A stretch of DNA of 22,032 nt from the IMG/VR virus record IMGVR_UViG_3300025584_000027, one strand, 5' to 3'. The notes beneath the pieces were generated by a model, which saw only the letters and a program-made list of their open reading frames with translations, had not been told where the DNA came from and did not search any database. Origin of the DNA: a virus. Of this stretch, positions 1 through 22,032 are shown piece by piece. The position numbers and the translations under genes were made by a program. Each line of letters opens with the position of its first letter. Within the stretch, counting starts at the first letter, position 1.

Positions 1-1
1 T

Positions 2-343
2 GCTTACTGTGGTGAACAAATACTAATTACAGAAATGCATGTTGATCATGTAAAACCATTAAGACGTAAAAACAAATACGATAAAAAAACAAAGAAATGG
101 AAAAGAACAGGTGTAGTTAGATCACCACAAAATGATACTATTGATAATATGCTTCCATCATGTGCACCATGTAACCTATGGAAACACTCAATGAATTTAG
201 AAAAATTTAGAAGAAGTGTATCAAATCAAGCAGAAAAATTATATAAAAAGAGTACAGGTTTTAGATTACTATTTAGATTTGATGTAATTGAATATAATGA
301 TAAACAAATTAAATTTTATTTTGAAACTATGGAAAACACATAA
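2..343 (+). CDS. HNH endonuclease-family protein, 5'-truncated by window edge
   Basis: Frame is open from base 2: AYCG...MHVDHVKP...DNMLPSCAPCNLWK, the (C)xYCG / DH / N..CxxCN pattern of Zn-binding HNHc nucleases. Confidence 0.85.
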   Translation, partial: AYCGEQILITEMHVDHVKPLRRKNKYDKKTKKWKRTGVVRSPQNDTIDNMLPSCAPCNLWKHSMNLEKFRRSVSNQAEKLYKKSTGFRLLFRFDVIEYNDKQIKFYFETMENT

Positions 344-358
344 AGGATGGAACATTCA

Positions 359-463
359 ATGATAATATTAAGTCTTTTAATTGTCGCAATAATAGTTATA
401 TCATTAGATATAGTACAAACTAAAAAAATAATCAATGATATCGAAAGAATGAGGCAGAAATGA
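359..463 (+). CDS. 34-aa single-pass membrane peptide (not in ORF track)
   Basis: MIILSLLIVAIIVISLDIVQTKKIINDIERMRQK; AAGGA upstream; its stop overlaps the next start (ATGA at 460-463). Confidence 0.6.
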   Translation: MIILSLLIVAIIVISLDIVQTKKIINDIERMRQK

Positions 464-699
464 TAATAGTAGATCTTTTAATAATATGTATAATGGTAGG
501 TTTAGCAGTATACTCAATCGAAAATAGGCGTATGAATGTCGAAAATGAGGAACAGATAAATAGACTTAATAAGATTGTTACTGACATCGAAAAGGATATT
601 GATACCGAAATTAAGGATATAAAAAGAATTTATGTAGTTCAAGCTGTTAAACTTAGAAATCTTGAAGAAAAAGATACTCTTTTAGCACAACAAAAATAA
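460..699 (+). CDS. Hypothetical protein with N-terminal transmembrane helix and coiled coil
   Basis: Hydrophobic N-terminus, then a charged helical tail; GAGG RBS; translationally coupled to the upstream ORF. Confidence 0.7.
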   Translation: MIIVDLLIICIMVGLAVYSIENRRMNVENEEQINRLNKIVTDIEKDIDTEIKDIKRIYVVQAVKLRNLEEKDTLLAQQK

Positions 700-715
700 T
701 ACTGGAGAAATCACA

Positions 716-1132
716 ATGAGATCAATAATACAATACTTAACTGAATCTGAAAAAGAAGTATATAAGATTCCTATGAAAGATAAAAAGAAAACTAAGAAAC
801 TAAATCCTAAAACAAATCGAATTAAAACTTTTAAAACTAATAAATATTTAGAAACTAACATACCTATAGAACAAAGAACTTTTAAAAATCTTCCAAGATA
901 TGCTGATAAAAAACCTAAAGTCCGGTTTCAAGATTGGTTTAAAATTGATTCTAATGGATGGTCACCTAATGGTAAGTGTTACGGTTATTCACACAGAGCT
1001 GTTCATGGTTTTAAAATAGGTGACAAAATAACATCTGATACTGGTGGTAACGAGGGTGGTAAAGAATTTGTTCTTAAAACTAGAGAACAGGTTCAGGAAA
1101 TGGCAAAGAAATTTGCTAAAAGTGTTTCTTAA
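716..1132 (+). CDS. Hypothetical protein with MRSIIQYLTE N-terminus (candidate head-internal protein)
   Basis: 138 aa; GGAG RBS; Lys-rich N-half and a C-terminal domain with YGYSHRAVHGFKIGD. Confidence 0.8.
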   Translation: MRSIIQYLTESEKEVYKIPMKDKKKTKKLNPKTNRIKTFKTNKYLETNIPIEQRTFKNLPRYADKKPKVRFQDWFKIDSNGWSPNGKCYGYSHRAVHGFKIGDKITSDTGGNEGGKEFVLKTREQVQEMAKKFAKSVS

Positions 1133-1137
1133 ATTTA

Positions 1138-1161
1138 TGTCTAAAACGTTGCGCAAGATCT
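1138..1161 (+). repeat. Boundary motif B, copy 1 (TGTCTAAAACGTTGCGCAAGATCT)
   Basis: Matches CTAAAACGTnGnGnnAGAnCT, seen five times in the window; lies 5 nt after the stop of 716-1132. Confidence 0.75.
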
Positions 1162-1232
1162 TAAGATTTAGAAAAATTAGAAGTAGAGGATCCCCACTCA
1201 ATAGACACATTGTCTAGTGAGTGAGGAAACTT

Positions 1233-1490
1233 TCAGAATAACCCCTTTGCTGTCGCGGTCGGCATCCAGGGGTCAAACCCTGGTTTTCGTTTCTCTTTTC
1301 TCCATTGGGACTTTGACAGTCCCAACAGTTTGCGGGTCTTCTTGACTCTCACAACCTTGGATGTGTTGACCCGAGCCGGGGTGGTCTTCGCAACCGGCTT
1401 CGCAACCGGTTTTACAACCCCCTTCGGAGCCTGTGTTTTACCACAAGCGAATATTTCCTTGTCGAACAATCTCATTACGAACATTCTCAT
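1233..1490 (-). CDS. Small basic Lys/Ala/Pro-rich protein
   Basis: AGGAGG RBS; first gene after promoter motif 1549-1572; KPVAKPVAK repeat; GC-rich codons. Confidence 0.75.
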   Translation of the reverse strand: MRMFVMRLFDKEIFACGKTQAPKGVVKPVAKPVAKTTPARVNTSKVVRVKKTRKLLGLSKSQWRKEKRKPGFDPWMPTATAKGLF

Positions 1491-1548
1491 GTCCTCCTAT
1501 TAAGATTTTATCCATACTTAATGTATGGCTTATTTACTTATATTATTA

Positions 1549-1572
1549 ATTTCTATATTAAAATGGAGAATA
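1549..1572 (-). promoter_or_regulatory. Motif A (putative phage promoter)
   Basis: ATTTCTATATTAAAATGGAGAATA on the plus strand; upstream of ORF 1233-1490. Confidence 0.75.
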
Positions 1573-1592
1573 CAAGAAAATCAAAAATTTCA

Positions 1593-1616
1593 TATTCTCG
1601 ATTTTAGTATAGAAAT
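1593..1616 (+). promoter_or_regulatory. Motif A, divergent copy driving the structured RNA
   Basis: TATTCTCGATTTTAGTATAGAAAT, 23/24 match to consensus. Confidence 0.75.
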
Positions 1617-1624
1617 TGTATAAG

Positions 1625-1960
1625 TGTGGGAAGAAACCCCTGGGAAAGTCTGATGGCTACCGAGCCTGAAGTCTTTAGATTAGGGGTTGGTAACCCCGAA
1701 ATCTTTGAGGGTACCACCCTCACTCTAGGATTGATTGGTTTGGTAACCATGAAGATCCGAAAAGGGTTCATACCCTGATAGGGCTGTAGTTCATACAGTC
1801 GAGTAGAGATAAGTTTCTACTATAAAAATCACAGAAGCGTACTGTATAACGCGCAGATTGTAGATATAATTACAATCGGCAGAAGCAACTGCCTTAACAA
1901 ACGATGCAAGAAAGCATCTAAAAACATCTATTTCTAATTTTTTAATTAGAAGTATTTTTT
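1625..1960 (+). ncRNA. Putative multi-hairpin structured RNA (about 330 nt)
   Basis: Own motif A promoter and terminator; GC-richer than flanks; about 12 short hairpins found by eye; only a 41-codon ORF (1653-1778) with a weak RBS. Confidence 0.65.
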
Positions 1961-1967
1961 TCTTTTT
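1929..1967 (+). terminator. Intrinsic terminator
   Basis: TATTTCTAATT-TTTT-AATTAGAAGTA hairpin followed by a T tract. Confidence 0.6.
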
Positions 1968-2013
1968 ATTAAAAAAAGATATACGCCCATATAATAGAGC
2001 GTATATTATTAAA

Positions 2014-2406
2014 TTATTTCTTTCCTAAAATTATTAATGAAAATGCATCATCTTCATCAACATCATCAAAATGCCCATTCATCCATTCAACACTAGTTAT
2101 CTTAATTTCTCTTTTAATAAGATTTCCTATTAATTTAGAAATTTCATTAAATCGATTGTACAAACTAAATTGTACTGTTCCACCTTTTTTTAAAACTCGA
2201 ATAATATCATCATATTTATGTAGATACGTTCCTACACATTGATTGCTATGTATTTTATCAAATGTATTATCTTTAAAAGGGAGATACTCACCATCAGCAA
2301 ATATAAATGATTTAGGATTTTCTATATAAGACTCAAGTGATAAATCATTATCTATATTAACATAATTTTCTGGTCCATAATTAGCACTACCAATATTAAG
2401 TTTCAT
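2014..2406 (-). CDS. Small class I SAM-dependent methyltransferase-like protein (Methyltransf_11-like)
   Basis: LNIGS (motif I), NIDN, ADGEYLPFKDNTFDKI and IIRVLKKGG follow the typical DA..LPF.D.SFD...RVLKPGG pattern. Confidence 0.75.
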   Translation of the reverse strand: MKLNIGSANYGPENYVNIDNDLSLESYIENPKSFIFADGEYLPFKDNTFDKIHSNQCVGTYLHKYDDIIRVLKKGGTVQFSLYNRFNEISKLIGNLIKREIKITSVEWMNGHFDDVDEDDAFSLIILGKK

Positions 2407-2417
2407 TTAATAACCTT

Positions 2418-2573
2418 TCAGAAATTTACATAATATTTCTTATGAAATTCTCTTTCGAAATTGTTAAAGAATTTATTGACATAAGGTTTGATCAAATGAT
2501 TGACTTGTTTCTTCCACTGGACGAAATCTTGAGTTGACAAGACTGCGTTTTCGTACACTCGGAAATAGAACAT
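2418..2573 (-). CDS. 51-aa hypothetical protein (not in ORF track)
   Basis: AAAGGAGG RBS; MFYFRVYENAVLSTQDFVQWKKQVNHLIKPYVNKFFNNFEREFHKKYYVNF. Confidence 0.7.
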   Translation of the reverse strand: MFYFRVYENAVLSTQDFVQWKKQVNHLIKPYVNKFFNNFEREFHKKYYVNF

Positions 2574-2696
2574 TAGGTTGTCCTCCTTTGATTTGAAATA
2601 ATTTAAAAAGATATACGCTCATAATAGGGTGTGAAATAAAACACGCTCCGAAGAGCATGTATCAGCGTTTTAGACACGGGCTGCTGATCGCACCCT

Positions 2697-2858
2697 TTAA
2701 TTTAAACTTTCAGATGACCGCTGGCGATTCTCGCCAGTCTCATTGTATCTGAACTGACTACATAACGTTCCGGGAACATACCCGTCAACTACTTGACGAG
2801 CCACTTCTTCCTGGGCTTCAATCGATGGCATGGGTAGAACTTTATGACTTATATTCAT
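2697..2858 (-). CDS. 53-aa hypothetical protein (not in ORF track)
   Basis: AAGGAGG RBS; first gene after motif A 2929-2952; MNISHKVLPMPSIEAQEEVARQVVDGYVPGTLCSQFRYNETGENRQRSSESLN. Confidence 0.65.
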   Translation of the reverse strand: MNISHKVLPMPSIEAQEEVARQVVDGYVPGTLCSQFRYNETGENRQRSSESLN

Positions 2859-2928
2859 TTCACTTCCTCCTTCAAGATTTTAAACAAGATGAGAATACTA
2901 GATCATTCTAGTGCTTCTCATATATATA

Positions 2929-2952
2929 ATTTCTATATTAAAATTGAGAATA
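2929..2952 (-). promoter_or_regulatory. Motif A (putative phage promoter)
   Basis: ATTTCTATATTAAAATTGAGAATA; followed on the minus strand by a 5' hairpin (2890-2920) and an RBS. Confidence 0.75.
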
Positions 2953-2968
2953 TATAATTAATTTTTCC

Positions 2969-2992
2969 AGCTCTTCCGCAACGTTTTAGTCA
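2969..2992 (-). repeat. Boundary motif B, copy 2
   Basis: Reverse complement TGACTAAAACGTTGCGGAAGAGCT is 21/24 identical to the copy at 3701-3724. Confidence 0.8.
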
Positions 2993-3017
2993 ACTACTTT
3001 TATAAAGGATCAAAAAT

Positions 3018-3707
3018 ATGAGATCAATAACTAAATATTTAACAGAGTTATCTTTTATTAAGAAAGTACCATTAAGGTTATACTTAAAAAATTATATTTT
3101 ACCAATCTATAATAATTTCGATAAGGGACACGATCAAAGACATGCTGTAGAAGTAGCTAACTTTTGTGTACTGTTATCCAAGAAATTAAACAATGTAGAT
3201 CCGGATGTTGCATATTGTGTTGGTCTAATGCATGATGTAGGACTAAAAAATAATAGAGATTTTCATCATATAGAATCAGGTAAATACATTAGAGATAGTA
3301 ACTTTCTTAAGATGATATTTAGTAAAGAACAAATCAAATTAATTAAAGAAGCTGTAGAAGATCATAGAGCTTCAAATAAAAAATCACCAAGAAATATATA
3401 TGGTAAAATAGTTTCAGATAGTGATAGATCAGATGGTTTAGATATTGATATTTTCATAAGAAGGTGTTGGGGATATAGGGAAAGCTGGCAGAAAACTATG
3501 TCTGATGTTAAAATATTTAACGATATATTTGGGTATCTACCAATATGGATTAAGAAAGTTAAATTTATACTTCCTGAAACTAAAGATCTTCTTAAAAATA
3601 AGTTTAATGAATTAAAAAAATATTCAAAAAATAAAAAACTGTTTTACAATATATGTAAACAGATGAGAAAAGATGGTGTGTTAAAAAGAACTTATGATAA
3701 TGACTAA
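3018..3707 (+). CDS. HD-domain metal-dependent phosphohydrolase with MRSITKYLTE N-terminus
   Basis: GHDQRH...GLMHDVG...HHIES...EDHR...SDSDR gives the H...HD...D metal-ligand pattern. Confidence 0.85.
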   Translation: MRSITKYLTELSFIKKVPLRLYLKNYILPIYNNFDKGHDQRHAVEVANFCVLLSKKLNNVDPDVAYCVGLMHDVGLKNNRDFHHIESGKYIRDSNFLKMIFSKEQIKLIKEAVEDHRASNKKSPRNIYGKIVSDSDRSDGLDIDIFIRRCWGYRESWQKTMSDVKIFNDIFGYLPIWIKKVKFILPETKDLLKNKFNELKKYSKNKKLFYNICKQMRKDGVLKRTYDND

Positions 3708-3724
3708 AACGTGGCGCGAGAGCT
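3701..3724 (+). repeat. Boundary motif B, copy 3 (contains the HD gene stop codon)
   Basis: TGACTAAAACGTGGCGCGAGAGCT; the TAA at 3705-3707 is the stop. Confidence 0.8.
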
Positions 3725-3742
3725 GAAGAGCTAGAAGAAAAT

Positions 3743-3767
3743 AAAGGACCCTTGTAAAGAGTCCTTT
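3743..3767 (-). terminator. Intrinsic terminator between convergent genes
   Basis: AAAGGAC/GTCCTTT 7-bp stem with a U-rich tail on the minus strand. Confidence 0.5.
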
Positions 3768-3777
3768 GGAGGTGGTT

Positions 3778-3954
3778 TTATTCTGGATCTGGAGTCCCCC
3801 TTGACTCCAGAATCTCTGTTGCTTCTTTCCGAACACCTTCGGGAATCCGAAGATGTGTTGTGGCTAACTGCCACAACTTATAGTTTGAAGATTCCTCCAA
3901 ACTACTGTAAAATTTGTGGCGCATGAACGGCTCCAACGCCATATAACTTTGCAT
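3778..3954 (-). CDS. 58-aa hypothetical protein (not in ORF track)
   Basis: AAAGGAGGT RBS 6 nt upstream; MQSYMALEPFMRHKFYSSLEESSNYKLWQLATTHLRIPEGVRKEATEILESRGTPDPE; first gene after motif A 3990-4013. Confidence 0.65.
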   Translation of the reverse strand: MQSYMALEPFMRHKFYSSLEESSNYKLWQLATTHLRIPEGVRKEATEILESRGTPDPE

Positions 3955-3989
3955 TTACATACCTCCTTTAGTAGGTTTATACTATATTA

Positions 3990-4013
3990 ATTTCTATATT
4001 AAAATGTAGAATA
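3990..4013 (-). promoter_or_regulatory. Motif A (putative phage promoter)
   Basis: ATTTCTATATTAAAATGTAGAATA. Confidence 0.75.
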
Positions 4014-4024
4014 CAAGAAAAAAA

Positions 4025-4183
4025 TCATGGATCCTCTCGGACCCATCTACGACAAACCTTTCGATTTGTCTCTTTCTTTTTGTCTTTATGTGGAATGTCA
4101 CTACACGTAACATACCACCGTTTCTCTTTCGGTTTTTCAATAGGATCACCGAAAACCTTTTTGAATAGTTTTGATTTTTTCAT
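4025..4183 (-). CDS. 52-aa basic hypothetical protein (not in ORF track)
   Basis: AGGAGG RBS; ATGA overlap with the upstream gene; MKKSKLFKKVFGDPIEKPKEKRWYVTCSDIPHKDKKKETNRKVCRRWVREDP. Confidence 0.7.
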   Translation of the reverse strand: MKKSKLFKKVFGDPIEKPKEKRWYVTCSDIPHKDKKKETNRKVCRRWVREDP

Positions 4184-4413
4184 GATTCTTCCTCCTTTTC
4201 TAGACAGACGACACAGAGGTTATGAGTTCGATGGACAAATTGTACTGACCCACATTTCTTACATCGTGGGCTGTCCATAACCATTATAAACAATGCATTT
4301 TCTTTTAAATAGTGACCAATATTTTCCAGACTAGTAGTCATCACAATCAATTGATCTCCTAAGTAAGCGGACCAATGATCATTTTCCTCTTTTCGAATTG
4401 TAATGTCTTTCAT
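4180..4413 (-). CDS. Hypothetical protein with C-terminal CxxC-CxxC zinc ribbon
   Basis: RCKKCG...LCVVC; GGAGG RBS; overlapping-gene operon. Confidence 0.75.
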   Translation of the reverse strand: MKDITIRKEENDHWSAYLGDQLIVMTTSLENIGHYLKENALFIMVMDSPRCKKCGSVQFVHRTHNLCVVCLEKEEES

Positions 4414-4658
4414 TTCTTTCCTCCTTTTATAAATTTATCAAAAACCCAATCTCCTTTTTGTGGATTGAGTTCTTGGAAAATATGCCGAATACAGTTCCAT
4501 TGTTTGCTACTAATTAAACTAACAATGTAAACTGTTAAACAGTCATTGTATAATTTAGATTCCTCTCCATAGAAAAGATCTCCGTCATTCTCCTTCAACT
4601 CCATCTTAATGAGATGAAGAAGGGACTTGAAGTTTTCTTTTCGAATCTTATTGTTCAT
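4410..4658 (-). CDS. Hypothetical protein
   Basis: GGAGGAG RBS; ATGA overlaps at both ends. Confidence 0.75.
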   Translation of the reverse strand: MNNKIRKENFKSLLHLIKMELKENDGDLFYGEESKLYNDCLTVYIVSLISSKQWNCIRHIFQELNPQKGDWVFDKFIKGGKK

Positions 4659-5017
4659 AACAACTCCTCCTTTTTAATAGAATCGTCGATCTCCCAATAG
4701 GGATATGGTTCTGATTTATAATGACAGCCCATTTGTAAATGATGAGCCATATCACAAATCATTGGTCCAATAATCTGGCGTCTCTCCCAATTAGCAATAT
4801 TAGGAATAAACGTCAGTTTTGCGAGTTCTTTTTTACCACGACTGAAAATCGCGATTCCGAACTCCCAGTTGATGCTGCAATGACCTGATTGAAAAGTAAT
4901 TTCCATTTTTTCCATATTCTCCTCCTCTTGGGTTTCGCGAAATTCTTCGGGGAGATCTTCTTCCTCGAAATTGACAGGATAATCGTTTTCATGCCACATG
5001 TCTGGAAATTGTTCCAT
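4655..5017 (-). CDS. Acidic hypothetical protein (start probably ATG at 5017)
   Basis: AAGAGG precedes the ATG of MEQFPD; the ORF-track GTG start lies inside that RBS. Confidence 0.7.
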   Translation of the reverse strand: MEQFPDMWHENDYPVNFEEEDLPEEFRETQEEENMEKMEITFQSGHCSINWEFGIAIFSRGKKELAKLTFIPNIANWERRQIIGPMICDMAHHLQMGCHYKSEPYPYWEIDDSIKKEELL

Positions 5018-5113
5018 TAACACCTCTTTTATAAGAATTCACAGATTTCAGGATCGTCGATTATTTCTTCTCGATCCCCGGAAACAGTCAAACGCCAGAC
5101 ACCAGTCGTCTGA

Positions 5114-5260
5114 TCAACTCGACGACCTGTTTTCGTTCTCTGTTGGAGTCAACAAAACTCCTCGACCGATCCACACTATTAATTTACGTGAATCGTGTGC
5201 GTCATGTCGGATTTCAACAAACCGAAATCCTCGATCGTTTTGATCAACATTTAATTTCAT
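5114..5260 (-). CDS. 48-aa hypothetical protein, possibly a frameshifted 76-aa gene
   Basis: GAGGAGG RBS; first gene after motif A 5332-5355; the +1 frame stays open to the TAA at 5029-5031. Confidence 0.55.
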   Translation of the reverse strand: MKLNVDQNDRGFRFVEIRHDAHDSRKLIVWIGRGVLLTPTENENRSSS

Positions 5261-5331
5261 TATATACTTCCTCCTCTTTAATATTTAAAGTAGATGTTAA
5301 GTACTAACAATTAGTGCTTAACATATATATT

Positions 5332-5355
5332 ATTTCTATATATAGATTGAGAATA
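5332..5355 (-). promoter_or_regulatory. Motif A (putative phage promoter)
   Basis: ATTTCTATATATAGATTGAGAATA; followed by a 5' hairpin (5294-5324). Confidence 0.7.
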
Positions 5356-5357
5356 AG

Positions 5358-5565
5358 AAAAAACTGAATTTATAAAAACAGTAAAACTATGAGGCACCTG
5401 AATTGGTGTTAGCTTCCCTCACTAAAGCTGGTAATCATTTTTTCATACCCACAGTTGGATACGGACATAAGGTTACCAACCTATATGTCTGACCTATCGC
5501 ATATCTTTTACACCGCGTCCGGTGTGGATACTCTGACGGATAGGATTATCAGAGTCCGGATGTAC
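5358..5565 (-). ncRNA. Putative structured RNA (about 200 nt) with a possible pseudoknot
   Basis: Own motif A promoter; no RBS-led ORF; several stems; loop CCUAUC is complementary to downstream GAUAGG. Confidence 0.55.
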
Positions 5566-5572
5566 ATATATT

Positions 5573-5596
5573 ATTTCTATATCAAAATCTAGAATA
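5573..5596 (-). promoter_or_regulatory. Motif A (putative phage promoter)
   Basis: ATTTCTATATCAAAATCTAGAATA. Confidence 0.7.
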
Positions 5597-5696
5597 TAAT
5601 AAACGAGAATATCAAACCAGAATAAATTCTGAAATGTAAAAATCCGCTATATCCAGTGATATAACAAATATTGGAAAATGCTCTTCATTATATATT

Positions 5697-5720
5697 ATTT
5701 CTATATTAAAATCGAAAAAA
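5697..5720 (-). promoter_or_regulatory. Motif A (putative phage promoter)
   Basis: ATTTCTATATTAAAATCGAAAAAA; no ORF lies between it and the next promoter. Confidence 0.7.
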
Positions 5721-5764
5721 CAAGAAAAATACTTGGAGGTCCGAAAACCTCCATAAAATTAAAC

Positions 5765-5884
5765 TCATTCCCAACCCAGATTTTTACGGGCAGCAGCGAA
5801 AGCAATGGTCTTATTTTTACCTCTTGCTATAACTACTCCATTATATTTTACATACCAAATACCACCAATCACTGAGTAGGTCAT
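5765..5884 (-). CDS. 39-aa microprotein (not in ORF track)
   Basis: AAAGGAG RBS; MTYSVIGGIWYVKYNGVVIARGKNKTIAFAAARKNLGWE. Confidence 0.65.
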   Translation of the reverse strand: MTYSVIGGIWYVKYNGVVIARGKNKTIAFAAARKNLGWE

Positions 5885-5929
5885 CTCTTTCTCCTTTACT
5901 AGAATTTAAAAAAAGTACTAGATTTATGA

Positions 5930-6028
5930 TTATAAAGAGAAGTGCCTTACGGCAACTCATTCTCTAGGATTGGTCTACCAGCTATTATGACCGATAGGCA
6001 TCAAGTGGGCTTTCACCTCCACTAATCC
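5930..6028 (-). ncRNA. Structured 5' leader or small RNA
   Basis: GGAUU/AAUCC closing stem, a GAAA-capped stem and a UGCC-GUAA-GGCA hairpin lie between the promoter and the 39-aa ORF. Confidence 0.4.
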
Positions 6029-6039
6029 TTTATTATATA

Positions 6040-6063
6040 ATTTCTATATTAAAATCGAGAATA
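6040..6063 (-). promoter_or_regulatory. Motif A (exact consensus)
   Basis: ATTTCTATATTAAAATCGAGAATA, identical to 11416-11439 and 11839-11862. Confidence 0.8.
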
Positions 6064-6066
6064 TAT

Positions 6067-6100
6067 AAAAAATTACCCCTCTCTAATGTGAGAGGAGTAA
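6067..6100 (-). terminator. Intrinsic terminator of the 10140-6122 operon
   Basis: TTACCCCTCTC/GAGAGGAGTAA stem with a U tract on the minus strand. Confidence 0.65.
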
Positions 6101-6121
6101 GAGGAGTAAGTAAGATTTTAA

Positions 6122-6331
6122 CTAACTTAAAGTAATTTTAAGATATGGTTTTTCTTCACCATCTTCATTATCAAAGAGATAACCATATGAATGCATAATG
6201 TCTGAAATCGTCAATACTTTATCATTTTTTGACTGAATCTTATCACCAATCGAAGGCCTACAACTAATTTCTTTTGGCCATATTTCACCAATATAATCAT
6301 CTGATTTTATATGACATTGAATTCTAATCAT
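6122..6331 (-). CDS. Hypothetical protein
   Basis: AAGGAG RBS; part of a tightly packed operon. Confidence 0.7.
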   Translation of the reverse strand: MIRIQCHIKSDDYIGEIWPKEISCRPSIGDKIQSKNDKVLTISDIMHSYGYLFDNEDGEEKPYLKITLS

Positions 6332-6343
6332 TTTAAAGTCTCC

Positions 6344-6541
6344 TTATTTAATTTCAAAATTAGGGATTTTTAATTCTTGACATAAATCATGTGTTTTAAG
6401 TGATTCTTTATATTGCTTATTATCAAATAGTTGATTGTGATAACACTTTAATGCTTCTTTAATAATTTCTAGTTCTTCTTTGCTATCTATTTCTAGTTCA
6501 TATGGTGATGGAAAATCTGTCAGATGTTTAATTAGTTTCAA
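6344..6541 (-). CDS. Hypothetical protein
   Basis: GAGGA RBS; ATGA overlap. Confidence 0.7.
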   Translation of the reverse strand: MKLIKHLTDFPSPYELEIDSKEELEIIKEALKCYHNQLFDNKQYKESLKTHDLCQELKIPNFEIK

Positions 6542-6966
6542 TTTTTATCCTCTCTTTCAAATTCATATGTAAGATTAATCATTTCGATTAAATCTTTTTT
6601 TATATTTATTGAATCTTCATAATATCTAACCATTCCTGGAACATAATTATCCCAACCAATCATAGTTTGTCTTAATCGTTCATCTTGATCATTGAATACT
6701 ATAATTGTACACGGTAAATGATCATCTTCATAAATATCGACTACTTCCACTTCTGATATATCAGAAACATCAGTTATATCCACTAATGATTCTTGTTCTT
6801 CTTTTGGAATATGATCAATCATTAATTCTTTTAATTCTTTTCGAATCATAATTTCTACTTTTACTACTTCTATTGGTTCTTCATATTTTAAAGAATATTT
6901 ACCTATCGCTGTCGATGGATCTTCTTTTATAAGATTTACTAATTCATCATATTGCATATTCATCAT
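6538..6966 (-). CDS. Acidic hypothetical protein
   Basis: AAGGAG RBS; 142 aa. Confidence 0.75.
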   Translation of the reverse strand: MMNMQYDELVNLIKEDPSTAIGKYSLKYEEPIEVVKVEIMIRKELKELMIDHIPKEEQESLVDITDVSDISEVEVVDIYEDDHLPCTIIVFNDQDERLRQTMIGWDNYVPGMVRYYEDSINIKKDLIEMINLTYEFEREDKN

Positions 6967-6977
6967 GATATTTCTCC

Positions 6978-7277
6978 TTATGTATGTATTGACCAGTGAG
7001 GATATACCGCACCATTTAACTCCACTGAAAAAGTCTCTTGAAGTCCGTGTAGTATCATACCTCCATTAAAATTTCTCTTTCCATTCTTGAAAAAAGTAAA
7101 TCCCCAAGAGAATTTTACAAAGTCAGGATACATTGTTAAAATATAATCATTATTCTTTCTAATGTTATTTAGATCTTTTAAACATCTTAAGAGAGTGAGT
7201 TTGGATTCACCACCTAATTCTCTAGCTTTTTCTAAAGTAGACCGAAACTTTTTAATGTCTGTAATTTGAGTTTTCAT
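6978..7277 (-). CDS. DUF4120-like protein
   Basis: L..CL..L...YPDF..FSWGF...GGMILHG...SV.L...WSIHT resembles my recollection of the DUF4120 pattern, which ends W-x-IHT; not database-verified. Confidence 0.6.
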   Translation of the reverse strand: MKTQITDIKKFRSTLEKARELGGESKLTLLRCLKDLNNIRKNNDYILTMYPDFVKFSWGFTFFKNGKRNFNGGMILHGLQETFSVELNGAVYPHWSIHT

Positions 7278-7708
7278 TTAACCTCCACATCTTCCGGTAC
7301 CCAAGTTCTTTCTTCCATAGAGTATTTTTCTGTATTTTCTAAATTAACCAATCTAGAAAGTAGGTCATAACAAATGACTGCCATGATTACTTTTAAATTT
7401 TCTAATTTGAATTTTATCTTATAATCATCTAAAATTTCATCAATAGCATTATATTCTTCTTCTACAAACAGTTCAGTCTGTTCAAGAAATTGACGACAAT
7501 CAACATTCTTAAATCTTTTATTCATAACATGTCTATAAGCATCACTACGACATTCAGCAATTATTTTTTCAACACCATCTATTTCTTGAATAAAGAATGT
7601 CTTTTCTGGAAACTGTTCTTTTAATTTTTTCATTCTATTTTGAATATGCTCATAAGATTCAGATTCATCATTATCTACATAAGAACATATTTTATATTTG
7701 TTATTCAT
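7274..7708 (-). CDS. Hypothetical protein
   Basis: AAGGAG RBS; 144 aa. Confidence 0.75.
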   Translation of the reverse strand: MNNKYKICSYVDNDESESYEHIQNRMKKLKEQFPEKTFFIQEIDGVEKIIAECRSDAYRHVMNKRFKNVDCRQFLEQTELFVEEEYNAIDEILDDYKIKFKLENLKVIMAVICYDLLSRLVNLENTEKYSMEERTWVPEDVEVK

Positions 7709-7720
7709 TTTATTTCTCCT

Positions 7721-7996
7721 TTAATTATCTTCATTTTGAAATTTGTAACCATCTAAATTATTTTGTGCGGCTTCTAATAGAATTGTTGATGCTGCTTTAT
7801 ATTCCGTTCTTTTAAATTCTTTTATAATAGATGTATCGTATTTATAAACATAAGCCTGTTCTTTTGCTTCTGGATGTTTGAGTTTCTTTTCAACTACTTC
7901 TTTTAATACAATATTACCATTATCACAAGTCATTGTATAAAAACAAATATGTTTAATTTCAACTATATCTTTTGGTTCTTCATTAAATATTATCAT
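7721..7996 (-). CDS. Hypothetical protein
   Basis: ATGA overlap; operon context. Confidence 0.7.
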   Translation of the reverse strand: MIIFNEEPKDIVEIKHICFYTMTCDNGNIVLKEVVEKKLKHPEAKEQAYVYKYDTSIIKEFKRTEYKAASTILLEAAQNNLDGYKFQNEDN

Positions 7997-8262
7997 CTGA
8001 TTTTCCTATGAAATTCTTCATTGATATCAAGACCGTAATTTGGTTTACATAACACATCAATTGATGTACCATCAGATCTTGATTTTGAAAAATCTTGTTT
8101 AATAGAATCTTCTAATTTAGGAATTAATTCAATTCCTTGATCAATATCATACATATCATATGCTTCTTTTGTTGGTCCATTCAAATCATTATATGCTGCT
8201 GTAACCATTAAATATTTTAACAGATTTTTACTAATTGTTATTTCATCGTTATTTGGTTTCAT
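7993..8262 (-). CDS. Hypothetical protein
   Basis: AAGGAG RBS. Confidence 0.7.
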   Translation of the reverse strand: MKPNNDEITISKNLLKYLMVTAAYNDLNGPTKEAYDMYDIDQGIELIPKLEDSIKQDFSKSRSDGTSIDVLCKPNYGLDINEEFHRKIR

Positions 8263-8273
8263 AAATGTTCTCC

Positions 8274-8555
8274 TTAATCTTCTGAAAATATTGATTTATT
8301 ATCAAAATTAAGAACTTCTTCTACCTTTCTATGTTTATTTTGTTCGTGAATAAATAATGATCGACCTTCCATTTCCATAATTTCTGTACTGAATCTTTCC
8401 CTACAATTTTGTCCTGATTCTAATGTTTTAAATAATTCAATATCTATATCGAAAAAATGACCACTATCTTTTACTAATTCATAAAAGTTATCAGGTAATG
8501 TGTCAACAAGTTCTTTAAATACTTTAATTAATTGTTTTCGAAATATTTTATCCAT
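8274..8555 (-). CDS. Hypothetical protein
   Basis: Purine-rich RBS; operon context. Confidence 0.7.
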   Translation of the reverse strand: MDKIFRKQLIKVFKELVDTLPDNFYELVKDSGHFFDIDIELFKTLESGQNCRERFSTEIMEMEGRSLFIHEQNKHRKVEEVLNFDNKSIFSED

Positions 8556-8573
8556 TAGTTTTCCCTTCAGCTC

Positions 8574-8909
8574 TTACTCTTTTGGTTTCCATTGAACTAC
8601 TTGAATTTTTAATGGATTAGTTTTTACAATCAATCCTATACTTTTATTCTTACAATCATTTTCTTCTTCCCAAGAATGTTGATATTCTTTTGCTCCTCTT
8701 AAATACTCAGGAAAGTTTTTATAATATTTTTGTCCTAATTCTAATACTTTAAGATCTTTACTATAATTTTCAAAAATCGAATCAGCAATTTCTTCAAATT
8801 CTTTTTCTTTTAAATTACTTACTTCAAGAAAACCATCAATTGTAAATTTTGTTATATCAACAGAATCTAGTACAGTTATCAAAGTCATTTCTTTTAATGA
8901 TAAATCCAT
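8574..8909 (-). CDS. Hypothetical protein
   Basis: AAAGGAG RBS immediately after motif B copy 4. Confidence 0.75.
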   Translation of the reverse strand: MDLSLKEMTLITVLDSVDITKFTIDGFLEVSNLKEKEFEEIADSIFENYSKDLKVLELGQKYYKNFPEYLRGAKEYQHSWEEENDCKNKSIGLIVKTNPLKIQVVQWKPKE

Positions 8910-8921
8910 ATCTTCTCCTTT

Positions 8922-8945
8922 AGCTCTTGCACCACGTTTTAGATA
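8922..8945 (-). repeat. Boundary motif B, copy 4 (contains the clpP stop codon)
   Basis: Reverse complement TATCTAAAACGTGGTGCAAGAGCT. Confidence 0.8.
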
Positions 8946-9580
8946 GTTATTTCATCAACAAAACCATATTCTAAACATTTATCAACACCTAAATATATGT
9001 CTCTTTTAAGTAATTGATTTAGTTTCTGAGTTTTAAGATTAGTATTAGATACATAAATATTCTTAATCATTTTCATAATTAAATCTAAATTACTTTTTTC
9101 ATCATTAAATTCTTCGTACTTACCACCGAACCAACTACTAAGTTGGTGAATCATAAGCATAGAATTAGGTGTCATAAATCTCTTTTTTCCAGCAACAGAA
9201 ATAATAGTGGCTGCAGAAGCAACGACACCTTCTATATAAGTGTAAATTGGTATAGGTGATCCTTTAATATAGTCGTGAAGATTGAAAGAATCTGATACTG
9301 TTCCTCCATAACTGTTAATGTGTAAATTAATGTGGAACGTACTATTTATTGGGTCTATATTATTCTCTATTGAAAACTTTTTAAATTCTATTATCTTCTT
9401 ATCAATCTTTTTTCTTATTTTTAATACTACTTGTTCATTGATTGTTTCATATAAAAATATATCATTACTTTTGTCTGTAGCGGCAAGATCTTCCCCAATA
9501 TTCGGGGAAATAGGCATAATTTCAGTTTCTACACCTACTTCTTCGTTTCTGTATGGGTTTCGTGATTTGTAAGTTATCAT
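8939..9580 (-). CDS. clpP: ClpP-family serine protease
   Basis: LHINSYGG, GVVASAAT (Ser), MLMIHQ (His) and KRDIYL (Asp) give the ClpP catalytic triad motifs. Confidence 0.9.
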   Translation of the reverse strand: MITYKSRNPYRNEEVGVETEIMPISPNIGEDLAATDKSNDIFLYETINEQVVLKIRKKIDKKIIEFKKFSIENNIDPINSTFHINLHINSYGGTVSDSFNLHDYIKGSPIPIYTYIEGVVASAATIISVAGKKRFMTPNSMLMIHQLSSWFGGKYEEFNDEKSNLDLIMKMIKNIYVSNTNLKTQKLNQLLKRDIYLGVDKCLEYGFVDEITI

Positions 9581-9624
9581 TCTTGTTTGTGCCTCCGGTT
9601 AAAGTTTATAGAATCTACTGTTAA

Positions 9625-9810
9625 TTATACTTCTTTAATTCCTTGTCGTTCCATAGAAGTTGCTAAATTAAGAAAAATTTCTGGTGTAATTGTTGCGGTT
9701 TTTTGAATGCAAAAGTAACCTATACCTTTAATCATTATTGTTTTCATTTCTTTAATATTATCAATTACGTGTTTACTAGTTTCTATATTATAAATAGATT
9801 TATTATACAT
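9625..9810 (-). CDS. Hypothetical protein
   Basis: AGGAG RBS. Confidence 0.65.
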   Translation of the reverse strand: MYNKSIYNIETSKHVIDNIKEMKTIMIKGIGYFCIQKTATITPEIFLNLATSMERQGIKEV

Positions 9811-9834
9811 AATATCTCCTGTTAGAGTTTAAAA

Positions 9835-10140
9835 TTATTCAGTTAAATTAACAATTATTTCATAATCTAGTTTTTTAAAACTACAATATTCACCTTTATA
9901 CTTACCTTTATACACTCCTTTAATATTCATCGATCGATCTTGAGTATATGATTTAAGAGCTTCTTTTAAATCACTCTCTGTTTTAAAATCTATAAAATCA
10001 AATTTAGTTGGATATAAACCATAAATATCATATCTGTCATTTGAAAAGTAAGAATAAATTATAAAATAAGGTTTATTTAGAGCTCTTTCAAGTCCTTTAT
10101 GTATAAGTTCTTCAATCAATGGATCATTAATAGCTTCCAT
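9835..10140 (-). CDS. Hypothetical protein
   Basis: AAGGAGG RBS; first gene after motif A 10191-10214. Confidence 0.75.
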   Translation of the reverse strand: MEAINDPLIEELIHKGLERALNKPYFIIYSYFSNDRYDIYGLYPTKFDFIDFKTESDLKEALKSYTQDRSMNIKGVYKGKYKGEYCSFKKLDYEIIVNLTE

Positions 10141-10190
10141 GTTTCTTTATCCTCCTTAAAATCAGAATAATAAATAAACCTATTTATATT

Positions 10191-10214
10191 ATTTCTATAT
10201 TAAAACCAAGAAAA
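10191..10214 (-). promoter_or_regulatory. Motif A (putative phage promoter)
   Basis: ATTTCTATATTAAAACCAAGAAAA. Confidence 0.7.
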
Positions 10215-10216
10215 CA

Positions 10217-10240
10217 AAAATTCTAGGATAGTATAGAAAT
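10217..10240 (+). promoter_or_regulatory. Motif A, degenerate divergent copy
   Basis: Only the TAGTATAGAAAT 3' half is conserved. Confidence 0.45.
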
Positions 10241-10253
10241 AATATTAATAACA

Positions 10254-10277
10254 TAATCTCCAATTTAATATAGAAAT
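10254..10277 (+). promoter_or_regulatory. Motif A (putative phage promoter)
   Basis: TAATCTCCAATTTAATATAGAAAT, 21/24 match. Confidence 0.7.
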
Positions 10278-10340
10278 AATTATTGTAAGAAGAGCTATAT
10301 TGGCTCTTTGGTTTTTATATTAGATATGGAGGAAAAGTTT

Positions 10341-10958
10341 ATGGAATATATTTCTGGAGAAGAATTTGTTAAATATCTTGAAAAGAAAGAAATTCCTCCG
10401 GCTCCACCAGAAGGGTGTACTCTTAATGGAAACATACTAGATATTAAATCTATATATCAGTATGGCGTTATGGGAGCGGTTCGAAACTTCGGAATGTTCG
10501 CCATTGTTGATCAAGTGTGGACAACTGAACTTGCGAAATGGATTGATTCCAAAAGATGCTTGGAAGTGATGGCGGGAGCCGGTTGGCTTTCGAAAGCACT
10601 TCAAGAACAAGGAATTGATATTATCCCAACCGATAATGGTAGTTGGGATAAGATTGTTGAGAGACAGATTATCCCTGTTGAAAAACTTAATGGTCTGGAT
10701 GCAGTAAAAAAGTATTCAAATTACGATGTTCTTGTAGTCTCTTGGCCTGATTATGATCGCGAAGAGATTTGTGAGATTTGTCAAGAATGGGGACCGAATA
10801 AGCCAATTATTTATATTGGTGAAAGTATGTATGGTTGTACCGCCTGTGACAAATTCTTTGATCATTTTCAGATTGATCCTAATTTTGATGAAGAAAGTAT
10901 TCCTATGATGGTGTGGACTGGAATACACGATCAAGTTATGATCGGATACTACAAATAA
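10341..10958 (+). CDS. Class I SAM-dependent methyltransferase-like protein (start probably 10341)
   Basis: CLEVMAGAGWLS (motif I), IIPTDN, LVVSWP and YIGESMYGCT; GGAGG lies 8 nt before the ATG at 10341. Confidence 0.7.
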   Translation: MEYISGEEFVKYLEKKEIPPAPPEGCTLNGNILDIKSIYQYGVMGAVRNFGMFAIVDQVWTTELAKWIDSKRCLEVMAGAGWLSKALQEQGIDIIPTDNGSWDKIVERQIIPVEKLNGLDAVKKYSNYDVLVVSWPDYDREEICEICQEWGPNKPIIYIGESMYGCTACDKFFDHFQIDPNFDEESIPMMVWTGIHDQVMIGYYK

Positions 10959-10962
10959 AAAC

Positions 10963-11006
10963 TCTAGTGGGTTCGCTTTATGCGGATACCACTAGATATA
11001 TTTTTT
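10963..11006 (+). terminator. Intrinsic terminator
   Basis: TCTAGTGG/CCACTAGA stem with an inner stem, then a T tract. Confidence 0.6.
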
Positions 11007-11097
11007 CGAAAAAGAAAAAGAATAATTCCCCAATATAGTGGGGAATATTAAGATATGTATTTGTATACCGCATGCTTAATTCATGTGGTTAAATATG

Positions 11098-11304
11098 TTA
11101 CATTTCGAGAGCTTCAGCCCTCCTTGCATGTCTACGCTGAGCCCGAAGACTCAATTTTTTTACCGGTTTTGCTGCCACTACGGCAGCAGATTTCATATCC
11201 TCAATTTTCTTCTGGCGGGCGATATAATTCGCCCGCTGCATGTTCGACTTCTTTACCCTTGCCAGGACTTCCGGAGTCGGGTCTTCAACTTTTCTTGCAA
11301 ACAT
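11098..11304 (-). CDS. Small basic Arg/Lys/Ala-rich protein
   Basis: AGAGGT RBS; AAKPVKK; GC-rich codons. Confidence 0.7.
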   Translation of the reverse strand: MFARKVEDPTPEVLARVKKSNMQRANYIARQKKIEDMKSAAVVAAKPVKKLSLRAQRRHARRAEALEM

Positions 11305-11340
11305 ACCAATACCTCTCTAATATTGTCCCATTAATCAAGT

Positions 11341-11364
11341 ATTTCTATATCACTTAATCATGAT
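11341..11364 (-). promoter_or_regulatory. Motif A, degenerate copy
   Basis: Only the ATTTCTATAT core is conserved; lies upstream of ORF 11098-11304. Confidence 0.45.
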
Positions 11365-11415
11365 ATAAAAGAAGAACTCCAATTTGGGACTAATTGGGCT
11401 CTTCATACTTATATA

Positions 11416-11439
11416 ATTTCTATATTAAAATCGAGAATA
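11416..11439 (-). promoter_or_regulatory. Motif A (exact consensus)
   Basis: ATTTCTATATTAAAATCGAGAATA. Confidence 0.8.
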
Positions 11440-11442
11440 TGA

Positions 11443-11469
11443 AAATAAAGATCACTCGTTTGAGTGACC
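11443..11469 (-). terminator. Intrinsic terminator
   Basis: GGUCACUC-AAAC-GAGUGAUC followed by UUUAUUUU. Confidence 0.65.
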
Positions 11470-11516
11470 GATAGGCATATTTATATCCGCGTACCCATCC
11501 AATGGCGCGGATTTAT

Positions 11517-11789
11517 TCAATGACCTGGTTGTCGTTCCCCATAACCACCGAAGTGGTTGACGGAGTTTATTTGTTTTTTGCTGGCTCCAATTTCTTGGAG
11601 CTTTTTCTTCATTTTTGTCCAGTTTTTTCCCTGGGCGAACCCGGGGAGTGTCATGACAATACCCCTGAAGGACGAGGCATCGTTACTATTCGTCGCGTAC
11701 AGGATCAGTGACGAGTAAACTCGCCTCTTCTCATCTTCGCCCTCTTGAATGTCCAAAAGGGTGATGTTCATTTCTTTTAAATCTATCAT
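11517..11789 (-). CDS. Hypothetical protein
   Basis: AAGGAG RBS; stands alone between its own promoter and terminator. Confidence 0.75.
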   Translation of the reverse strand: MIDLKEMNITLLDIQEGEDEKRRVYSSLILYATNSNDASSFRGIVMTLPGFAQGKNWTKMKKKLQEIGASKKQINSVNHFGGYGERQPGH

Positions 11790-11838
11790 AACTGTTTCTC
11801 CTTGTCTAGTAGTTTAAATAGGTTGTAACATATTATTA

Positions 11839-11862
11839 ATTTCTATATTAAAATCGAGAATA
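11839..11862 (-). promoter_or_regulatory. Motif A (exact consensus)
   Basis: ATTTCTATATTAAAATCGAGAATA. Confidence 0.8.
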
Positions 11863-11870
11863 CAAGAAAA

Positions 11871-11947
11871 AGAGGGGAGTTGGATTCGAACCAACAATCT
11901 CTCAATTCTTAAAAAATCGAGTGAGATTCCAATTACTCCACCCCCTC
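11871..11947 (-). tRNA. tRNA-like gene with an 11-nt anticodon loop (isotype ambiguous: Lys-UUU with a 4-nt insertion, or UUA with a 7-bp stem); CCA not encoded
   Basis: Acceptor stem GAGGGGG/UCCCCUC, U8, D arm GAG/CUC with G18G19, anticodon stem CUCGA/UUGAG, 5-nt variable loop, T arm GUUGG-UUCGAAU-CCAAC. Confidence 0.8.
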
Positions 11948-11969
11948 TATTTGTCATATTGTTGAAATT

Positions 11970-11993
11970 ATTTCTATATTAAAATCGAGAAAA
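11970..11993 (-). promoter_or_regulatory. Motif A driving the tRNA-like gene
   Basis: ATTTCTATATTAAAATCGAGAAAA, 22 nt from G1. Confidence 0.8.
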
Positions 11994-11994
11994 C

Positions 11995-12030
11995 AAAAAA
12001 AATATCCACTCTCTATATTAAGAGAGTGGA
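11995..12030 (-). terminator. Intrinsic terminator
   Basis: Perfect 10-bp stem TCCACTCTCT/AGAGAGTGGA with a U tract on the minus strand. Confidence 0.75.
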
Positions 12031-12041
12031 CGATTTATAAA

Positions 12042-13325
12042 TTAATTTACAGATATAGCATCACCAACGTTTATTGTCTTCCAAGCATCTGTTGGTTCTG
12101 TTACTTCTACTTTTGAATTTAACTCTTTATTAATAGTTAGTAATCTTTCATTTTCATCTAACTGATGGTTAACATCAGAATCAAGTTGTTTGACTTTATC
12201 TTTAAGATTACAAACTTCTCTATTAAGAGTTATAATTTTATCTTCCCTTGTTTTAAGTGTTTCTTTTAAAGAATCTATATTAACGCTTTCAATATTTTCT
12301 ATTTTACTTTCAAGAACTTCAATGGTTTTTCTTTGAAGTTTCTCTTTCTCTTGTAGAATATTAAAATGTAATATGAAAGATTCAACCAGCTCACCCATAG
12401 GCATCATTGAAAATTTCTCTAATAAATTACTCAATTTATTCTCAGAATAAGCTTGATCTACATCTTTTTCAGATATGTGTTGTCTTTGTCTTAGTCCCAA
12501 TTTCTCTTCAACAAATTTATTTTCTACATTTATTTCGACTTTTATCTCTTGAGTTTTTTCTGGTTGAATTTCTATATTGTCAATATATTTCAATTTGATC
12601 CATCTAGATGTTTCCGACATCTTTTCAATATATCCTTTTTTCACATATTTATTTATAAAAGAATATACTCTAGAATTAACTATATTTATTTCTTTTTTAT
12701 CTAATTCACCACAATTAATTGTGTTAATAGTCTTTTGCATAAACTCAATTGTTGTAAACATCTGATTTATTTCTAATTGCTCATTAAATACCTTTTTAAA
12801 CAAACCTCCATTAATATTTGCATTTGTAGTAAGATAAATCTTCTTTGAAATAGCATAAGAATTATCTAATTTTTGATATACTTTCTTTGATGTTGATACT
12901 TTCATTTTATCACTAAGTTTCTTAATGGCTTTTGTTTTCAAACAACTGCTTATAAAAGCACTCACAGATGCTTTAAGTTTTTCTTTTTTAAAATCTTTTA
13001 AATCATCTATTTGGGTTAACGAATTTACAATATCATCAACACTAAATATATGATTAATTGATAAATTATTATTAAAAATCAATCTAACTCTATTATTTAT
13101 ATTCATTTTCTCCTCTTTAGTGGTAGGTTTTAAAGTATCTTCAGAAATTAGGTCATAAAAATGAAAACTATTTTCTGTCATTCTATGAGTTGTTCGTCCT
13201 TTTCCATGAGCACTAACTTTCCATACTCCTTTCTTGAGTTTAGACAAAACAGTAATTGTATAACCTTTTTCTTTATTGCGCCATACTTGACCTTCCTGAA
13301 TTTTTGTATCTATTGTTGTTTGCAT
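12042..13325 (-). CDS. Multi-domain protein: beta-rich N-terminal domain, two tandem winged-helix-like repeats, C-terminal coiled coil
   Basis: Internal repeat FNNNLSINHIFS...VSAFISSCLKTKAIKK / FNEQLEINQMFT...VYSFINKYVKKGYIEK; heptad-like C-terminus. Confidence 0.7.
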   Translation of the reverse strand: MQTTIDTKIQEGQVWRNKEKGYTITVLSKLKKGVWKVSAHGKGRTTHRMTENSFHFYDLISEDTLKPTTKEEKMNINNRVRLIFNNNLSINHIFSVDDIVNSLTQIDDLKDFKKEKLKASVSAFISSCLKTKAIKKLSDKMKVSTSKKVYQKLDNSYAISKKIYLTTNANINGGLFKKVFNEQLEINQMFTTIEFMQKTINTINCGELDKKEINIVNSRVYSFINKYVKKGYIEKMSETSRWIKLKYIDNIEIQPEKTQEIKVEINVENKFVEEKLGLRQRQHISEKDVDQAYSENKLSNLLEKFSMMPMGELVESFILHFNILQEKEKLQRKTIEVLESKIENIESVNIDSLKETLKTREDKIITLNREVCNLKDKVKQLDSDVNHQLDENERLLTINKELNSKVEVTEPTDAWKTINVGDAISVN

Positions 13326-13342
13326 TTAATTACCTTTCACAT

Positions 13343-14086
13343 CTATGTTAATTTATTATTTTGACGTTTTAATTCAACAATACATTTATTTTTCATCTCT
13401 TTAATTTCAATACCCTCAGATTGTATATAATCCATAGCAAAAAAGATATTTACAAGAAGTTCTTTTATAGTGATTAAAGTATTATCAGAACATTCTATAT
13501 CTGTGAGTACTCTTTTTTCTACATTAATTTTTTTTGATTTCTTTTTATTAATAATAACAAACGTTTTAGGTATTTGAATGTCTAAATTGTTAAATATAGG
13601 TAATTCAAGTAAAATGTATTTTTTACCACTACCTGCAGTACTTAATAATACTTTTTTTTGATAATTATTTAACTCTACAAATTGATCGTCAGTAGTATCC
13701 TCCTCCAAATCTTCTAGATCTTTTATAGATATTCCGATAAGATTTACAAATAAATTTAATCCAGTATTATGAGAATAAGTAATATTTTCAGCTACAGAGT
13801 TAATATCTATTTTTGCAAGTATATAAACATATCTATCTTTATTTACACCTTTTTGATTTTTATATTTGTCTACAACTAGCGCGAAGATATCTTTTATTTC
13901 AATACCAGTTACATTGTGTGGTAATTGAAAGGTGTCACATTTTTCATCAGTATCAATATTTTCTCTTTTAATATCCTTATCCTCATCATTATCTATATAT
14001 TTTATTTTAAATAATTTCATATCATCTAAAACTGGTAATAATTTTCGATCATTTTTAATCACATATTTTTTAAAAACTTCAAACAT
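13343..14086 (-). CDS. Hypothetical protein
   Basis: AAAGGAGGTG RBS; 247 aa; first gene after motif A 14136-14159. Confidence 0.8.
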   Translation of the reverse strand: MFEVFKKYVIKNDRKLLPVLDDMKLFKIKYIDNDEDKDIKRENIDTDEKCDTFQLPHNVTGIEIKDIFALVVDKYKNQKGVNKDRYVYILAKIDINSVAENITYSHNTGLNLFVNLIGISIKDLEDLEEDTTDDQFVELNNYQKKVLLSTAGSGKKYILLELPIFNNLDIQIPKTFVIINKKKSKKINVEKRVLTDIECSDNTLITIKELLVNIFFAMDYIQSEGIEIKEMKNKCIVELKRQNNKLT

Positions 14087-14135
14087 ATTACACCTCCTTT
14101 ATTGTTTAAAAAAATAGAAACTTTATGTTTATATT

Positions 14136-14159
14136 ATTTCTATATTTAAATTAAGAATA
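14136..14159 (-). promoter_or_regulatory. Motif A (putative phage promoter)
   Basis: ATTTCTATATTTAAATTAAGAATA. Confidence 0.7.
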
Positions 14160-14186
14160 CAAAAATTTAAGAAAGGATATTTATCT

Positions 14187-14753
14187 ATGATCACACCTAA
14201 AGAACAAAAAGAAATTACAAATTTTTATTACAAGCGTACTAGAGAACACATTGATAGAGTCAAAAAATATATGGATTTAATATATAATTCAGATCCTAAA
14301 AGGTTCTATCTATTACCATCTAGAAAAGAAACTCATGATCAATCGAAATACGAGAAACCTGAATTAGACTCATACAAGATTCTCACTTGGAAATATCACT
14401 GTACAGATATTGGAAAAGAATTTGAAATTAATGAAAATACTAAAAGACAAATTCAAATAGCTACATATCATCATGTTAAGCACAATCAACACCACCCAGA
14501 GTTTCATGATCCAGATACAACTATCGAAAGCATTAATCCTAAAGATAGGGATAAGCCTCCTGAAAGAATGGTTGATGGAACTGGAATGACGGAAACAGAC
14601 ATTGCAGAGATGTGTGCAGATTGGATGGGTATGTCGGAGGAGAAGGGTGGAGATCCAATAGATTGGGGCAAAAAAAATATTAATAAAAGATGGATGTTTA
14701 ATGAGGATCAGATTAAATTGATATATAAGTTGTTGGGATTGTATAGGAAATAA
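14187..14753 (+). CDS. HD-like His-rich protein (DUF5662-like)
   Basis: EHIDRV...HDQSKY...HHVKHNQHHPEFH...EMCADW resembles my recollection of the DUF5662 pattern; not database-verified. Confidence 0.65.
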   Translation: MITPKEQKEITNFYYKRTREHIDRVKKYMDLIYNSDPKRFYLLPSRKETHDQSKYEKPELDSYKILTWKYHCTDIGKEFEINENTKRQIQIATYHHVKHNQHHPEFHDPDTTIESINPKDRDKPPERMVDGTGMTETDIAEMCADWMGMSEEKGGDPIDWGKKNINKRWMFNEDQIKLIYKLLGLYRK

Positions 14754-14765
14754 CGGAGATAAATC

Positions 14766-15014
14766 ATGAAATATTTTAAATTAATTCTTGTATTAATTTG
14801 TATACTGATATTAATACCTGTATTAGTTAATGGTGAGATCAAATCAGATAATAAAAAATGGATAACACATAATAACAATACTCGAGTTATATGGGTACCA
14901 CCAGAGTATAAGTCTGTATATATACCTCCAGGATATAAGATTGTAGATGGTAAGCGCATATGGTGTAATGGATATTTTAAAGCTATAATAATTAGATCTG
15001 GATATTATCGATAG
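14766..15014 (+). CDS. Small exported protein with signal peptide or TM helix and WVPP/YIPPGY-type repeats
   Basis: MKYFK plus a hydrophobic stretch; IWVPPEY...YIPPGY...IWCNGY; GGAG RBS. Confidence 0.65.
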   Translation: MKYFKLILVLICILILIPVLVNGEIKSDNKKWITHNNNTRVIWVPPEYKSVYIPPGYKIVDGKRIWCNGYFKAIIIRSGYYR

Positions 15015-15045
15015 AAAATTTTAGATCGTTATTAAGGAGACAAAT

Positions 15046-15624
15046 ATGAGATCCATTAACAAATATTTAAATACACTTGAAGAATCATGGGTTATGTCAG
15101 ATGATGATCACTATTATAATTTTGGTAGTTGGTTAAATAACAAGAATCAAGTTTTATTAATAATCGGTTTATCTGGTTCTGGTAAAACTACTCTAGGAAA
15201 ACATTTAGCAAAAAAATATAATTGTGGTTATTCTACAACTGATGATATATGGATACCTATATTAAGAAAATATAAAGAAAAAACTGGAAAGAAAACTCCA
15301 GATATGACCGAAGATGAATTTGAGAAAATTGATCGTATTGTTGTTAAAGAATTAGAAAAAATATTACGTAATAAAAATAAAAAAATGATCATTGAAGGTA
15401 TACATATAATGTTATTAAAGTATCCATTTTTAAAAGAACAATCTCTTGTGATTAAAGGTACTTCTTATTTTAAATCATTTTATCAAGCTCTTAAAAGAGA
15501 TTCTAGTAAATATTTAAAAAAAGGATCATCCAGATTTTTAGATCATTATTTACACTATTTAAAAATGAGTAAAAACCATCAAATTAGTTTACATAAATTA
15601 CAAAAATATTTAAATAAGAAATAA
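15046..15624 (+). CDS. P-loop NTPase or nucleotide-kinase-like protein with MRSINKYL N-terminus
   Basis: Walker A IIGLSGSGKTT; STTDD; MIIEG; AAGGAG RBS. Confidence 0.8.
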   Translation: MRSINKYLNTLEESWVMSDDDHYYNFGSWLNNKNQVLLIIGLSGSGKTTLGKHLAKKYNCGYSTTDDIWIPILRKYKEKTGKKTPDMTEDEFEKIDRIVVKELEKILRNKNKKMIIEGIHIMLLKYPFLKEQSLVIKGTSYFKSFYQALKRDSSKYLKKGSSRFLDHYLHYLKMSKNHQISLHKLQKYLNKK

Positions 15625-15630
15625 TCTACT

Positions 15631-15654
15631 AGATCTAACACCACGTTTTAGATC
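15631..15654 (-). repeat. Boundary motif B, copy 5
   Basis: Reverse complement GATCTAAAACGTGGTGTTAGATCT; lies between the kinase stop and the RNAP beta start. Confidence 0.75.
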
Positions 15655-15684
15655 AATATTATAAACATCAACAAGGAGTCATTT

Positions 15685-18600
15685 ATGAAAATTTCAAACA
15701 TAACTTCTAGCAGGATTTCATCATCAAAGATTGTAATTGATGAACCTACAGTTTTCTTAACCTTTCCTGATCCAAATCTACCTATTTGGGAGGTCATATA
15801 TAATACAAATTTTATTTTAAGCAACTGCGAAGCTATTATTAGTGCTGGTGGTATGATTAAATTTATGAGAAGAAGTTTTAACGCAAAAGTACACTCATTA
15901 GAATTCAAGAAAAAGATTATTGAATTAGAGCAAAGTAGTAAAAAATTAAAAGTAGTTAATAACCTCAAACTTAAAGATGCAGATAATAGGAGCGCCAAAT
16001 TTTACTTCTATGATATGGGAGTTTATTCAAAAGCTATTCAGGAGTTTGAAGGTAAATTTGTACCAAAAAAATTAGCTGAAGAATTGTTCATTGCAAGCGG
16101 CAAGATCTATAAGACGATTAAAGACAATTATCCTAGTTACAATGTCGAAATGCTTTTTCTTATGAAAGATGATAAAGGTTTTTTATGGAAGATGTTTGAC
16201 AATCTGAAACAATTTATTCCAATAAATAAACTTAATAAAATAGATTTCTTTGATAAGTTTTGCTACGTCAGCATAAATAAAAGATTGATCCCAGTTATTG
16301 AAAGAGAAAAGGGTAAAAGTTCATATCTAGTTAAGAACATGACTAGAATACCAAAATATGTAGAAGAAGAAAGTATATCTTCTGAAGAACAAATAATAGA
16401 ACCTGCTATTAAATCACATGAGACATCGATGATAACACCTCCATCTTCTGAATCATCTACTAGTACTAGTACTGGTACTAGTATTAATAACAAAGAATCA
16501 GACAGTCAATCAACAGGATTTAAAGGTGTTGTTAAAGGTCTTTCGAAAGAACTTAAAGTAGTTACAAATATTGATAAAGATGGTGAAATTAAAGTTGAGA
16601 TCAATACGCCTCAATTAAAAAGGATTTTAGCTAATTATGATATTAAAGATCAAGTAATTCTTTCGAATGTAAAAGTAGCTATTGATAAACACTTAACAAA
16701 CAATAGAGTGTCGAAAGAAAAGATGACTCGTGAACAAGCAGAAGTTCTTGTTCTTAAAGCTGTTAATAAAACTATTCATGGAACAGATGAACTTCGTGAA
16801 GCATACCGAAATGATCCTAAACTTCTATTTGATAAACTTAAAAAAATAGATAATTATAATACTCCTCTTAATTTTCCACAGTACCAGAACGAAGTGATTC
16901 AACCAAAAAACATTATAGATCTTGATTACACTAGTGGTCAAAATCGACAGAAGCATGAGTTCGATACAGTTGTTCATCAAAATGTTGAAAAACTATTTCG
17001 TATTTTAGAGGACTTTCCAGACTATCCAGTTAAGATTAAAAAGTTTAGTCATGAAATAATCGATACAGATAGTGATCGATTGATTCAATATACTGTTACA
17101 TTACAGAATGTTGGTGGTGGATATTCAAAACCATATGAGATTAAGCTTAATATTCCAGGGCTAGTAAGTGAAAGATATTTTAAAATAAAAGGATCTCATT
17201 ACATTCAGTCGAATCAACAGTTTTTAAATCCAATCACAAAAACTAATCCAAATGATGTTCGTCTTTTAAGTAATTATGCTATTATTAGTGTCCACCTAAC
17301 TAACTTTAGGTTTAATTCAGCTAATATTAGAGAGTATCTTAATTACATTAAAATCAAACATCCAACATTCATTAAAGAAGAAACTGAAGATTATGTAACA
17401 TTTTTTAATGGAGACAAAATAGGTCTTACTGGTAATCTCGTTTACTCTAACGCCGACGGAAGTAAGAAAGTAGAAATAGATCCTAATACAAATAAATTAA
17501 TAGATCTCGCGGGACGTTCTAGACTTGGTATTACAAAATATGAATATCAATTAGAATATCTTTTTAATAAGTTAAAAGATATAGACCCAAGTGAAACATT
17601 AAGTAAGACTAAGTTAAAGATACCTTATTTAGAGATATATTTAGGTGGTATAAAGTTACCATTAATCTTATACTTGTGGTCACAAAAAGGTCTATTAATA
17701 ACTTTAAATGACGAAAGTATTGATTACAGTATAACTGATAATAAAGTAGCCGATAAAGCTAGTTTTAGTATTAAAACTAATAAAACTCAGTACTTGAATA
17801 TTTTTCCCAAGGGCCTTAGACAAACTTGTATGGTGAATGGATTACTAAAGCTACAAGGTATTCTTAAAGACAAAAACATTAAAGATCTAAATAATCCTGA
17901 GAGTTGTTATAATTTAATCTCAGAATATACCGCCTCTAGTGGTTCAATTAAAATGATTACTTTGATGACAAAAAATCAAATTGATCCTATCACAAAAGAT
18001 TTACTAGAGTTTGGTGGTCATTCTACAAATTTAGTTAAACTTGTAAGTAAAGATATGATTGATATGCTTTTCAATCAACCACCAAGTAATCTTGCAGATC
18101 TATCTATTTATCGTACTCGTCTGAGTGAAATGATTTTTTATTTACTTTATAAACAAATTGCTATGTCTCATAATTATTATAAAAGTAAAGTATTTGGTTA
18201 TGAAGATCAAGAAGCAAAAGTTGAGTTACACGAAAACTATGTTATTCAAGGTCTTATTTCTGATGCTGGTGTTCTTCAGAATGACGAACCATTTAATCCA
18301 GTTCAAGAAATTGCTTTAGCCTCAAGAGTTATTAAGTCAGGCAAAGGCGGCGTACCTAGTAAATTTTCTTTTAAGACATCTCATAGAAATATTCATCCAA
18401 GTAATTATGGTAATATTTCTGCAGCCAGTACATCCGAATCAGCCGATGTTGGTTTGGTATCATATCACACTTTAACACCGTCAATTATTAATCAATACGG
18501 AAACTATGGTATAAAAGATATTAAAAGTCTTAAACCATGGCAAATACTATCTCTTGATGAATCATTAACACCTATGCAAAATAGCATGGATGGAGATAGA

Positions 18601-19548
18601 CTTGTAATGGCTCGCACACATGCAACTCAAATTGTACCAGTAGAAAATAGCGAGATACCATTAGTTATGACTGGTGCTGAACATTTAACTGGACAATTAG
18701 CAAGTACTAGATTTATTCAACGAGCTAAGTATGGTGGTAAAATTGTAGAAGTTGTTCCGAATAAATACATGTCAGTCAAGTATGATAATAATATAATAGA
18801 GAATCTAGATATAGTACCTCGAATAAGTAGAACTAAAAGAGGTAGTTTTATTCAGCTTGAAATGGATACCATGAAAACTGGAGATCTATTTAAGAAGAAT
18901 GATACACTCGCTTGGACCAAGAATTTCAAGAATGGTGTTTACACAAGCGGTAAAAACGTAGTTGTGTGTTTCATGAATTACATGGGATTTTGTCATGAAG
19001 ATTCATATGTAGTTACAGAAGATCTTGCAAATAAAGTTGAAAGAACCATAGTAAAACCAGTTAGTATAGTAATACCACCAAATGCTAAAGTATTAAATAT
19101 TATGGAAAAGAAAAATGCAGAAGTGTCTTCAACAGATGTTTTATTAGAGTTTACACATGATTTTGATCTTGAGAGTTATATTCAATCACAAGGTGATAAT
19201 TTCGATGAAGAAGATCTAGAGAAATTATTACTCAGTCAAAGTGAAAACTCAGTGAAACTTCTTGCTGGTTTATCCGGCGAATTAATAGGTATGAAGATTT
19301 ACTTGAATACTAAAAAAGAAATGGATCTAAAACTAGTCAATTTACATACAAAGATGGTAGCTGAAGATCGTAAGACTATCAAAATGTTGGGTGAAAATCA
19401 AACAAAAGATGGTAAGTTATCTAGCTTTGATAATATGCAAACTGATTATTTTAAGATTGGTAATCAAAAGTTAAAAGGCGGAAAAGAGTTCTTAGGAGCT
19501 CATGTTGTATTTTATATTAAAGAAAAGCATCCACTTATGTTGGGCGAT
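15685..19548 (+). CDS. rpoB: Phage multisubunit RNA polymerase beta-like subunit, exon 1 (1288 codons)
   Basis: Divergent beta motifs: YFKIKGSHYIQSNQ, IHPSNYGNI..ST.ES..VGL, DGDRLVM...QIVP, GKNVVVCFMNYMGFCHED; ends at LMLGD. Confidence 0.9.
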
Positions 19549-20536
19549 GAGTAATTTTGTCGCCATTACATGGTAACATGTAATTAGAAAATCTGGTGAA
19601 TTCGGTGAATCTCCTAACACTTTAGGATAATACCGAGCCAAGCTTTTTAGAGACTGCTAATCTCTAAACTGAAGGTGTAACGACTATCTCGAAAGAGAGT
19701 ACACTCTAAGCAGAGTGGAAGCGCCAGACATCCAAACTAAATTAAATCTAATAAAATAATGTGGAAGGAACAATATGACAAGACAATATAATCATGATCA
19801 TTTAATTGGAACTGTATATGGTTCATTAGAGGTTATTGGAATAGGACCAACGAATAAACACAGAAAGAAGTTATTACTTGTAAAATGTTTAAAACATCCA
19901 GAAGTAGATCCATATTATGTAGTGAAACAAAGTCTTGTTAACGGATCATCTAAAGGTTGTGTTGAATGTAAAAGAGATCTCCATACTACACATGGAAAAT
20001 GTAATACTAGAGTTTATCATGCTTATAAAAGAATGATATGTAGAATTAAAGATATTTTTGACAAAGATTATGAAAATTATGGTGGTCGTGGTATTGATAT
20101 GGACCCAAAATATGATCCAGATTATAATGATCAGGGATTAGAATTTGCTTTTAAAAATTTTTATAATGATATTGGAGATTATCAACATCCATTAACATTA
20201 GATCGTAAGAATAATAATCGTGGTTATTGGAAAGACAATATGAGATTAATTACTATTACAGAACAATCTCATAATAGAAGAAATAATACTTTTACACAAG
20301 AGATTGTTAATAATATTCGAAAAGATTATGATACAGGTAATTATAGAAACAGAGATCTAGTTAAAAAATATAATACAACTAGTACAAATATTAGTAGAAT
20401 TGTATTACGAAAAACTTGGAAATAATTTTTAATTATGTTTGGATGATGATATAGTCTGATCTGCATAGTAATATGCAGCTGATGTGGTAACCATTACACA
20501 TCGAAAAGGATCTAGCGAATCCTTTTGAACATCATG
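19549..20536 (+). mobile_element. Self-splicing group I intron (IA2-like), 988 nt, with a homing endonuclease in L8
   Basis: P1 GGCGAU/GUCGCC with a U-G pair at the 5' splice site; P10 AUUUU/AAAAU; P3 UCUGGUG/CGCCAGA; P7 GACUA/UAGUC; P7.1 and P7.2; P8 CAUCCAAAC/GUUUGGAUG; terminal G at 20536. Splicing restores GD-KICNRFGSKG in frame. Confidence 0.95.
19775..20425 (+). CDS. Intron-encoded HNH-type homing endonuclease
   Basis: HG...RVY...YGGRGI...F..D.G...LTLDRKNNNRGY..DNMR...EQ..NRR, typical of phage HNH-like homing endonucleases; located inside the P8 loop. Confidence 0.85.
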   Translation: MTRQYNHDHLIGTVYGSLEVIGIGPTNKHRKKLLLVKCLKHPEVDPYYVVKQSLVNGSSKGCVECKRDLHTTHGKCNTRVYHAYKRMICRIKDIFDKDYENYGGRGIDMDPKYDPDYNDQGLEFAFKNFYNDIGDYQHPLTLDRKNNNRGYWKDNMRLITITEQSHNRRNNTFTQEIVNNIRKDYDTGNYRNRDLVKKYNTTSTNISRIVLRKTWK

Positions 20537-21385
20537 AAAATATGTAATCGTTTTGGCTCCAAAGGAGTAATTAGTAAACTAATTGAGAAAGAACAAGAAC
20601 CTTACTCAGAAGTGACAGATCTGAAACCAGAAGTATTTATCTCTCCAATTTCGATTTTTGGAAGAAAAAACATTCCGTTTCTTAAGGAAATCTATATCTC
20701 CAAAATATTCTATTTTCTACAAGAACAATGTGCTGAAATGGCGAAAATTCCTAAAACATCTACAAGTAAAATCATTAAGAAAATCTTAGGTGTTTATGAA
20801 TTATTAGCAGCTGAAAAAGTATATAAAGATGTAGAAAAATTATTAAATAAATCATCTCAATTAAAATTAAGAGCTGATATTAAAAGTAAAAAATTACAAT
20901 TAAGACTTATTATAGAACCGTTTACAAATGTAAGTATGTCTAGGATTAAACAAGCTGCAGAATTAATAGATATTCCTCTAGACGAAAAGGTTTACATTCC
21001 AGAGTTAGGTGCATATACTGATGTACCTGTACCAGTTGGTATTGGTTATTATCAATTTATGGAACATATATCAGAAGACGTTGCTAATATACGTGGAGCT
21101 GATAATTATACTAGTTTAACTAGACAACCCACAAAAGGTAAACAAAAAGGTGGAGGTCAAGCTGTTAGTGGTCTGGATATTTATGCTTTACTTTCTTTGA
21201 ATGCAGATAAATGTTTACAAGAACTTTTAACAGTAAGATCTGATGATCATGTTAGAAAAAGAAAAGTTTATCTAGATATTCTAAATAATGGAGAATTAGT
21301 TGATATGCCAAAAGACACCGGAGAAGGAGGAACTAAAACTCAGTTTGACCTTTATATTAAAAGTATGGGATTAGAAATTTCATAA
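20537..21385 (+). CDS. rpoB: RNA polymerase beta-like subunit, exon 2 (282 aa)
   Basis: KICNRFGSKGVISK, VGIGYYQFMEH, LTRQPTKG...GGGQ and ELLTVRSDD correspond to the C-terminal beta motifs. Confidence 0.92.
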   Translation, partial: KICNRFGSKGVISKLIEKEQEPYSEVTDLKPEVFISPISIFGRKNIPFLKEIYISKIFYFLQEQCAEMAKIPKTSTSKIIKKILGVYELLAAEKVYKDVEKLLNKSSQLKLRADIKSKKLQLRLIIEPFTNVSMSRIKQAAELIDIPLDEKVYIPELGAYTDVPVPVGIGYYQFMEHISEDVANIRGADNYTSLTRQPTKGKQKGGGQAVSGLDIYALLSLNADKCLQELLTVRSDDHVRKRKVYLDILNNGELVDMPKDTGEGGTKTQFDLYIKSMGLEIS

Positions 21386-21406
21386 TCTTAATTTTAATAT
21401 AGAAAT
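21383..21406 (+). promoter_or_regulatory. Motif A overlapping the rpoB stop codon
   Basis: TAATCTTAATTTTAATATAGAAAT, 21/24 match. Confidence 0.7.
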
Positions 21407-21419
21407 ATTATTAATGTAA

Positions 21420-21500
21420 AAGGTCATAGCCGGCCTTAATAAAATTGGCTCACTCAAAGATTCCGATTGGCGGTTTCGGAGGGTGAGTCAATTTATTTTA
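21420..21500 (+). ncRNA. Putative small RNA (about 80 nt) between two motif A promoters
   Basis: A short 5' hairpin, then a 14-bp stem (21442-21455/21481-21494) with an inner TCCGA/TCGGA stem and a U-rich end; no ORF. Could be only a terminator. Confidence 0.45.
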
Positions 21501-21524
21501 TAATCTCATTTTTAATATAGAAAT
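21501..21524 (+). promoter_or_regulatory. Motif A (putative phage promoter)
   Basis: TAATCTCATTTTTAATATAGAAAT. Confidence 0.7.
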
Positions 21525-21589
21525 AATATAATCATTATTTAATTTTCTTTTTGAATTAAAATTTAAAAGTATTATGGAGGCAACAACAC

Positions 21590-21853
21590 ATGAGAAATTT
21601 GGAACCTGAACAAAAGAAAGAGATCATTCAAAAGAATTTAGACTCAATAGGTGTGTTAAGTAGTAGCTTTATGGGAGGAGTATTCTTCGTAAAGGCATCT
21701 GATGAAAAAACATTCGAAAAAGATTTTATGAAAAATCTATCGAGTAGCATGGTATCATATCTAGAAAGTAAGAATTTAAACCCCCAATCACATAATCGTG
21801 GATTGACTTATTCTATTGTGAATAAAGGTAAGGATTTTACTATAAATTTTTAA
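21590..21853 (+). CDS. Hypothetical protein
   Basis: GGAGG RBS; 87 aa. Confidence 0.75.
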   Translation: MRNLEPEQKKEIIQKNLDSIGVLSSSFMGGVFFVKASDEKTFEKDFMKNLSSSMVSYLESKNLNPQSHNRGLTYSIVNKGKDFTINF

Positions 21854-21918
21854 TTTAAAATTAATATTAATATCTAACAAATTCAATCAATAAATAATTA
21901 TGGAGGCAGAAAAACATA

Positions 21919-22032
21919 ATGGAATTCAACCCATTTGGTGATGTAGAGAAAAACACATCTGTTGGTGAAAATCTTTTATTGACTTTATCACCGGCGAAGT
22001 TCGATATTTTTAGTAAGACGTTATCTCTCTTT
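21919..22032 (+). CDS. Hypothetical protein, 3'-truncated by window edge
   Basis: GGAGG RBS; MEFNPFGDVEKNTSVGENLLLTLSPAKFDIFSKTLSL stays open to the end of the window. Confidence 0.65.
   Translation, partial: MEFNPFGDVEKNTSVGENLLLTLSPAKFDIFSKTLSLF

Follow-up and report, generated by a model that had tools for sequence, protein, structure and literature searches.

A stretch of about 350 nt in the genome of an uncultured phage, set between a promoter and a terminator-like hairpin, raises the question of what it encodes: an RNA that acts as such, a small protein, or a cassette with no selected function. The stretch runs from 1612 to about 1962 on the plus strand (hereafter the RNA unit) of the window, by which we mean the whole 22,032-nt DNA that was analysed (IMG/VR record IMGVR_UViG_3300025584_000027). 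The original prediction, made from the letters alone, described a promoter-driven RNA with about twelve hairpins and matched pairs of complementary loops, which would self-assemble or titrate a host protein. We come down, at close to even odds, on the unit being a gene in its own right that specifies a highly structured non-coding RNA of this length.

Source phage and its promoter cassettes

The window comes from an uncultured, AT-rich jumbo-type phage with its own multisubunit RNA polymerase (RNAP). It has a GC content of about 25-30% and encodes a divergent beta subunit of the multisubunit type (PHROG 3148, E 1.8e-60; Pfam Rpb2 domains), only 22-27% identical to those of the jumbo phages phiR1-37, S6, LPJP1, and SPN3US, as well as ClpP, an HD-domain protein, and a Tad6-like protein. 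The same phage is present in many metagenome assemblies, and metagenomes also hold RNAP-beta relatives at 40-90% identity. It was absent from 50,697 GenBank phages searched by blastn, and megablast of the whole window against GenBank phages gave a 55-nt HNH fragment as the sole match. Scans of IMG/VR did not find the phage either.

The RNAP-beta gene of the window, 15685-21385(+), reads as two parts of 1289 and 286 aa that lie about 970 nt apart, with a 216-aa open reading frame (ORF) inside the gap; in most close relatives the subunit is a single protein of 1534-1594 aa. Such a split is consistent with an intervening sequence at 19555-20524, either an intron or intein-like, and bases 19668-19724 share about 90% identity with HNH endonuclease genes found in T7-like phages. 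When the window was scanned in sliding segments of 120 nt, the lowest fold z-scores (-7 to -14) fell at 12001-12120(+), 10561-10680(-), 11161-11280(+), and 4021-4140(-). A dispersed motif of about 24 nt (TGnCTAAAACGTTGCGCAAGAnCT), distinct from the promoter motif described next, occurs at 1138-1161(+), 2969-2992(-), and 3701-3725(+), at the 3' ends of plus-strand genes and, as an inverted copy, upstream of the HD gene. The palindromes AACGTT and TTGCGCAA lie within this motif.

The motif TTCTCnATTTTARTATAGAAATT is dispersed through the window in 15 copies with three or fewer mismatches, against 0.02 expected, and has no sigma-70 -35 element. Because it is kept in three relatives (L014-L016, 62-69% RNAP-beta identity), we read it from these comparisons as a lineage-wide signal and almost certainly a promoter. 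The copy at 1595-1617(+) (TTCTCGATTTTAGTATAGAAATT) has no mismatches and points into the RNA unit, transcription of which would start at G1612 of TATAG. Back to back with it lies a second copy without mismatches, at 1548-1570(-), which is divergent and drives an 85-aa gene at 1233-1490(-); the repeat search returned the two promoters as a 25-nt inverted repeat.

Eleven of the 16 tabulated promoter copies are followed within 40-116 nt by a ribosome-binding site of the form AGGAG(G), GGAGG, or GAGGT and an ORF starting with ATG, whereas the copy that starts the RNA unit at 1612(+) has no site of these types within 420 nt. Among the coding cassettes are three micro-genes under the same promoter: the 85-aa gene just mentioned (U1), in which AGGAGG and an ATG stand downstream of the promoter, and the Shine-Dalgarno (SD)-led U3 (53 aa, 2697-2858(-)) and U4 (58 aa, 3778-3954(-)). 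All three are compositionally foreign and rich in hairpins, their GC3 being 0.37-0.59 where core genes have 0.10-0.21. In L018, U4 is present as a divergent allele that differs at about 40 sites and retains both the ORF and the hairpins.

One copy of the motif, at 11969-11991(-), drives a tRNA at 11870-11948(-), which was found by ARAGORN and by Rfam (47.8 bits). ARAGORN reads it as a suppressor with anticodon UUA, which reads UAA. Recoding of TAA by such a tRNA was considered as a means of lengthening ORFs and dropped, there being no coherent gain; wholesale recoding is not evident. Other promoter-driven units without an SD site, all with the same motif at their start, lie at 5370-5577(-), 5595-5701(-), 5895-6044(-) (a leader), and 21402-21500(+). 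Paralogy of the RNA unit with those starting at 5577 and 6044 was rejected, since only promoter-proximal bases and one 11-mer align. The relative L016 (69% RNAP-beta identity) has, at 7500-7689(-), an RNA of about 190 nt that is likewise promoter-driven, with ends that pair (UGUGAGGA and UCCUCACA) and a T-arm of canonical form (GGUGGUUCGAUUCCACC). Its appearance is that of a tRNA-like or mini-tmRNA gene; ARAGORN makes no call there.

The phage lineage thus carries uniform cassettes of a promoter plus one payload, be it a single micro-gene, a tRNA, or an RNA without an SD site, and this layout gives a simple rule for locating more such RNAs.

Borders and predicted fold of the RNA unit

At the 3' end of the unit is an intrinsic-terminator-like element, 1929-1967(+), made up of an AU-rich stem of 11 bp (1929-39/1944-54; -8.5 kcal/mol, z -4.1) and the tract U7CU5 behind it, and transcription would end here. 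A consensus scan missed the element because it demands three G-C pairs. The convergent 130-aa gene beyond has a terminator of its own at 2006-1979(-). The claim that the unit possesses its own promoter and terminator is supported by these two elements.

The region 1610-1965 folds on the plus strand to -115.6 kcal/mol, compared with -80.2 +/- 5.4 for dinucleotide shuffles (z -6.6), in agreement with the strong structure that had been predicted. On the minus strand the value is -100.5 kcal/mol (z -4.5), and both the 5' and the 3' sub-domain are more stable on the plus strand. The helices contain ten G·U pairs and a single C·A opposition, and we therefore read the pairing as that of a plus-strand RNA, not of duplex DNA or of a transcript in the opposite direction.

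Strand preference also bears on whether the locus could act at the DNA level, be it as an origin of replication or through clustered palindromic protein sites (GGTAACC, GGTACC, TCTAGA-like), at a switch of gene orientation and GC skew. Its modules are quasi-palindromic, cumulative GC skew peaks at about 1100-1900, and the unit adjoins the divergent promoters and an AT-rich stretch at 1920-2013. A site in duplex DNA would predict neither the excess of G·U over C·A nor a plus strand that is more stable by 10-15 kcal/mol; moreover, promoter and terminator frame the unit exactly and the repeat search revealed no tandem iterons. We regard a DNA element as highly improbable and treat the unit as an RNA in what follows.

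The 3' half of this RNA (1778-1925) is predicted to be a string of six perfect hairpins, for which the minimum free energy (MFE) structure and the centroid are the same (z -5.2) and pair probabilities are 0.71-1.0. From 5' to 3' these are a 7-bp hairpin with loop GUUCA (1782-1800(+), 0.93-1.0, MFE and centroid agreeing), an 8-bp hairpin with loop UAAG (1802-1821(+), placed at 1803-20 in the original prediction; 0.99), a 4-bp hairpin with an 8-nt loop (1837-1852(+), 0.71), a 7-bp hairpin with an 8-nt loop (1856-1877(+), about 1.0), and the hairpins GGCAG-AAGCAA-CUGCC (1878-1893(+)) and GAUGC-AAGAAA-GCAUC (1903-1918(+)), both at about 1.0. Upstream of the string is the hairpin AGGG-UUCAUA-CCCU (1763-1776(+), 0.65-0.69), and near the 5' end of the unit the hairpin GGG-AAGAAA-CCC (1628-1639(+)), at only 0.35. 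Of the twelve hairpins first described, seven are thus supported at 0.65-1.0 and one at 0.35, but the four that carried the matched loops fall to about 0.01.

Three hairpins of the unit, those at 1628, 1878, and 1903, share an AAGNAA hexaloop. The expected number is 0.012, and none of 2000 shuffles of the unit reached three. We take the repeated hexaloop as a hint of a protein-binding RNA, and a better one than the complementary loops.

Those loops belong to the 5' domain, 1641-1760(+), for which folding gives an imperfect rod of 45 bp (MFE -48.6 kcal/mol, z -4.5; -37.9 kcal/mol on the minus strand). The rod spans 120 nt, includes six G·U pairs, and is interrupted by small internal loops only, the largest being 3 nt opposite 4 nt. 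When only local pairs were allowed, the best fold of the same bases reached -30.0 kcal/mol. The four hairpins at 1655-66, 1683-97, 1707-21, and 1736-49 have a pair probability of about 0.01 each and are paired with each other instead. Their loops, in the alternative fold, would be UACCGA, UUGGUAA, UACCA, and UUGGUAA, mutually complementary over 5-6 nt, and the base pairing of the rod consists of exactly the complementarities that had been drawn as loop-loop matches. The region is a tandem duplication, with a period of about 53 nt, of a unit made up of an ACC-hairpin, a linker, and a GGU-hairpin; the repeat search found it as a direct repeat (1684-1700 and 1737-1753, spacing 53). The 5' side of every stem in it is rich in G and the 3' side rich in C, so that the sequence agrees with the rod as well as with the hairpins. 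Part of the 18 kcal/mol gap could be made good by two kissing complexes, and for this reason we prefer, on the energy model, a single rod to four kissing hairpins, with the latter as a live alternative. The matched UGGUA and UACCA loops are therefore present as complementary sequences, although the hairpins said to display them are disfavored by the model. The further matches proposed between UUCA loops and UGAA linkers did not hold up, being 4 nt long and no more than expected by chance. A shared 8-mer, GUUCAUAC, is likewise at about chance level.

Self-assembly, in which the two UUGGUAA loops would kiss the UACCA and UACCGA loops within or between molecules in the manner of phi29 pRNA, ROOL, or GOLLD, depends on these hairpins. 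The 5-6 nt complementarities are real, the 53-nt duplication preserved the loops, and local hairpins would presumably form first during transcription. The element GGUUGGUAACC, found at 1685 and with one mismatch at 1738, recurs at 5471-5481(-) (three matches against 0.12 expected), which places it, together with a UUACCA partner, in the second RNA without an SD site at 5370-5577(-). In that RNA too, GGUUGGUAACC is predicted to pair in cis, with the downstream UUACCAGCU. Given that nearest-neighbor folding favors the intramolecular rod by about 18 kcal/mol, with the four hairpins at about 0.01, and that the Rfam models of pRNA, ROOL, and GOLLD do not match, we consider self-assembly decidedly unlikely. 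As a lead rather than a result, we take the UUGGUAA loop to have the exact form of the tRNA-Thr(GGU) anticodon loop, Y32-U33-GGU-A37-A38.

Coding potential and distribution

One ORF of 41 aa, at 1653-1778(+), is open in the unit as the original prediction had stated (MATEPEVF...; 50 aa if started from the GTG at 1626), and lies almost wholly inside the rod. The unit might thus be the mRNA of a small protein with a long structured 3' untranslated region, possibly of the type I toxin kind, in which a tightly folded mRNA with a sequestered start site encodes a short and partly hydrophobic peptide and an antisense RNA acts in cis or in trans. In the peptide of the unit, whose gravy is +0.45, KIRK comes after a hydrophobic stretch (TLTLGLIGLVTM); the stretch is only about 13 residues long, and on the opposite strand of the unit there is no phage-type promoter for an antisense RNA, a sigma-70-like match at 1848-1819(-) being within chance expectation. 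The sequence GGGA stands 7 nt upstream of the ATG and may be functional as a weak ribosome site, but the 11 other promoter-driven ORFs all have AGGAG(G), GGAGG, or GAGGT. In the predicted rod the AUG (1653-55) is paired with 1748-50.

The frame occupies only a third of the transcript, and by our own estimate an open frame of 41 codons would arise at this composition roughly 1 time in 7. No homologue was found among 5.8 billion proteins, and hence none in which the frame is conserved; there was no PHROG or Pfam match, and in none of the 12 assemblies with listed gene calls does the frame appear as a gene. We conclude that it is probably not translated. The small-protein reading nevertheless stays a serious rival, because the coding sister cassettes U1, U3, and U4, driven by the same promoter, are GC-rich and structured too, U4 being folded as strongly as the RNA unit (z about -8), so that structure and GC content do not separate coding from non-coding here. 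On balance we consider an mRNA doubtful and retain the non-coding RNA as the preferred reading.

The 373-nt locus 1595-1967 is identical, letter for letter, in 14 loci that represent 13 distinct contigs from different samples. Parts of the flanks vary among the same contigs, namely the 3' end of the Tad6-like gene, the 5' end of U1, and U4. This invariance is not specific to the RNA unit, since the whole stretch 1489-3383 is invariant in these contigs.

Searches for diverged copies covered several collections. The RNA unit had no homologue by blastn in the 50,697 GenBank phages; exact-pattern and protein-anchored scans of IMG/VR yielded no diverged homologue; JGI metagenomes scanned for the promoter plus GGTTGGTAACC returned the same phage and noise only; and GTDB genomes scanned for the promoter gave single matches attributable to chance. 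Comparison of the RNA with L014-L016 and further sequence of the same phage by blastn, nhmmer, and a covariance model of the rod produced self matches only. Routes through neighboring genes were no more informative: the adjacent 130-aa protein led to no useful relatives, a relative of the HD protein at 84% identity occurs on contigs of about 1 kb only, and the contig of an RNAP relative at 86% identity ends short of the region of the RNA unit. Two apparent relatives were discarded, a divergent "133-aa" variant because its contig is chimeric and an HD homologue at 43% identity because it sits in an unrelated operon. As judged from these sequence searches, the RNA family, if it is a family, is so far confined to one phage species.

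So narrow a distribution would also suit a decayed cassette, a former micro-gene or an imported GC-rich fragment that is still transcribed and has no selected function. Promoter-plus-payload cassettes that vary from strain to strain make up the region as a mosaic, and other units without an SD site fold no better than chance (z -2.2 for 5370-5577(-) and -0.4 for the 6044 leader). Six perfect hairpins, a 45-bp rod, and a loop motif repeated three times are far from random, however, and the strand-specific G·U bias suggests selection on the RNA. The locus is also identical in 13 samples in which neighboring cassettes are variable, although that identity extends over all of 1489-3383. We find a functionless remnant quite unlikely.

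Neighborhood, possible role, and comparison with known RNAs

A gene for a Tad6-like protein of 138 aa lies at 716-1132(+), 480 nt from the RNA unit (PF25188, E 2.7e-10, above the gathering score). Tad6 is an inhibitor of type I Thoeris, and its presence marks the neighborhood as a likely anti-defense region. The RNA unit is probably a new, lineage-restricted non-coding RNA in this accessory or anti-defense neighborhood.

If the RNA itself is the gene product, it would be expressed together with the surrounding accessory or host-takeover cassettes, the Tad6-like one among them, and the likeliest way for it to act would be multivalent protein binding, as a decoy, a sponge, or a scaffold for a ribonucleoprotein (RNP). 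We put this mode of action forward tentatively, as a possibility with the chances against it. Binding would take place at the three AAGNAA hexaloops, perhaps also at the UUGGUAA element, which occurs twice. The strongly basic U1 protein (85 aa, pI 11.4, 22 K+R), the gene of which is transcribed divergently from the back-to-back promoter, is a candidate partner. That the RNA serves as decoy or RNP scaffold for this neighbor, or for a host RNA-binding or defense protein, through the AAGNAA and possibly the UUGGUAA loops is slightly more doubtful again. The earlier suggestion of protein titration gains some support from the triple hexaloop; its naming of a defense effector was a guess from the neighborhood alone.

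Almost all that is known of how phages counter defenses and take over their hosts concerns proteins. RNA-based cases known so far are few, among them RNA anti-CRISPRs and pseudo-ToxI. Should the multivalent-decoy reading be true, the unit would be an RNA-based host-takeover or anti-defense factor beside a Tad6-like gene, and the locus would add a promoter-driven hairpin-array RNA in the accessory region of a phage that is abundant, uncultured, and equipped with its own RNA polymerase. As a candidate the locus is concrete, being about 350 nt long with clear borders and the gene of a candidate partner protein adjoining.

As the original prediction had anticipated, the RNA unit matches no Rfam family, and it belongs to no described one. 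A search of the whole window with Rfam 15 at gathering thresholds found only the tRNA (11871-11947), and a permissive search of 1200-4200 gave chance-level matches, the best over the locus being IRES_Pesti, whose score of 16.7 bits compares with a threshold of 180. Identity with a tRNA or tmRNA was rejected, since the only gene that ARAGORN detects in the window is the one at 11870-11948, outside 1612-1962. A mimic of a CRISPR repeat was likewise set aside, given that only short words resemble the I-F repeat and the stem is flipped. Antisense targets elsewhere in the window were also discounted; no complement there is longer than 11-12 nt, a length close to chance expectation.

Several known RNAs resemble the unit in part. 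6S RNA, at about 180-200 nt, forms a rod whose large central bubble imitates an open promoter; the rod of the RNA unit has small internal loops only and no central bubble, and no 6S model matched even at E<=10, so we rejected this identity. With phi29 pRNA, ROOL, and GOLLD the unit shares being a phage-borne structured RNA whose loops could potentially pair with each other. It differs from them in being a 350-nt rod plus hairpin string whose complementarity is predicted to be satisfied in cis, and the corresponding models (RF00044, RF03087, and RF01998) gave no match to it.

Lambda-type boxB elements are hairpins bound by arginine-rich N proteins, with pentaloops (GAAGA or GAAAA) in a GNRA-like fold, and are found with boxA in an mRNA leader. 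The likeness lies in short hairpins closed by G-C pairs, purine-rich loops (AAGAAA and AAGCAA), and a position beside the gene of a small basic protein (pI 11.4), whereas the loops of the RNA unit are hexaloops starting in A and there is neither a boxA nor a set of downstream genes to antiterminate.

CsrB and RsmZ are like the unit in overall plan, each being a non-coding RNA of a few hundred nucleotides that runs from promoter to terminator and consists of short hairpins in series, among which one loop sequence recurs, here AAGNAA three times. In contrast to them, the unit is phage-borne, has no GGA or ANGGA in its loops, and has three repeats rather than about 7-22. A sponge of the CsrB/RsmZ type was rejected on these grounds: GGA occurs only three times, fully paired at 1643 and 1728 and spanning the stem-loop junction of the 5' hairpin at 1629. 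With its short perfect hairpins, repeated loop, and A-rich linkers, the RNA nevertheless resembles a sponge or scaffold RNA more than one with a compact tertiary fold.

Follow-up and report, generated by a model that had tools for sequence, protein, structure and literature searches.

A tRNA-shaped RNA gene with an enlarged anticodon arm in an uncultured large phage

Background

Stable tRNA-like RNAs to which no decoding role has been assigned are made by some phages, e.g. the species 1 and 2 RNAs of T4 and RNA1 and RNA2 of T5. Enlarged loops are found in the frameshift-suppressor or quadruplet tRNAs (sufD, sufJ and engineered forms), which carry anticodon loops of 8-9 nt.

The phage tRNAs that escape host nucleases are tRNA-shaped and differ from the host type in the anticodon stem-loop. 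PARIS AriB cleaves tRNA-Lys and phage T5 supplies a non-cleavable copy (PMC11464382), and mycobacteriophage tRNAs carry substitutions in the anticodon loop (PMC10264068). With loops of 7 nt and functional anticodons, these tRNAs replace the host tRNA that is cleaved. The tRNA genes of the Lak megaphages contain unexplained "enigmatic" introns (Devoto et al. 2019, PMC6784885); an isotype could be given to these genes when the insert was disregarded, and insert-bearing versions could be aligned with insert-free ones. The anticodon stem is consistently 5 bp long, and the exceptions with 6 bp (tRNA-Sec, tRNA-Pyl and mitochondrial tRNA-Ser(UCN)) have compensating changes elsewhere in the molecule (PMC7609411): a shorter connector, a small D loop or a 3-nt variable loop. 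These exceptions keep a 7-nt loop and a fixed anticodon.

Here we describe a phage RNA gene that has the body of a canonical tRNA and an enlarged anticodon arm, and we compare it with these systems.

Results

The gene and its parse

The DNA analysed (hereafter the window, 22,032 nt, about 28% GC) is from an uncultured large phage; related contigs that carry the same genes reach 285-315 kb. Among the genes of the window are those for the beta subunit of a multisubunit RNA polymerase, a ClpP-type protease and a Tad6-like protein; small ORFs are numerous, and the coding density under the standard code is about 79%. The tRNA-shaped RNA gene (77 nt) lies on the minus strand at 11871..11947. It matches the Rfam tRNA family RF00005 (11947-11871; 47.8 bits, E 1.4e-07, gathering score 29) and is the sole gene that ARAGORN reports in the window (11870-11948, minus, tRNA-Stop(tta)), so that the tRNA proposed from the letters alone was recovered by tRNA-finding programs as well. 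No further tRNA was found by tRNA search in the window or in the approximately 10 kb recovered on either side, and the RNA is therefore not part of a decoding set there.

The sequence was parsed by hand with a pair table. Read from 5' to 3', the acceptor strand GAGGGGG (11947-11941) is followed by U8 and G9, the D arm GAGU-AAUUGGAA-UCUC (11938-11923), A26, the enlarged anticodon arm, a variable loop AGAUU of 5 nt, the T arm GUUGG-UUCGAAU-CCAAC (11895-11879), the second acceptor strand UCCCCUC (11878-11872) and the discriminator U (11871); CCA is not encoded. All features listed in the sequence-only reading (U8, A14, G18G19, A21, A15/U48, UUCGAAU, G53-C61, the discriminator U and the missing CCA) are present in this parse. 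The RNA thus has the 7-bp acceptor stem, the D stem, the 5-bp anticodon and T stems and the core nucleotides of a canonical tRNA; the part that departs from the canonical form is the anticodon loop, which is not a 7-nt loop on the 5-bp stem with an anticodon conserved in the orthologues. Right after the discriminator stands a U run (UUUU at 11867..11870, then CUUG), which is also found 3' of one of the homologues described below (L010) and, to judge from the sequence, is likely to be a region of 3' processing or termination.

The anticodon arm occupies 11901..11921. Its stem CUCGA/UUGAG (11921-11917 and 11905-11901) closes a loop of 11 nt, UUUUUUAAGAA (11916-11906; the plus-strand complement at 11906-11916 is TTCTTAAAAAA), as had been claimed. 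The arm can also be drawn as a 7-bp stem with a 7-nt loop UUUUAAG and the anticodon UUA, a second claim that stood; this is the fold that ARAGORN draws. The minimum-energy fold of the arm has 9 bp and a UUA triloop. The arm can thus be described either as the 5-bp stem lengthened by 2-4 U-A or U-G pairs or as a stem with an 11-nt loop, the two descriptions being equivalent. Five further assemblies from as many samples contain the identical arm; compared with the window over about 10-16 kb, they show 18-43 mismatches. Its identity in five separate assemblies excludes a homopolymer or other sequencing error, a possibility that had been raised along with the initial description.

No isotype was assigned, because the two best indications conflict. 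Positions 24-69 (anticodon stem, variable loop and T stem) weakly match a coliphage tRNA-Lys(UUU), with an E-value of 1e-3, whereas a tRNA-Cys of an IMG/VR phage is matched by the acceptor stem, U73 and the T arm. A reading as tRNA-Lys(UUU) had been put forward, but it is backed by this one weak match, the discriminator is U instead of A, and together with U73 the acceptor stem resembles a phage tRNA-Cys more closely. The identity elements for aminoacylation are ambiguous (U73, G1-C72, A2-U71 and G3-C70).

Promoter and cassette structure

An exact copy of a 22-nt motif, TTCTCGATTTTAATATAGAAAT, lies upstream of the gene (11970..11991, minus) and ends 22 nt before the 5' end of the RNA. In the leader between them (11969-11948) the A at -1 could pair with U73. 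The motif occurs 15 times in the window (0.01 expected), and every copy points at a downstream gene or structured RNA, small ORFs included. Since it is unlike a sigma-70 promoter, it is presumably read by a phage polymerase. The sequence-only reading had assigned the gene a near-consensus promoter of its own; a promoter of its own it has, in the form of the exact copy of TTCTCGATTTTAATATAGAAAT, but not one of the sigma-70 type, as a sigma-70 scan gave no promoter on the correct strand at the gene.

A terminator-like hairpin with a T run (12004..12031, minus) closes the upstream gene of 427 aa, which makes the tRNA-shaped gene a transcription unit of its own. A second exact copy of the motif (11839..11860, minus) precedes the next gene, a 90-aa ORF at 11789-11517, and with the copies at 11991-11970 and 11860-11839 the tRNA forms a promoter-flanked cassette. 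When the window (11452-11830) is compared with the closely related locus L020 (815-1169), unrelated genes, the 90-aa ORF and a 67-aa ORF, respectively, are seen between the promoter copies, with flanks that can be aligned. It seems that single-gene cassettes recombine at the promoter repeats.

Homologues and covariation

Clear homologous sequences number three (the window, L020 and L010), to which one doubtful case (L013) may be added. L020 was found by an exact-pattern scan of JGI metagenomes; its tRNA cassette is 97.6% identical to that of the window, and the flanks are 86% identical. L010 has a polymerase beta subunit that is 68% identical, and its homologue lies at 9288-9207. The promoter motif is found upstream of the homologues in both L020 and L010.

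Pairs were counted by script on a manual parse of the three sequences, since MAFFT put the 3' strand of the anticodon stem in the wrong place. None of the 20 Watson-Crick or wobble stem pairs is lost in any of the three RNAs, and pair 13-22 is U-U in each of them. Double (compensatory) changes affect five pairs (5-68, 11-24, 12-23, 29-41 and 31-39) and one-sided changes two (7-66 and 30-40). Pair 31-39 occurs in three states (A-U, G-C and U-A), the compensatory change from A-U to G-C being that of L020, and the tertiary 15-48 pair covaries from A/U to G/C. The compensatory stem changes and the covarying 15-48 pair indicate that the body is under selection for the tRNA L-shape. The suggestion that the RNA is not the product of simple decay is supported in the same way: compensatory changes keep the body intact in the homologues, and the promoter is conserved.

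Conservation in a decoding tRNA is highest in the anticodon loop. In the three homologous RNAs it is lowest there: the loops measure 11, 12 and 18 nt in the window, L020 and L010, respectively, and have no anticodon in common. The loops of the window and L020 differ solely in the count of U, L020 having one more; the loop of L010 is UUAUUUUAUUAUAUCACA. A sixth U-A pair beside the canonical stem is possible in all three, and past this pair the arm is a helix in the window and in L020 and unstructured in L010. The isotypes that ARAGORN gives to the three homologous genes are Stop(UUA), Lys(UUU) and Asn(AUU), all of which are forced fits. The finding named in advance as speaking against an enlarged arm was that of relatives with a normal 7-nt loop; the relatives gave the opposite, loops of 12 and 18 nt.

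The possible relative L013 (6477-6563, minus) is a tRNA-like RNA without a D stem and with an encoded CCA. Its T arm is an exact match to that of the window tRNA, its 3' acceptor strand is that of the L010 homologue, and its anticodon arm is long (11 bp, in two parts). Its neighbours are five normal tRNAs, and the IMG/VR phage contig that carries them all is unrelated and has 34% GC. Outside the matched 24-mer the likeness is modest and was reached by 31 of 2000 shuffles. An exact-pattern scan of IMG/VR gave L013 and one normal tRNA-Cys.

The closest relatives (86-90%), obtained by look-ups of neighbouring proteins, come from one JGI sample. In several relatives the tRNA is missing from the syntenic region, and hence it is dispensable for the group. 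An exact-pattern scan of GTDB genomes gave no homologue. A covariance model (R1), which was not ideal as its source alignment included a misaligned coliphage tRNA, found normal-sized tRNAs alone over 23 loci and five whole jumbo-phage records; the five distant jumbo phages have between 0 and 33 such tRNAs each, and an enlarged arm was seen in none. In the cultured-phage collection there was no match for the 601-nt region at E 1e-5. The 77-nt RNA alone gave partial tRNA matches to cultured phages at E <= 1 and nothing fuller, and the homologues of L010 and L013 gave none at E <= 0.01.

L010 contains a second tRNA-like RNA (7500-7668, minus) of about 155 nt, which was missed by ARAGORN and Rfam. 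It has a T arm and an acceptor stem GUGAGGA/UCCUCAC; the loop of its long arm is GGAUUAAGAAA, and additional hairpins stand in the place of the D arm (z-score -4.5). The gene caller had annotated a 52-aa ORF here. The motif UUAAGAA of the window loop also occurs in this RNA, and UUAAG occurs in L013. The heptamer is frequent in DNA as AT-rich as this (22 matches, 15.7 expected), and for this reason the shared motif was given no weight.

Other features of the genome and its relatives

The RNA polymerase beta gene (15685-21385, plus) is in two parts of 1289 aa and 286 aa, split by an insert that carries an HNH endonuclease ORF (19775-20425). In relatives the subunit is unsplit (1534-1577 aa) or split elsewhere, likewise by HNH ORFs. 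A promoter-driven structured RNA at 1617-1970 (plus), with many short hairpins, has a folding energy of -116.9 kcal/mol and a z-score of -8.8 relative to shuffles, and matches no Rfam family. The Tad6-like protein (716-1132, plus; 138 aa) matches the Pfam family Tad6, a type I Thoeris inhibitor family, with 40.9 bits (cut-off 27); this anti-defence homologue is located in the same early-looking region.

Downstream of the polymerase gene, QueC and PTPS (QueD) genes are conserved throughout this group of phages (L002:16579-17700, L010, L011, L012 and L056), and in L011 and L060 one PTPS gene contains a LAGLIDADG insert. These genes suggest a 7-deazaguanine pathway. In L010 a HEARO RNA (RF02033, 105 bits) at 22461-22679 (plus) adjoins a short ORF with an RRXRR domain, a locus that looks like an IscB-type element or a remnant of one.

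Discussion

Comparison with described systems

Like the nuclease-escaping tRNAs of T5 and the mycobacteriophages, the RNA described here is tRNA-shaped, differs in the anticodon stem-loop and may be Lys-related. It is set apart from them by its enlarged arm, by the lack of a conserved anticodon and by a discriminator that is U and not A; a resistant tRNA-Lys of the T5 type has UUU in a normal loop and A73, whereas the loop here is enlarged and the discriminator is U73. With the Lak introns it has in common that extra sequence is found in the anticodon region of a tRNA gene of a large phage, but here the inserts are 4-11 nt long, no insert-free version was found and there is no common mature anticodon.

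The frameshift suppressors are likewise normal tRNAs with an enlarged loop, and the L020 RNA can be drawn with a loop of 8 nt. On the canonical stem, however, the loops are of 11, 12 and 18 nt, and neither a four-base site nor the complement of the loop is enriched nearby. A stem of more than 5 bp is also found in tRNA-Sec, tRNA-Pyl and mitochondrial tRNA-Ser(UCN), but the RNA here has neither the compensation seen in those molecules nor their 7-nt loop with a fixed anticodon. The stable RNAs of T4 and T5, finally, depart from the cloverleaf much more than does this RNA, which keeps the canonical body.

A non-decoding tRNA look-alike

Our leading interpretation, which we hold tentatively and which draws on comparison of sequences, is that the gene encodes a separately promoted and selectively maintained tRNA look-alike that would not decode and may serve as a decoy for a host factor that targets tRNAs. 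The phage's own class of promoter would make a short precursor. With its canonical acceptor, D and T parts, this precursor would take on the L-shape and could be handled by tRNA enzymes, among them RNase P, the CCA-adding enzyme and one that trims the 3' end. The lengthened arm probably prevents decoding, as it leaves no normal 7-nt loop at the normal distance from the elbow; moreover, the connector, the D arm and the 5-nt variable loop are normal, so that the extra stem pairs are uncompensated. We infer from this that the RNA does not decode. It may instead bind a protein that recognises the body of tRNAs and act as its decoy or inhibitor; the protein could be an anticodon nuclease of the host or some other defence or host factor that targets tRNAs. 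What the evidence supports best is that the phage keeps, and would transcribe from a promoter of its own, a tRNA-shaped RNA whose build is not that of a decoding one. A decoy role is speculative; of the options put forward, a decoy or mimic agrees best with the comparative data. Relatives encode RNA ligases, which fits a conflict over tRNAs, and the window itself has the Tad6-like anti-defence gene. In the literature searched, no experimentally shown decoy with an enlarged anticodon arm was found.

Stop-codon reading and frameshifting

One alternative is that the arm folds into the 7-bp stem with the loop UUUUAAG, whose anticodon UUA would read UAA and cause readthrough, frameshifting or a disturbed host termination; in L020 the corresponding loop has 8 nt, UUUUUAAG, and UAAA would be its four-base codon. 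This is the fold behind the ARAGORN call tRNA-Stop(tta), and the exact sequence recurs in the five further assemblies. The 7-nt loop of the window lineage is formally canonical, with U33, the triplet UUA and a purine at position 37 (A37), which argues against a non-decoding RNA. Nevertheless, the fold is not conserved: its loop would be of 8 nt in L020 and of 16 nt in L010, whose loop of 16-18 nt has no such arrangement. The anticodon is accordingly not kept in the homologues. In the minimum-energy fold a loop of just 3-4 nt is left. Natural decoding tRNAs with a 7-bp anticodon stem have not been described (PMC7609411), and no feature of the body compensates for the extra pairs.

The use of stop codons points in the same direction. 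TAA is the main stop codon and ends 23 of the 34 window genes, those for RNA polymerase beta and ClpP included (TGA ends 8 and TAG 3). Three genes that terminate in TAA are in frame with the next ORF, as might be expected for readthrough, but a separate Shine-Dalgarno sequence and ATG are present at every one of these junctions, and one of the pairs has homologues that are far apart in L010; the pairs were therefore rejected as recoding targets and regarded as ordinary separate genes. Thus, ochre suppression is unlikely, and the proposal of an ochre or readthrough tRNA finds no support in the homologues or in the genes of the window.

Frameshifting, which had been suggested as well, fares no better. 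The loops of 11, 12 and 18 nt are outside the 8-9 nt of quadruplet tRNAs, and no matching four-base site was found. The loop complement TTCTTAAAAAA, tried as an antisense or four-base target, has 8 matches in this window where 6.5 are expected, and no neighbouring gene in the window was found to depend on a frameshift.

A processed insert

It is also conceivable, though improbable, that the RNA is a precursor from which the extra 4-11 nt are removed after transcription to give a normal tRNA, as in the "enigmatic introns" of the Lak megaphages. Removal of UAAG would leave UUUUUAA (Lys, UUU), and removal of four U would leave UUAAGAA. The resemblance of the anticodon stem, variable loop and T stem to coliphage tRNA-Lys(UUU) would agree with the former product, but the discriminator U is unfit for Lys. 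The loops of the window and L020 differ in the number of U alone, inserts in phage tRNA genes have been reported (PMC6784885), and ligases are at hand in the relatives; on the other hand, no enzyme for splicing was identified. Both the sequence and the length (4, 5 and 11 nt) of the extra segment vary, and from the L010 loop no common mature anticodon is obvious. There is no bulge-helix-bulge in the arm, which is an unbroken helix in the window and lacks structure in L010, and the insert is far below the size of a group I intron. Across the loci searched, no insert-free allele was seen in any relative. The processed mini-intron of the initial description is thus hard to reconcile with the homologues.

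A relic

That the RNA is a former tRNA whose loop was wrecked by slippage in the U run, and is now neutral or serves as a processing or termination structure between cassettes, would agree with its patchy occurrence among relatives, with the AU-rich loops of low complexity and with the loss of the D stem in the possible relative L013, but is very improbable in view of the five compensatory changes and the covarying tertiary pair across phages with 68% identical polymerase beta, the dedicated, exact promoter motif in all three homologues and a cassette that is more conserved than its flanks.

Conclusions

If we return to the tRNA look-alike, a wider and more doubtful proposal is that such RNAs form a hitherto undescribed class of phage tRNA mimics. 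Its members would have a full tRNA body and a lengthened, variable anticodon arm, would be made from phage promoters, and would trap or blunt defences that recognise the tRNA body (e.g. an anticodon nuclease) instead of replacing the tRNAs that are cleaved.

The known phage tRNAs that act against host tRNA-cutting nucleases still decode. If the proposal is true, phages would have a second strategy, that of mimicry and not replacement, and one RNA of 77 nt would be a simple handle for finding the host factor concerned. For annotation there is a further lesson: as three homologues of a single gene were called Stop, Lys and Asn, "suppressor tRNA" calls in phages can be artefacts of a forced fit and not evidence of a changed genetic code.
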